From contig DAIDIF010000263.1 in NCBI GenBank assembly GCA_027451805.1, forward strand, positions 1 through 62,804: DNA of 62,804 nt, in the 5' to 3' direction. The DNA comes from Acidobacteriota bacterium. Its GTDB lineage: Bacteria; Acidobacteriota; Terriglobia; Terriglobales; SCQP01. Shown piece after piece: positions 1 through 62,804 of the stretch. How positions within the stretch are numbered: the stretch's first letter is position 1; each line of letters starts with the position of its first letter. Both the position numbers and the translations under genes were made by a program. The notes beneath the pieces are model-generated. The model was not told the DNA's origin. It did not search any database and was given only the letters and a program-made list of their open reading frames with translations.

Positions 1-1
1 C

Positions 2-667
2 GTGGCGTTGGCCGGCTCCAGCGCCGCCTGGTTCTGGGTGGTGTGGACGGCGGCCCTGCTGTCCATGTGCATCGGCAACCTGGGCGCGCTGCGCCAGCGC
101 AACCTGAAGCGCATGCTGGCCTACAGCTCCATCGCGCAGGCGGGCTACATCCTGGTCGCCTTCGCCGCGTTGGGAACCTCGGCGGTGTCGGCGGTGCTCT
201 TCTATCTGGCCGCTTATGTGGCCATGAACCTGGGAGCGTTCGCGGTCATCAGCCACTGGGCCAACACCGGCGAGCGTTACGTCCATCTGGACGATTACGC
301 CGGGCTTGGGTTCCGCTTTCCCGGGATGGCGTTTTGCTTGTCGCTGTTCCTGTTTTCGCTGATCGGCGTCCCGTTGACCGGCGGCTTCTTCGGCAAGCTC
401 TACGTCTTCCAGTCCGCCCTGCACGCCCACCTGGTGGGGCTGACCATCGTGGCGCTGCTCAACAGCGCCCTGGCGGCGTTTTACTACCTGCGCGTGATCG
501 TGTATCTCTACATGCGCCCGCAGGGCGAGCCCATCGCCAGCGCCCGCTTGACCGCGCCCGTGTGGCTGGCGCTGGCCAGCTGCGTCGCGGTCACGCTCTG
601 GCTCGGCATCCTGCCCAGCCAGGCGCTCCGCTATGCGGCCGAGGGCGCGCGCCAGCTGCTGCGCTGA
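2..667 (+). CDS. nuoN: NADH-quinone oxidoreductase subunit N, 5'-truncated by the window edge
   Basis: Very hydrophobic multi-TM ORF with NuoN/ND2 motifs KRMLAYSSIAQAGY, SLIGVPLTGGFFGK and YYLRVI. The frame runs in from the window start. Confidence 0.9.
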   Translation: MALAGSSAAWFWVVWTAALLSMCIGNLGALRQRNLKRMLAYSSIAQAGYILVAFAALGTSAVSAVLFYLAAYVAMNLGAFAVISHWANTGERYVHLDDYAGLGFRFPGMAFCLSLFLFSLIGVPLTGGFFGKLYVFQSALHAHLVGLTIVALLNSALAAFYYLRVIVYLYMRPQGEPIASARLTAPVWLALASCVAVTLWLGILPSQALRYAAEGARQLLR

Positions 668-698
668 CCCGGCCTGGGTGGTTTTCCCGATTTCCTGC

Positions 699-728
699 TT
701 GACCGGCGGGAGCGCGCCAGCCTAGATT
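699..728 (+). promoter_or_regulatory. Putative sigma70 promoter for the first VPS10/BNR gene
   Basis: TTGACC (699-704), 18-nt spacer, TAGATT (723-728), about 20 nt before ATG 749. Confidence 0.45.
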
Positions 729-748
729 GGGTGGCTGGGGGTGTTGAA

Positions 749-3700
749 ATGGTCCTTCGGTCCAGGTTGGCGGTTCTTGCCGCGGTGGCCTCGTTTGGCT
801 TGGCGGGCGCGCTTACGGCGCAGGTTCCCGCATCCTTGTTGAGCAAGCTGCAGTGGCGCAGCCTCGGACCCACCATCGGCGGGCGCGTGGTCGCCGTCGC
901 CGGCGTGCCGGATAATCCCCGGCTCTACTACATGGGCGCCGTCGGCGGCGGCATCTGGAAGTCCACCGACGCCGGCACGCAGTGGGTCAACCTCTCCGAC
1001 GGCAAGCTCCCCAGCGCCAGCCCCAGCATCGGCGCCATCGCGGTCGCCACCTCCAACCCGGACATCATCTACGCCGGCACTGGCGAGAGCGATATCCGCA
1101 CCGACATGATCCCCGGCGACGGCATGTACAAATCCAGCGACGGCGGCAAGACCTGGACCTTCGCCGGGTTGCGCGACACCCACTCCATTAGCGCCATCGT
1201 CGTGGACCCCAAGAATCCCGACATCGTCTACGCCTCGTCCATGGGCCATGTCTTCGTCCCCGATCCCACCCGCGGCGTCTACAAGACCACCGACGGCGGC
1301 AAGACCTGGACCAAGGTCCTCTTCGTGGACGACAAGACCGGCGCCATCGACGTCGTCATGGATCCCGGCCATCCCGACGTGCTCTACGCCGCCATGTGGC
1401 AGGCGCAGCGCACGCCGTATTCGCTGATCAGCGGCGGCCCCGGCAGCGGCCTTTACAAGACCACCGACGGCGGCGCCCACTGGACCAACCTCACCCACAA
1501 CGCCGGGCTGCCGGCCGGCATCACCGGCCGCATCGGCGTCAGCTTGTGCGCCGCCCAGCCGCAGGTCGTCTACGCCATCATGCAGGCCGCGCACGGCGGC
1601 GTCTTCCGCTCCAACAACGGCGGCAAGACCTGGACCCGGACCTACAAGGGCTGGCCGCTGCGCCAGCGCGCCTTCTACTACACCGCGATCTACGCCGACC
1701 CGCAAAATCCGAACGTCGTTTACGCGCCCAACGTCGATGCGCTCTGGGTCTCGCGCGATGGCGGCAAGACCTTCACCCAACTGCGCCCGCCGCACGGCGA
1801 CAACCACATCGTCTGGATCAATCCGCTGCACACGGAAGACCTGCTGGAGGGCAACGATGGCGGAGCCACCGTCTCGCTCGACGGCGGCAAGACCTGGAGC
1901 AGCGAGCACAACCAGCCCACCGGCCAGTTCTACCACGTCAACCTGGACGACCAGTTCCCCTTCCACGTCTACGGCGCGCAGCAGGATGAGGGCTCCTTCG
2001 ACGGGCCCAGCGCCGCGGTGGGCAGCATCGCGGTCGGCGATTGGGCGCGCGTCGCTTACGGCGAAAGCACCTACTCGGTGCCCGAGCCCGGCGATCCCGA
2101 CATCACCTACGGTAGCGGCTACTACAGCATCTTCCTGCGCTATCAGCTCTCCACCGGGCAGTACCAGGAGATCAGCCCGTGGCCGGAGTATCAGGAAGGC
2201 GCGGCGTCGAACGAATTGAAGTACCGCTTCGGGTGGACGCACCCGATCCTGTTCTCGCCGGTCAATCCGCACGAGCTGCTGATCGGCGCCCAGTATGTGC
2301 TCGCCAGCTATGATCAGGGCAAGACCTGGCAGCGCATCAGCCCCGACTTGACCCGCAACGAAGCGCAAACCGAATTGCCCAGCGGCGGTCCGATCATGGT
2401 GGACGCCTCCGGCGCCGAAATCTATCCCGGCATCTCCGCCCTGGCGGTCTCCCCGCTCGACGGCGAGGTCATCTGGGCGGGCTCCGACGACGGCCTGGTG
2501 CACGTCACCGTCAACGGCGGCCAGACCTGGCAAGCGGTACACCCGGCGGGCCTGCCGGCGCATTCCTGGATCAGCTCGATCGAGCCTTCGCACGCGGACC
2601 GCTCGACCGCCTACCTCACCGCCCGCCGCTACATGTGGGACGACTTCCGTCCCTACGTCTATAAGACCACCGACATGGGCCGGAGCTGGCAGTTGATCAC
2701 CGCCGGCATCCCCGCCGACACCTACGTCTTCGACATCCGCCAGGATCCGCAGGATGCGAACCTGTTGCTGCTCGGCGCCAAGAACACCGTCTATGCCACC
2801 TTCGATGCGGGCGCGCATTGGCAGCCGCTGGCGGCCAACCTGCCCACGGCGCAGGTGCGCGACGTGCAATTCAATACGCGCCAGGGTTCCATCGTCATCG
2901 CCACCCACGGCCGCTCCTTCTGGGCGCTCGACGATCTGAGCTTCCTCGAACAACTCACCCATGCGCCCAACGCCTCCGGCGCGTATCTGTTCGCCCCGCA
3001 GCGCGCCTGGCTCAGCCACGTCTACGGCGGCGGCGGCTTCGGCGGCCCGGTTACGGTGGGTCGCGATCCCGCCTTTGGCGCGACCGTTTTCTTCCACGTC
3101 CCCGCCGGCTATGACGGCGGCACTCCGGCGACGCTGACGTTTGAAAACGCGCAGGGCCAGATCATTCGCAGCTTCGCCTTGCACAAGGGCTCCGCGCGCG
3201 CCCCGCGTCGGGGCCGCGGAGCGCCGCCGGCGCCGCCCACGCCGCAGCAACTGGAGGCGCGGCTGACCGCGATCCAGCCCGGCATGAACCGCTTCCAGTG
3301 GGATCTGCGCTACCCCTCGGCCACCGAGGTGACCGGATTCCAACCGCCGGCCGCGGCGGGCGGCTTGGAGGATACGGTCAACGGCCCCACGGTCGTCCCC
3401 GGGGAGTACACCGTGCTGTTCAACTACGGCGGCCAGACCAGCCGGCAGACGTTCCGGGTCTCGCTTGACCCGCGGCTGCATCCCGCGCCGGCCGACTTGG
3501 CCGCGCGCCTCGCGCTGCAGCTCCAGATTCACACCACCCTGGACGCCCTCGACCAGAAGATCAACCAGGCGATCGCGGCGCGCAACCGGCTGGCGTCGTC
3601 GGGCGGCTCGCAATCCGCACTGGCGGCGCTGAACCGCGCCATCGACAGCGTAGTGCAGCTCAAGATCCAATCCAGCGAAGGCAGCCTGGTGTTCGAGACC

Positions 3701-3856
3701 AAGCTGCGCAGCCACCTTGCCTACCTGGCGGCCGATCTCGAACTCAGCTACACCCGGCCGACGCCGGCCGAGTACGCGGTCTACCAGCATCTGGCGGCGA
3801 AGGCCGCGGCGGGCGAGCAGCAGCCTGACGCCGCGCTCGCCGGCGCAACGCAGTAG
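749..3856 (+). CDS. Secreted VPS10/sortilin-like BNR (Asp-box) repeat beta-propeller protein, glycosyl hydrolase-like
   Basis: Signal peptide (MVLRSRLAVLAAVASFGLAGALTAQ), N-terminal WRSLGPTIGGRV and many S/T-x-DGGKTW Asp-box repeats. C-terminal helical region. ATG 749 preferred over GTG 731. Confidence 0.85.
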   Translation: MVLRSRLAVLAAVASFGLAGALTAQVPASLLSKLQWRSLGPTIGGRVVAVAGVPDNPRLYYMGAVGGGIWKSTDAGTQWVNLSDGKLPSASPSIGAIAVATSNPDIIYAGTGESDIRTDMIPGDGMYKSSDGGKTWTFAGLRDTHSISAIVVDPKNPDIVYASSMGHVFVPDPTRGVYKTTDGGKTWTKVLFVDDKTGAIDVVMDPGHPDVLYAAMWQAQRTPYSLISGGPGSGLYKTTDGGAHWTNLTHNAGLPAGITGRIGVSLCAAQPQVVYAIMQAAHGGVFRSNNGGKTWTRTYKGWPLRQRAFYYTAIYADPQNPNVVYAPNVDALWVSRDGGKTFTQLRPPHGDNHIVWINPLHTEDLLEGNDGGATVSLDGGKTWSSEHNQPTGQFYHVNLDDQFPFHVYGAQQDEGSFDGPSAAVGSIAVGDWARVAYGESTYSVPEPGDPDITYGSGYYSIFLRYQLSTGQYQEISPWPEYQEGAASNELKYRFGWTHPILFSPVNPHELLIGAQYVLASYDQGKTWQRISPDLTRNEAQTELPSGGPIMVDASGAEIYPGISALAVSPLDGEVIWAGSDDGLVHVTVNGGQTWQAVHPAGLPAHSWISSIEPSHADRSTAYLTARRYMWDDFRPYVYKTTDMGRSWQLITAGIPADTYVFDIRQDPQDANLLLLGAKNTVYATFDAGAHWQPLAANLPTAQVRDVQFNTRQGSIVIATHGRSFWALDDLSFLEQLTHAPNASGAYLFAPQRAWLSHVYGGGGFGGPVTVGRDPAFGATVFFHVPAGYDGGTPATLTFENAQGQIIRSFALHKGSARAPRRGRGAPPAPPTPQQLEARLTAIQPGMNRFQWDLRYPSATEVTGFQPPAAAGGLEDTVNGPTVVPGEYTVLFNYGGQTSRQTFRVSLDPRLHPAPADLAARLALQLQIHTTLDALDQKINQAIAARNRLASSGGSQSALAALNRAIDSVVQLKIQSSEGSLVFETKLRSHLAYLAADLELSYTRPTPAEYAVYQHLAAKAAAGEQQPDAALAGATQ

Positions 3857-3867
3857 GGTTCCACCGA

Positions 3868-3908
3868 CGCCGCCGCGGACTGCGTGTTTCACGCCATCCG
3901 CGGCGGCG
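3868..3908. repeat. GC-rich inverted repeat between the VPS10 gene and miaB
   Basis: cgccgccgcgga (3868-3879) pairs with tccgcggcggcg (3897-3908), with an inner gcgtg/cacgc stem. No U-tract. Confidence 0.6.
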
Positions 3909-3942
3909 CGGCCTGCGATCCCCCGCTGTTATACTGGGCGCA

Positions 3943-5301
3943 GTGCCCGCCAAGACGTTTTACCTCGAGACTTTCGGCTGCCAGATGAACGTCCACGACT
4001 CCGAACGCGTGGCCGGCACGCTCGAGGCGCGGGGCTACGCCGCGGTGGCCAGCATGCAGGAAGCCGAGCTGATTCTATTCAACACCTGCAGCATTCGCGA
4101 CAAAGCGGCGCAGAAGGTGTTCGACCGCCTGGCCAACGCCAGGCCGCTCGCCCGGCAGGGCAAGAAGTTCGGCGTGCTGGGCTGCGTGGCGCAGCAGGAG
4201 GGCGAGGCCATCTATAAGCGCGCGCCGCACGTGAGCCTGGTGGCGGGCTCCGCCAGCTATGCGAAACTGCCCGAACTGCTGCAGCAGTTGGAAGCCGGGG
4301 CGGAGCGGGTCAGCGGCCTGGGCGAGGCCGACGCGGCGTTCGAAACCGAATTGACGCGGCGCGGCAACCCCTTTCGCGCCTACCTCACCATCATCGAAGG
4401 GTGCGACAAGCACTGCGCCTATTGCGTGGTGCCCTATACGCGCGGGCAGGAGCGCAGCCGCGCCAGCGGCGCCATCCTGCGCGAGGCGTCGGCGCTCGCC
4501 GGCCTGGGCTACACCGAAGTGCAACTGCTGGGGCAGAACGTCAACTCCTACCGCGATCCTTCGCCCGCCAAGCTCAACTTTGCCGAACTCCTGGCCGCCG
4601 TGGGCGAAGTGCCGGGACTGCGCCGGGTGCGCTACACCACCTCGCACCCGCGCGACTTCACGCCGGAGATCGTCGCCGCCATGGGCCGCAACCCGGTGCT
4701 GTGCGACCACGTCCATCTGCCGGTGCAGTCGGGCTCGGATGCGGTGCTGGCGCGCATGCGCCGCGGGTACACGCGCGCCCGGTACCTGGAGCTGATCGCC
4801 GCCATCCGCGCCTGCCCGCGGCCGCTGGCGGTGACCACCGACCTCATCGTCGGTTTTCCCGGCGAGACCGATCCTGACTTCGAGCAGACCGCGGAGCTGC
4901 TGGGCGAGGTGCGCTACGCCGGCGCGTTCATCTTCAAATACTCCCCGCGGCCGCACACGGAGGCGCAGGCGTGGCCGGACGACATTCCGGATGAGCGCAA
5001 GACCGAGCGCCTGATGATCCTGCAGCAGCGGCAGCAGCAGATCCAGTTGGAAGACAACCAGGCCTGGGTGGGGCGCGAGGTCGAAGCCATGGTCGAAGGA
5101 CGGCACCCGAAGCTTGACCAATGGTCCGGCCGCACCAGCTCGAACCGCGTGGTGAACTTTTCGGCACCCGCCCCGCTGCCGCCGCTGGCCATCCTGGGCC
5201 AGGCCGCGCCGGCGGCGGTCGGCCTCACGCCCGGCGCCTACGCGCGCGTGCTCGTGGAGCGGGCGGGAGCGAACAGCCTGGTGGGCCGGTTGACGGCCTG
5301 A
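3943..5301 (+). CDS. miaB: tRNA-2-methylthio-N6-dimethylallyladenosine synthase
   Basis: UPF0004 N-domain (TFGCQMNVHDSE, NTCSIR, GCVAQ), radical-SAM CDKHCAYC, HLPVQSGSD, DLIVGFPGET and a C-terminal TRAM-like region. Confidence 0.95.
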   Translation: MPAKTFYLETFGCQMNVHDSERVAGTLEARGYAAVASMQEAELILFNTCSIRDKAAQKVFDRLANARPLARQGKKFGVLGCVAQQEGEAIYKRAPHVSLVAGSASYAKLPELLQQLEAGAERVSGLGEADAAFETELTRRGNPFRAYLTIIEGCDKHCAYCVVPYTRGQERSRASGAILREASALAGLGYTEVQLLGQNVNSYRDPSPAKLNFAELLAAVGEVPGLRRVRYTTSHPRDFTPEIVAAMGRNPVLCDHVHLPVQSGSDAVLARMRRGYTRARYLELIAAIRACPRPLAVTTDLIVGFPGETDPDFEQTAELLGEVRYAGAFIFKYSPRPHTEAQAWPDDIPDERKTERLMILQQRQQQIQLEDNQAWVGREVEAMVEGRHPKLDQWSGRTSSNRVVNFSAPAPLPPLAILGQAAPAAVGLTPGAYARVLVERAGANSLVGRLTA

Positions 5302-5312
5302 GGAGATTCCCC

Positions 5313-5798
5313 ATGGAAGTCGAAATGAAGATTCGCGGTTTGATGATGGACGCGTCCACCAACACGCCCATCGTCATCCTCAAAGACCTGGAGGGCAATG
5401 CCGTGCTGCCCATCTGGGTCGGCATTTACGAAGCCAACGCCATCGCGCTCGAGATCGAAAAGGTCGCCACGCCCCGGCCCATGACCCACGATCTGATCAA
5501 GCAGGTGCTGGTGGGCTTCAACGCGGTGCTGGAGAAGGTGGTGGTGAACGAGCTGCGCGACGACACCTTCTACGCCGTGCTCTGGCTCGACCGCGAGGGC
5601 GAAACCATCATGCTCGACGCCCGGCCGAGCGACGCGCTGGCGCTGGCGCTGCGCCTGGACTGCCCCATCTACGTCGAGGACGAAGTGCTGAAGAGCTCGC
5701 GCATCGCCGCCGCGGCGGCCGATCCCAGCTCCAGCGAGGAGCTGCGGCGCTGGCTGGAAGGCTTGGGCGAAGAGGACACCGGCCACTACAAGATGTAA
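5313..5798 (+). CDS. Bifunctional nuclease (DUF151/BFN) family protein
   Basis: LPIWVGIYEANAI, RPMTHDL, DTFYA and DARPSDALALA motifs. SD aggag precedes ATG 5313. Confidence 0.9.
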   Translation: MEVEMKIRGLMMDASTNTPIVILKDLEGNAVLPIWVGIYEANAIALEIEKVATPRPMTHDLIKQVLVGFNAVLEKVVVNELRDDTFYAVLWLDREGETIMLDARPSDALALALRLDCPIYVEDEVLKSSRIAAAAADPSSSEELRRWLEGLGEEDTGHYKM

Positions 5799-5805
5799 GC
5801 CTGGC

Positions 5806-6207
5806 TCAGCGGCACGGGCGCGGCCAGCGCGCCGCAATCGTCGAGGTGATGCCGCCACGGGGAGTGAACTTGCCCTCCACCCGCGCCCAGACCGGGCGCG
5901 CCGCCTTCACGACGTCGTCCAAGATCCGGTTCACGGCGTTCTCGTAGAAGATCCCCAGATTGCGGTACGCCAGCAGGTACTCCTTCAGCGACTTCAGCTC
6001 CAGGCAGCGCCCGCGCGGCATGTAGGTCAGGGTCAGCACGGCGAAGTCGGGCAGGCCGGTCTTGGGGCAGACCGAGGTGTACTCCGGCACCGTAATGGCA
6101 ATCTCGTAGCCGGGAAACTGATTCGGCCAGGTCTCGATCTCAGGCAGCGGGGCGCGGAGGCCCGCCACCGCGTGGGTGTCGGTGTAGCGCTTGGGAGTTG
6201 CGGGCAT
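5806..6207 (-). CDS. queF: preQ1 synthase (7-cyano-7-deazaguanine reductase), short type
   Basis: EYTSVCPKTGLPDF, ELKSLKEYL, GIFYENAVN and PRGGI motifs. ATG 6207 preferred. Confidence 0.92.
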   Translation of the reverse strand: MPATPKRYTDTHAVAGLRAPLPEIETWPNQFPGYEIAITVPEYTSVCPKTGLPDFAVLTLTYMPRGRCLELKSLKEYLLAYRNLGIFYENAVNRILDDVVKAARPVWARVEGKFTPRGGITSTIAARWPRPCR

Positions 6208-7063
6208 GGCCCAGGATAACAGGCGAGGGCGGCGCCAGTCCGCGCTCCCGCAGCCAGGCATGATGGATCTCAGCCCCGAACAGCACCGCCAACGCCAGCA
6301 GGTAGAACCAGAGCATGAGCGCGATCACCGCGCCCAGCGAGCCGTAAATGGCGGAATTGCGGGAAAAGTTGTCGACGTAGGCGGCGAGCAGGGCGGAGGC
6401 GATCACCCAGATCGCCATGGCGAAGCCCACCGCGATCCCGCGGCCGCGGGCGTGGCGGACGGCGAAGTTGGGGGCGAAGCGGTAGAGCATCGTCACCGCG
6501 ACCGCCATCAGCGCCAGCGTCGCCGCCCAACGCAACAGCGGAAACGCCAGCGTCAGCGCGAAGCCGGCGTGCAAAGGGCCGGCGACGACCACCAGCAGCC
6601 GGCGCCCCAGCACCAGCGCGGCCAACGCCAGCGCCACGAAGACGCCCGCGCTGATCGTGAGTGCGAACGCCGTGGTCAGGCGCCGCGGGTAGGTCCGGGT
6701 TTCCGCCACCTCGTAGGCGGCGTCGAGCGCCGTCATCAGGCCTGCGAACCCCTGCGAGGCGGCATACAACAGCAGGATGAGGTCAAAGCTGATCAGCCCG
6801 GGAACGTGATGCTGCAACAGGCCGCGCAACTGCGCCGCGACCAGCCCGGCGGCCGCGCGCGGCAGTTCCGCCGTCAGCGCCGCCACCAAGTTGGCGACCA
6901 GGCCCTGCATCCGGAACACGGAGAGTAGCGCCGCCAGCAGCAGCATGGCGGGAAACAGGCTGAACAGAAAATAGAAGGACAGCGCGGCGGCCCAATCCAG
7001 CAGGTCGTCACGCGCCGCCGCCGCAACGGCGGCGCGGAACCAGCGCAGCCAGCCCATACCCAT
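6140..7063 (-). CDS. YihY/virulence factor BrkB family membrane protein
   Basis: AAALSFYFLFSLFP, AY.V.E.R and YGSLGAVIALMLWFY...LFGAE motifs. Its 3' end overlaps the queF start. Confidence 0.85.
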   Translation of the reverse strand: MGMGWLRWFRAAVAAAARDDLLDWAAALSFYFLFSLFPAMLLLAALLSVFRMQGLVANLVAALTAELPRAAAGLVAAQLRGLLQHHVPGLISFDLILLLYAASQGFAGLMTALDAAYEVAETRTYPRRLTTAFALTISAGVFVALALAALVLGRRLLVVVAGPLHAGFALTLAFPLLRWAATLALMAVAVTMLYRFAPNFAVRHARGRGIAVGFAMAIWVIASALLAAYVDNFSRNSAIYGSLGAVIALMLWFYLLALAVLFGAEIHHAWLRERGLAPPSPVILGHARNSQALHRHPRGGGPPRPAA

Positions 7064-7084
7064 GGGATGCGGCCGGCGCCGGCG

Positions 7085-8617
7085 TCAGTGCGTGACCGGG
7101 AGGTATTTCGGCCAAGACGCCTGCGCGTCACCCAGGGCGCGGGCGAGGGTCAGCTTGGCAACGTTGTCCGCGTAGACGCTATTGATCCAGTCCTGCTCGG
7201 CGGTGGCCACCGCCTGCTGCGCTTGGATCAGCTCGACGGTATTGATTACGCCCGCCTGGAGACGGTCGCGGGTCATCTGCAGCGCCTCCCGCGCTACCGT
7301 CAAATTGGCGCGGGCGACGCTGACTTCGCTGGCGGCGGCGCTCAGGTCGAGGAAGGCTTCGCGGACCTCGGCTTCGATCTGCGCCCGCAGGTCCTGGAGT
7401 TCCGCCTGACGCTGGTTGAGGGCGGCATGCGCCTGCTTGACGTCGCCGGCGACCCGTCCGCCCTGCCAGAGTGGAATGCTGACCGTGCCGATCACCGTGA
7501 ACACGCCGTGCGAGGACGACCAGGGCGCGGCGCCGATCACGCCGTAGGTGCCGCTGACGCTGGCCGAAGGCAGCCGTTCGTCCTGGGCGGCGGCGAGGGC
7601 GGACCGGGCGGCCTCGGCCTGGGCGGCGGCGGCCTGCAAATCGGCGCGCCGCTCCAGCGCCTGCGCCAGCGCCGCCTGCAGGGTGAGCGCGGGCGGCGGC
7701 GCGTAGGGAACGGCGTCACTGAGCGAATAATGCGAGTTGGGCGGCAGGCCGATCATGCGCGCCAGGTTGATCTTCCGCTTGGCCAGGTCGTTGCGCAGCG
7801 TGGTCAACTGCAACTGCTGGATCGCCGCCTGCACCTGGTTCTGGTCCACGGTCAGCGCGGGGACGGTGCCGACGCTCTGCTTTTGCTGCGATTGCAGCAG
7901 GATGGCGTTGGCGGTGTCCAACTGCGCACGAGCCGCCTGCAGCCGGGCCTGGGCGGCGATGACCCCCAGGTAGGCGCCGCCCACGCCCAGCACCACCAGG
8001 TCGCGCGCGTCGCTCAGCTCCATGCGCTGGGCGCGCAGCGAATCCTGGCTGGCGCGGTAGTTGTTGAGCGCGGTGAAGTTGAGCAGCGACTGCGCCAGCG
8101 TGGCCTGCAATTGGGTGTAGTTGAAGGGGCCGACGACGCTGGGGAAGCTGAAGCCGGCGAGAGCGCCGGTGAGGGGCGCGCTGAAGCGGATGCCCTGGGC
8201 CTTGAGATCGAGCTGCTGCTCGGTGTCGCTGAAACTGCCGTTGACATCGGGCAGCAGCGCGGAGCGGGCGACCTGCGCCTGCCCCTGCGCCTGCAGCACG
8301 GTGTTGCTCCACTGGCCCGCGCCCAGGTTGTAGGCCAGGCCGCGGGCCATGGCATCGGCCAGCGACAGCCGGCCGGAAAAGGGCTTTGCCCCCGGCGTGC
8401 TGCCGGCGAACTCGCCCGAAGCCGCAACGCTCGGAATCAGCGTGTTGATGCCAGCCGCGGTGTTGGCGGCTTGCGCCGCGGTCACCGAACCGGCTTGCGG
8501 CGAGCGGCCGGAGAGCGGCAGGTGCGCCGCCTGCGCCGGCGCGGTCGCCTGCTGCTGCGCCGGCGCGAGCGCCGGAGCCAGGCACGCGAACGCGAGCAGG
8601 GGAGCCAGATGGCGCAT
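7085..8617 (-). CDS. TolC family outer membrane efflux protein
   Basis: Signal peptide and two OEP-like helical repeats (ARSALLPDV, ERLPSAS, VSIPLWQGG, G.INTVELIQAQ). Start overlaps the ndk stop (TGATG). Confidence 0.85.
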   Translation of the reverse strand: MRHLAPLLAFACLAPALAPAQQQATAPAQAAHLPLSGRSPQAGSVTAAQAANTAAGINTLIPSVAASGEFAGSTPGAKPFSGRLSLADAMARGLAYNLGAGQWSNTVLQAQGQAQVARSALLPDVNGSFSDTEQQLDLKAQGIRFSAPLTGALAGFSFPSVVGPFNYTQLQATLAQSLLNFTALNNYRASQDSLRAQRMELSDARDLVVLGVGGAYLGVIAAQARLQAARAQLDTANAILLQSQQKQSVGTVPALTVDQNQVQAAIQQLQLTTLRNDLAKRKINLARMIGLPPNSHYSLSDAVPYAPPPALTLQAALAQALERRADLQAAAAQAEAARSALAAAQDERLPSASVSGTYGVIGAAPWSSSHGVFTVIGTVSIPLWQGGRVAGDVKQAHAALNQRQAELQDLRAQIEAEVREAFLDLSAAASEVSVARANLTVAREALQMTRDRLQAGVINTVELIQAQQAVATAEQDWINSVYADNVAKLTLARALGDAQASWPKYLPVTH

Positions 8618-9030
8618 CAGAGCAGGTCGGCTTGAGCGAAGAAGAAGGCGATCTCCTGGCGCGCCGTCTCCGGCGCGTCCGAACCGTGGATCACATTGCG
8701 TTCGATCGAGGCGGCGTACTGCTTGCGCACGGTGCCGGCCTCGGCCTTGGCGGGATCGGTGGCGCCCATCAGGCGGCGCAACTCGACCACCGCCTGCTCG
8801 CGCTCCAGCGCGACCGCCACCACCGGCCCTTCGGTCATGAAGCGAATCAGATCGGGGAAAAAGCCGCGTTCGCGATGCACCGCGTAGAAGCCTTCGGCCT
8901 GCGCCCGGGTGAGATGCAGACGACGCAGAGCGAGAATGCGGAAGCCGGCCTGTTCGAGCCGGGCCAGGATGGCGCCAGTGAGCGAAGCCGCGACACCGTC
9001 GGGTTTGATGATGGTTAGGGTGCGTTCCAT
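8617..9030 (-). CDS. ndk: Nucleoside diphosphate kinase
   Basis: ERTLTIIKPDG, FYAVH, GPVVA, GAT.P..A..GT.R and catalytic NVIHGSD. Confidence 0.97.
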   Translation of the reverse strand: MERTLTIIKPDGVAASLTGAILARLEQAGFRILALRRLHLTRAQAEGFYAVHRERGFFPDLIRFMTEGPVVAVALEREQAVVELRRLMGATDPAKAEAGTVRKQYAASIERNVIHGSDAPETARQEIAFFFAQADLL

Positions 9031-9040
9031 AATCTAGCGT

Positions 9041-9928
<888 letters not shown>

Positions 9929-9937
9929 GGGCGAAAC

Positions 9938-11095
9938 TCAATGGACGGCGGCCACCACTTTTTGGGCGGCGTCGCGCATATCGGCGGCCACGGTGATGGG
10001 CAGACCGGACGCGGCCAGAATGGCGCGCCCCTGCTCGACGTTGGTGCCTTCCATGCGGATGACCAGCGGCAGTTTCAGCTGCACCGCGCGCGCCGCTTCG
10101 ACCACGCCGGTCGCCAGCGTGTCGCAGCGCAGAATGCCGCCGAAGATGTTGATCAGCACCGCCCGGACCGCGGGGTCCTGGAGCAAAATCTCGAAGGCGT
10201 GGCGGATCTGGTCGCTGTTGGCGCCGCCGCCGACGTCGAGGAAGTTGGCGGGCGAGCCGCCGGCGTACTGGATGATGTCCATCGTCGCCATGGCGAGGCC
10301 GGCGCCGTTGACCATGCAGGCGACGCTGCCATCGAGCTTGATGTAGTTGAGGCCGTACTTGCTGGCCTCGACCTCGAGCGGCGCCTCTTCGTTGAGGTCG
10401 CGCAGTTCGCGAAGCTGGGGATGGCGGAACAGCGCATTGTCGTCGAGGTTGATCTTGGCGTCGAGGGCGACCACCTGATGGTCGGCGGTGAGGATGAGGG
10501 GGTTGATCTCCGCCAGGGTACAGTCAAGCGCGACGTAGGCGCGGGCCAGCCCGGTCATGATCTTGACCGCAGCGCTAAGCGCGGCGGCGGGCAGGCCGAG
10601 GCCGAACGCGAGCCCGCGCGCCTGATAGGGCTGCAGGCCGGCGTCGGGGTCGAAGGCGGCCTTGAGGATGGCGTTGGGGTCCTTGGCGGCGACCTCCTCG
10701 ATCTCCATGCCGCCGGCGGCGGAAGCCATGAAGACGGGCTTGCCCGCGGTGCGATCGAGCACGATGCCAAGGTAGAGTTCGCGCGCGATGTTGGCGGTCT
10801 CCTCGACCAGCACCTTGCGCACCAGCCGACCTTCGGGGCCGGTTTGGTGGGTAACCAGGGTCATGCCGAGAATCTGGCGGGCAGCCTTTTCCGCCTCCCC
10901 CGCATCGGCGGCGAGCTTGACGCCCCCGCCCTGACCGCGGCCGCCGGCATGAATTTGCGCCTTCACCACCACGCGCCCGCCGAGATCGCGGGCGGCGGCG
11001 GCGGCGTCGGCCGCCTGGGTGACCACCCGGCCGCGCGGCACCGCAACCCCGAAGCCGCGCAGCAGTTCTTTCGCCTGGTATTCGTGAATCTTCAT
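9938..11095 (-). CDS. sucC: Succinyl-CoA synthetase beta subunit
   Basis: [49 protein letters not shown] and [10 protein letters not shown]. Confidence 0.97.
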
Positions 11096-11135
11096 GATCT
11101 AACCGGAAGATTCAGAATACCAGAGCCGGGCGCAT

Positions 11136-14100
11136 CTACGCAGGCGGCAAGCGGGCTCTGAGCGCCTTCCATTGCGCCAGGACGGCGGCGGCCTGGACGC
11201 GGGCGCGGCGGCAGGCGGCGATATTGGCCGCAGTGGGCGCGATATCGGCGCCCTGCATCGCCATGGCGGCTGACATTTCGGCATTCGCGGCGCTGTCCAG
11301 ATTGGGCGGCGCAGGCGGGCCGGCGCGGCGGAAGAAGAAGGCGAAGCGGCCGCCGCGCGGCGGCGCGGGCGCCAGCGCCAGCAACTGCCGGCGCAGGGCG
11401 GGATCCTGGGTCCCAGCCAGCGCGGCGCGCGCCTGGGCGTAGGCGGCGTGGGTGGCGACGGCGCCGTTGTACATTTCGCGGGTGAGGCGATACAACTCCT
11501 GCAGGCCGGCGGCGGGCGTAGTCACGCGCGGATCCATCTTGAGCGTGAGCGGCTGGGTGTACTGCCGGCCATCCACGGTGAGACGGACGGTGTATTGCCC
11601 GGGCGGGGCCCAGGGAGCGTTCACGGTCGGATAGGTGCGGTGCGGCACGGCGCCGGTAGCGCCTTCGCCGCCGGGGCCGCTGCCGGCTAGCGGCTGGAAG
11701 TGCATATCCCACCAGACGCGGTGCATGCCGGCGGCGGTGGAGATGATCATGGGCGGCGCCGGCCAGTAGAGCGGCAGTGCGCAGTCGGCGAGCGCCGGGT
11801 TGCGCTGGCACAACCGATTGTAGGCAGCCGGGTCGAGCGCCGGCGTGGGGCCGGTGGGGTTGTCGGCGCTGGAGTAGGTGCGGATGACCTGGTTGCCGCT
11901 CAGGATCTGGAGCGTGACCGCACCCGACGCGGCCTGCGGCAGGTAATAGTCGATGATGGCGCCTGGCGGCGGATTCTGCCCCGCCGGCAACTCCGGCGGC
12001 CAGGGGGTGGGGTCGTTGGTGCCCGGGCGCACACGGACTGCGGTTTCGGGCTTGAACAGATAGGCGGCCTGCGCCGCCAACGCCTCCGCGTGCTGGCGCA
12101 AGGGCGTAACGTCATCGAGAATCCAGAAGCCGCGGCCATGCGTGCCGGCGACCAAATCGGCGCAGATGCAGGAAGCGTCGTCCTTGACCTCAATGTCGCG
12201 CACGCTGACGGCCGGCATGTTGAGGCGCAGCGAGTGCCAGTTATCGCCGTCATCGAACGAGACCCAGGTTTGGGTGTCGGTGGCGGCATACAGCAGGCCC
12301 TTGACGCGCGGGTCCTCGCGGATGGAGTTGGCCACGGCGCCGGGCGCGATGCCGTGGTCAATCTCGGTCCAAGTCCTGCCGCCGTCGTGGGTGCGCCAGA
12401 AGTGCGGGTTCATGTCGTCCAGGCGCAGGGTGTTGGCGGCGACGTAGGCGGTGCCGGTGCTGAAGTGGCCGGCATCCATATTGAAGATGCGGGTCCAGGG
12501 CTTAATGCCGGGGGGGGTGACGTTGCGCCAATGCGCGCCGCCATCGGTGGTGACCTGGATCAGGCCGTCGTCGGTTCCGGCCCAGATGACCTGGGTGCTG
12601 ATCGGCGAGGGGGCCAGCGCCGTGATGGTGCCGAGCGCGGTGGGACGCACGGTGGCTGCGTACTTGCCGGCGTTGGCGGGCGTGGTCCAGTCGGTGCCGC
12701 GGGTGAGATCGGGGCTGATGCGAATCCAACGATGGGCGCCGTCGAGCGTCTTCCAAACAACGTTGCTGGCGAAATAGAGGATGTGAGTATTGGGCACCGC
12801 GGACCAGATGATGGGCTGCGTGCGGACCACGCGCTGGGGCGGCACGCCCGGGACAGCGGCGCCGCGGCCCACGCCCGGCGGGCCCACCTGCGCGGTCTGG
12901 CCGGTCAGGCGGTTGTAGACGGTCACCTTGCCGCCATACACCAGGTTGGGATTCGCGGGATCGGGCGCGGCTTCGCCGTACTCCTCGATGTTGACCGGAT
13001 GCCAGTCGTGGAAGGTGATCTCGCCGTCGTTGGAGCGGCTCTTGACGCAGGCGGAGCCGGAATCCTGCTGGCCGCCGCAGAGGCGATAGGGAAAGCTGTT
13101 GTCGGCGGTGACGTGGTAGACAGCGGCGGTGGGCTGGGTGTACCAGTTGCTCCAGGAGACGCCGTGATTGGCGGAGACCACGCCGCCCTGATCGGAGACG
13201 AGCAGGATGATGTTGGGGTTGTTGGGGTTGATCCAGGTCTTCTGATAGTCGTCACCGCCGGGCGCGCCGCGCACTGCGGTCCAGTACTTGCCGCCGTCAT
13301 CACTGCGCCAGAAGACCGTGGAGCAGTCGTAGACGACGTTGGGGTTGTGCGGATCCACCGCGATGGTCGGCAGGTCGCCGCCGCCAATGCGCGCCATAGG
13401 ACGGGGATCATGGCCGGTAATGGCCCAGGTGGCGCCGCCATCGCTGGACTTGTAGAGGCCGATGGCGCCGCCGCGCCCGCCGAACGGTCCGCGGCCGCCG
13501 CGCGTGCCGGCGGGCGAAGCGGGCGCGATGGTGGCGTAGATGGTCTGCGGGTCGGAGGGGGAGAGCGCCAGGTTGGCCTGGATCACCGTGGGCAGGCCGC
13601 CCGACAGCTTGGTCCAGGTGTCACCGCCGTCGGTGGACTTGAAGATGCCGCCGCTGGTGCCGCTGAAACTGCCATTCTCGTAGAAGCCTTCCTGCTGCTG
13701 CCAGAGGGCCGCATAAACGATGTTGGGGTTTTGCGGATCGATCACGACGTCGTTGGCGCTGGTGTAGTCGTCCTTGAAGAGGACCTTTTGGAAGCTTGCG
13801 CCGCCGTCGGTCGAGCGGAAGATGCCGCGCTGCGCATTGGGGCCGTAAGGGTGGCCGAGGGCAGCGACAAACACGCGATTGGGATCGTGCGGATCCACCG
13901 CGATGTTGGCGATCATTTGGGTATCGCGCAAATCGGCCAGATGGGTCCAGGTGCGGCCGGCGTCGGTGGATTTGTAGACGCCGTCGCCGACGGAGAGATC
14001 GGGGCGGATGATGCCCGCCCCGGTGCCGACATAGATCACGTTCGGATCGGAGGGGGCGACGGCGATGGCGCCAATCGAACCGGTGGGCTCGCGGTCAAAC

Positions 14101-14333
14101 AGCGGATGCCAGGTCGAACCGTAATCCGTGGACCGCCAAACGCCGCCGTTGTCGAAGCCGATGTAAAAGACGTTGGGCTGGCTGGGCACGCCGGAGAGAG
14201 CGCGCGCGCGGCCGGCGCGAGTGGGGCCGATTTCGCGCCAGCGCATGGCGTTGTAGGTCGAGGGCGCCTGAGCGAAGCCAACGACAGTGGCCAGAGCGGC
14301 AACGAGAGAACAGCGCAGCAGGAAATGGCGCAC
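11136..14333 (-). CDS. Second secreted VPS10/BNR repeat glycosyl hydrolase-like protein
   Basis: GTG start with SD ggagg, signal peptide, WREIGPTRAGR, repeated S.DGG.TW Asp-boxes, GGQQDSGS and THGRGFWILDD. Paralog of 749-3856. Confidence 0.85.
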   Translation of the reverse strand: MRHFLLRCSLVAALATVVGFAQAPSTYNAMRWREIGPTRAGRARALSGVPSQPNVFYIGFDNGGVWRSTDYGSTWHPLFDREPTGSIGAIAVAPSDPNVIYVGTGAGIIRPDLSVGDGVYKSTDAGRTWTHLADLRDTQMIANIAVDPHDPNRVFVAALGHPYGPNAQRGIFRSTDGGASFQKVLFKDDYTSANDVVIDPQNPNIVYAALWQQQEGFYENGSFSGTSGGIFKSTDGGDTWTKLSGGLPTVIQANLALSPSDPQTIYATIAPASPAGTRGGRGPFGGRGGAIGLYKSSDGGATWAITGHDPRPMARIGGGDLPTIAVDPHNPNVVYDCSTVFWRSDDGGKYWTAVRGAPGGDDYQKTWINPNNPNIILLVSDQGGVVSANHGVSWSNWYTQPTAAVYHVTADNSFPYRLCGGQQDSGSACVKSRSNDGEITFHDWHPVNIEEYGEAAPDPANPNLVYGGKVTVYNRLTGQTAQVGPPGVGRGAAVPGVPPQRVVRTQPIIWSAVPNTHILYFASNVVWKTLDGAHRWIRISPDLTRGTDWTTPANAGKYAATVRPTALGTITALAPSPISTQVIWAGTDDGLIQVTTDGGAHWRNVTPPGIKPWTRIFNMDAGHFSTGTAYVAANTLRLDDMNPHFWRTHDGGRTWTEIDHGIAPGAVANSIREDPRVKGLLYAATDTQTWVSFDDGDNWHSLRLNMPAVSVRDIEVKDDASCICADLVAGTHGRGFWILDDVTPLRQHAEALAAQAAYLFKPETAVRVRPGTNDPTPWPPELPAGQNPPPGAIIDYYLPQAASGAVTLQILSGNQVIRTYSSADNPTGPTPALDPAAYNRLCQRNPALADCALPLYWPAPPMIISTAAGMHRVWWDMHFQPLAGSGPGGEGATGAVPHRTYPTVNAPWAPPGQYTVRLTVDGRQYTQPLTLKMDPRVTTPAAGLQELYRLTREMYNGAVATHAAYAQARAALAGTQDPALRRQLLALAPAPPRGGRFAFFFRRAGPPAPPNLDSAANAEMSAAMAMQGADIAPTAANIAACRRARVQAAAVLAQWKALRARLPPA

Positions 14334-14569
14334 GAGACAGCCTCCAAGGCGTAACAGCTACGGCTGACAGGATACAGGAAAGCAGGCGCCCGGAGCCAAC
14401 GCAAAGCAACCTGCCGGTTTGATCAAGGCAGGAGCCTAAATAACCTCGGCGGGCGGCAGGGGGGCGGGTGGCGCCGGATTGGGCATGCACCCAGACGCCG
14501 GGACGTGCGGCTCCAGCGGCGGCGACATGGCGAATCCACGAGCGGTAGTTTGATGCCACACTGGGGAAC

Positions 14570-15256
14570 ATGCACGCTCGCCGGCAGCGGCTCATTTTCG
14601 CGGCGGGTCTGCTGGCGGCGATGGCGGGCTGCCGATCCGCTCCGCCGCTGCCGCCGGCTCCGCCGACGGCCACCATCGCCACCGAATATGACCTGATTTA
14701 CGCCATCAGCCATGCGAAGATGAGCCGGGCTCCGAGCCCTTTCCTGACATCCATGGTGGCGCGTCTCGGGCTGCAGGGCGGAACAGCGCTGGATATTGGC
14801 GGCGGGGCGGGGCGGAATTCGATCTTTCTGGCCCAGCGCGGCTTTCGCGTAACCAACGTGGACCTTTCGCGCGTGGGACTGGACCTGACGAAGCAGCGGG
14901 CGGCGATGGCGCACGTGCCGGTCACGACGGTGGCCGCGGACATCAATCGCTTCGACCTCGGCCAGGCGCGGTGGAACCTGATCACGCTGATCGATTTCCC
15001 GTTCGCCTATCGCGCGCTGCTGCCGCGCATCGCCGCCGGGCTGAAGCCCGGCGGGGTGGTGGTGATCCAGGAGGTCGCCCAGGGGCAGCCGGGGCTGGAG
15101 TCGCCCGACAAGGTGCTGCGCTACACCTTCATGGCGCGCGGCGATCTGGATGCGCCGTTCGCCGGCTTCACCATCCTGCACGACACGCTGGGCGAGGAGC
15201 CGACGGTGTGGGGCGTCAAGGCGCTGATGATCCGCTACGCCGCGCGGAAGCCATGA
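14570..15256 (+). CDS. Class I SAM-dependent methyltransferase (TehB-like) with a lipoprotein-type signal peptide
   Basis: Motif I ALDIGGGAGRNSIFLA, V..VD.S..GL, ADI..FD and LKPGG. N-terminus MHARRQRLIFAAGLLAAMAGC ends in a lipobox-like MAGC (Cys21). Confidence 0.8.
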   Translation: MHARRQRLIFAAGLLAAMAGCRSAPPLPPAPPTATIATEYDLIYAISHAKMSRAPSPFLTSMVARLGLQGGTALDIGGGAGRNSIFLAQRGFRVTNVDLSRVGLDLTKQRAAMAHVPVTTVAADINRFDLGQARWNLITLIDFPFAYRALLPRIAAGLKPGGVVVIQEVAQGQPGLESPDKVLRYTFMARGDLDAPFAGFTILHDTLGEEPTVWGVKALMIRYAARKP

Positions 15257-16431
15257 GCGCCACCGCGACGGCCGAGCAGCGGCGCGCCACGGCGATGCGG
15301 TTCATCGTCACACTGGGCCTGGTCAGTCTGTTCGCGGACATGACCTATGAGGGCGCGCGCTCGATTATTGGGCCGTTCCTGCAGAATCTGGGGGCGAGCG
15401 GATTCCAAATGGGGCTGGTGATCGGGCTGGGAGAGATGTGCGCCGCCGGCTTGCGGTACTTCTCGGGACGGCTGGCCGACCGCAGCCGAGCCTACTGGCT
15501 GCTGACGATCGGCGGCTACGGCATCAACCTGATCGCCGTGCCGGCGCTGGCCTTTGCGGGCAACTGGATGATGGCGGCGCTGCTGGTGGTGGCGGAACGC
15601 ACCGGCAAGGCGGTGCGCGGGCCGGCGCGCGACGTGCTGCTGTCGAGCGCAACCGCCGAAGTGGGATACGGCTGGGGCTTCGGCATTCATCGCGCGCTGG
15701 ACCAGACGGGCGCGGTGCTGGGGCCCTTGTGGGTGGCGCTGGCGGTAGCGCGCAGCCACGGATTCCGGGAAGCGTTCCTGCCGCTGGCGATTCCCGCCGC
15801 GGCAGCGCTGCTTTCGCTGCTGGTGGCGAGGACCGTTCACCCGGCGTACCGCACACCGCCGGCCGCGCCCAAGGACAGCGCGAAGCTGCCGCCGGTGTTC
15901 TGGATTTACGTCGGCGCGGCGGCGCTGCTGGCGTTCGGCTACCTGGACTTCCCGTTCTTCGCTTACTACTGGGTGCGCCACCAGATGTTTCACGACGCGA
16001 CGATTCCGGTGCTGTACGCGGCGGCAATGGCGGGGGAAGGCGCCACCGGGCTGGGCCTGGGGCGGCTTTACGACCGCTTTGGGATCGCAATGTTGAGCGC
16101 GGCGACGATGGTGTCGCTGCTGGCGCTGCCGCTGGGGTTCTGGGGCGGGCCGGGCGGCGCCATGCTGGCGATCGCGTGCTGGGCGATCGGGATGGGAGCG
16201 CAAAGCGTGTGCCTGCGCTCCGGGATTGCCGGACTGGTTTCGATGAACAAGCGCGGCAGTGCGTTTGGAGCGCTGAGCGGGGTTTTCGGCGTGGCGTGGT
16301 TTGCCGGCAGTGCGCTGTTGGGCTGGCTCCTCGACCATAACCTGCTGGCCATGGTGGTGATCGGCATGGGTGCGCAAGCGGCGGCTGCGGGAATCTTCCT
16401 GGGGCTGCGGAGCCAGTTAACCGCCAGTTGA
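15253..16431 (+). CDS. MFS transporter
   Basis: About 12 hydrophobic segments with SGRLADR, ERTGKAVRGPARD and GRLYDRFG motifs. ATGA overlap with the methyltransferase stop. Confidence 0.88.
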   Translation: MSATATAEQRRATAMRFIVTLGLVSLFADMTYEGARSIIGPFLQNLGASGFQMGLVIGLGEMCAAGLRYFSGRLADRSRAYWLLTIGGYGINLIAVPALAFAGNWMMAALLVVAERTGKAVRGPARDVLLSSATAEVGYGWGFGIHRALDQTGAVLGPLWVALAVARSHGFREAFLPLAIPAAAALLSLLVARTVHPAYRTPPAAPKDSAKLPPVFWIYVGAAALLAFGYLDFPFFAYYWVRHQMFHDATIPVLYAAAMAGEGATGLGLGRLYDRFGIAMLSAATMVSLLALPLGFWGGPGGAMLAIACWAIGMGAQSVCLRSGIAGLVSMNKRGSAFGALSGVFGVAWFAGSALLGWLLDHNLLAMVVIGMGAQAAAAGIFLGLRSQLTAS

Positions 16432-17376
16432 GCCGGCGGCGGGCGGCTGCGGGATGGACTTGCGCCCGGCAAGCTCGGCATCGGTCTCCAGCAGGTTCAG
16501 CCGGGCGAAGTGGGAGAAGAACCCCCAATTGCCGTAGCGCGCCTTCAGCTCCGGCAAAACGGCGGCGACCAGCGCCTGGCGGCGCAGGCCGCGGGCGCGG
16601 GCCTGGGCCACGAGGCGGCGCAACGCGGCTACATAGCCGCGAAAGGCGAGGAGCGCGGCGCGATTGCCGATGACCCCGTGGCCGGGCACGAAGATGGCGT
16701 GGGGGCGCGGCGGCCAGCGCGAGAGCTGGGTGAGCGTGGTGAGCAGCGGAGCGGTGCTGGCGTCAATCAGATTGGGCAACGCATGGCCCCAAAACAGATC
16801 GCCGGTGAAGACCACGTTGGCGTCGGGCACGAGGATGGCGGAGTCGCCGCCGGTGTGGCCCGGGAGTACGCGGACGTCGAGTTGGCGGCCGCCCAAGTAG
16901 AGGGTGACGCCGTGGGTGTAGACCACGTCCGGGGAGCGCAGACCAGCCACCCAGGCGCGCTGCGCCGGCGTGGGGTGCGAGAAGAACTTCAGGTTCTGGG
17001 TGTGAATCCAATAGCGGACGTTGCGCTGGGCGAAGATGACCGCGCCGGCGTCGGCGAAGACCTGGTTGCCGGTGACGTGATCAATGTGGTAGTGCGTGTT
17101 GATGACGTAGCGGATGGGCAAGCGGGTGCGGCCGCGAATCGCGGCCAGCAAGGCACGGGCGGCGGGCACGCTCTGAAAGGTGTCAATCACGGCGACGGCG
17201 CGGCGGCCGATGACGAAGCCGGCGTTGCTGCCGGCGCTGCTGCCGGGATTGTCCACGGCGGCGTAAACGCCGGGCGCGAGGCGATGGAGGGTGAAGTAGG
17301 ACTTGGCAGCGGGAGCTTGCGCGCTGAGAACGGCGGCGAGCAAAGCGAGCGGAAACAGGAGGCGGCGAAGAGGCAT
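16417..17376 (-). CDS. Secreted MBL-fold metallo-hydrolase
   Basis: Signal peptide MPLRRLLFPLALLAAVLSAQ, metal motifs NTHYHIDH, GHTGGD, FTGDL and VPGHG. Starts 7 nt after the ADOP permease stop. Confidence 0.85.
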   Translation of the reverse strand: MPLRRLLFPLALLAAVLSAQAPAAKSYFTLHRLAPGVYAAVDNPGSSAGSNAGFVIGRRAVAVIDTFQSVPAARALLAAIRGRTRLPIRYVINTHYHIDHVTGNQVFADAGAVIFAQRNVRYWIHTQNLKFFSHPTPAQRAWVAGLRSPDVVYTHGVTLYLGGRQLDVRVLPGHTGGDSAILVPDANVVFTGDLFWGHALPNLIDASTAPLLTTLTQLSRWPPRPHAIFVPGHGVIGNRAALLAFRGYVAALRRLVAQARARGLRRQALVAAVLPELKARYGNWGFFSHFARLNLLETDAELAGRKSIPQPPAAGSTGG

Positions 17377-17383
17377 AAGCGGC

Positions 17384-19819
17384 TCAGGGTTCGCGAAGGG
17401 CGACAAGTGGATCCACGCGGGAGGCCTGCAGCGCAGGCATGTAACAGGCGGCGGCCGACATGGCCGCGAGCAGGAACGCGATGCCCGCATAGGTGACGAG
17501 GTTGCCGGCGCTGATACCCAGGATGAGACTTTGCAGCGAGCCGGCCAGCCAGTACGCGAGCGGCAAGCCGACCACAAGTCCCCACAACAGCAAGAGGCCA
17601 CCGCGGCGGAACACCAGCGCCACGATGTCGCGGCCGGAGGCGCCGAGCGCACGGCGAATGCCGAATTCGTGCACGCGTTCGCTGACGAGGAAGGCCATGA
17701 CGCCATAGACGCCGATGGCGGCGAGGATCAGCGCCAGCACGCCGGCCACGGTGAGCATGACAGAGACGTAGGCGATGCCGATAGTGGCCTGATGGATGGA
17801 CTCGGCGAGCGACATCACGCCATAGAGGGGCTGGTTCGGATCCACGACGGCGATGGCGCGACGCGCATCGGGACCGAGGGCGGTGACATCGCCGCCGGCA
17901 GCGCTGCGCAGCAGAAAGTAGGCGGAGTACTGGGGAAACTGGGGCTCAGGACGGTAGAAGGTGGGCTCGGGATTGTTGTCGCCCCAAGCCCATTGGACGT
18001 CCGCGGCAACGCCGACGACTGTCAGCCAAGAATCCTTGGAACTGTCGAGCCCGCCTTTGATGTGTTCGCCCAGCGGGTTGCGGCCGGGCCAGTACCGATT
18101 CGCCAAGTACTGGCTGATGATCGCGACCCCGGGTGCGCCCTGGCCGTCCGCAGCGGTGAACGCCCGGCCCCGCAGGATGGGGATGTGCATGACCGAGAAA
18201 AAATTGGGACTGACGGATTGGGGCACGGCGGCGCGATCGCGGTTGGCGCTGGCGACGGGGCGGCCCTCGATGCTGAAGTAATTGAAGTCGAGGTTATTGC
18301 CCAAGGGCAAGAATGTACAGGTCGAGGCCGCGGTGACGCCGGGCAGCGCGGACAATCGGCGCAGCGCCTGCCGATAGAAGGCGGCGCGGGCGGAATCGGC
18401 AGCGTAGTGGGGCGTGGAGGGAAGATTGAATCCGGCGGTCAGCAGGCTGGCAGGACGGTAGGCACGGTCCACATTCGTGAGCGCGTGAAACCCGCGCACC
18501 ATGAGAACGGCGCCGACCAGCAGCACCAGCGCGAGGGCGATTTGCGCCACGACCAGCACGGCGCGGATACGGCGCCGGGCATGGCCGATGGCGCCACGAC
18601 CGCCCTCTTTCAAGGTGCTGTTCAGGTCGGGGCGGGAGGCGTGCCAAGCGGGCGCAATACCGGCGAGAATACCTGCCAGGATCGCGATGGCGAGCGTGAA
18701 CAGAAGGGCGGCGCCGTCGAGGCGGATACGGCTCCAGCCGCCGATGAAGACGGCCACGGCGGCGGGCATATAGGCAAGGATGAGGCGAATGGAAACCGCG
18801 GCGAAGCCAATGCCGACCACGGCGCCCCCAAAGCCGAGCACCAGGTTCTCGGTGAGCAACTGGCGGACCAAGCGGCCGCGGCGGGCGCCGAGCGCGGTGC
18901 GGATAGAGAGCTCGTGGTTGCGGGCAAGGGCACGGGCGAACTGCAGGTTGGCGACGTTGGCGCAGGCGATCAGCAGCAGGAACCCGACCGCGCCCATCAG
19001 CAGGAAGACGTAGCTGGCGGTTTCATTGCCAATGATACGTTGCGACAGGGTCTGGACGAAGACGCCCCAACCGCGGTTGGTTTCCGGGTAGGCGGCATCG
19101 ATGCGCGCGGCGATGGTGCGCAGCTCGGAGGCGGCTGCCGCTTGCGTGACGCCGGGCTTCAAGGCGCCGAAGACGTGGAGGTAGTGATCGGTGCGGTTGT
19201 TGAGGTTGGCAGGAGTCAGGGCGAGCGGGAGCCAGAGCTGCACGGCCTGCGGCATGGTGGCGTCGCGCCCCATGATGCCGACCACGGTATAGGCCTTCTG
19301 GTTGAGCTCAATGGCACGGCCGACGATGTTGGGATCGCCGCCGAACTGATGCTGCCACAGGGCGCGGCTGAGTATCGCCTCGCGATCGTGGCCGGGCTGC
19401 GCTTCCTGCGGCAGGAAGACACGCCCACGGAGCGGAGGGGAGGGGAGGAGACGGAAGAAGTTGGCCGATACTTGCGCGGCTTGGACCATGGCCGGCGTGC
19501 CGTTGCCGCTGAGGTTGACCTGGGCATAGCGCCAGGCGCCGATGGCCTGGAAGGAGTGGGCTTGGCGGCGCCAGGCGTCGTAGGTGAAGGCGCTGACGCT
19601 GTTGGCTTGGTTGGGCGGCTGATGGGGCGCGACTTCGGCCAGGTAGAGGAGGCGGCCGGCGTTGGGGTAAGGCAACGGATGCAGGAGGATGCCGTTGGCG
19701 ACGCTGAAGATGGCGGTATTGGCGCCAATGCCGAGGCCCAAGGCGAGCATGGCAATCAGACTGGGGCCGGGGGCGCGGAGGACCAGGCGAAAGCCGTGCT
19801 TGAGATCAGCGAAGAACAT
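17384..19819 (-). CDS. ADOP-type duplicated ABC permease (MacB/FtsX-like), no ATPase domain
   Basis: DLKHGFRLVLRAPG start, LGIGANTAIFS, LLIACANVANL...R..E..IR.ALGA, a second FtsX half and DPLVALREP end. ATG 19819 preferred. Confidence 0.9.
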   Translation of the reverse strand: MFFADLKHGFRLVLRAPGPSLIAMLALGLGIGANTAIFSVANGILLHPLPYPNAGRLLYLAEVAPHQPPNQANSVSAFTYDAWRRQAHSFQAIGAWRYAQVNLSGNGTPAMVQAAQVSANFFRLLPSPPLRGRVFLPQEAQPGHDREAILSRALWQHQFGGDPNIVGRAIELNQKAYTVVGIMGRDATMPQAVQLWLPLALTPANLNNRTDHYLHVFGALKPGVTQAAAASELRTIAARIDAAYPETNRGWGVFVQTLSQRIIGNETASYVFLLMGAVGFLLLIACANVANLQFARALARNHELSIRTALGARRGRLVRQLLTENLVLGFGGAVVGIGFAAVSIRLILAYMPAAVAVFIGGWSRIRLDGAALLFTLAIAILAGILAGIAPAWHASRPDLNSTLKEGGRGAIGHARRRIRAVLVVAQIALALVLLVGAVLMVRGFHALTNVDRAYRPASLLTAGFNLPSTPHYAADSARAAFYRQALRRLSALPGVTAASTCTFLPLGNNLDFNYFSIEGRPVASANRDRAAVPQSVSPNFFSVMHIPILRGRAFTAADGQGAPGVAIISQYLANRYWPGRNPLGEHIKGGLDSSKDSWLTVVGVAADVQWAWGDNNPEPTFYRPEPQFPQYSAYFLLRSAAGGDVTALGPDARRAIAVVDPNQPLYGVMSLAESIHQATIGIAYVSVMLTVAGVLALILAAIGVYGVMAFLVSERVHEFGIRRALGASGRDIVALVFRRGGLLLLWGLVVGLPLAYWLAGSLQSLILGISAGNLVTYAGIAFLLAAMSAAACYMPALQASRVDPLVALREP

Positions 19820-19845
19820 AGGGCCAAGCCAAGGGCTCACCAAGC

Positions 19846-19870
19846 TACGGCGCAATGGCGGCAAAAGTTC
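19846..19870 (-). promoter_or_regulatory. Putative ECF-sigma promoter (GAAC-N17-CGTA) upstream of ADOP permease 1
   Basis: Minus strand reads GAAC ttttgccgccattgcgc CGTA. The same geometry occurs upstream of ADOP permease 2. Confidence 0.55.
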
Positions 19871-19914
19871 GGAAGGGCTTTGTTTTCCGAGATTAGCACG
19901 GTAAGCTGAGGGCC

Positions 19915-20925
19915 ATGCGAAGCGCACTTTGGGTATTGCTGGCCGCCACTTCCCTGCTCGCGGCGCAAGCGCCGCTTCATGTGCGCGTGAGCGCCAAAAC
20001 GGTGACTTGGGGACATTATTGCGCCTGCGACAAGCCGGTGCTGAAGATCAAGCCCGGGCAGACGGTGATCATGGACACGTTGCTGACCAACAGCCCGATG
20101 GGACTATCCCGCGCGGGCGTGCCGCAAAACCAAATCCAGGCGACGCTGAAGGAAGTGTACGCCGACGTGCCGCGCTCGGATCGGGGACCGGGTGGACATA
20201 TCCTCACCGGGCCGATTTATATCGAGGGAGCGGAGCCGGGCGACACGCTGGCGGTGCATATCGTACGCATCCAAGGGATGATCCCCTACGCGTACAACGC
20301 GTTCGGGCCGCGGAGCGGGTTCCTGCCGCAGTATTTTCCGGGCGAGCACAAGATGCGCATCATCCCGCTGGACTGGAAGACGATGATCGCGCACTTCGCC
20401 CCCGGCGTCGACATCCCGATGCACCCGTTCTTCGGCAGCATGGGGGTGGCGCCACCAGCCGCGATGGGCAAGCACAGCTCGGTGCCGCCGGATCTGATGG
20501 GCGGCAACATGGACAACAAGGACCTGGTAGCGGGCTCGACGGTGTACTTCCCGGTCTTCACACCGGGGGCGCTGTTCTACGCCGGCGACGGACACGCGGG
20601 ACAGGGCGACGGGGAGATCGACATTACGGCAATGGAGACGTCGCTGCGCGGCACGTTCCAATTCGACCTGATCAAGCACACCGGACAGACGTGGCCGCGG
20701 GCGGAGACGCCGACGCAGTACATCAGCATGGGGTTCAACAAGAACCTGACGGCGGCGGCCACGCAAGCGACGGAACAGATGATCGACTTTCTGGCGGCGA
20801 CCAAGCACATGAGCAAGGAGGACGCCTACATGCTGTGCAGCGTCGCCGGCAATGTGCACGTCACGGAACTGGTGGACCAGAATGTGGGCGTCCATGTGCT
20901 GGTGCCCAAAGCCATCTTCCACTGA
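19915..20925 (+). CDS. Acetamidase/formamidase family protein with signal peptide
   Basis: GHILTGPIYIEGAEPGDTL, GGNMDNKDL, GDGHAGQGDGE and AYMLCS motifs. Hydrophobic N-terminus ending AAQA. Confidence 0.88.
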   Translation: MRSALWVLLAATSLLAAQAPLHVRVSAKTVTWGHYCACDKPVLKIKPGQTVIMDTLLTNSPMGLSRAGVPQNQIQATLKEVYADVPRSDRGPGGHILTGPIYIEGAEPGDTLAVHIVRIQGMIPYAYNAFGPRSGFLPQYFPGEHKMRIIPLDWKTMIAHFAPGVDIPMHPFFGSMGVAPPAAMGKHSSVPPDLMGGNMDNKDLVAGSTVYFPVFTPGALFYAGDGHAGQGDGEIDITAMETSLRGTFQFDLIKHTGQTWPRAETPTQYISMGFNKNLTAAATQATEQMIDFLAATKHMSKEDAYMLCSVAGNVHVTELVDQNVGVHVLVPKAIFH

Positions 20926-20932
20926 AGTGGCC

Positions 20933-23434
20933 TCAGTCCTGGCGCAGCGCGATCAGCGGATCGGTACGGCTAGCGCGGCGGGCGGGCACAAATCCGGCGG
21001 CGAACGCGACAAGCGCGAGCGCGACCGCGGCGGCGGCCAGCGAGGCGGGATCATAGAACGCCAAGCCGAACAGGGTGATCTGGCTGGCAACGAGCCTGGC
21101 GCCGGCGATGCTAGCGGGTACGCCGAGCGCGACGCCAAGAGCGACCAGGAGCAGCGTCTCGGTGAGAATCATGGAGAGCACCGCGCCGGGACCGGCGCCC
21201 AAGGCCATGCGGATGCCGATCTCCGCGGTACGGCGGGAGACGGCGTAGGACATGACGCCGTACAGGCCAATGGCAGCGAGCAGCAACGCCAGCACACCGA
21301 AAAAGCCGCTGAGCCGGGCCAATATCTGCTGGGCAGCGAGCGAATCGCCGATCAAGGCGGACATCGGATGGAGAGTGCCGAGCTGGACGGCAGGGTCGAG
21401 CTGTTTCAGTGCGCCGCGAATGGCGGCGGCGCCGGCGGTACCGCGAATCAGCAGGACGGCCTGCTGGTAGTTGTCGAGCGGGATGCCGTTGCCGAAGGGA
21501 AGATAGAAGCGCGGCGGTGTCTTTTCTCCCAGACTGAGGTACTTGGCATCGCCGCAGACGCCGACCACGGTGTACACGGCGCGGTGGTCGTCGGGATAGA
21601 GATCCACGAGCTGCTGGCCCAGCGGATTGCGATTGCCCAGGTAACGGCGCACGAAGGTCTGATTCACCACGACGTGCTTGGGGCCGGTTTCATCCTGGGC
21701 AGTGAGGACGCGGCCTAGCAGCAGGGGAATGCCGACGGTGCGGAAGTAGCCGGGCGAGACCGTGTCAAAGCGGGAGCCGGCTCCGGCTTGCCCGCTGGGC
21801 GGGGTATAGCCTTCGACGGCGACGGGCAGTCCGGAATCGCTATTGTCGAACAACCCGTCTTCGGAGAGGGCAACGCCGCGCACGCCGGGCAGCGAGGCCA
21901 AGGCCGCACGCACGCGATGGAAGTAGGTCAGAGCGGACTGATTGGCGTAGCCAGCGGTGCTGGTATTCACGACCAGGAGGCTGAGCCGGGCGGGGCGGAA
22001 GCCGAGTGGCACGTTCTGGAGCTTCTGCAGGCTACGGACGAAAAGGCTGGCACCGACCAGCAGAACGATGGAAAGCGCCAGTTGGGCTACGATGAGCACT
22101 TTGCCCAGGACCTGGCGGCCGGCGGCGGCACCGCGGCTTTGTGGGTTCAGGCTGGTGTTGGCATCCAGCCGGGCCAGACGCAGCGCCGGCAGCAGGCCAA
22201 CCAGGAAACCAGCGGCAAGCGAGACCAACGGGACGAACAGCAGGACGCGCCAATCGGGCGCGAGACTGACGCTCAAGGCCGAGCCGCCGACTTTGGCAAC
22301 CATGGCGAGCAGCACGCGCTCGCCCCAGAAGGCGAGCAGGCATCCCAGAATGCCCCCGAAGACCGCAAGGAGCAGGCTTTCAGACAGGAACTGGCGGATG
22401 ATGCGCATGCGGCCTGCGCCAAGGGCCAAGCGAACACCGACCTCGCGCTGGCGCGAGGCAGCGCGGGCGAGCAGCAGACTCGCGAGGTTGACGATGGCGA
22501 GCAGCAGCACCAACGCCACGAGGGCGAAGAGGGCCAGGAGCGGATCGCCGAACCGGCGGCGCACGGACGAAGCGCCAAGGTTGCCGCGGGTGAGCCGCAG
22601 TTTCTGACTCATCAGCGCACGGCGCGTCGTCGCGTCGCTCACCGAACCGGCCTGTTGCTGAATCGCGCGTTGGAAGATCAGGTTGCTGGCGGCCTGGGCC
22701 TGTTGTAGGCTGACGCCGGACTTCAGGCGGCCGACGACCTGCAGCCACATGACGCGGGAGACGCCGGGCGGATCGTGCAACCGGTCGAGGCCCGGGAGGG
22801 CTTGCGGCTGCATGGTGAGCGGCAGCCAAAGGTCGGGCGCCTGGCCGACGTTCTCACCGAAGAAGCCGGGTGGAGCAATGCCGATCACGGTGAAGGCGTG
22901 ACCGTGCAGATCGAAGCTGCGCCCGAGGATGGACGCGGCGCGGTGGAAGCGCTGATTCCAATAGGCGTAGCTCATTACAGCGACGGGATCGGCGCCGATT
23001 TTCACACCCTCGTTGGAGGCGAACGTACGGCCGCGATAGGCGGGGATGTCGAGAACATCAAAGTAGTTGGCGCTGACCAGCTTGATGCGCGCCGGTTCAG
23101 AAGAGGCATCGGATCCCCAGGCGATGCCGGTACGGGAGGTATTGCTTTGCGCGGCCAAGAGGCTGCGAAAGGCGGGGTTGTGATCGCGCTGCGCCACGTA
23201 TTCCGAGTAGGCAAGCAAACCGCGGGTGCCATCGTTCACCCCGACGTTGGTACCGACCTCGCTGGGGTCGGTGAGAAACGCCAATTGCCCGGGATGCGGG
23301 ACCGGCAACGGGCGAAGCATGACCGCGTCCACCAGCGAAAAGATGGCGATGTTGGCGCCGAGCCCCAACGCCAGCGTGAGCACGGCCACCGCCGTAAAGG
23401 TGGGCGAGCGCAAAAGGGTGCGAAACGAGTGCAT
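20933..23434 (-). CDS. Second ADOP-type duplicated ABC permease
   Basis: FRTLLRSPTFT, LGLGANIAIFS, EVGVRLALGA, EIGIRMALGA and TDPLIALRQD end. No ATP-binding cassette. Confidence 0.9.
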   Translation of the reverse strand: MHSFRTLLRSPTFTAVAVLTLALGLGANIAIFSLVDAVMLRPLPVPHPGQLAFLTDPSEVGTNVGVNDGTRGLLAYSEYVAQRDHNPAFRSLLAAQSNTSRTGIAWGSDASSEPARIKLVSANYFDVLDIPAYRGRTFASNEGVKIGADPVAVMSYAYWNQRFHRAASILGRSFDLHGHAFTVIGIAPPGFFGENVGQAPDLWLPLTMQPQALPGLDRLHDPPGVSRVMWLQVVGRLKSGVSLQQAQAASNLIFQRAIQQQAGSVSDATTRRALMSQKLRLTRGNLGASSVRRRFGDPLLALFALVALVLLLAIVNLASLLLARAASRQREVGVRLALGAGRMRIIRQFLSESLLLAVFGGILGCLLAFWGERVLLAMVAKVGGSALSVSLAPDWRVLLFVPLVSLAAGFLVGLLPALRLARLDANTSLNPQSRGAAAGRQVLGKVLIVAQLALSIVLLVGASLFVRSLQKLQNVPLGFRPARLSLLVVNTSTAGYANQSALTYFHRVRAALASLPGVRGVALSEDGLFDNSDSGLPVAVEGYTPPSGQAGAGSRFDTVSPGYFRTVGIPLLLGRVLTAQDETGPKHVVVNQTFVRRYLGNRNPLGQQLVDLYPDDHRAVYTVVGVCGDAKYLSLGEKTPPRFYLPFGNGIPLDNYQQAVLLIRGTAGAAAIRGALKQLDPAVQLGTLHPMSALIGDSLAAQQILARLSGFFGVLALLLAAIGLYGVMSYAVSRRTAEIGIRMALGAGPGAVLSMILTETLLLVALGVALGVPASIAGARLVASQITLFGLAFYDPASLAAAAVALALVAFAAGFVPARRASRTDPLIALRQD

Positions 23435-23506
23435 GCCTCAGTTTGGACGCTGGCGGCGCGAGCCGGTTAGCCCTGGATCGTTTAGGGTTGGCCCTGGGAC
23501 ATAGGA

Positions 23507-23533
23507 TACGGATGCGGCGACGATTTGGTTCAC
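23507..23533 (-). promoter_or_regulatory. Putative ECF-sigma promoter (TGAACC-N16-CGTA) upstream of ADOP permease 2
   Basis: Minus strand reads TGAACC aaatcgtcgccgcatc CGTA, close to the B. subtilis sigmaW consensus TGAAAC-N16-CGTA. Confidence 0.55.
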
Positions 23534-23647
23534 GAGGGCCAAGCCCGCGACCCGCGGGGCGGGTCCGGTGGGGGCAAGAGCCGAGCAGGAAAGGATCGCG
23601 GGCCCGCGGTTCTGACAGACAACCGGGAAACCGGCGACAATGTCGAG

Positions 23648-25390
23648 GTGAGCGAGCACCGCAACGCGGCCCGAGGCTGGCTGATCTGGGCAGCCCTGGC
23701 GCTGGCCATCGCCGCATGCTGGACCGGCTGGCGGATGACGCGGCCGCGAAGCGAGGTGGTGGCGGGCGAACGAGCCGGCATCGCACCCCACATCCTCAAG
23801 CCGTTGCTGCGCGACGAGCAGCTCTACCAGACCGCAAGAAGTCTGACGGCGTTCGCCAGCACACCGGCAGAACAGCCGCTGGCCCAGCAGGCCCAACACC
23901 TGGCGGACGAAGTGATGGACGCTTCCTTCACCATCGCCATGGTGGAGGCGGCGCAGAACGCACCGGCAAGCGCGGACCATGCGGACGAAGTCCGCGTGGC
24001 GCATGCCAAGGCGGCAGTCGCCACCGACCAAGCCTGGATCGAACGGCTCAAGGCGCACGCGGTTCCCCGGCAAGTACTGGCCCGGCTGCCGGCCGCGATG
24101 GACGTGGCGCAGGCCCAGTTGGGACTGGACCAGGCGCGGCTGCACGATGCGAAGACGGATTTGGTGCGCAATGGTGGTGGAGGGCTCGAACGGATCCAAC
24201 AACTGCAACAGGAACACGAAGCGATTCATGCGGGCGATCACGCGGCAGGGGTTGCGGCGGCGAGCCCGGGCGGGCGCGGGCTGGTGGGCGCGGTCGAAGG
24301 CATCGTCGGATTCGCAGAACAGGCGGACGCCATCGAGGATGCGGAGGCCGCGGCGCGCTACGCGGTGAGACAGATCGTGGCGGAGCACAACGCAGCGCTG
24401 GCAGCGCTAACCGCGGCCGAGCACGCGAGGGCAGGAGGCAGATCGAGCGCCGCCGAATTGCGCGATTTGACGGCCCGGCAGCGGCAGGTGTCGCGATTCG
24501 ACCTGCAGGCGGACGCGGCGAGCGAACTGGCCGACACGTATCATCAGTGGGAGCCGTTGGTCGTAGCGCAGGAGCGGCAGGCGTCGCACCGGGCGCTGCG
24601 TGACGGGCTGGCGCTGCTGCTGATCGCGGCGGTGCTGCTGGCGCTGCTGCGGGGCTGGGAGCGGATCATGGCGCAGCCGCACCTGGACCACAAACGCAGC
24701 CGAACCATGCTGCACCTGGTGCAGGTGACGACGGAAGTGAGCGCCGGCCTGGCAGGGCTGATGGTGCTCTTCGGCAAACCACCCGGGTTACTGACCCTGG
24801 TGGGCATCTTTGGGGCGGGCTTGGCGCTGGCCTTTCAGGATCCGATTCTCAGCTTCGCCGGCTGGTTCGCGCTGATGGGACGGCACGGAATCCGGTTGGG
24901 CGACTGGGTGGAGATCAACGGCGTGGTGGGCGAAGTAGTGGAGATCCGGCTGCTGCGGACGGTACTCCTGGAGACCGGCAACTGGATTACGGCGGGGCAT
25001 CCCACCGGACGGCGGGTGAGCCTGCCCAACAACTTTGCGCTCACGGGCAGCTATTTCAACTTTTCCACCAGCGGGCAGTGGATGTGGGACGAGCTTGCGC
25101 TGGGGGTGCCGGCGGGCGTAGACGCACGCGCCGCGGCGCAGCAGGTGAAGCAGACGCTCGAGAACGAATTGGGGCCGGAGATCGAACAGGCGCGTAAGGA
25201 ATGGCATCCGCCGCACGGCGCCGCGGCAGCCAGCATCGAACCCACCGTGCACCTGCGGCCGAGTGGAGTCGGGTTGGAACTGGTGGTGCGGTACCCGACA
25301 CCAGCGCGCCAACGGGCAGCGATGCGGGAGCGGCTGTGGAACACGATTGCCACCGCGCTCGCGGAAGCGACCGCAGCCAACGCGGGGTGA
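23648..25390 (+). CDS. MscS family mechanosensitive channel with a large N-terminal periplasmic helical domain
   Basis: C-terminal MscS core (GAGLALAFQD, IRLGDWVEING..GEVVEI.LLRT, PNN). N-terminal TM followed by about 300 aa rich in Ala/Gln/Glu. GTG 23648 with SD gagg preferred. Confidence 0.8.
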   Translation: MSEHRNAARGWLIWAALALAIAACWTGWRMTRPRSEVVAGERAGIAPHILKPLLRDEQLYQTARSLTAFASTPAEQPLAQQAQHLADEVMDASFTIAMVEAAQNAPASADHADEVRVAHAKAAVATDQAWIERLKAHAVPRQVLARLPAAMDVAQAQLGLDQARLHDAKTDLVRNGGGGLERIQQLQQEHEAIHAGDHAAGVAAASPGGRGLVGAVEGIVGFAEQADAIEDAEAAARYAVRQIVAEHNAALAALTAAEHARAGGRSSAAELRDLTARQRQVSRFDLQADAASELADTYHQWEPLVVAQERQASHRALRDGLALLLIAAVLLALLRGWERIMAQPHLDHKRSRTMLHLVQVTTEVSAGLAGLMVLFGKPPGLLTLVGIFGAGLALAFQDPILSFAGWFALMGRHGIRLGDWVEINGVVGEVVEIRLLRTVLLETGNWITAGHPTGRRVSLPNNFALTGSYFNFSTSGQWMWDELALGVPAGVDARAAAQQVKQTLENELGPEIEQARKEWHPPHGAAAASIEPTVHLRPSGVGLELVVRYPTPARQRAAMRERLWNTIATALAEATAANAG

Positions 25391-25396
25391 TGGGGG

Positions 25397-27790
25397 TTAG
25401 GGATAGAGCAGGTAGTGCTGGCGGAGCGCTTCGAAGGCCTTGAGGCTGCGCTGCCACGAGGCCTCGATGCGGCGCGGATCTTCGCCGCTGCGGATGGCAT
25501 CCACGATGGCCTGCGAGCCCACCTCCTTGTGCATCTCGGCGCTCTCCCATTGCCGGGGATAGAGGCGAGCGAGGGCGCTGGCGAGCTCGATGCCCATTTC
25601 CGGCGAGTCCAACTGCTCGCGGCTCGTGAGGATGAGGCTGACGCCGTGGCAGAGCTGATGCGCGTAGCGACTACTCTCGGGCGTAAAGGAGATCGGCATG
25701 AAGCGGATGCCGGGGAGGCGGCGGGCGTTGAGCGCGGCAGCGAATTGGCGGGCATCAATCCAAGGCGCGCCGACAAGTTCGAAGGGCGTATCGGTGCCAC
25801 GACCGACGCTGACGTTGGTGTACTCGATCTCAGCGACGCCGGGATAGAGAACGGTCTCGTCGAGGTTGCGCAGATTGGGCGAGGGGTCAACCCAAGCGAG
25901 GCCGGTTTCGTCGTAAAAGTCGCCGCGGCTCCAGCCGCGCATGCGCACCACATGAAGATCGGCGTGAATGGCGCGATTGAACATGCGCGCGAGCTCGCCG
26001 ACGGTCATGCCGTTGCGGACGGGCATGCCGGGGAAGTAGCCAATGAAGCTGGTTTCGTCCGGGGCCAGCGCCGGGCCCTCGACGTGGATGCCGTCGAGCG
26101 GGTCGGGGCGGTCGAGGACAATGACGGGGATGTGACGCGCGGCGGCGGTTTCCAGCGTGTAGGCGAGGGTGGTCTCGAAGGTGTAGAAGCGGACGCCGAC
26201 GTCCTGGATGTCGTAGACCAGCAGGTTGACGCGGTTCACGCCGGCGGCAGGAAGCATGTGGCTGCCGTTGGCGGATTCATAGGTGCTGTAGACGGGGACG
26301 CCGGTGGCGGCGTCGCGGGAGTTGGCGACGGGCCCGTCGAGTTTGCCGGACCAGCCATGCTCGGGAGCGAAGGCAGCCGTGACGTGGATGCCGGCGGCGA
26401 TCATGTCGTCAATGTTGCGATGGCCGTCGCGGTCGAGGCCGGTGGGGTTGGTGACCAGCCCGACGCGCTTGCCGCGCAGGAGATCGAAGCCGCGGCGGGC
26501 GAGGACATCGAGGCCGGTGTAGACGTTGCCGTTGCGATAGAGCGTACGGTGCTCGCTCACATCGGCGTCGTTGTAGCCGGTGATACGTTCGAGTCCCTGC
26601 TCGAGGCGATTGAATTCGGTGGGATCGTCGAGGCTGAGGATCACCGCGACGCGGTTGGCGACTTCGGCGCGCATCGCCAGGATGGACTTGAGCGGCGGAC
26701 GCTGATGGGGATGGATGGCGTTGGCGAGGATGATGATGTAGGTATCGGACGAGGGGTCGATCCAGATGGAAGTGCCGGTGAAGCCGGAGTGGCCGTAGGA
26801 GCCAACCGGCAGATAATCACCGCGGTTATTGGAAAACGGAGTATCGATGTCCCAACCCAAGCCGCGCACTTGGGGGATGTTGAACGGGGTTTGCGGGGTG
26901 GTCATTTTCACCACCGCGAGCGGTGAAAGGATGCGGGCGCCGTTGGCGCCACGTCCGCCATTGAGCATCATCTGGCACAGTTTGGCGAGATCGTCGGCGG
27001 TGCTGAACACGCCGGCGTCACCGGTGACGCCGCCCATGGAGCGAGCGGTGGGGTCGTTGACCACGCCGCGGAGGAAGCGCCCGTCGGGCTCGGGCTCGGT
27101 GGGGGCGATTTTGGGACGCCAACTGGCAGGCGGCAGGTAGCGGGTGTGGCGCATGCCGAGCGGCTGCCAGATGTGCTGGAGCGCGTAACGGTCAATGCGC
27201 TCGCCGGTGAGATGGCGGACCAGTTCGGCGAGGACGACGAAGTTGATGTCGCTGTACTCGAAGTGCGAATCGGGCGGATAGGCGGGGACGACGGCGAAGG
27301 CCTTCTCCACGCCGGTGCTATAGCCGGACCAGCGCGGAAACTGCGGTATGTCGGGCGGGAGACCGGAGAAGTGGGTGAGGAGGTCGCGGATGGTGATGTC
27401 CTGCTTGCCGTTTTGGGCGAAGCCGGGCAGATACTTGGCGACCGGATCGTTGAGACGAAATCGGCCCTGATCGAGCAACTGCATGATGGACGGCGCGGTC
27501 GCCACGACCTTGGTGAGCGAGGCGAGGTCGAAGATGGTGTCTACCGTCATTTTTTGGCGGTAGGGCTCGACGGAGCGATCGCCGAAGGCCCGGCGATAGA
27601 CGATGTGGCCATCGTGACCGATGAGAACCACGGCGCCGGGCATTTCCCCGGCGGCGATGGAACGGCGGACGATAGGGCCAATTCCGGACCAGTCCAGATG
27701 CTTTGCCGCCGCAGGCGGCGGGGTGGCAGCGAGCAGAAGCGAGAACCCAGGCAGCAGGAGGGACAGGAGACGGAGGAGGCGAAGACTCAA
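25397..27790 (-). CDS. Fusion of a beta-lactamase-family serine hydrolase (AmiE-like) and exo-beta-N-acetylmuramidase NamZ (DUF1343)
   Basis: N-domain has ASLTK (SxxK), YSD and GHSGFTGT. C-domain has RVGLVTNPTG, APEHG, DIQDVGVRFYT, PSPNL and SVGRGTDTPFE. TTG start at 27790 inferred from the promoter and SD. Confidence 0.88.
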   Translation of the reverse strand: MSLRLLRLLSLLLPGFSLLLAATPPPAAAKHLDWSGIGPIVRRSIAAGEMPGAVVLIGHDGHIVYRRAFGDRSVEPYRQKMTVDTIFDLASLTKVVATAPSIMQLLDQGRFRLNDPVAKYLPGFAQNGKQDITIRDLLTHFSGLPPDIPQFPRWSGYSTGVEKAFAVVPAYPPDSHFEYSDINFVVLAELVRHLTGERIDRYALQHIWQPLGMRHTRYLPPASWRPKIAPTEPEPDGRFLRGVVNDPTARSMGGVTGDAGVFSTADDLAKLCQMMLNGGRGANGARILSPLAVVKMTTPQTPFNIPQVRGLGWDIDTPFSNNRGDYLPVGSYGHSGFTGTSIWIDPSSDTYIIILANAIHPHQRPPLKSILAMRAEVANRVAVILSLDDPTEFNRLEQGLERITGYNDADVSEHRTLYRNGNVYTGLDVLARRGFDLLRGKRVGLVTNPTGLDRDGHRNIDDMIAAGIHVTAAFAPEHGWSGKLDGPVANSRDAATGVPVYSTYESANGSHMLPAAGVNRVNLLVYDIQDVGVRFYTFETTLAYTLETAAARHIPVIVLDRPDPLDGIHVEGPALAPDETSFIGYFPGMPVRNGMTVGELARMFNRAIHADLHVVRMRGWSRGDFYDETGLAWVDPSPNLRNLDETVLYPGVAEIEYTNVSVGRGTDTPFELVGAPWIDARQFAAALNARRLPGIRFMPISFTPESSRYAHQLCHGVSLILTSREQLDSPEMGIELASALARLYPRQWESAEMHKEVGSQAIVDAIRSGEDPRRIEASWQRSLKAFEALRQHYLLYP

Positions 27791-27832
27791 GGCGGGACGC
27801 TCCAGGTCGAGAGCGGAGTAGACTGCTCCTGT

Positions 27833-27861
27833 GTTATAGACAAAAGGGCCGGACGTGTCAA
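27833..27861 (-). promoter_or_regulatory. Near-consensus sigma70 promoter for the AmiE-like/NamZ fusion
   Basis: Minus strand TTGACA (27861-27856), 17-nt spacer, TATAAC (27838-27833). The -35 box overlaps the murQ GTG start on the other strand. Confidence 0.75.
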
Positions 27862-28700
27862 ACCACCACGCACCACGCTTAGCAACAGAAGCGATCAATC
27901 CGCGCACGCGGGGCCTGGATCGGATGAGCACGCCGGCGATGCTGCGGGCGCTCCAGAGCGAAGACGCACGCGCGGCGGCGGCGGTGCGGCGCTGTCTGCC
28001 GGCGATCGCACGGGCGATCGAGGCGATCGTGCCCCAGTATGCGGCGGGCGGGCGGCTGATCTACGTGGGCGCGGGAACCAGCGGCCGGCTGGGGGCGCTG
28101 GATGCGGCGGAAATTCCGCCGACCTTTGGCGTGGAGCGGGAGCGGGTGGTGGCGGTCATCGCGGGCGGCGAGCCGGCGTTGACACGAGCGGTGGAAGGCG
28201 CGGAGGACGATGCGGCGGCGGCGCGCCAGGACCTGGCGAAGCTGCGGCTTCGGCGGCAGGACACCGTAGTGGGGATAGCGGCCAGCGGGCGGACGCCCTA
28301 TACGGTGGCAGCGGTACGGGAGGCGAGGCGGCGGGGCTGCCTGACGGTGGCGGTCGCTAATGTGAAGGGGTCGGAACTGGCCGCCAGTGCCGAGCTCGCG
28401 ATCGAGCCGCTGACGGGAGCGGAGGCCATCGCGGGCTCGACGCGCCTAAAGGCCGGGACGGCGCAAAAGATGGTGCTGAACCTAATTTCGACCGGACTGA
28501 TGGTGCGCAGCGGCAGGGTTGCCGACAATTTGATGATCCACGTGCAAGCGACGAATGCGAAGCTGCGAGCGCGGGCGGAGCGGATACTGGCGGCGGCGGC
28601 GGGCTGGCGGGGCGCCGGCGGCCTGGCCCGGGCGCGGCGGGCGCTGGGCGAGACGGGAGGCGACCTGCCGCGGGCCATCGCGAGGGCGCGCCGGCCATGA
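27855..28700 (+). CDS. murQ: N-acetylmuramic acid 6-phosphate etherase
   Basis: TE..NP....LD, YVGAGTSGRLG.LDA.E.PPTFG, AVEGAED, ASGRTPY and GSTRLKAGTAQKMVLN. Confidence 0.95.
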   Translation: MSNHHAPRLATEAINPRTRGLDRMSTPAMLRALQSEDARAAAAVRRCLPAIARAIEAIVPQYAAGGRLIYVGAGTSGRLGALDAAEIPPTFGVERERVVAVIAGGEPALTRAVEGAEDDAAAARQDLAKLRLRRQDTVVGIAASGRTPYTVAAVREARRRGCLTVAVANVKGSELAASAELAIEPLTGAEAIAGSTRLKAGTAQKMVLNLISTGLMVRSGRVADNLMIHVQATNAKLRARAERILAAAAGWRGAGGLARARRALGETGGDLPRAIARARRP

Positions 28701-29827
28701 CGATGGTACTGCGCGCCAGGCGGCTGCTGACGCCGCTGCAGGCGATTGACGATGCAACGCTGGTGATCGAGGGCGGGCGGATCGTTGCCGTGGGGCGGAG
28801 GGACGAAGTAGCGGCACCAGCGGGAGCGCACCAGGAAGACTTTGGAGATGCGGTGCTGACCCCCGGGTATGTGGACGTCCATGTGCATGGCGGCGGCGGG
28901 TTTGATCTCATGCGCGGTGACGCCGAGGCGATTGCCGGAACAGCGCGGCACTTGGCGCAGCACGGGGTGACGAGCTATCTGGCGACGACGGTGACCGCGC
29001 CTTGGGAGAGGACACTGGAAGCGGTGGGGCGGCTGGTCCGGGCGGGCGAGGGGATTCACCTCGAGGGTCCATTCCTGAGCCCAAAGCGGCGTGGCGTACA
29101 TCCGGAGGCGGAACTGCTGCTGCCAACACCGGAACGGCTGGACGCGTTGTGGGAGCGGGGGCAGGAGCGGATTCGGATGATCACCCTAGCGCCAGAGCTG
29201 AAAGGGGCGGCGGAGTTCATCGCCGCGGCAAGCGCGCGGGGAATTTGCGTGAGCATGGGGCATAGCGATGCCACGCTGGCGGAGGCGCGGGCGGGCATGG
29301 CAGCGGGCGCACGGCACGTGACCCACACGTTCAACGCGATGCGGCCGCTGCACCAGCGGGAGCCGGGCCTGTTGGGGTTGGCGCTGAGCGACCCGGCCCT
29401 GAGCGCGGAGATCATCGCGGACGGGATTCATGTGGCGCCGGAGCTGACGGGAATGTTCTTGCGGATGAAGGCACCTGGCCGGGCGGTACTGGTGAGCGAC
29501 GGGATCAGCGCCAGCGGGTGCGGCGATGGGGAATTTACCTTAGGGGCGATCAAGGTCGAGGTGGCGCGGGGATGCTGCCGGCATGAGGGCGTGCTGGCGG
29601 GCAGCGTGCTGACTTTGGACCAAGCGGTGCGCCATGCCATGAAGTTTGGCGGCCTGGAGTTGGCGGCGGCGGTGCGCATGGCGACGCTGAATCCGGCGGC
29701 GCTGGTTGGGCTGGAGCGCAAGGGACGGCTGGAGGCCGAAATGGACGCCGACGTGCTTGTCTTGAGTGCAACCGGTGAGGTGAAGGCGGTTTTTCAGGGA
29801 GGCCAGCGGCTGGTTGGAGGCAGGTAG
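28697..29827 (+). CDS. nagA: N-acetylglucosamine-6-phosphate deacetylase
   Basis: PGYVDVHVHG, HLEGPFL, TLAPE, GHSDA, THTFNAM, DGIHV and LAGS.LT. ATGA overlap with murQ. Confidence 0.95.
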   Translation: MTMVLRARRLLTPLQAIDDATLVIEGGRIVAVGRRDEVAAPAGAHQEDFGDAVLTPGYVDVHVHGGGGFDLMRGDAEAIAGTARHLAQHGVTSYLATTVTAPWERTLEAVGRLVRAGEGIHLEGPFLSPKRRGVHPEAELLLPTPERLDALWERGQERIRMITLAPELKGAAEFIAAASARGICVSMGHSDATLAEARAGMAAGARHVTHTFNAMRPLHQREPGLLGLALSDPALSAEIIADGIHVAPELTGMFLRMKAPGRAVLVSDGISASGCGDGEFTLGAIKVEVARGCCRHEGVLAGSVLTLDQAVRHAMKFGGLELAAAVRMATLNPAALVGLERKGRLEAEMDADVLVLSATGEVKAVFQGGQRLVGGR

Positions 29828-29839
29828 ACTGGGAAAACG

Positions 29840-31138
29840 ATGGACAAGCTGGTAATTCGCGGCGAGCAGAAGTTGCATGGGACGATCCGTGCCGGCGGGG
29901 CGAAGAACGCGGCGCTGCCGACGATGGCGGCCAGCCTGCTTACAGCGGAAGAAGTGACGCTGCGGAACGTCCCCGATGTAAGAGACATCCAGACAACGCG
30001 GAAGTTGCTGGAGGCGATGGGGGTAGAAACCGAGGGAAGCGGCGGACACCACCGAATTGCGATGCAAGCGCGGCACGTGACGCATGCGCAGGCGGATTAC
30101 GAACTGGTCAAGACGATGCGCGCCTCGACGCTGGTGCTGGGACCGCTGCTGGCGCGCACGGGCAAAGCGACGGTGTCGCTGCCGGGAGGATGCGCGATCG
30201 GAGCGCGGCCGATCGATTTACACCTGAAAGGCCTAGAACGGCTGGGGGCGAACCTACGGCAGGAGCACGGCTACGTGATTGCAGAAGCCGAGCGGCTGCA
30301 GGGCAATACCTACAGCTTCGACCGCATTACGGTGACCGGAACGGAAGACGTGCTGATGGCGGCGGTGCTGGCGCGGGGGGAAACGGTGCTGCGGAACTGC
30401 GCGCTTGAGCCCGAAGTGGTGGACCTAGCGGCATTGCTGGTGAAGATGGGGGCCAAAATCGAGGGCGCCGGAACGCCGGTGATCCGGGTGCAGGGCGTGG
30501 ACCAATTGGGCGGGGCGACGCATACGATCATCGCCGACCGGATTGAAGCCGGAACCTATGTGATGGCAGCGCTGATCACGGGCGGAGAGATCGAAGTGAC
30601 GCATTGCCAGCCGGAGCATTTGGAAGCGCTGCTGGAACGACTGGAAGAAGCGGGCGCGAAGATCCGGCGGAGTGCGAGCAGCATCGGCGTGGCGCGGGGC
30701 GAACGCCTGCGGGCAGTGGACATTTCGACGGCGGAGTTTCCGGGTTTCGCCACCGATTTGCAGGCGCAGTACATGGCGCTGATGACACAGGCGGAGGGTA
30801 CGGCGGTCATCACCGAGACGATCTTTGAGAATCGGTTCATGCACGCACTGGAATTGAGCCGGATGGGGGCGAACATCCGGATTGAAGGCAACCGGGCCGT
30901 GGTGCGAGGGCCGGCGCCGCTGACCGGAGCGGCGGTGCTGGCGAGCGACCTGCGGGCGAGCGCGTCGCTGGTGCTGGCGGGGCTGGCGGCGGAGGGGGAG
31001 ACGATCATTGACCGCATTTACCATCTGGACCGGGGATACGAGAAGCTGGAAGAGAAGCTGCGCGGGGCGGGCGCGGCGGTGCGACGGCTCGGGCGGCTGA
31101 TCCCGGTAGCCAACCAGCACAGTGCGGGCATAGCATAA
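29840..31138 (+). CDS. murA: UDP-N-acetylglucosamine 1-carboxyvinyltransferase
   Basis: GAKNAALP, MRAS..VLGPLL, LPGGCAIGARPIDLH, DRIEAGT, PGFATDLQ, IFENRFMH and HLDRGYE. Confidence 0.97.
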   Translation: MDKLVIRGEQKLHGTIRAGGAKNAALPTMAASLLTAEEVTLRNVPDVRDIQTTRKLLEAMGVETEGSGGHHRIAMQARHVTHAQADYELVKTMRASTLVLGPLLARTGKATVSLPGGCAIGARPIDLHLKGLERLGANLRQEHGYVIAEAERLQGNTYSFDRITVTGTEDVLMAAVLARGETVLRNCALEPEVVDLAALLVKMGAKIEGAGTPVIRVQGVDQLGGATHTIIADRIEAGTYVMAALITGGEIEVTHCQPEHLEALLERLEEAGAKIRRSASSIGVARGERLRAVDISTAEFPGFATDLQAQYMALMTQAEGTAVITETIFENRFMHALELSRMGANIRIEGNRAVVRGPAPLTGAAVLASDLRASASLVLAGLAAEGETIIDRIYHLDRGYEKLEEKLRGAGAAVRRLGRLIPVANQHSAGIA

Positions 31139-31166
31139 GCCCCGGGGCAGCTAGAATGGGCGCACG

Positions 31167-31628
31167 GTGACGGCCAAGGGATTTCTCAAGGCGTGGTGGC
31201 CGGCGGCGGTGATGTGCGCGGCCATCTTCGCGCTGTCGCAGGATCCGCACTCCGGCCGACACAGCGACGCGGTGCTGGGGTGGCTGCTGAGCCTGCTCGG
31301 GATGAACAGCGCGCACCTGCGGCATCTGTGGGACGCGCCGTTCCGAAAGTTCGCCCATGTCGTGGTGTACTTTTTACTAGGCGCATCGGCCTACTACGGC
31401 TTCGCCATGGGGCGAAGGTGGTTTTACTGGCTGGGTGCGCTGCGCACGGTGATCTTCTGCGCGGCGTACGCGAGCCTGGACGAGTACCACCAGGGATTTG
31501 TGCCGGGGCGTGGAGCAGAGGTGAGCGACGTCTTCCTGGACACCTCGGCCTGCTTGCTGGCGCTGGCAGTAATCTGGCTGTGGCAACGGCTGTGGCGCAG
31601 ACAAAACGCACAGCCGGCGGCGACCTAG
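31167..31628 (+). CDS. VanZ family membrane protein
   Basis: RKFAHVVVY, YASLDEYHQGFVPGR and DVFLD motifs, with about four TM segments. Confidence 0.85.
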   Translation: MTAKGFLKAWWPAAVMCAAIFALSQDPHSGRHSDAVLGWLLSLLGMNSAHLRHLWDAPFRKFAHVVVYFLLGASAYYGFAMGRRWFYWLGALRTVIFCAAYASLDEYHQGFVPGRGAEVSDVFLDTSACLLALAVIWLWQRLWRRQNAQPAAT

Positions 31629-31708
31629 CCCGGCGATTGAGGTTAGGGCTTTTGACCAATGCGCCGTGCCGCAGCGCCACTGCGTGTTAAAATCGCCGAT
31701 AGATTCCT

Positions 31709-33427
31709 ATGCCGCCGAAGTCCCCCCTCACGGGCCAGCGGGCACTGGTTCCGGCCATTTGCCTGGCTTCCCTTCTCGCGTTGGGCAACGCTGGATGCAT
31801 GTTCCAGCATCCACGGAACATCAACCCGCTGGCGAAACTGAAGTCAGAGCAGCCGGACAAGCAGTTGTACGATGTCGCGATGGCCGACATGGGCAAGGGC
31901 CAGTACACGGTGGCGCGTCTGAATTTGGAGACGCTGCTGAACACCTATCCGGACAGTGAGTACCTGGCGCGGGCGAAGATGGCGGTGGCGGACTCGTGGT
32001 ATCGCGAGGGGGGAATCGAGGGCTTGGCGCAAGCGGAAGCGCAGTACAAGGACTTCATCACCTTTTTCCCGGAGATGAAGGAAGCCTCGGAGGCGCAGCT
32101 CAAGATCGCGAAGATCCACTTCGAGCAGTTGCAGAAACCGGACCGGGATCCGACGCAGGCGGTGCAGGCGCAGGCGGAGCTGCGGACGTTTCTGGTGAAC
32201 TACCCGGACAGCCCGCTGCGGAAGCAGGCGGTGCAGATGCTGCGGGAAGTGCAAGAAGTGCTGGCGGAGGGAGAGTACCGCATCGGGGCGTTTTACCTGG
32301 ATCGGGCGCGGGAAGGAGATTTCGGCGATTATCGGGCGGCGCAGAGCCGGCTGGAGGATGTGCTGCGGAAGTATCCGCTCTATAGCCGGGGCGACGAAGC
32401 CACCGACGAACTGGCGAACTCCTACGTAATCACCTCCGGGCTGTATGCGGCGGCGGTGCAGTTCGAGCCCAACAAAGAGACGAAGCTCCTCTACCAGGCA
32501 AACGCGAACTTGGACCGGTCGAAAGCAATCGCCGCGTTTGGGAGGATGATCCAGCGGTACCCGCTCAGTCCGTACGCCAAGGATGCGCGGGAGGAGCTGA
32601 CGAAGATGCACGTGCCGGTGCCGGTGGCCACGCCAGCCGAGGTCGCCTTCAACCGGGCGGAGATCGAGGACCGGGCCAAGCAGCCCAAGCTGAGCGGCAT
32701 GGCCGCGGTCGAGAACGCGGTTTACTCACTGTGGAGCGGCAAGCCGGCGGCGGAGATCGCCCGCGCCGACCGGCTCGGAACACCGGCGCTGGCAGCGCCC
32801 GAGGCGCTGCCGCCGGACCCGCCGCCTGGGTTGGGCCGCTTGATTCACGACACGATGGTGGCGACGGGAGCGATTCCGGCGGACGCGAAGCCGAATGCGA
32901 ACTTGACCGCGGCCCTGACGGGGCTCAGCCCGAAGAGCGGAGCCGGCACGGAAGCGACCGCAAAGCCGGCGGCGCCGCTGGCGTTCGGGAGCGTGCCGAC
33001 AGAAACGCAGGCGCAGGCGCAATCGCAGTCGCAGGGGGCGGATACGCCGGAGACCGACACGCCGCAAGCGATGTCGGGCAGCAACTACAACGATCCGAAC
33101 GCCGTACAAGCGGCGGTGGCTCCGACGGACAACCTGCTGCTGACGCCGAACGAGGTTGACCTGGAAAATCGGGACGAGATTCTGGCGGCATCCATCCACC
33201 GCGATGTGCCGCCGCCGGCGGCGCAATTGCGGGAAACGGCGCGGAAGGAAGCGGCGGCGGAGAAGAAGTTCGTCGCCAAGCTCAAGGCGAATCTGAAAGC
33301 GGCGGAAGAGAAGAAGGCGAAGGCGAAGGGCGCGAGCAAGCCCAAGAGCGAGAGCGCCGCGCCGGCCGATCCGCCGCCCGCCAAGGCGGGCAAGAAGAAG
33401 TCCGGATTCCTCCACATCTTTGGGTGA
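31709..33427 (+). CDS. bamD: Outer membrane protein assembly factor BamD with a long C-terminal extension
   Basis: Lipobox GNAGC, TPR-like core (LLNTYPDS, AQYKDFITFFP, FLVNYPDS, KYPLYS) and about 270 aa of low-complexity tail. Confidence 0.88.
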   Translation: MPPKSPLTGQRALVPAICLASLLALGNAGCMFQHPRNINPLAKLKSEQPDKQLYDVAMADMGKGQYTVARLNLETLLNTYPDSEYLARAKMAVADSWYREGGIEGLAQAEAQYKDFITFFPEMKEASEAQLKIAKIHFEQLQKPDRDPTQAVQAQAELRTFLVNYPDSPLRKQAVQMLREVQEVLAEGEYRIGAFYLDRAREGDFGDYRAAQSRLEDVLRKYPLYSRGDEATDELANSYVITSGLYAAAVQFEPNKETKLLYQANANLDRSKAIAAFGRMIQRYPLSPYAKDAREELTKMHVPVPVATPAEVAFNRAEIEDRAKQPKLSGMAAVENAVYSLWSGKPAAEIARADRLGTPALAAPEALPPDPPPGLGRLIHDTMVATGAIPADAKPNANLTAALTGLSPKSGAGTEATAKPAAPLAFGSVPTETQAQAQSQSQGADTPETDTPQAMSGSNYNDPNAVQAAVAPTDNLLLTPNEVDLENRDEILAASIHRDVPPPAAQLRETARKEAAAEKKFVAKLKANLKAAEEKKAKAKGASKPKSESAAPADPPPAKAGKKKSGFLHIFG

Positions 33428-33439
33428 CCAGCGGGGGCA

Positions 33440-33925
33440 ATGCAAGCGGAATTCCGCATCGGCGCGGGTTGGGATTCGCATGCGTTCGCGCCGGGGCGGC
33501 GGCTGTGGCTGGGCGGGCTGGCGATCGAACATTCGCAGGGGCTGGCGGGGCACAGCGACGGCGATGTGCTGCTGCACGCGGTGTGCGATGCGCTGCTGGG
33601 CGCGATCGGCGAGGGCGACATCGGAACACACTTTCCGGCCAGTGACGCGAGATGGCGGGGTGCGGCGAGCAGCGTTTTCGTGCGGCATGCGGCGCAGCTG
33701 GTTCACCAGGCGGGATGGGAAATCGCCAACCTGGATTCGACCCTCATCCTGGAGGAGCCGCGGATCGGACCGCTGCGGGAGGCGCTGCGGGAAAGCGTTG
33801 CGGGACTGCTGGGCATCGAAGGCGGACGGGTTTCGATCAAAGCGAAGACGCCGGAAGGGCTGGGCACGGGCGGCGCGGCAATCGCGACGGCGACGGTTCT
33901 GCTGCAGCGCGGGCAAGGCGGATGA
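33440..33925 (+). CDS. ispF: 2-C-methyl-D-erythritol 2,4-cyclodiphosphate synthase
   Basis: RIGAGWDSH, GHSDGDVLLHA, GDIGTHFP and SIKAKTPEGLG. Confidence 0.95.
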   Translation: MQAEFRIGAGWDSHAFAPGRRLWLGGLAIEHSQGLAGHSDGDVLLHAVCDALLGAIGEGDIGTHFPASDARWRGAASSVFVRHAAQLVHQAGWEIANLDSTLILEEPRIGPLREALRESVAGLLGIEGGRVSIKAKTPEGLGTGGAAIATATVLLQRGQGG

Positions 33926-34983
33926 ACATCGGCAACTTGATCACGGCGGTGGACCTGCACGCGGCAGGCGAGCCGGGGCGGGTGATCGTGGGCGGGGTGC
34001 TGGACGTACCGGGCGCCAGCATGTACGCGAAGATGATGCACCTGCGGGCGCACGCCGATCACATCCGGAAGCGGATGTTGCGCGAGCCGCGCGGCTACCC
34101 GGCGGCGAACTGCAACCTGATCCTGCCGCCGACCGTGGCCGGCGCACACGCCGGATACGTGATCATGGAGCAGGTGGAGTATCCGCCGATGTCGGGGACG
34201 AACACGATTTGCGTGGCGACGACGCTGGCGGAAACGGGGATGGTGGCGACGCAAGAAGGCGTGAACCGGCTGCAGCTGGAGGCGCCGGCGGGCCTGATTG
34301 AAGTCGAGGTGGAGATGGCGGCCGGGAAGGCGCGGCGGGTGACGTTCGAGAACGTGCCGGCGTTCGCGGCGCACCTGGACGCGCCGGTGGAAGTGCGGGG
34401 GCTGGGGACGGTGAAGGTGGACGTGGCCTGGGGCGGGATGTTTTACGCAATCGCCGACGCAGAGCCGCTGGGGCTGCGGCTGACACCGGACGAGGGGCGG
34501 GACATTGTGCGGATTGGGGAGATGATCAAAGCGGCGACGCGGGAGCAGTATCCGGTGGTGCACCCGGAGAACGCCGACATCACCGGGCCGACCATCGCGC
34601 AGCTTTCGGCGGCGTCAGACCAGGCGGGCGTGGACCGGAGGAACGCGGTGATCGTCTCGACCGGGACGCTGGACTGGGAGCGGCCGAACTCGTGGACGGG
34701 GACGCTCGACCGATCACCGTGCGGGACGGGGACGTGCGCGAAGATGGCGACGCTTTATGCGCGGGGACAACTGAAGCTGGGGCAGGACTTCGTGCATGCG
34801 GGCGTGTTGGGAACGACCTTCACCGGGCGATTGGTGCGCGCCGCGCAGGTGGGACCGTATGCGGCGGTGGTACCGACGATCAGCGGGCAGGCGTGGATTA
34901 CCGGACTGGCGCAGTATGTGCTGGACCCAAGCGACCCGTTCCCGGAGGGGTATACCGTTGGCGATTTGTGGGGCGGGGCGTAG
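33922..34983 (+). CDS. Proline racemase superfamily protein, Ser/Cys active-site type
   Basis: D.HAAGEP.R, REPRG, MSGTNTIC, VDVAWGG.FY and DRSPCGTGT. ATGA overlap with ispF. Confidence 0.9.
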   Translation: MNIGNLITAVDLHAAGEPGRVIVGGVLDVPGASMYAKMMHLRAHADHIRKRMLREPRGYPAANCNLILPPTVAGAHAGYVIMEQVEYPPMSGTNTICVATTLAETGMVATQEGVNRLQLEAPAGLIEVEVEMAAGKARRVTFENVPAFAAHLDAPVEVRGLGTVKVDVAWGGMFYAIADAEPLGLRLTPDEGRDIVRIGEMIKAATREQYPVVHPENADITGPTIAQLSAASDQAGVDRRNAVIVSTGTLDWERPNSWTGTLDRSPCGTGTCAKMATLYARGQLKLGQDFVHAGVLGTTFTGRLVRAAQVGPYAAVVPTISGQAWITGLAQYVLDPSDPFPEGYTVGDLWGGA

Positions 34984-35066
34984 GGCGGGTCGCGGCCCAG
35001 CGGCGTAGGAAGCGGGTCCCGCATGACCGCGAGCTAGGCGGAACCCAAAACTTGCTTCCCAGAATG

Positions 35067-35428
35067 TGGTGGAGGCGGTGGGAGTTGAACCCACGTCCGA
35101 AGGTGCTGCCGATGAGGAGAACTACGGGCGTAGTCCGTTCAGGCCTTGCTAGCGTTTCACGGTCAGAGCGGACAAGAACCGCCAAACGCCATCCCCTACC
35201 TCGTGAGAGGCTCTCGCCAATAACGCCGGAGCTTGCGCTACTGACCAGCCTGCAAGAATGACGTCCGCACCGGGCCTACAGGCGAACCCGGGAGAACGAC
35301 GCAACTAATTAAGCTGCGTATGCCAGTTGGTTAGAATTGGCACTTGTGGTTTTCCATGCGATTACGGGGGCATGGTACCCGGCACGCCTCCCCATCTCAT
35401 CCACCCCCGTCGAAACCGGGACGCCCCC
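35067..35428 (-). ncRNA. ssrA: tmRNA (transfer-messenger RNA), tag peptide ANSNQLAYAA
   Basis: 5' end GGGGGCGTCCCGGTTTCGACGGG, 3' end GGACGTGGGTTCAACTCCCACCGCCTCCACCA. Tag frame 35341-35309 reads gcc aat tct aac caa ctg gca tac gca gct taa. Confidence 0.96.
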
Positions 35429-35449
35429 AGCTCGAAAAGAGCAGATTTC

Positions 35450-35458
35450 ATTATAGCA
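35450..35458 (-). promoter_or_regulatory. Extended -10 promoter of ssrA
   Basis: Minus strand TGcTATAAT, 21 nt upstream of the mature tmRNA 5' end. Confidence 0.7.
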
Positions 35459-35513
35459 GGCGCAGGGACACGAGCGCGAGGGGACGGCGGCGGCGCGGTA
35501 TGATCAGACAACC

Positions 35514-36332
35514 GTGCTGCTGAGCGAGAGCGAGCTGCGAGCGGCGCTGGAGCCGCTGTTGGAGAGGATTCTGGCGGAGCGGCTGCGGCTGTTCCAACTG
35601 CAACTGGAGCCGCGGCTGCAGGCCATGGTCGCGGCAGCCACGCGGGAGCGCGACCAGGACACGGGCTGGGGCGAAGGGCTGCGGCGACTGGGGCAGGCGC
35701 AGCCGGCGAACACCTGCTTTGGCGAGTTGTTCGAGCTGGTGGGCGCGGTGGTGGGGCGGGCGCGGGCGCTGCTGGTGGAACGGCGGGGAGAGATGGCGGT
35801 ATGGCGGCAGGAGGGAACGGCGCTGCCACTGCGGTTCGCGGCGGCGAGCCGCAACGCCTGGCTGCGGGAGGGAACGACGGCCGGCATCCGGGTGCGGGGG
35901 CGAAGCGTGGGGGCACTGTACTGGCCAGGCGGGGCGCTGGAGAAGGCAGCCATGGCGCGGGTGGAACTGCTGACGGAGATCGCCGGGCTGGCGCTACTGG
36001 CTGGAGCCCTGCCGGCAGCGCCAGCCTCGCACCCAGCGGCGGCGAGCGCGGGGGTGCCGCCGCGAGCCCTGCCGGAGACTCGAGCGGCGCGGAACGAAGC
36101 GGAAGCACGGGCGCAGCGGTTTGCACGGCTGCTGATCGAGGATCTGAGCCTTTATTTGCGGAAGGAGCGGCTGCGGGAGGTCGAGGCGGCGCGGATAAGC
36201 GGGGATTGGGAACAGCGATTTGCGCCGGAACTGGCGCGGTGCCGGCGGGCATTTCTGGAACGATTTCCGGCAGGCGGCGAGATCGAAATCGAGATTCTTG
36301 AGGAGGAAACGCCACGGCTGGCGTCGGAGTGA
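35514..36332 (+). CDS. Hypothetical protein, possibly a degenerate GAF-like core plus a helical C-terminal domain
   Basis: Open frame with codon style like its neighbours, TATGAT upstream and a GTGA overlap with slt. C-terminal ARAQRFARLLIEDLSLY helix. Confidence 0.7.
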   Translation: MLLSESELRAALEPLLERILAERLRLFQLQLEPRLQAMVAAATRERDQDTGWGEGLRRLGQAQPANTCFGELFELVGAVVGRARALLVERRGEMAVWRQEGTALPLRFAAASRNAWLREGTTAGIRVRGRSVGALYWPGGALEKAAMARVELLTEIAGLALLAGALPAAPASHPAAASAGVPPRALPETRAARNEAEARAQRFARLLIEDLSLYLRKERLREVEAARISGDWEQRFAPELARCRRAFLERFPAGGEIEIEILEEETPRLASE

Positions 36333-38542
36333 AAGGGGCAGCGCTTGGTGCGGGGCTGGCGCTGGCGGTGGCGGCGGGCCTGGGGGCGCAGAGCGGCGAA
36401 CTGACGCAGGCGCAGGCGGCGCGGATCTATATCCAGGCGGGCAAGCTGGCCACGCCGGGGCTGGTGCCAACGCAGGCGATCAGTCCGCACGAGGTATCGG
36501 ACGCGCAGGGCAGGCTGCGGACGATTGCGACCTCGGGGGCGACCGAGCAGGAGCGGGCCCTGGCGGCGATGGCGCTGGGGCTGGGCGAAGGCGAACGGGG
36601 CGAAGAACTGCAGGCGAAGGCGGACCTGACGCTGGCGGCGCGCTGGGTGCCGGCGCGCGACGCAGCCACGGCGGCGCTGGTGGAGTTTGAGGAGGCGGCG
36701 AGCAATGCGGCGGGAGCACTGGAGGCGGCGGACGCCTACGCGGTAGCGGTGACGGACCCGTTTTACCAGCAGATCGCGGAAGCCGCGGCGAAGGCGGGAG
36801 CGGAGAACGGCGACTGGCCGGAAGCCGTGCGTTGGACGGAGCACCTCGCCGAGAACCCGGCAAACCTGTGGCTGCGGGCGCAAGCGGAAGCGGGCACGCA
36901 GAACGCGCGGGGGGCGGCGCTGGCGGTGCGAAGGCTGGAGTTCCGCTACCCGGCTTCGGCGCAGGCGGCGAAGGCGAGCGCACAGTGGCGGCGATACGAA
37001 AAGGCGATGCCGGAGTTGCGGCCGGACTGGCAACTGGAGGCGGAGCTGGCGCGGTCGTGGAGTTCGGCGGGACAGCCGCGGAAAGCGGCGGAGGCGTGGG
37101 CCACGACGGCGCGGATGGCGCCGACGAGAGAGCGGGCGGAACTGGAGTGCGTGGAGGCTCGGGCCTGGCTGGCGGCGGGACAGACGGGAAAGGCGCAAGG
37201 GCTGGCGAAGCGGTTGGCGCGCTCGACGCAGCGGGCGCAGGCGCTGGAGATCGAAGTCGAGCTGGGACGGCGGCAGCACAAGCTGGCGGCACTGGCGGGG
37301 CCGCTGGGTGAACTGGCAGCGGCATATCCACGCAATGGATGGTATGCACGGGCACTGCACGAAGCCGGCGACGAGGCGATTCTGGAAAACGACGATGCGG
37401 GCGTGTTGAACGCCTTCGACACGCTGACGGCGCGGTTTCCGAATTCAATCTATACACCGGAGGCCACATGGCGCGCGGCGTGGACCGCGTACCGGCTGGG
37501 GCGAGCGGATGCCGGGCAGCGGATGGAGGCGTATCTGCGGCGGTATCCGCGGGGCGGGGACGTGGCGGATGCGCTCTACTGGATGGGGAGATGGCTCCGG
37601 AGGCACGGAGCCAAGCGGGAAGGCAATCTGTGCCTGAGCGTGGGGGCGCAGCGGTTTCCGGGCACCTACTTTGGGATGCAGGCGCGGCAGGCGCTACCTG
37701 CGACGGCACCGAGGCCGGCAACGGCGGCGGAAGCGCCAGGCTGGCTACGGCCAGTGCTGGGGATAAGGCCGGCGAGGGCCGAAAGGGCGCCAGTAGCGCG
37801 AGCGGCCAGGGACCTGATCGCGCGCGCGCATGAGTTGCAGGCGGCCGGCCTGCTGGATCCGGCGGCAACGCTGCTGGAGGCGGCGCTGCGACAGGAGCGA
37901 CCGGGCAGGGGCGAGCTGGGACTGGCGCGGCAGGTAGCGCAGCTGGAGGATGAACGTGGCAACTGGTATTTCGGGCTACGGGCCATGTTGCGGGCGTTGC
38001 CGGATTACCTGGAGGTCCCGGCGGAGGCACTGCCGGCGAGCGAGTGGCGGCGGCTCTATCCGATTCCATACCCACGGCAGATTGCGGCGGCGAGCGAGCG
38101 GTATGGGATTGGGCGGGATTTGCTGCTGGGGGTAATGCGGCAGGAGTCGGGGTTCGACGCAAAGTCGTTGTCAGGCGCACGAGCGCGAGGGCTGATGCAA
38201 CTGGAACTGGGGACGGCGCAACGGGTATTTGCGCACCTGCCGACAGCGTGGCAGGCGCTGGCTGATCCGGGCCGGCTGCGCGCCGCCGATCTGTTCAACC
38301 CAGGCTTGAGTATTGCGCTGGGGGCCGCGGACCTGAAGCGAGAGTTGGGGATTTTCCCGACGACGGCGGCGGCACTGGCGGCGTACAACGCCGGGCAAGC
38401 GCGGGTGCGGATGTGGGAGGCGCAATTTCCGAGGGCGCATGGCGACGTTTTTATAGAAACCATCCCGTTTACGCAGACGCGGGGATACGTGGAAGCAGTG
38501 CTGCGGAATCAAGCTGCATACCGGCGAATCTATGGACATTAG
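36329..38542 (+). CDS. slt: Soluble lytic transglycosylase (Slt70-like, TPR-like region plus SLT domain)
   Basis: Signal peptide, helical repeats and catalytic motifs RQESGF, ARGLMQL, AAYNAG, FIETIPFTQTRGYV. Confidence 0.9.
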   Translation: MKGAALGAGLALAVAAGLGAQSGELTQAQAARIYIQAGKLATPGLVPTQAISPHEVSDAQGRLRTIATSGATEQERALAAMALGLGEGERGEELQAKADLTLAARWVPARDAATAALVEFEEAASNAAGALEAADAYAVAVTDPFYQQIAEAAAKAGAENGDWPEAVRWTEHLAENPANLWLRAQAEAGTQNARGAALAVRRLEFRYPASAQAAKASAQWRRYEKAMPELRPDWQLEAELARSWSSAGQPRKAAEAWATTARMAPTRERAELECVEARAWLAAGQTGKAQGLAKRLARSTQRAQALEIEVELGRRQHKLAALAGPLGELAAAYPRNGWYARALHEAGDEAILENDDAGVLNAFDTLTARFPNSIYTPEATWRAAWTAYRLGRADAGQRMEAYLRRYPRGGDVADALYWMGRWLRRHGAKREGNLCLSVGAQRFPGTYFGMQARQALPATAPRPATAAEAPGWLRPVLGIRPARAERAPVARAARDLIARAHELQAAGLLDPAATLLEAALRQERPGRGELGLARQVAQLEDERGNWYFGLRAMLRALPDYLEVPAEALPASEWRRLYPIPYPRQIAAASERYGIGRDLLLGVMRQESGFDAKSLSGARARGLMQLELGTAQRVFAHLPTAWQALADPGRLRAADLFNPGLSIALGAADLKRELGIFPTTAAALAAYNAGQARVRMWEAQFPRAHGDVFIETIPFTQTRGYVEAVLRNQAAYRRIYGH

Positions 38543-38553
38543 GCGAAGCGGGG

Positions 38554-38583
38554 TTGCAAAAGGGGGGGCGGTGGTGGTGAACT
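38554..38583 (+). promoter_or_regulatory. Putative sigma70 promoter for the extended-SD small RNA/ORF unit
   Basis: TTGCAA (38554-38559), 18-nt spacer, TGAACT (38578-38583) preceded by TG at 38575-76. The -10 box is imperfect. Confidence 0.45.
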
Positions 38584-38611
38584 GGAAGCACGCAGGAAAG
38601 GAGGTGGTCCA

Positions 38612-38671
38612 GTGGATTCATCCGGCAGTAGACAGAACAGAACTTGGACTTGCGAGGTGGCTGAGGCCTAG
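38612..38671 (+). CDS. Candidate 19-aa small ORF MDSSGSRQNRTWTCEVAEA behind an extended 16S-complementary SD
   Basis: AGGAGGT core (38599-38605), 6-nt spacer, GTG 38612 and TAG 38669-38671. Not in the supplied ORF track. Confidence 0.55.
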   Translation: MDSSGSRQNRTWTCEVAEA

Positions 38672-38754
38672 GCGTTCAGGCCAGCCTGAGAGGCGTCCTG
38701 GACGCCCCAGCCAATTCCATCAGTCCACCGCTTCGAGCCTTGCCGCTCGAGGGG

Positions 38755-38788
38755 AAAGCGGTCCCGGCTAAAGCCGGGACCGCTTTTT
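38755..38788 (+). terminator. Intrinsic terminator closing the small RNA/ORF unit
   Basis: aaagcggtcccggc-TAAA-gccgggaccgcttt (14-bp perfect stem), T5 at 38784-38788. Confidence 0.85.
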
Positions 38789-38949
38789 CGTCCCAGAAGA
38801 AATATTTCCGCCACCCGCGCAACACGCCCGGCACGAAGGGGTTGAATGGTCAACCCGTTAGCGCACCCAAGGGCCTGCAGGGATGGGAAACCGGAGCTGC
38901 AGGCCCTTTTCTCCATGACGGCAGCCATGCTACATTGGGAATCGCGCTT

Positions 38950-39024
38950 GCGGGAGTAACTCAGTGGTAGAGTGCGACCTTGCCAAGGTCGAAGTCGCGG
39001 GTTCGAATCCCGTCTCCCGCTCCA
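38950..39024 (+). tRNA. tRNA-Gly (GCC)
   Basis: GCGGGAG acceptor stem, D arm ACTC/GAGT, anticodon arm CGACC-TTGCCAA-GGTCG, TTCGAAT T-loop and encoded CCA. 75 nt, with TGcTACATT upstream at 38928-38936. Confidence 0.98.
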
Positions 39025-39085
39025 TCCCCCACGACGTGCCGGCAAGTATAGACGCGACTGCGGTTGATGTGATACTTGTATACGT

Positions 39086-39412
39086 GTGATGATGCGCGCT
39101 CGCAGCACGCGCCCGGTGGTTCGCAACGTCATTGTGATGATCGTTGCCGGGTGCGCGATGCTGCGCTGGCTGGCGCCGATGGCGGGGTTGCGGACGCCGC
39201 CACAGATTTTGCCACCGCAACGCGCCCACTGCCTGCGGCCGAACACGCATTTGGTGCAGCGGGCGATGCTCACGGTGGGCGATCCGCAGCTTCCGACACC
39301 GCGTCCGACGGCACGTCTGCTGCCCCGCCGGAGCACAAGCCACCTGACGCTGCAGCCGTGGGCCATCGCGGCCAGCCGCGCTGAACGGCGGCTTACGCCC
39401 CTCAGGATCTAA
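39086..39412 (+). CDS. Possible small membrane/exported hypothetical protein
   Basis: Basic N-terminus followed by a hydrophobic stretch (VVRNVIVMIVAGCAML), with an AT-rich promoter-like region upstream. No family recognised. Confidence 0.35.
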   Translation: MMMRARSTRPVVRNVIVMIVAGCAMLRWLAPMAGLRTPPQILPPQRAHCLRPNTHLVQRAMLTVGDPQLPTPRPTARLLPRRSTSHLTLQPWAIAASRAERRLTPLRI

Positions 39413-39506
39413 AGTCCGACATCGCCCTGTCGTGCCCGGATGCGCAGCGCGGAAACGCGCGGAGAGCCGGGCTATCGGAAACCTCTTCGACGATGGAGAA
39501 TAAGCG

Positions 39507-39854
39507 ATGTCCAAGAAGATTCTTTTGGTCGATCCTTCAAGTATGCGCCAGCCGTTTCTGAGCGAAATGCTGCAATCGACGGGCGAGGTGACGCGATTTG
39601 ACGGTGCGGACGAGGCCTTGGCGGCAGTCAAGCGCGGCCTGAGCGTGGACGTGGCCGTCCTGTGCTATCGGCTGTCGCTGACGCCGCTGATCCAAGCGAT
39701 CAAGACGACGCGGCCCATGGCCAAGATTGTGGCCTACGGCAGTCCGCGCACCGACACGCCGCTGGGGGTGGACCAGTACCTCAACCAGCCGATTTTGAGC
39801 TCGGAGTTGGGGGCGATCGTGGAACGAATGGCCGCCAAGCGACGGTCGAACTAG
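39507..39854 (+). CDS. Single-domain pseudo-receiver (CheY-like fold, phospho-Asp replaced by Cys)
   Basis: KKILLVD, EAL...., DVAVLC, KIVAYGS and YLNQP pattern. SD ggag upstream and a terminator downstream. Confidence 0.75.
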   Translation: MSKKILLVDPSSMRQPFLSEMLQSTGEVTRFDGADEALAAVKRGLSVDVAVLCYRLSLTPLIQAIKTTRPMAKIVAYGSPRTDTPLGVDQYLNQPILSSELGAIVERMAAKRRSN

Positions 39855-39883
39855 GCGCACATCCCTCCGATTGCGTATTTCTG

Positions 39884-39918
39884 GGCGTTCGCGGCTTACA
39901 CCGCGAACGCCTTTTTTT
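39884..39918 (+). terminator. Intrinsic terminator after the pseudo-receiver gene
   Basis: ggcgttcgcgg-cttaca-ccgcgaacgcc (11-bp stem) followed by T7. Confidence 0.88.
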
Positions 39919-39929
39919 GCGGGCGGACG

Positions 39930-40535
39930 CTACTCGGAAAGCCCGACAGACGGAACCGGCGTGGGGCGCAAGTAGACATCCAGAAAGTTCGAAAGCAACT
40001 GCTTGCCGGCGAGCGTGAGGATGCTTTCCGGATGGAACTGCACGCCTTCAATGGGAAAACGGCGGTGGCGGAGCGCCATGATGACGCCGTCGGGCGAGCG
40101 GGCACTGATTTCGAGACCCTCGGGGACGGTCGAGGGATCGAGGACGAGGGAGTGGTAGCGGGTAGCGGCGAAGGGCTGGGGAAGGTCGCGAAAGATGGTG
40201 CGACCGTCATGCTCGATCAGGCTGGTCTTGCCGTGCATGAGCACGGGCGCACGCACGATACGGCCACCGAAAGCCTGGGCGATGCTTTGATGACCAAGGC
40301 AGACCCCGAGAATGGGCAACTGACCCGCGAAATGGCGCACAGCGGCAACGCTGATGCCAGCCTCGTCTGGAGTGCAGGGACCAGGCGAGAGGACAAGGGC
40401 GACGGGCTGGAGGGCTTCGATCTCAGCGATGGTCACCCGATCGTTGCGGCGAACCTCAACCTCCTGGCCCAGCTCGCCGAAATATTGGGCGAGGTTGTAG
40501 GTAAAGGAATCGTAGTTGTCGAGCAGGAAGATCAT
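39930..40535 (-). CDS. trpG: Anthranilate synthase component II (glutamine amidotransferase)
   Basis: [31 protein letters not shown] and QFHPES. Lies directly downstream of trpE. Confidence 0.92.
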
Positions 40536-40546
40536 GGCCGCTGCGC

Positions 40547-42070
40547 TCAGAGGCCGGCGCGGGCGCGCTCGAGGGCGCGCATCATGGCGCCGGCCTTGTT
40601 GACACATTCGAAATATTCACGCTCGGGCACGGAGTCGGCGACGATGCCGGCGCCAGCCTGCACGTGGGCCACACCCTTGCGGAACAGGATGGAGCGGATC
40701 AGGATGCAGGCGCTGAGGTTGCCGGCGTAGTCGAAGCTGAGCACACTACCGCCATAGGCTCCGCGGCGGGTGGGCTCGATCATCTCGATGATCTCCATGG
40801 CGCGCACCTTGGGGGCGCCGGTGAGCGTGCCGGCGGGAAAGCAGGCGGCCAGGGCATCGAACATGTCGCGGCTGGGGGCAAGTTGGGCGCGGACTTCGGA
40901 AACGAGATGCTGAACGTGGGAGTACTTTTCCACGGCCATGAGGGCGGGGACCCGAACGGTGCCGACAGCGGCAACGCGGCCAATATCGTTACGACCGAGA
41001 TCGACCAGCATGACGTGTTCGGCACGCTCTTTTTCATCGGCCAGCAACTCGTGGGCGAGTTCGATGTCGGCGGCTTCGGTGTCGCCGCGGGGGCGGGTGC
41101 CGGCGATGGGGCGGTACAGGAGTTGGCGCTGCGAGACCTGCACGAGCAGTTCCGGCGACGCGCCGACGAGGGCCACGTCGCCCATCTGCAGGAAGAACAT
41201 ATAAGGCGAGGGGTTAATGGCGCGGAGGGCGCGATACACCTGGAATGGCGGGACTTCGGTGGCAACGTCGAAGCGCTGCGAGAGCACGACTTGGAAAATA
41301 TCGCCGGCTTCGATGTACTGCTTGGCGCGGCGGACGGCGGCTTCAAATGCCGGGCGTTCCCAGTTGGGCAGCACCGGCAAGGGGCCGGCCTCTTCGGCCA
41401 CTGCGGGCATGCGCGGGGCGCGGCGAAGGCGCACGGCCATGGCCTCGAGATCGTCGAGGGCCTGGCGGTACTCGCGGGCAAGATGGGCGGCGGGATCGGC
41501 GGCCTCGGGATCAGCGTGGACGCAGGCAACCAGCGTGATTTGGCGGCGAACGTGATCGAAGATGATCTGGCGGGAGAAGAACATGAGCAGGGCTTCATCG
41601 GCGCCGAGATCGGCGCGGGCCTGCTCGGGAAGCTTCTCCAGCGTGCGGACGAGGTCGTAGCCGAGATAGCCGACGGCGCCGGCGACGAAGGGGGGCAGGC
41701 CGGGTACGGGGGCGAGGCGGCGGCGCTGGACTTCCTCGCGGGCGAGGGCCAGGAGACCGGTGGAGGAAGGGATCCAGGGGGTGGGCGCGGCGGCGCGGGG
41801 GAAGCGGCGGACAGCGACTTTGCCGGCGCGTTGACGAAGGACAAAATCGGGGTCCACGCCGAGGAAGGAGTAGCGGCCGATCTTCTCGCCGCCTTCGACG
41901 CTTTCGAGCAGATAGGAGTAGCGGGTACGGCGGTGGCGGAGTCCATTCAGGTAGGCCGCAACCGGCGTATCCAAGTCGGCGAGGAAGGTGCGGGCGAGCG
42001 GGAATACGTTGTACTCGGCCGCCAAGCGCTGAATTTCGGCCAGCGAAAGAGGCTGAGGAAGCGTGGACAT
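40547..42070 (-). CDS. trpE: Anthranilate synthase component I
   Basis: [66 protein letters not shown] and [10 protein letters not shown]. Confidence 0.93.
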
Positions 42071-42155
42071 TGAGGGAACCCCGATTGTAGCGCAGGGGCA
42101 GCGCCCGCGGGGCCGGAGCCGCGCCCCACCGTGCCGCGGGTACAATCAAAAGAGG

Positions 42156-42887
42156 ATGGTGGCTCAAGGCTCGGCCAGCGCAAAGGATGAGTTTGCCGAG
42201 GTCGCGGCGGCGCCAACTTGGAGCCGGAAGCAGCAACGGCTGCTGGCGTTGGCGCGGGGAGTCACACCGGCGCTGCTGCGCGTTCTGGGGACGAGCTGGC
42301 GCTGGGACCTGCCGAAGGGCATCCCCCCGGGGGCGTTCACCCAACCGCCGGAGCGTGCGATCTACGTCTTCTGGCACCGCTGCCTATTGCCCATCGCCTG
42401 GATCGCGCGCGATCGCGGCTTCGGCGTGCTGGTGAGCCAGCACTTCGACGGGGAGATGATTGCGCAGACGGCGGAACGTCTCGGATACCGGCTGTTCCGC
42501 GGTTCGAGCACGCGCGGCGGCAGCGAAGCGCTGGAAGCAATGACGACGGCGCTGCGGGCCGGGCAGCCGCTGGCGCTGACGGTGGACGGGCCGCGGGGAC
42601 CGCGCTATCGCGCCAAGCGCGGGGCGATCGAGTTGGCGCGGGCCACGGGCGCGCCGATTTATGCGCTGCACGCATCGCCGCGGCGCTGTTGGACGATGCG
42701 CAGCTGGGACGAGTTTCAAATCCCGAAGCCCTGCACCGTGATCCGGGGGGACTGGGCGGGGCCGATCCGGATCGCCCGTGACATCGGATTGGAGGCGATG
42801 GAAACGCACCGCATCGAGATGGAGCAGACGCTGAACCGGTTGCGCCGGCGCTGGGAACCCGAAACCGAAAAGGAGGCGCTGACATGA
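42156..42887 (+). CDS. DUF374 / lysophospholipid acyltransferase family protein
   Basis: FWH, LVSQHFDGE, RGSSTRGG, TVDGPRGP and SWDEFQIPKP motifs. Confidence 0.88.
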   Translation: MVAQGSASAKDEFAEVAAAPTWSRKQQRLLALARGVTPALLRVLGTSWRWDLPKGIPPGAFTQPPERAIYVFWHRCLLPIAWIARDRGFGVLVSQHFDGEMIAQTAERLGYRLFRGSSTRGGSEALEAMTTALRAGQPLALTVDGPRGPRYRAKRGAIELARATGAPIYALHASPRRCWTMRSWDEFQIPKPCTVIRGDWAGPIRIARDIGLEAMETHRIEMEQTLNRLRRRWEPETEKEALT

Positions 42888-43789
42888 AGCTGGGCATGGT
42901 GGGCCTGGGGCGCATGGGCGGCAACATGACGCAGCGGCTGCTGCAAGGCGGTCACCACGTGGTGGCGTGCGACCCGGCGGAAGCGGCGGTGCAGCAGGCG
43001 GTGAGCCGCGGCGCGGAGGGAGCGACGAGTCTGGCGGACATGGTAGGGCGGCTGGCGGCCCCGCGGGTGGTGTGGCTCATGGTGCCCGCGGGCGCGATCA
43101 CGACCAACACGGTGAACGCACTGCTGGCGGACATGGCGGCCGACGACGTGCTGATTGACGGCGGCAACTCGCATTACAAGGACTCGCTGACGCACGCGGA
43201 AGCGGCCCAGCGCAAGGGCGTACACTTTCTCGATGCCGGGACGAGCGGCGGGGTATGGGGACTCAGGTTGGGCTATAGCCTGATGGTGGGCGGCGACAAG
43301 GCAAGCTTCGAGCGGGTATCGCCAATCTTGGCAACGCTGGCGCCGCCGGAAGGGTTTCTGTATACCGGACCGCCGGGCTCGGGACATTTCGCCAAGATGG
43401 TGCACAACGGGATCGAGTACGGCATGCTGCAGGCCTACGGGGAGGGATTCGAGGTGCTGGAGAAGTCGCCATACCCGTTCGACCTGCGCGCGATCACGCA
43501 TGTATGGAACCGGGGAAGCGTGATCCGGTCGTGGCCGTGTGAGCTGGCGGAGCAGGCGTTTGCGCGGGAACCGCATCTGGACAGCGTACGCGGCTACGTG
43601 GACGATTCGGGCGAGGGACGGTGGACGGCGCAGACGGCGCTGGAGGAGAACGTGCCCGCGCCCATCCTCACGCTGTCGTTGCTGGCGCGGTTGCGCTCGC
43701 GGCAGACCGAATCGTTCAGCGCCAAGGTGATCGCCGCCCTGCGGAACGAGTTTGGCGGGCACGCGGTGAAGCACGAGGGCGCGCAGTAG
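42884..43789 (+). CDS. gnd: 6-phosphogluconate dehydrogenase (decarboxylating), short YqeC type
   Basis: GMVGLGRMG, IDGGNS, DAGTSGG, GHFAKMVHNGIEYG, DSGEGRW and LRNEFGGH. Confidence 0.95.
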   Translation: MKLGMVGLGRMGGNMTQRLLQGGHHVVACDPAEAAVQQAVSRGAEGATSLADMVGRLAAPRVVWLMVPAGAITTNTVNALLADMAADDVLIDGGNSHYKDSLTHAEAAQRKGVHFLDAGTSGGVWGLRLGYSLMVGGDKASFERVSPILATLAPPEGFLYTGPPGSGHFAKMVHNGIEYGMLQAYGEGFEVLEKSPYPFDLRAITHVWNRGSVIRSWPCELAEQAFAREPHLDSVRGYVDDSGEGRWTAQTALEENVPAPILTLSLLARLRSRQTESFSAKVIAALRNEFGGHAVKHEGAQ

Positions 43790-43791
43790 CC

Positions 43792-44538
43792 ATGCTGGCA
43801 TGGGTGACGCGGCCGACGCTGGCGGAACTGACCGCAGAGTTCTGCCAGCGTATCGAAGCCGCGGGGAGCGCGACCGCAGGAGAGTGCGCAGTGGCGTTGA
43901 CCGGCGGCAGCTCGGCGGCGGTGTTCTACGAGGCATGGGCAGCACGGGGGGTGGGGCCGCAGTTCCGGTTCTACTGGAGCGACGAACGGCTGGTACCGCC
44001 CAACCACCCGGACAGCAACTACCGGCTGGCGGCGGACCGCCTGCTGCGGCCAGCCCAGGTGCCGGAAACGCACGCGCATCCGGCGCCGACCTACCTGGCG
44101 CCCGTGGCCTGCGCGGCGGCGTATGCCACGGAGATCCGGCGCCAGGTCGCACCGGGCGCGGACGGGGTACCGCGGTTTTCGCTGGTGATTCTGGGACTGG
44201 GAGCGGACGGCCACACCGGCTCACTGCTGCCGGGACGCGATCCGCACGCAGAGGACGATCTGCTGGTGCGGGCGGTGGAGGGATCGCCGGCGCACCCGCA
44301 TAGGCGGGTGACGTTTACCCCCAAGCTGATCAACGCCGCGGCGCGAGTCTGGTTTGTGGTCACGGGAGCGCCCAAGGCCTGGGCGGTCGAGCAACTGGCA
44401 GGGCGAACGGCGCCACTAGAGCAGGTGCCGGCGTTGGCGGTTGACCCGAAGACCACGCAGATTACGATCTTTGCCGACCAAGAATCCACTGGCGGCAGGA
44501 TGCCGCCGTGTGAAGCAGGAGGAGGAGACACACCATGA
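43792..44538 (+). CDS. pgl: 6-phosphogluconolactonase
   Basis: ALTGGS, SDERLVP..HPDSNY, LGLGADGHTGSL and RVTFT motifs. Confidence 0.9.
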   Translation: MLAWVTRPTLAELTAEFCQRIEAAGSATAGECAVALTGGSSAAVFYEAWAARGVGPQFRFYWSDERLVPPNHPDSNYRLAADRLLRPAQVPETHAHPAPTYLAPVACAAAYATEIRRQVAPGADGVPRFSLVILGLGADGHTGSLLPGRDPHAEDDLLVRAVEGSPAHPHRRVTFTPKLINAAARVWFVVTGAPKAWAVEQLAGRTAPLEQVPALAVDPKTTQITIFADQESTGGRMPPCEAGGGDTP

Positions 44539-45620
44539 GCGCAGCCACGAACGACCCCTTCCCTACCCCGAGTTTTGCGGCGAGGGCGGCGGGCGCGCGG
44601 CTCGAGCCTTACCGGATCGAACGGCGACCGCCAGGACGAAACGACGTGGCGATCCGCATCCGGTATTGCGGCATCTGCCACTCGGACCTGCACCAGTTGC
44701 GGGACGAGTGGGGCGGGGCGATCTTTCCCATGGTCGCAGGCCACGAAATCGTGGGCACGGTGACGGAGACGGGCGCGGGCGTGCAGCGGTTTCAACCGGG
44801 CGACACGGTGGGGGTCGGTTGCATGGTGGATTCCTGCCGCACCTGCGCGAGCTGCCGCACGGGGTTTGAGCAATTCTGCGAGAACGGCAGCACCCTGACC
44901 TACAACGCGCGCGACCGACAGGGAAACATCACCTACGGGGGGTACTCGGGCGCGATCGTGGTGGATGAGGCGTTCGTGCTGCGGGTGACGCATGCGAACG
45001 AGCAACTGGCGGGCGCGGCGCCGCTACTGTGCGCGGGCATCACGACATATTCGCCCCTGCGGCACTGGAACGTGGGCAAGGGATCGAAGGTCGGCGTGGC
45101 GGGGCTGGGCGGGCTGGGGCACATGGCCATTCAATTGGCACACGCGATGGGCGCAGAGGTGACCCTGTTCACGCGCTCGGCGGACAAGGCGGCGGAGGCG
45201 GGGCGGCTGGGCGCGGCAGCCGTGGTGGTGACGGGCGACGCAGCGGCGATGGCAGCGCAGCAGCGGCGGCTGGATTTTGTGCTGGATACGATCTCGGCGC
45301 CGCACGACGTGAACGCGTATTTGAGCCTGCTGCGGCGCGACGGAACGCTGGTGCTGGTGGGCGCGCCGAACCAGCCGTTGCCGGTCGCGGCGTTTCCGCT
45401 GATCCTGGGGCGCCGGGCTTTGGCGGGCTCGCTGATCGGCGGGATCGCGGAGACCCAGGAGATGCTCGATTTCTGCGCGGCCCGGGGCATCACCAGCCAA
45501 GTGGAAACGATCCGGATCCAGGACGTCAACGAAGCGCTGGAGCGGCTCGCGCGCAGCGACGTGAAGTACCGATTCGTGATCGACATGAGGAGCCTGGAGA
45601 CGGCGGGCGAACCGGCATGA
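44535..45620 (+). CDS. NAD(P)-dependent zinc alcohol/aldehyde dehydrogenase (YahK/AdhC-like)
   Basis: GICHSD, GHEIVG, structural Zn C..C..C.......C, APLLCAGITTYSPL, GLGGLGH and KYRFVID. Confidence 0.92.
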   Translation: MSAATNDPFPTPSFAARAAGARLEPYRIERRPPGRNDVAIRIRYCGICHSDLHQLRDEWGGAIFPMVAGHEIVGTVTETGAGVQRFQPGDTVGVGCMVDSCRTCASCRTGFEQFCENGSTLTYNARDRQGNITYGGYSGAIVVDEAFVLRVTHANEQLAGAAPLLCAGITTYSPLRHWNVGKGSKVGVAGLGGLGHMAIQLAHAMGAEVTLFTRSADKAAEAGRLGAAAVVVTGDAAAMAAQQRRLDFVLDTISAPHDVNAYLSLLRRDGTLVLVGAPNQPLPVAAFPLILGRRALAGSLIGGIAETQEMLDFCAARGITSQVETIRIQDVNEALERLARSDVKYRFVIDMRSLETAGEPA

Positions 45621-46660
45621 GCGACCCGCTCCACGATGCGCTGCAGCAGGTGCTGGAGCGGCGGGATCTGAACCGCGAGCAGGCGCGCGGCGTGCTGGGC
45701 GCGATCCTGACGGGGGGGGCGGAAGAAGGCGAACAACGCGACATCCTCATCGGGGCTCTGCTCGCCGCACTGGCGATGAAGGGCGAGACGGTGGAAGAGA
45801 TCGTCGGTTTCGCGCAGGCGATGCGGGCGGCGGCGGTGAAGATCGGACTGAACGGCAGCGGGCGGCGGTGGGCGGATACGTGCGGCACGGGTGGCCATGC
45901 GCGCCGGGTGTTCAATGTGTCCACGGCGGCGGCAGTGACGGCCGCGGGTGCAGGGCTGGGCGTGGCGAAGCACGGCAACCGCAGCAGCACCAGCCCGTGC
46001 GGGTCGGCCGACGTGCTGGAGGCGCTGGGCGTGAATCTGGCGTTTCCGGCGGCAGGCCTGGGCGAGCTGCTGGAGACGGTAGGGTGGGGATTCCTGTACG
46101 CGCCGCTGTTGCACCCGACGATGGGGCGGGTGATGCCGGCGCGGCGGGCGCTGCGGATCCGCACGGTTTTCAATCTACTGGGGCCCCTGACGAACCCGGC
46201 GGGGGCGGAGGCGCAGGTGGTGGGGGTGCCGTCGGCGGCGCTGGTGGAGACGATGGCGATGGCGCTGCAGCGACTGGGCACGCGGCACAGCTTCGTGGTC
46301 CACAGCCGCGACGGCATGGGCGAGTTCACCACCACGGAGATCAACGAGTACGCCGAGGTCACGCCGGGGGGAATCACGCACCGCACGCTCGATGCGCGCG
46401 AACTGGGATTGCGGCGGGCGGCATCGGAGGAGCTGGCGTGCGGCGAGCGGACGGCGGCCGTGACCGGCCTACGGCGCGTGCTGGCGGGCGAACCCGGGGC
46501 GTACCGCGATGTGGTGGTGCTGAACGCGGCGGCCGCACTGGTGGCGGGCGGACGCGCCGACAGCTTTCCGGCAGGCATGAACATGGCGGAAGAGGCTCTC
46601 GACTCGGGGGCTGCGCGCGCCAAGCTGGAGGCGTTGGTCTCCTACACCAACCGCAGGTGA
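45617..46660 (+). CDS. trpD: Anthranilate phosphoribosyltransferase
   Basis: KGET.EEI.GF, DTCGTGG, FNVST, KHGNRS, GSADVLE and RT.FNLLGPLTNP. Confidence 0.95.
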   Translation: MSDPLHDALQQVLERRDLNREQARGVLGAILTGGAEEGEQRDILIGALLAALAMKGETVEEIVGFAQAMRAAAVKIGLNGSGRRWADTCGTGGHARRVFNVSTAAAVTAAGAGLGVAKHGNRSSTSPCGSADVLEALGVNLAFPAAGLGELLETVGWGFLYAPLLHPTMGRVMPARRALRIRTVFNLLGPLTNPAGAEAQVVGVPSAALVETMAMALQRLGTRHSFVVHSRDGMGEFTTTEINEYAEVTPGGITHRTLDARELGLRRAASEELACGERTAAVTGLRRVLAGEPGAYRDVVVLNAAAALVAGGRADSFPAGMNMAEEALDSGAARAKLEALVSYTNRR

Positions 46661-46662
46661 TT

Positions 46663-48738
46663 ATGGGAAGACGACTGGCGCGCGTCGTGGTGCTGGGAGC
46701 AGGGACGATGGGGGCGCGCGTGGCGGCACATTGCGCCAATCACGGGCTGGACGTTACGCTGCTCGACCAGACGCGCGCGCTCGCGGAAAACGGGGTAAAG
46801 GCGGCGCGGCAAGGGCGGCCGGCGGCGTTCTTCCTGCCGGAGATGGCGGAGCGGATCCAGACGGGAAGCTTTGACGACGGCGCGGCGGCGCTGGGGCGAG
46901 CCGACTGGGTACTGGAGGCGATCGTGGAGGACCTGGCGGCGAAACGGACGCTGCTGGACCGCATCGCCCCCCGGCTGGGATCGCACACACTGCTGACGAC
47001 CAACACCAGCGGCCTGCCGGTGCGGGAGGTGGGCGCGGAGCTGCCGGCCGAGGTGCAGCCGCGCTGGCTGGGGACGCACTTTTTCAACCCGCCGCGCTAC
47101 ATGAGGCTGGTCGAGATCATTCCGGGGCCGGCGACGGACGCCAAGGCGGCTCGTTGGCTGAGCACGGAACTGGAGCGCCTCCTAGGCAAGGGAGTGGTCG
47201 AAGCGCGGGACACGCCCAACTTCATCGCCAACCGGATCGGGCTGTTCGCGCTCATGAACACGCTGCGGCTGATGGAGCGGAACGAGCTGAGCGTGGAAGA
47301 GGTGGATGCACTCACCGGCCCGATCCTGGGCTGGCCGAAATCGGCGACCTTCCGAACACTGGACATGATCGGGCTGGACACGCTGCTGCAGGTGATCCGG
47401 AACACGCACGAGCACTTACCGGAGGATGAAAGCCGGGATTTGTTCCGGGCGCCGGCCTATATCGAGGAGATGGTGCAGCGGCGGTGGCTGGGCGACAAGA
47501 CCGGCCAGGGGTTCTACAAGCGCGAGGGCGACCAGATCCTGGCGATCGACGTGAAGACGCTGCGCTACCATCCGCGGACCAAGGTGCGGCTGCCGTTTGA
47601 CGACATAACAGCGGCGGTCAAGAAGAGCCCGTTTGTGGCGCGCGCCGTGCGCGAACTGATCACCTACTGCGAGCGGCGGCTGGGAGAGATCACCGACGAC
47701 CCGGCGGCGATCGACCGGGCGATGCAGTGGGGATACAACTGGAAACATGGGCCGTTCGCCCTGCGGGAGCTGGTGCAGCAGGGGCGGATCCCGCAGCCGC
47801 GGCTGGGCCACCGGCGCCGCGGCAACAACTCCTGCTCGGTGCTGGAGCTGAGTGAAGGCGTGGGCTGCCTGGAGTTGCACCAACGCAACCACGTGATCGG
47901 CGCGGAGACGGTAACGCTGGTGCGGGAGGCGCTGGAAGGCGGCATGGAGGAGGATTTCGACGCCTGGGTACTTACCAGCAGCGGCGAGCATTTTTCCTAC
48001 GGCGCCGATCTGGCCTATCTGCTGGCGCTGATCCAGAATCAGGAGTGGGACGAGGTCGAGGAGGCGGTGCGGCAGTTCCAGGCGATGACGAGCGCGGTCA
48101 AGCGGTCGCGGCGGCCGGTGGTGGCGGCGCCGGCGGGGATGGCGCTGGGTGGAGGCTGCGAACTGATGTTGCATTCGGCGCGGGTGGTGGCGCACGCGGA
48201 ACTCTATGCCGGCCTCGTGGAGGCAGGCGTAGGGCTGATTCCGGCCGGCGGCGGGACGAAGGAAATGGCCCTGCGCTGCGACCCGAAGACGGCGTTCGAG
48301 ACGATCGGTCTGGCGAAGGTGTCGACGTCGGCGGCCGAAGCGCGGGGGCTGAGGCTGCTGCGGGGGGGCGACATGGCGGTGGCGAACCGGGACCGGGTGG
48401 TGGAAGCGGCGCGACTGGCCGCGCGCCAGATGGCATACGCGGGGTATGAGCCGCCGGCAGAGGCGCACTTGACCGCGCCCGGGCCATCGGTGGAGAGCAC
48501 GCTGCGGCTGGCGGCGTTTCTAATGCGCGAGGCGGAGCAGATCACGGAACACGAGCAGAAGATCGCCGGTCATATCATTCGCGTGCTCTGCGCCGGCGGA
48601 GCGCCGGCGGGCGCTCAGGTCCCGGAGTCGAGGCTTCTGGAGCTGGAGCGGGAGGCCTTCCTCAGCCTGTGCGGCGAGGCCAAGACCCAGGAGCGGCTGG
48701 CGTACCGGCTGAAGACCGGCAAGGCGCTGCGGAACTAG
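46663..48738 (+). CDS. fadN: 3-hydroxyacyl-CoA dehydrogenase / enoyl-CoA hydratase fusion (FadN-like)
   Basis: VLGAGTMG, EAIVE, TNTSGL, HFFNPPRYM, DTPNFIANRIG, then crotonase ALGGGCE and GLVEAGVGLIPAGGG. Confidence 0.88.
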   Translation: MGRRLARVVVLGAGTMGARVAAHCANHGLDVTLLDQTRALAENGVKAARQGRPAAFFLPEMAERIQTGSFDDGAAALGRADWVLEAIVEDLAAKRTLLDRIAPRLGSHTLLTTNTSGLPVREVGAELPAEVQPRWLGTHFFNPPRYMRLVEIIPGPATDAKAARWLSTELERLLGKGVVEARDTPNFIANRIGLFALMNTLRLMERNELSVEEVDALTGPILGWPKSATFRTLDMIGLDTLLQVIRNTHEHLPEDESRDLFRAPAYIEEMVQRRWLGDKTGQGFYKREGDQILAIDVKTLRYHPRTKVRLPFDDITAAVKKSPFVARAVRELITYCERRLGEITDDPAAIDRAMQWGYNWKHGPFALRELVQQGRIPQPRLGHRRRGNNSCSVLELSEGVGCLELHQRNHVIGAETVTLVREALEGGMEEDFDAWVLTSSGEHFSYGADLAYLLALIQNQEWDEVEEAVRQFQAMTSAVKRSRRPVVAAPAGMALGGGCELMLHSARVVAHAELYAGLVEAGVGLIPAGGGTKEMALRCDPKTAFETIGLAKVSTSAAEARGLRLLRGGDMAVANRDRVVEAARLAARQMAYAGYEPPAEAHLTAPGPSVESTLRLAAFLMREAEQITEHEQKIAGHIIRVLCAGGAPAGAQVPESRLLELEREAFLSLCGEAKTQERLAYRLKTGKALRN

Positions 48739-48745
48739 GACGGCG

Positions 48746-49912
48746 ATGGCGGGCGCATACATTCTTTCGTCGGTGCGGACGCCGGTGGGGCGGGCTTTCA
48801 AAGGCGGGCTGCGGGCAACCCGGCCGGACGAGCTGGCGGCAATCGCACTGCGCGCGGCGCTGGAACGGGCGGGCGTGGAGGCGCGCGAGATCGAGGATGT
48901 GATATTGGGCTGTGCGATGCCGGAGGCGGAGCAGGGGCTGAACGTCGCGCGGATCGCGGCGCTGCGGGCGGAGCTGCCCGACGAGGTTTCGGCGGCCACG
49001 GTCAACCGATTTTGCGCTTCGGGACTGGAGGCCATCGCCATCGCCAGCCAGCGCGTGGAACTCGGCGGCGCGGAGGCGATGCTGGCGGGCGGGACGGAGA
49101 GCATGAGCCTGGTGCCGATTGTCGGCAATAAGCCCAGCGCCAACCCATGGCTGATGGACCACCGACCGGAAGCCTACCTGAGCATGGGGCTGACGGCGGA
49201 ACGCGTGGCCAAGCAGTGCGGGGTGGGGCGGGAGGCGGCAGACGCGTTCGCACTGCAAAGCCATCAGAAAGCGATCGCGGCGCAGGATGCGGGAAAATTC
49301 ACGGAAGAGATCGTGCCGGTGACGACGCGCGTGCCGGACGGGGGCGGCTGGCGGGAGACGGTGATCCGGCAGGATGAGGGGCCGCGGCGGGACACGTCGG
49401 CAGCGGCGCTGGCGGCTCTGGCGCCGGTATTCCACGCGCACGGAAGTGTGACCGCGGGCAATTCGTCGCAGGCGAGCGACGGTGCCGCGGCGGCGGTGAT
49501 CGTCTCGGAGCCGTTCCTGCAGGCGCGGCGGCTGACGCCGCGAGCGCGACTGGCCGCGTACGCGACGGTAGGCACCGATCCAGCGCTGATGGGGCTGGGA
49601 CCGGTGGGCGCGATCCCGAAGGCGCTACGGCGCGCGGGGGTTAAGCTGGAAGACATCGAGGTGATCGAGCTGAACGAGGCGTTTGCAGCGCAGGCACTGG
49701 CGGTGATCCAAGCCGCGCACCTGGACGCGGCGCGGGTGAACGTCAACGGCGGCGCAGTGGCGCTGGGGCATCCGCTGGGATGCACCGGGGCGAAGCTCCT
49801 GGCGACGCTTCTGGGAGAGCTGGAACGGCGGCGGGCGCGGTGGGGACTGATCACGATGTGCGTGGGCGGGGGGCAGGGGGCGGCGGCGGTGGTGGAGAAC
49901 CTGAGACGGTGA
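48746..49912 (+). CDS. fadA: Acetyl-CoA C-acyltransferase (thiolase)
   Basis: TVNRFCASG, AGNSSQASDGAA, ELNEAFA, NGGAVALGHPLG and TMCVGGGQG. Confidence 0.95.
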   Translation: MAGAYILSSVRTPVGRAFKGGLRATRPDELAAIALRAALERAGVEAREIEDVILGCAMPEAEQGLNVARIAALRAELPDEVSAATVNRFCASGLEAIAIASQRVELGGAEAMLAGGTESMSLVPIVGNKPSANPWLMDHRPEAYLSMGLTAERVAKQCGVGREAADAFALQSHQKAIAAQDAGKFTEEIVPVTTRVPDGGGWRETVIRQDEGPRRDTSAAALAALAPVFHAHGSVTAGNSSQASDGAAAAVIVSEPFLQARRLTPRARLAAYATVGTDPALMGLGPVGAIPKALRRAGVKLEDIEVIELNEAFAAQALAVIQAAHLDAARVNVNGGAVALGHPLGCTGAKLLATLLGELERRRARWGLITMCVGGGQGAAAVVENLRR

Positions 49913-49914
49913 CC

Positions 49915-51567
49915 ATGGCAGGCGCAGACGGCGAATTTGGCGGATCGTTTCTCCTGCGGGCGCCGTCGGCGACGCTGACGCCTGAGGGCTTCAGCGAGCA
50001 GGAACAGCTGATTGCGCAGACGGCGGAGCGGTTCGCCCAGGAAGAGATCCTGCCCGCCGCCGAGGCGATCGAGGAGCCAGACTACGCGCGGCTGCGGAGC
50101 CTGCTGCGGGCGGCAGGCGAGCTGGGATTGACCGGCGTGGATGTGCCGGAGGCGTATGGCGGGTTGGGCATGGATTTCGCCGCGTCAGCGATCGTGGCCG
50201 ACCATCTGGCGGTGCTGGGGTCGTTTTCCGTAGCGTTCGGCGCGCACACCGGCATCGGCACGCTCCCGCTGGCGCTGTTCGGCAACGCGGAGCAAAAGCA
50301 GAAGTACCTGCCACGGCTGGCTTCGGCCACCTGGGTGGGCGCCTACGCGCTGAGCGAGGCGGGCTCGGGCTCGGATGCGCTGGCGATGCGGACCGAGGCG
50401 CGACTGAGCGAGGACGGCAGCGCTTACCTGCTGAGCGGCGAGAAGATGTGGATCAGCAATGCGGGAATCGCCGACCTGTTCACGGTGTTCGCACGCACCG
50501 GCGAGACGATCAGCGCGTTTCTGGTGGAGGCAACCACGCCGGGCGTCGAGACCGGGCCCGAGGAGCACAAGATGGGCCTCCACGGCTCCTCGACGCGGGC
50601 GCTTCGGCTGCAGGAGGTGCGGGTGCCGCGCGCCAACGTACTCGGCGGCGAGGGCGAAGGCGCGCACATCGCGTTCCGAATCCTCAATGTGGGCCGCTTC
50701 AAGTTGGGCGCGGCCTGCATCGGCGGCGCGAGGAACTGCCTGCGCGACGCGATCACCTATGCGCGCCAGCGCCACGCCTTCGGGCGGCCGATCGCGGAGT
50801 TCGGGCTGATCCGGCAGCAGATCGGCGCAATGGCGCTGCACCTGTACGCGGCAGAGTCGGCCGTATACCGGGTGGCGCACCTGCTGGACGACGGACATGG
50901 GCTGGACGAGTATGCGATCGAGTGCGCCATCGTCAAGGTGCATGCCAGCGAGATGCTCGACCGGGTGGTGGACGCGGCGGTGCAGATTCACGGCGGCAAT
51001 GGGTTCGTGCGCGGCAATCCGGCGGAACGCGCCTTCCGCGACGCACGCGTGAACCGGATCTTCGAGGGCACGAACGAGATCAACCGGCTGCTGATCAGCG
51101 GCACGATGCTGCGACGGGCACAGCAGGGGCGCTTGCAGCTGACGGCGGCGGTGGAACAGACGATGGCGGAGCTGCTGGACACGCCGGCGGCGACGAGCGC
51201 GGCCGAGCAGGCGAGAAGGGCGTTGCTGCTGGCGGCGGGCGTCGCCTTCCGGCGGCACGGTGCGGCGCTGGAGGAAGAGCAGACGGTCCTGGCGGCGCTG
51301 GCGGATCTGGCGATTGCCGCGTTCGTGCTCCAGGCGGTGGAAGCGCGGCAGGCGGACAGCCCGTTCGCGGCGGCGATCGCCGCCGAAGCGATGGACGCGG
51401 TGGACGTGCGGGCGCGGCGGGCGCTCTGCGCGCTGAGCGAAGGCGACGAGCTGCGGACGCAACTGGCGTGGCTGCGGCGGCTGCTACGGCGGGAGCCGGC
51501 CAACCTCGACCGCATGCAACTGGAGATCGGGGCGAAGCAGACGGAAGCCGGGCGGTACGCTACGTAG
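49915..51567 (+). CDS. fadE: Acyl-CoA dehydrogenase (FadE/VLCAD-like)
   Basis: AYALSEAGSGSDA, GEKMWISN, EHKMGLHGSST, RHAFGRPI, VQIHGGNG and RIFEGTNEINR. Confidence 0.9.
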   Translation: MAGADGEFGGSFLLRAPSATLTPEGFSEQEQLIAQTAERFAQEEILPAAEAIEEPDYARLRSLLRAAGELGLTGVDVPEAYGGLGMDFAASAIVADHLAVLGSFSVAFGAHTGIGTLPLALFGNAEQKQKYLPRLASATWVGAYALSEAGSGSDALAMRTEARLSEDGSAYLLSGEKMWISNAGIADLFTVFARTGETISAFLVEATTPGVETGPEEHKMGLHGSSTRALRLQEVRVPRANVLGGEGEGAHIAFRILNVGRFKLGAACIGGARNCLRDAITYARQRHAFGRPIAEFGLIRQQIGAMALHLYAAESAVYRVAHLLDDGHGLDEYAIECAIVKVHASEMLDRVVDAAVQIHGGNGFVRGNPAERAFRDARVNRIFEGTNEINRLLISGTMLRRAQQGRLQLTAAVEQTMAELLDTPAATSAAEQARRALLLAAGVAFRRHGAALEEEQTVLAALADLAIAAFVLQAVEARQADSPFAAAIAAEAMDAVDVRARRALCALSEGDELRTQLAWLRRLLRREPANLDRMQLEIGAKQTEAGRYAT

Positions 51568-51568
51568 C

Positions 51569-53088
51569 CTAGGCAGGCGCGACCGACGGCACGGACACCG
51601 CCGGACGCCGGCGCACCTGCGCACTGTACACGGCGCGGCCATCGGGCAACTCCCCCGTGTTGCCGGGGGCGAGCGCCAAGCGGCGCAGCAGGCCGGCCTC
51701 CAGGTTCAGACCAAGGCATTGGTTGGCCAATTCGACGGCGCGGGCGGCGTAGGCAATGGTCTGCGAGGCTTCGATGCCGGCAATGTCGTCGAAAAACCAG
51801 CCGCAACTGGTGTACATGAACATGGCGTAGCGCTGCATCTCCAGCAGCCCCCAGAGCAGGTCGAGTTCCTGCGGCAAGAGATCGTGACGGGCGTGCTGCT
51901 GAAGAAACCGCGCCGCGGCTTCGGGCGAGCGATCGAGGAGGATGTCGATGTAGTCATTGCGGGCGGCCCAGGGGTTCCACAACAGCTTCGACGCCGCCTG
52001 CTGGTAGGCCGGGGCCAGGCGGTCACGCAGCCAATCCAGCGCGGAACGGAGCGGCGCGCGCCAGGCCTGATTCCACTGGGGGAAGCCGCCAGAGTTGCAG
52101 CCACAATCGGCGCGCCAGCGCTCGACACCGTGGACGCAGCTCCAGGAGGAGTTCTCGACGATCTCGACCTCGCGCACGGGAGGATGAGCGGCGAGGAAGG
52201 CACGGTAGTTGGTTACCAGCACGTCGGGGCGTTCCTCGAGGAAGCGCAAGGCCGCGGCCAGCGCCATTTCGCCGAAGCGGTGATGGTGGCCGTAGCTTTC
52301 ACCATCGGTGGCGATGTTGACAAGCTGGGGCTCGCGGCGGCGGCCGTCGAAGGCGGAGGCGAGACGCTCCGCGAAGGCACAGCCGTCATTCAAGAGGCCC
52401 TCAAAGGCGACCGCCTGGGCGATGCCGGCGTCGTAAAAGAAGACGGTAATGTGGCGCTCGGAGGGCAGGCGCACCTGGTAGGCGAAGTGCGGATCCACGC
52501 CACCGGCGGAGACGTCTTGCCAGCGGGAACTGCCGAACCGGCGCACGCGGCGCGCCTGGCGGGGCGCCAGGATGGTGAAGTGGATGCCGGCGGCGGCCAG
52601 ATCCTCCAGGCTGTCGAGATCCACCGCTGTTTCCGGCAGCCACATGCCTTCCGGCTCGCGGCCGAAGCGGCGGGCGAAATCACGGCTGCCCCAGATCACC
52701 TGAGTGGCGCGATCGCGGGCGTTGGCCAAGGGCAGGATCATATGGTTATAAGCCTGCGCCATGCCGCCGCGGGCGACGCGATCGGCGGCAAGCACGGCGG
52801 CGTAGACATCGGGCGCGGCCCGCTCCAGCCAGGAGAGCAGGGTGGGGCCGAAGTCGAAGCTGATGTGGGCGTAATTGTTGGAAGCGGCGATCTGGTTGCC
52901 CAACTGATCCAGGATACGGGCGGCGGTGTTGGGGCGATAACACTCGTCGGTGATGCGTTCGTTCCAGTCGTGGTAGGGCTCGGCGGAGGCCTGGCGTTCG
53001 ATCGTCCCGAGCCAAGGGTTCTCGCGCGGCGGCTGGTAGAAGTGACCGTGGATGCAGACTGAAGGGCAGGGCAGGCGGCTTTCGCCGG

Positions 53089-53092
<4 letters not shown>
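51569..53092 (-). CDS. Glycoside hydrolase family 57 (DUF3536-associated type)
   Basis: [54 protein letters not shown] and [14 protein letters not shown] overlap with glgB. Confidence 0.88.
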
Positions 53093-55068
<1,976 letters not shown>

Positions 55069-55137
55069 CTCAAAGCCACCTTAGCACCTTGGCGGAACGT
55101 TCGCTTTCGGCGAAATGGATATACTGAAGTTCAAGGT

Positions 55138-55911
55138 ATGCCGATCACCGCGATCATCGTTGATGATGAGAAGTTGGCGCGGGACGAGCTGGGATTTCTG
55201 CTCAAGGCGTTCCCGGAGATCGCCGTCGTCGCGGAGGGCCAGAACGGCCTGGAGGCGGTAAAACTGGTGCGGCAGTACCAGCCGGACCTGCTGTTTTTGG
55301 ATGCGCAGATGCCCGGCTTGGACGGCTTCGGAGCGGTGAAGATGCTGGAGCAGAAGCGCCTACCGATACCGTACCTGGTATTTGCGACCGCCTACGATCA
55401 GTATGCGTTGCAGGCGTTTGAAGTGAGCGCGGTGGATTACCTGCTCAAACCGTTCGACCAGCAGCGGTTGGCGAAAACGGTGGAGAAGGTCAAGCGTCAT
55501 TTGCAGACTGGGGACTCGGTGGCAGGCAAGATCGATCGTGTCCTGCAGATGCTGGACAGCCGTCGCTCCGGCGGCACCGTCAAGGTGCCGGTGCGCGCCA
55601 ACGGCCGGCAGTACCTGCTGGACCCGCAGGACATCGTTTTCGCGAAAGTGGACAACGGCGTGGTGCTGGTGGCCACGCGCCAGTTCGAGGGGCAGGCCAA
55701 CTTTCGCACGATCGAGGACTTGCAGGCCCATTTGGACGCCCAAGTCTTCTGGCGCGCCCACCGCGCCTATTTGGTGAACCTGGATCACGTGCAGGAGGTG
55801 GTGCCGTGGTTCAACAGCAGCTATCAACTGCGCATGAACGACCGGAAGCAGAGCGAGATCCCGGTGAGCCGGAATCAGAGCCGGCAGTTGCGGGAGCGAT
55901 TCCGGCTCTGA
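55138..55911 (+). CDS. LytR/AlgR family response regulator (receiver plus LytTR)
   Basis: IIVDDE, FLDAQMP, FATAY, DYLLKP, then FWRAHRAYLVN and IPVSR. No kinase in the window. Confidence 0.93.
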   Translation: MPITAIIVDDEKLARDELGFLLKAFPEIAVVAEGQNGLEAVKLVRQYQPDLLFLDAQMPGLDGFGAVKMLEQKRLPIPYLVFATAYDQYALQAFEVSAVDYLLKPFDQQRLAKTVEKVKRHLQTGDSVAGKIDRVLQMLDSRRSGGTVKVPVRANGRQYLLDPQDIVFAKVDNGVVLVATRQFEGQANFRTIEDLQAHLDAQVFWRAHRAYLVNLDHVQEVVPWFNSSYQLRMNDRKQSEIPVSRNQSRQLRERFRL

Positions 55912-55984
55912 CGGCGGAATGAACTGCCCATCCTACCGCTCGGTCTGTTGACGGAGCGCGAGCGTGGCTTCGATAATGGCTTCG

Positions 55985-58138
55985 ATGGCTCTCAAGTTGC
56001 AAGCGTCGGCGAAAGCCGCGGCCCCAGGTGAACTCACCCCGGACCGCATGCTCGAACTCTACCGGGTGATGGTGCTCTCGCGGCGGTTGGATGACCGCGA
56101 AATCCTGCTGAAGCGGCAGCAAAAGATCTACTTCCAGATCAGCGGCGCGGGCCACGAAGCGATCACGGTGGCGGCGGGCGACCAATTGCGGCCCGGCTAC
56201 GACTGGGTATATCCGTATTACCGCGACCGGGCGCTGTGCCTGCGGCTGGGGGTGACGCCGACAGAGATGCTGTTGGAGGCGGTGGGCGCAGCCGACGATC
56301 CGGCCTCGGGCGGGCGGCAGATGCCCTCGCACTGGGGACACGCCAAGTACAACATCGTCAGCAGCTCCAGCCCCACCGGGACGCAGTACCTGCAGGCGCT
56401 GGGCTGTGCGGAAGCGGGCCGGCACCTGCAGCGCCATCCCGAGGTGGATACGTGGCTGCGGGAACATCCGCACCCGCAACCCGCCCTGCACCACGCCGAT
56501 GAGGTGGTGCTGGTGAGTTCGGGCGAAGGCGCGACGAGCGAAGGCGAGTTCTGGGAAGCACTCAACGGCGCGTGCCGGGAACAACTGCCGGTGCTGTTTC
56601 TGATCGAGGACAACGGCTACGCCATATCGGTGCCGGCGGAAGTGCAGGGCGCGGGGGTGAGCGTCGCCAGCCTGGTGGCGCGCTTCCCGCACCTGGAGGT
56701 CATCTCCTGCGACGGCTGCGACCTGGCGGAGAGCTACGCCGCCATCGGGCAGGCGCTGCGGCACTGCCGTAGCGGACGCGGTCCGGCGCTGGTGCAGGCG
56801 CAGGTGGTGCGGCCGTATTCGCACTCGCTTTCGGACGATGAACGGCTGTATCGGCCGGACGAAGAGCGGGAAGAGGAAGCGCGGCGCGACCCGATCGCGC
56901 GGCTGCGCGAGCGGCTGCTGCAGACCGGCACGGCGAGCGTGCAGGAGCTGGACGGGCTGGAAGCAGAGGTGGAGGCGGAGGTCGGCGCGGCGGCCGACGC
57001 GGCTCTGGCCGCGTCCCTTCCACCCAGCAGCTCGATTTACGACTTTTTGTATTCACCGGACGTGGACATGACGTCGGCGGCGTTCGAGAGCCAACCGGCC
57101 GCGGGCGACAGCAAGCCGCAGACCATGGTGGACCTGATCAATGCCTGTCTGCAGGACGAGATGGCGCGCGATCCACGCATCCTGGTGTTTGGCGAAGACG
57201 TGGCGGACTGCACGCGACAAGAGAACCTGAGCAAGGTGAAGGGCAAGGGCGGCGTGTTCAAGGTTACGGCCGGATTGCAGCGGCGCTTCGGCACCGAACG
57301 AGTCTACAATTCGCCGCTGGCGGAGGCTTCCATCGTCGGGCGGGCGATCGGACTGGCAACGCGAGGCCTGAAGCCGGTGCCGGAGGTGCAGTTTTTCGAC
57401 TACATCTGGCCGGCGATGATGCAGATCCGCAACGAGCTGGCGGTGATGCGCTGGCGCTCGAACGGCAGCTTTGCGGCGCCCGTGGTGCTGCGCGTGGCGA
57501 TCGGCGGCTACCTGACGGGGGGCGCGATTTACCACAGCCAATGTGGCGAGTCCATCTTCACTCATATTCCCGGGCTGCGGGTGGCGATGCCCTCGACCGC
57601 ACTGGACGCGTGCGGATTGCTGCGCACGGCGTTGCGGGGCGAGGACCCGGTGTTGTTTCTCGAGCACAAGCGGCTGTACCGCGAGCCTTTCAACCGCGGG
57701 CCCAATCCGGGGCCGGACTACTGCATTCCCTTCGGCAAAGCGCGCGTGGCACGGCCGGGGAGCGATTTGACGGTCGTCACCTACGGCGCGGTGGTGCCGC
57801 GAGCGCTGCAGGCGGCGGAGAAGCTGGCGCACGAAACCGGTGTACAGGTGGAAGTGATCGACCTGCGCAGCCTGGCGCCGTACGACTGGGAAGCGATTGC
57901 CGCTTCGGTGCGCAAGACCTCCCGAGTCATCGTGGCCTATGAGGACGTGCTCAGCTTCGGCTACGGGGCGGAGATCGCGGCGCGGATTGCCGACGAGTTG
58001 TTCGAGGACCTGGACGCTCCGGTGCGGCGCGTGGCGGCCAAGGACGTGTTCTGCGCCTACCAGCCGTCGCTCGAAGACGTCATCCTGCCGCAGGCCGAGG
58101 ATCTGCACCACGCGATGGCCGACCTGCTGCGCTATTAG
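55985..58138 (+). CDS. Fused 2-oxoacid dehydrogenase E1 alpha/beta (branched-chain type)
   Basis: GAGHEA, YYRDR, GRQMPSH, TPP motif GEGATSEG...N, HSLSDD, then FGEDV, GVFKVT, NSPLAE, EVQFFDY and HSQ. ATG 55985 preferred. Confidence 0.92.
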
Positions 58139-58145
58139 CCCGCGA

Positions 58146-59411
58146 TCAGGCTTTGCCGATCGCCACCAGATAGACCAGATAGCCATTGAGCAGGAGGATG
58201 GTCGCGGTCGCGATCCATCCGAGCACCGCAGTGGCACGCTGCACCGCCAGCGGCCCCATCACGCGCATGTCCTGCACCAATAGAATCAGCGGTACGATCG
58301 CGAACGGCAGGGCGAAACTCAAGACGACCTGCGTGAACACCAGGACTCGCAGCGGATCCATGCCGATCGCAATCACCACCAGGGCGGGAATGACAGTCAG
58401 AGCGCGGCGATAGAAGATATTGAAGTTGACGTGCAGGAAGCCTTCCAGTACCACTTGGCCGGCCATGGTACCGACCACGGAGGAGGACAGGCCGGAACAC
58501 AGCAGCGCCAGCGCGAAGGCCCAGGCGGCGGCGCCGCCGAGCAGCGGGACGAGCGTCTTGTGCGCCAGCTCGATGGTCATCGTGTGGAGACCGCCGCGGT
58601 AGAAAACGGCGGCGGCCATGATGAGCATGGCGGAGTTCACCAGCCAGGAGCCGTTCATCGCCACCAGCACGTCCCAGAGCTCGTAGCGTGCGTGCCGCAG
58701 GCTGTGGCTGGGATCGTCGGCGCGGTAGCGGTGCTGCACCAGGGCGGAGTGAAGGTACACAACATGGGGCATCACCGTCGCCCCCAACATCGCCACCGCG
58801 AGATAGGCACTGGACTCGCTGATGTGGGGCACGAAGGTAGCCGTAAACACCGCCGGCCAGTCCGGACGGGCAAGAAGGATCTCGTAAAAATAGGCGGTGG
58901 CAATCACGCCGACAAACAGCATGATCACGTGCTCCAGGCGGCGGAATCCGTAGACCTCGACCGCCAGAATCAGGAACACGCCGCCGGTGGTGAGCAGCGC
59001 AGCCGTAAATAGCGGGACATGGAGGAGAAGATAGAAGCCGAGCGCCGCGCCGAGGAACTCGGCGATGTCGGTGGCCATGGCCGCCACTTCGGCGGCCAGC
59101 CAGAGGACGACCACGGTGGGGCGGGAGAAGCGCTCGCGGCACAGTTGAGGCAAGGTCTTGCCGGTGGCGATGCCGAGCTTGGCGGAGAGAAACTGCACCA
59201 GCATCGCCATCAGGTTTGACCAGAGCAGCACCCACAGCAGCAGGTAGCCGAACTCGGCGCCGCCTTGGATGTTGGCGGCAAAGTTGCCGGGGTCAATGTA
59301 GGCGATGCTGGCGATGAAGGCGGGACCGAAATAGAACCAAATCTCATGGCGGCGCCAACCGGAGCGAGGTGGTTCAGCGACGGTTGGGGCGCGTGCCGGT
59401 TCCGGATTCAC
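58146..59411 (-). CDS. mntH: Nramp family divalent metal (Mn2+/Fe2+) transporter
   Basis: IAYIDPGNF, QFLSAKLG.ATG, ATDIAEFLG and GATVMPH.VYLHS. Confidence 0.95.
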   Translation of the reverse strand: MNPEPARAPTVAEPPRSGWRRHEIWFYFGPAFIASIAYIDPGNFAANIQGGAEFGYLLLWVLLWSNLMAMLVQFLSAKLGIATGKTLPQLCRERFSRPTVVVLWLAAEVAAMATDIAEFLGAALGFYLLLHVPLFTAALLTTGGVFLILAVEVYGFRRLEHVIMLFVGVIATAYFYEILLARPDWPAVFTATFVPHISESSAYLAVAMLGATVMPHVVYLHSALVQHRYRADDPSHSLRHARYELWDVLVAMNGSWLVNSAMLIMAAAVFYRGGLHTMTIELAHKTLVPLLGGAAAWAFALALLCSGLSSSVVGTMAGQVVLEGFLHVNFNIFYRRALTVIPALVVIAIGMDPLRVLVFTQVVLSFALPFAIVPLILLVQDMRVMGPLAVQRATAVLGWIATATILLLNGYLVYLVAIGKA

Positions 59412-59436
59412 AGCCCAGTCTACCGCAAGGATGGGT

Positions 59437-60675
59437 TCAGTCGAGGTGCTGACGCAATAGATTCAGCGCGGCCTGCACAGCGCCGCGGCGGATCATCCCG
59501 CGCTCGCCGAAGAAGCGATAGCGGCGCGCGCGAGCGGGAGACGCGGGGCCGCACAGGCCGATGAAGACCGTACCCACCGGCTTATGCCGCCGGGCGCCGC
59601 CGGGGCCGGCAATTCCGGTTATGCCGACGCCCCAGTCCGCGCCCAAGCGTTGGCGAGCGCCGCGAGCGAGTTGGCGAGCGATCACGGCGCTGACGGCGCC
59701 CTGAGCGGCGAGCGCCGACGGCTCGACGCCGGCCAGTGTCACCTTGAGGTCGTTGCTGTAGCAGACCACGCCGCCGCGGAAGAAGAGGGAGCTGCCGGGC
59801 TCATCGGTAAGGGCGGCGGCCAGCGCACCGCCGGTGCAGCTTTCCGCAACGGCCACGGTTTGACCGCGGGCAGCCAGCGCGGCGCCGACGACCTCGGCCA
59901 ACGAGTGCCCTTCGCGGCTGAACACCGCCTTGCCCAAGCGGCGCTCAACGCGCCGTGCCAGTGTATCCGCCAGCACCTGCGCCCGCTGGCGGGTGGTTGC
60001 GCGGGCGCGGAAGTGCAGCTCCACATGCGGGGTGGCCACGGCCAGGATGGTGGTGGAGGGGTTGGCGACGCGGCGATAGAGCGGCGCCGCCCGGCGGTCC
60101 ACCTCGGATTCGGGCAGGCCGGTAACGCTGAGTACGCGGCTGGCCAATGCCGCCGGCGGGGCGAGACGGCGCAGACGGGGGCGTACCTGGGCGGCAAACA
60201 TGGGCTGCAGCTCGCCGGGCGGGCCGGGCAGCAGAATGAGGCAGCCGCGCGCCGTGGGGCACCACTGGCCGAGGGCGCTGCCGACGCGATTGGCCAGCCA
60301 GCGGGCGGGCTGCAGGCGCAGAGTCTGGCGCAAATCGGCGGCATAAAGACGCCGACCGCGGCGATGAACGCGCAGGCGCAGCCGACGCTCCGCTCGCGGA
60401 TCCAGCACCAGGGGCAAGCGCAGGGCACGCGCGGCGGCGGCCACCGTGCGGTCATCCTCGGTGGGACCGAGACCGCCGGTGCAAATCACCACCTCGGCGC
60501 GCCGGCATGCGGCCGCCAGGCAGGCAGCCAGTTCGCGCACGTCATCGGGCAGCACGGCCTTGCGTTGCAAGGGAATGCCGAGATCGGCCAGTTCGCCGGC
60601 GAGGTAGAGCGAGTTGGTATCCGTGCGCTGCGCGCCCAACAGCTCGGCGCCAATGGCGATGATCTCAGCGCGCAT
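59437..60675 (-). CDS. cinA: Competence/damage-inducible protein A (MoCF-like plus PncC domains)
   Basis: IIAIGAELL...DTN, TGGLGPTEDD.T, LPGPP.E, AVAESCTGG, GGVVCYSN and GITGIAGP.G. Start overlaps the upstream stop. Confidence 0.92.
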   Translation of the reverse strand: MRAEIIAIGAELLGAQRTDTNSLYLAGELADLGIPLQRKAVLPDDVRELAACLAAACRRAEVVICTGGLGPTEDDRTVAAAARALRLPLVLDPRAERRLRLRVHRRGRRLYAADLRQTLRLQPARWLANRVGSALGQWCPTARGCLILLPGPPGELQPMFAAQVRPRLRRLAPPAALASRVLSVTGLPESEVDRRAAPLYRRVANPSTTILAVATPHVELHFRARATTRQRAQVLADTLARRVERRLGKAVFSREGHSLAEVVGAALAARGQTVAVAESCTGGALAAALTDEPGSSLFFRGGVVCYSNDLKVTLAGVEPSALAAQGAVSAVIARQLARGARQRLGADWGVGITGIAGPGGARRHKPVGTVFIGLCGPASPARARRYRFFGERGMIRRGAVQAALNLLRQHLD

Positions 60676-61727
60676 CAAACCGCGGCCGCAGGCGGCAGTG
60701 GCAAGCCGGGGACCGGCCACGCCAGGCTGTAGAGGGCGTTGTGGGTTGCAAGAATGAGCGCCGCAGGGTGGGAACCGCCGCGCGCGCGGGAGGCAAAGGC
60801 CAAGCCGACGAGGTTGTTGCCGCTGACCACGCATTCGGCGCGGCCGTCGGAGCCGATGCGCACCACGCCGCGGCGCCCCTGGTAGGATGCCACGGCGCAC
60901 AGGCGGCCAGCGGCATCGAAGGCGATGCCTTGCGGACGGCCGAGGCCGCGGAAAAAAGGCGTCACGCGGCCCGTGGGGCTGATGCGCCAGATCGTATCGT
61001 AGCTGGAGGTGCTGGGGCCGGAGACGTAGAGGTAATGGTCGGGGCCAAAAGCGAGGTGGTAGGCGGCGACACTGGGCTCGAGCGTGGCGAAGACGAACGT
61101 ATTGCGTTGGGCATCGATCTTGAAGACGGTGCCGCTGCGATCGCCGGCATACAGATCACCGGCGGCGTCGAACGCAATCCCGGTCGCGATGCCCAGACCC
61201 TCGGCGACCAAGGTGGCGGCGCCGTTGGCGGACAGACGATAGACGGAGCCGTCATGGCGGCTGGAGGCAAAGAGGCTGCCGGAGCGGTCGAAAGCCAGCC
61301 CGCTGGGGTTAATGATAGCGCTGCTCCAGGCCTTGAGCACGAAATTCTCGTCGAGCTTGTAAATGCTGACCGGCGTCTTCTGCCCCCGGACTCCGCTGAG
61401 CGTGGCAAAAATATTGCCCTCGGCGTCGATCGCGGGATTGCACACCGGGTGGAGGTGTTCGGCGATCAGCACGCCAACTTCCAGTGCCGGGCCGCGGGAG
61501 GCGCCGCCACCGGCGATCTCGACCGGGCCAGAGACGGCGCTGTCGGGCACCCGCGCCACCACCAAGCGGGGGGTGGCCACCGTGACCGCGGCAGCGGCGC
61601 CGGTGATGCGCACCTCCGGGGCGACGCCCGCGGCAGCCAACTGGCGGCCGCGGATGCGGATTTCGCCGCCGGGGAGCACCGCCTCCGGGTCCAGGCTTTC
61701 GACGAATGCGGTTCCGTGCAACGGCAT
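60675..61727 (-). CDS. IPT/TIG domain plus NHL/SMP-30 gluconolactonase-like beta-propeller protein
   Basis: N-terminal PGGEIRIRG...VARVP...SGPV (IPT-like), then repeats NPSGLAFD, TGIAFD, HLAFG and PQGIAFD. ATG 61727 preferred. Confidence 0.78.
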   Translation of the reverse strand: MPLHGTAFVESLDPEAVLPGGEIRIRGRQLAAAGVAPEVRITGAAAAVTVATPRLVVARVPDSAVSGPVEIAGGGASRGPALEVGVLIAEHLHPVCNPAIDAEGNIFATLSGVRGQKTPVSIYKLDENFVLKAWSSAIINPSGLAFDRSGSLFASSRHDGSVYRLSANGAATLVAEGLGIATGIAFDAAGDLYAGDRSGTVFKIDAQRNTFVFATLEPSVAAYHLAFGPDHYLYVSGPSTSSYDTIWRISPTGRVTPFFRGLGRPQGIAFDAAGRLCAVASYQGRRGVVRIGSDGRAECVVSGNNLVGLAFASRARGGSHPAALILATHNALYSLAWPVPGLPLPPAAAV

Positions 61728-62051
61728 GGCAGCTCTTGCGCCTAGGATAACAAACGCGGCAGCAGCAAGGCGACCGCGGCGCACCCGCCCTGCACAGGGC
61801 CCGCCGAGGCCGGCGCCGCGCCCGCGGCGCCGGCGCGGTGATCGAGACCGGGGCAACCACCCGGCGCCGGGATCCACCGGCTTGGGGGCAGCGGCGACGG
61901 GCGCGGCCATGCCCACGCCCGCGGCTGCCTCCATACCCGCATGGCGTGAGGTTTTTGCAACACAAAAGTGATCGGCTCGGGGACCAACCTAAGTGGCTGC
62001 GCCAAGACTCTTGTCAGTATCGCCGCTGGGGGGGCACTCAGGGTCATGTCC

Positions 62052-62318
62052 ATGGGGCGGATGGCAATCGAGGGCGCACCGGGCACCTACATCTCCGGCG
62101 CGCGGGCGCGGTGGCTACTGCAGGCCCGCCGGGCGCAGATCGCGGCGCCGGGAATCCTGCGCCTGCTGGACGGCGCCGGCGGCAGCACACGCTCCCCGAG
62201 CGGCGAACTGGGCGCGGCCTGGAGCGCATACTCCAGCGCCGGTGCGAGCAACTGCAGCGGCCAGCGCTGCCTGAAGGGCTACCGCATGAACGGCGGCGCG
62301 GTGAACCGCGCCCGCTAG
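62052..62318 (+). CDS. Small hypothetical protein
   Basis: Open frame MGRMAIEGAPGTYISGARARWLL..., with no family confidently recognised. Confidence 0.4.
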   Translation: MGRMAIEGAPGTYISGARARWLLQARRAQIAAPGILRLLDGAGGSTRSPSGELGAAWSAYSSAGASNCSGQRCLKGYRMNGGAVNRAR

Positions 62319-62506
62319 CCACAGACATGCATTGCTTTCACCTCGGAAATGTGGCGCGCCGCGGCGGCAACCTTTGCCGGCAATTGCGAGTCAGATAGCG
62401 CGTCACATGCAAGACACCGGCGGCGCGGCCGCCGGCCGGGCAGCCCGCCGGAACCGCGGGTGCGGCAAGGCGCAGAGCGGCGGCGGCGCGCCTTTTCAAC
62501 TCCATC

Positions 62507-62804
62507 ATGATGCGAGCATGTTCCATGGGCACGAGGGCGGCGGTAGCGATCGCCCTGGCGGCGCTGGCGCCCGCGGCCTGGGCGGGGCCGCTCACCGGTA
62601 AATTCGTTCTGCCCACCGCGGGGCCGGTGGCCAACGGGACGCTGCTGCTGACGCTGAGCCAGCAGGGCGTGACCAGCCTGCCCGGCTATGCCGTGGTGCC
62701 GCAGACGGTGGACTGCTACACCTCGACCGACGGCAGCGTGGTGGGGGTGCCGAACCCGAAGCTGGGGCCGGGCGGCAGCGCCTTCGACGCCATCGGCACG
62801 CTGC
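62507..62804 (+). CDS. Secreted hypothetical protein, 3'-truncated by the window edge
   Basis: Frame from ATG 62507 (or 62525) reads ...MGTRAAVAIALAALAPAAWA-GPLTGKFVLPTAGPVANGTLLLTLSQQG...CYTSTDGSVVGVPNP with no stop. It has a clear signal peptide and is absent from the ORF track. Confidence 0.7.
   Translation, partial: MMRACSMGTRAAVAIALAALAPAAWAGPLTGKFVLPTAGPVANGTLLLTLSQQGVTSLPGYAVVPQTVDCYTSTDGSVVGVPNPKLGPGGSAFDAIGTL

Follow-up and report, generated by a model that had tools for sequence, protein, structure and literature searches.

The locus at 38554-38793 raises the question of what kind of gene would place a complement to the whole single-stranded 3' tail of 16S rRNA in front of an ORF of only 19 codons. 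The window (the whole stretch of DNA that was analysed, 62,804 nt) belongs to a 305-contig MAG of Acidobacteriota (3.16 Mb, 70% G+C, mine drainage). We consider, with a probability of about 0.78, that the locus is a stand-alone small mRNA, possibly a dual-function sRNA, that can be assigned to the Ms_IGR-5 family and has the architecture of the rre genes from alpha-proteobacteria. This reading draws on the sequence anatomy, the homology, the conserved 16S complement, the conserved frame, and the covarying helix that were identified in this work.

Setting and predicted transcript of the locus

The element is located 50 nt past the stop codon of slt, whose product has an SLT transglycosylase domain, and 350 nt ahead of a tRNA-Gly(GCC) gene (38950-39024). 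The coordinates that had been given for the promoter, the Shine-Dalgarno sequence (SD), and the ORF were recovered when the sequence was re-read. The predicted sigma-70 promoter (38554-38583, + strand) consists of the -35 box TTGCAA (38554-38559) and the -10 box TGAACT (38578-38583), which are separated by an 18-nt spacer. The TG of an extended -10 (38575-76) is inside the spacer, ahead of TGAACT. The alignment exhibits TTGCAA or TTGACA as the -35 box and TGnTnnnnT as the -10 box at equal spacing in 16 relatives. The predicted transcript (38590-38793, + strand, about 204 nt) starts 7 nt past the -10 box, which is where the match to the Rfam family RF02471 begins. It ends with an intrinsic terminator (38752-38793, + strand) that has a 17-bp stem (38752-38768/38773-38789), a UAAA loop, and U5. 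The relatives have an equivalent GC-rich hairpin and U run in the alignment. The fold also exhibits the hairpin CUUCGAGC/GCUCGAGG (38731-38752, + strand), the sequence of which is not conserved in relatives. A simple promoter and terminator scan of the locus called neither of them. The search for the transcript in three metatranscriptomes of the source study and one soil run gave signal only for tRNA-Gly, and this signal came from other organisms.

The location of the element may suggest that it has no function of its own, either as an SD-like run that arose by chance in the 3' UTR of slt or as part of a tRNA-Gly leader. The distances to both genes would agree with this, and so would the linkage that is kept in the family of the window (loci L001-L018), where the distance from the element to a tRNA-Gly(GCC) gene downstream on the same strand is always 330-630 nt, and where tRNA-Cys sometimes comes next. 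However, no such linkage was found elsewhere in Acidobacteriota or in Actinomycetota when the neighbourhoods of the homologues were checked, and these homologues have no nearby tRNA. The promoter boxes and the terminator of the element are also conserved, and a single-copy element that is conserved in two phyla is set against 0.01 occurrence expected per window. This explanation is close to refuted.

A second conserved block is located between the terminator and tRNA-Gly (38836-38905). It consists of GGGGTTGAATGGTCAACCC-GTTAGCGCACCCAAGGG, followed by a GC hairpin and a T run, and relatives within the genus, as well as at least one further genus, retain it. The Rfam E-value scan gave no match for this block, which could be the promoter or leader of tRNA-Gly, or another small RNA. 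The window also has an ordinary tmRNA gene (35067-35428, - strand, tag ANSNQLAYAA, 161 bits).

The complement to the 16S rRNA tail and the small ORF

The extended SD GGAAAGGAGGUGGUCCAG (DNA GGAAAGGAGGTGGTCCAG; 38595-38612, + strand) complements the last 18 nt of 16S rRNA with two G.U pairs. If counted from 38596, the pairing of GAAAGGAGGTGGTCCAG (38596-38612) with the tail spans 17 nt and includes one G.U pair, which bears out the sequence-only reading. That reading had assumed the conserved 16S tail. The 16S gene is absent from the MAG (the genome was searched), and the genes of relatives were used as the reference. The eight 16S genes that were taken from genomes of this family and order all end with ...GCGGCTGGATCACCTCCTTTCTAA (tail in relatives ...GGCUGGAUCACCUCCUUUCU), in agreement with the assumed tail. 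The predicted duplex has -32 kcal/mol, where ordinary SDs have -9 to -13. Even at two mismatches, the window has a single occurrence of the 17-mer, against 0.01 expected, and AAGGAGGTGRTCC occurs once in the whole genome. [quoted passage not shown]

The bases at each position of the complement were counted in an alignment of 91 homologues (A1). Among the five bases upstream of GGAGG, those opposite a U of 16S rRNA are A or G (G45/A42, A62/G29, A78/G13, and A76/G15), and the one opposite C is G in 90 of the 91 homologues. Downstream, position +7 is G in 86 and A in 4 homologues (partner U), positions +8 to +10 are nearly invariant as TCC, and position +11 is A in 41 and G in 43 (partner U). The substitutions that are tolerated in the complement are only those that keep Watson-Crick or G.U pairing with the tail. 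As judged from this alignment, the complement is evidently under position-specific selection across two phyla, in a pattern that would make sense only for pairing with the 16S tail. In both phyla, most homologues have a contiguous complement of 15-22 nt.

The sORF (38612-38671, + strand; MDSSGSRQNRTWTCEVAEA) has a GTG start and 19 codons that are followed by TAG. It is intact in 89 of the 91 homologues, which start with TTG (39), GTG (23), ATG (18), or CTG (9) and stop with TAG (78), TGA (6), or TAA (5). The length of the ORF is 12-19 codons among homologues, the indels are multiples of three, and the distance from GAG to the stop is five codons without exception (E-V-A-x-x-stop). The peptide of the window ends with WTCEVAEA before the stop, which fits the E-V-[AT]-x-x-stop end expected of Ms_IGR-5. 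The variation of codons 4-6 in Terriglobales, TCN-GGY-AGY (S-G-S), is confined to third positions. The in-frame interchange of starts and stops and this third-position variation argue firmly, at the level of sequence comparison, that the ORF is not incidental. The peptide has no NCBIfam match, and the string WTCEVA was not found in the literature search.

The complement runs into GUG only in Terriglobales and some other Acidobacteriota, whereas the start in Actinobacteria is outside the complement, 5-7 nt past GGUCC. One subclade of Actinomycetota (L162-L173) has CTG directly past GGUCCA(A/G) as the sole in-frame start candidate. The peptide of this subclade is (L/M)HKP..TREV[AT]AR with synonymous variation, and the complement of some members to 16S rRNA covers up to 22 nt with wobbles allowed.

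The perfect SD core, the conserved in-frame sORF, and the element's own promoter and terminator would also be expected of an ordinary micropeptide gene in which the long SD serves solely for very high translation. However, the complement is conserved beyond the needs of initiation. It extends to the last nucleotide of 16S rRNA (terminal U) and the base of helix 45, and in some Acidobacteriota it extends to GAUCCAGCC. Most members also have GUG or UUG as the start. An ordinary micropeptide gene is regarded as highly improbable.

The Ms_IGR-5 family and the covarying long-range helix

The Rfam scan of the window at gathering thresholds returned tmRNA and tRNA only. The E-value scan returned a full-length match to RF02471 (Ms_IGR-5) with 37.1 bits (E 3e-7 to 8e-7), below the cut-off of 45 bits, which is a curation threshold tuned on Actinobacteria. 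One copy of RF02471 was matched in 16 of 41 relatives, with 47 bits in one genome of the same family (G018), above the cut-off, and 24-42 bits in the others. Our own model R1, for which sequences of both phyla were used, gives the window 86.6 bits and covers 38589-38733.

The window has the parts that mark Ms_IGR-5, which was first seen in Mycobacterium smegmatis. The 5' motif ACRC-N2-GRAAGGAGGUGRUCC (GRAAGGAGGUGGUCC in the form common to both) is present at the transcript start. The sORF ends with [WR]-T-x-E-V-[AT]-x-x-stop, and the Ms_IGR-5 consensus retains UGGACAUGUGAGGUGGCUG, which is WTCEVA in frame. After the AAUYCC box comes the CAGYCACC box, the pairing partner of GGUGRCUG (38713-38729 in the window). 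The covarying long-range helix, the terminal hairpin, and the single-copy status are also alike. The differences are that the sORF of Terriglobales has 16-19 codons instead of 12, that their GUG is inside the 16S complement, and that the 3' box of the window has a 1-nt bulge.

The locus is an acidobacterial member of Ms_IGR-5, a family that has been catalogued in Actinobacteria. It is real and conserved, and it is not new in kind, because it is a member of this family and has the same design as rreB. The sequence-only reading had counted on the absence of an already characterised Rfam family or gene, and it fails on this point in view of Ms_IGR-5 (RF02471), CC2171 (RF01867), and rreB/rreR. Acidobacteriota as an additional phylum for Ms_IGR-5 is new here.

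The SD and WTxEVA-box pattern was identified at no fewer than 120 loci in the species-level genome collection (at least 120; nearly all from Actinomycetota and the rest from Terriglobales MAGs). Five actinobacterial genomes with the pattern have one copy of RF02471 each (65-168 bits). In even samples, RF02471 was matched in 57 of 201 Actinomycetota, with one copy per genome in 56 of the 57 and two copies in G066. R1 was matched in 54 of 301 Acidobacteriota (34 of 186 genera, many families), always as a single copy. A contig labelled as an uncultured Gammaproteobacteria MAG (L069) has a mycobacterial-type Ms_IGR-5 of 165 bits and is probably mis-binned or mislabelled.

Ms_IGR-5 has ribosome footprints in mycobacteria (PMC4974804), and it is a mapped and validated transcript in Streptomyces. 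CC2171 is a Caulobacter sRNA that has been validated by Northern blot in Methylorubrum. RF01867 is likewise matched over its full length in the E-value scan of the window, with 25.3 bits, far from its cut-off of 75 bits, and only the 5' motif and the terminator are alike in that match. The consensus of CC2171 opens with GAAAGGAGGUGAUCCAGUG, and it resembles the window in a long-range helix from the ORF region to the 3' part and in its terminator. The RF02471 and RF01867 consensus sequences both open with GAAAGGAGGUG(A/G)UCC. The match to BjrC68 (25 bits) cannot be interpreted, and no link from it to rreB emerged from the literature search. BSnc120 and other weak Rfam matches align to the terminator hairpin only.

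The fold of the predicted transcript has an MFE of -96.7 kcal/mol (z = -4.0 compared to shuffles). A second SD-like box GGUGGCUGA (38656-38664, + strand) in the E-V-A codons of the sORF would form a long-range helix with UCAGUCCACC (38720-38729, + strand; U38724 bulged), which is an anti-SD look-alike (cf. 16S GAUCACC). In the homologues, the E-V-A codons (GGUGRCUGN) pair with a 3' box (NCAGYCACC) just past the AAUYCC box. The long-range helix has 87% of its cells paired on A1, compared with 30-41% if the partner is slid. Compensatory changes are exhibited at three pairs (UA/CG/GC, GC/AU/CG, and CG/AU/UA/GC) in several lineages. The double-change cells number 28, against 9.7+-3.7 in shuffled alignments, and none of 500 shuffles equals the observed number. 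Other Acidobacteriota have the compensatory variants GGUGCCUG with CAGG(U/C)CACC and GGUGACUG with CAG(A/U)UCACC. These alignments argue strongly that the long-range helix, which was found in this analysis, covaries.

If the long-range helix is enforced in the window, it costs 0.1 kcal/mol compared to the MFE. In the MFE of the window, the 3' box pairs with the first SD instead, but this pairing does not covary and leaves the last two pairs unpaired, and it is not the conserved fold. The comparative data favour the long-range helix (38656-38664/38720-38729) over two local stop-codon hairpins. The helix surrounds a variable hairpin domain with the stop codon (38665-38712, + strand; 30-110 nt in homologues, from alignments and a constrained fold). 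Of the three hairpins and the terminator that had been read from the sequence alone, the hairpin at 38731-38752 and the terminator stand, and the two hairpins over and after the stop are only one possible local fold. The unpaired AAUUCC box (38713-38718, + strand) is conserved as AAUYCC in both phyla.

The 3' part of the extended SD forms the 5' strand of a small hairpin, P1. GGUCCA (38606-38611, + strand) pairs with UGGACU (38645-38650, + strand), which belongs to the Trp-Thr codons. P1 (GUCCR with YGGAC) has 87% of its cells paired, and its closing pair is G.U in 35, A-U in 34, and G-C in 5 homologues. P1 is weaker than the long-range helix because the variation of its closing pair is one-sided only and it is missing in some Acidobacteriota. 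One acidobacterial clade has GGGAAAGGAGG-A-UGAUCCAGCC, where a 1-nt bulge is followed by pairing up to GGCUGGAUC. Loci L191-L193, L196-L198, and L203 (Acidobacteriota, same order, family f2) read GGGAAAGGAGG-A-TGATCCAGCC-TATG. These loci lack the P1 partner GGAC, and their complement to GGCUGGAUC enters helix 45 on its 3' strand. A clade with a bulged complement and without the P1 partner implies that the internal hairpin is not the sole reason for keeping the complement's 3' part.

The most conserved 'codons' (UGGAC and GAGGUGRCUG) are strands of P1 and the long-range helix, and the conservation of the C-terminal residues that overlap these helices may reflect RNA constraints. This would suit a purely non-coding RNA that binds 30S subunits as a decoy or sponge, as an anti-SD protector in dormancy, or as an aid in the maturation of the 16S 3' end, with the ORF as a by-product. 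The N-terminal residues that vary freely in Actinobacteria, the two of 91 homologues without a start codon, the nine with CTG only, and the reach of the complement to the last 16S nucleotide point in the same direction. However, TTG, GTG, and ATG starts and all three stops interchange at fixed in-frame positions with indels in multiples of three, the TCN-GGY-AGY codons of Terriglobales change at third positions only, and Ms_IGR-5 has the ribosome footprints mentioned above (PMC4974804). A purely non-coding RNA is unlikely, and a small mRNA remains the preferred reading.

Likeness to the rre genes and a proposed mechanism

The rreB gene of Bradyrhizobium produces a 165-nt small mRNA with a 17-nt SD that includes the G of GTG and a 14-codon ORF (Hahn et al., 2017, RNA Biol, PMC5711450). 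The rreB RNA co-sediments with 30S subunits and is weakly translated, where the SD extension and GTG each reduce translation (PMC5711450). It is more stable without its start codon, which indicates start-codon-dependent decay, and its overexpression has no growth effect, so that a simple 30S sponge is disfavoured for rreB (PMC5711450). The rreR gene and other rre genes have been reported only in alpha-proteobacteria, and Hahn et al. (2017) do not mention Rfam, CC2171, Actinobacteria, or Acidobacteria (PMC5711450). The literature search found no later paper that joins the rre genes with Rfam families, Actinobacteria, or Acidobacteria.

The rre genes are characterised by a complement of at least 16 nt to the 16S 3' end, which has 17-18 nt in the window when compared to the tails of the same family. 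The complement of rre genes ends on the first base of GTG and precedes an sORF of fewer than 30 codons, as it does in the window (G38612 and 19 codons). Like rreB and rreR, the window has a 17-nt 16S complement that ends on the G of GTG, an sORF (14-18 codons in rreB/rreR) that is conserved within its own clade, and a small stand-alone transcript, which is predicted in the window from a promoter and a terminator that are conserved in relatives. In both, a hairpin takes up all of the SD but its 5' part, which is unpaired. The rreB gene also adjoins tRNA-Gly in Bradyrhizobium, but this linkage was discarded as a common trait, being restricted to the family of the window and probably coincidental. 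The rre peptides are unrelated to that of the window, and the likeness that is claimed here is one of design.

The measurements of 30S binding, weak translation, and start-codon-dependent decay belong to rreB only and would apply to the RNA of the window by analogy. The sequence-only reading had proposed a dedicated ribosome-binding small transcript, which is the right kind of reading in that the complement is conserved in two phyla and rreB binds 30S subunits. Its alternative of a very strongly translated micropeptide appears contradicted if rreB is a guide, as both the extension and GTG lower translation there, and the same observation weighs against the ordinary micropeptide gene (PMC5711450). 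By the same analogy, its simple 30S sponge is disfavoured. The absence of a growth phenotype and the start-codon-dependent decay of rreB also weigh against a purely non-coding RNA (PMC5711450).

We propose that transcription from the sigma-70-type promoter would yield an RNA of about 204 nt that has a 5-nt leader, followed by 17-18 nt that could pair with the whole single-stranded 16S 3' tail. The A/G-rich 5' part of this pairing site is probably accessible and may act as the seed. Zippering would then open the small P1 hairpin, which is predicted to pair the 3' part (GUCCA) with the Trp-Thr codons. The 30S subunit would be held tightly but would initiate poorly, because the duplex ends on the G of GUG, a weak start. 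This step may not hold for the whole family, because the actinobacterial start lies 5-7 nt past the complement. The 19-codon ORF would be translated at a low level. The terminating ribosome would have to melt the long-range helix, because the last five codons (E-V-A-x-x) lie in the helix with the 3' anti-SD-like box.

A broader reading is speculative, and we would bet against it as it stands. Ms_IGR-5, the acidobacterial elements, and possibly rre/CC2171 could form one ancient single-copy class of ribosome-sensing RNAs with the 16S 3' tail as the ligand. The full-tail complement, the internal SD-like box in the last five codons, and the anti-SD look-alike would be the three boxes of a switch. 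The long-range helix might be remodelled once a free 30S subunit has been captured and the tiny ORF has then been translated, and the fate of the RNA or another output might report the free-subunit or initiation capacity. Neither the shared ancestry with rre/CC2171 nor the long-range switch was found in the literature search.

The small mRNAs with an extended SD are among the few natural RNAs for which contact with the whole anti-SD tail is predicted. Ms_IGR-5, labelled an 'sRNA' in Actinobacteria, is a small mRNA designed like rreB and a single-copy gene common to Actinobacteria and Acidobacteriota. With its complement under selection, it turns a lineage curiosity into a widespread element, which is now approachable in tractable hosts (M. 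smegmatis or Streptomyces, for example). A concrete structure to mutate is the covarying helix that the last codons form with the anti-SD look-alike. Rfam labels RF02471 as an Actinobacteria sRNA, and its consensus structure has neither the long-range helix nor the sORF. There is a case for annotating the locus in Acidobacteriota and for extending RF02471 by the sORF and the long-range helix.

Other alpha-proteobacterial loci with an extended SD were identified by plasmid BLAST. Sinorhizobium and Shinella have GAAAGGAAGGTGATCCAATG before ORFs of 23-24 codons. These loci score 34 and 27 bits with RF01867 and only 13 bits with R1. Their SD is hidden by an internal CCUUCCUUU box, whereas the family of the window has the long-range helix. 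The small ORFs of S. meliloti (L212; CP090106.1, 1061122) and Shinella (L213) have the variant SD GGAAGG and an internal 3' box CCUUCCUU(U) that is the exact complement of their own variant SD, which suggests that SD sequestration may co-evolve with the SD. The extended-SD loci of Rhizobiaceae and Azospirillum have the SD in common with the window, and little else is demonstrable. The likeness of these alpha-proteobacterial loci to the family of the window that is claimed here is again one of design. The 20-nt matches on Bacillus plasmids were rejected as chance or ordinary SDs. Azospirillum sp. B510 has an extended SD CAGAAAGGAGGTGATCCAATG of 18-20 nt (L211; pAB510d, 339777-339799) before a 59-codon ORF that lacks annotation and has a stretch of hydrophobic residues near its N-terminus, and it is identical in four Azospirillum plasmids.
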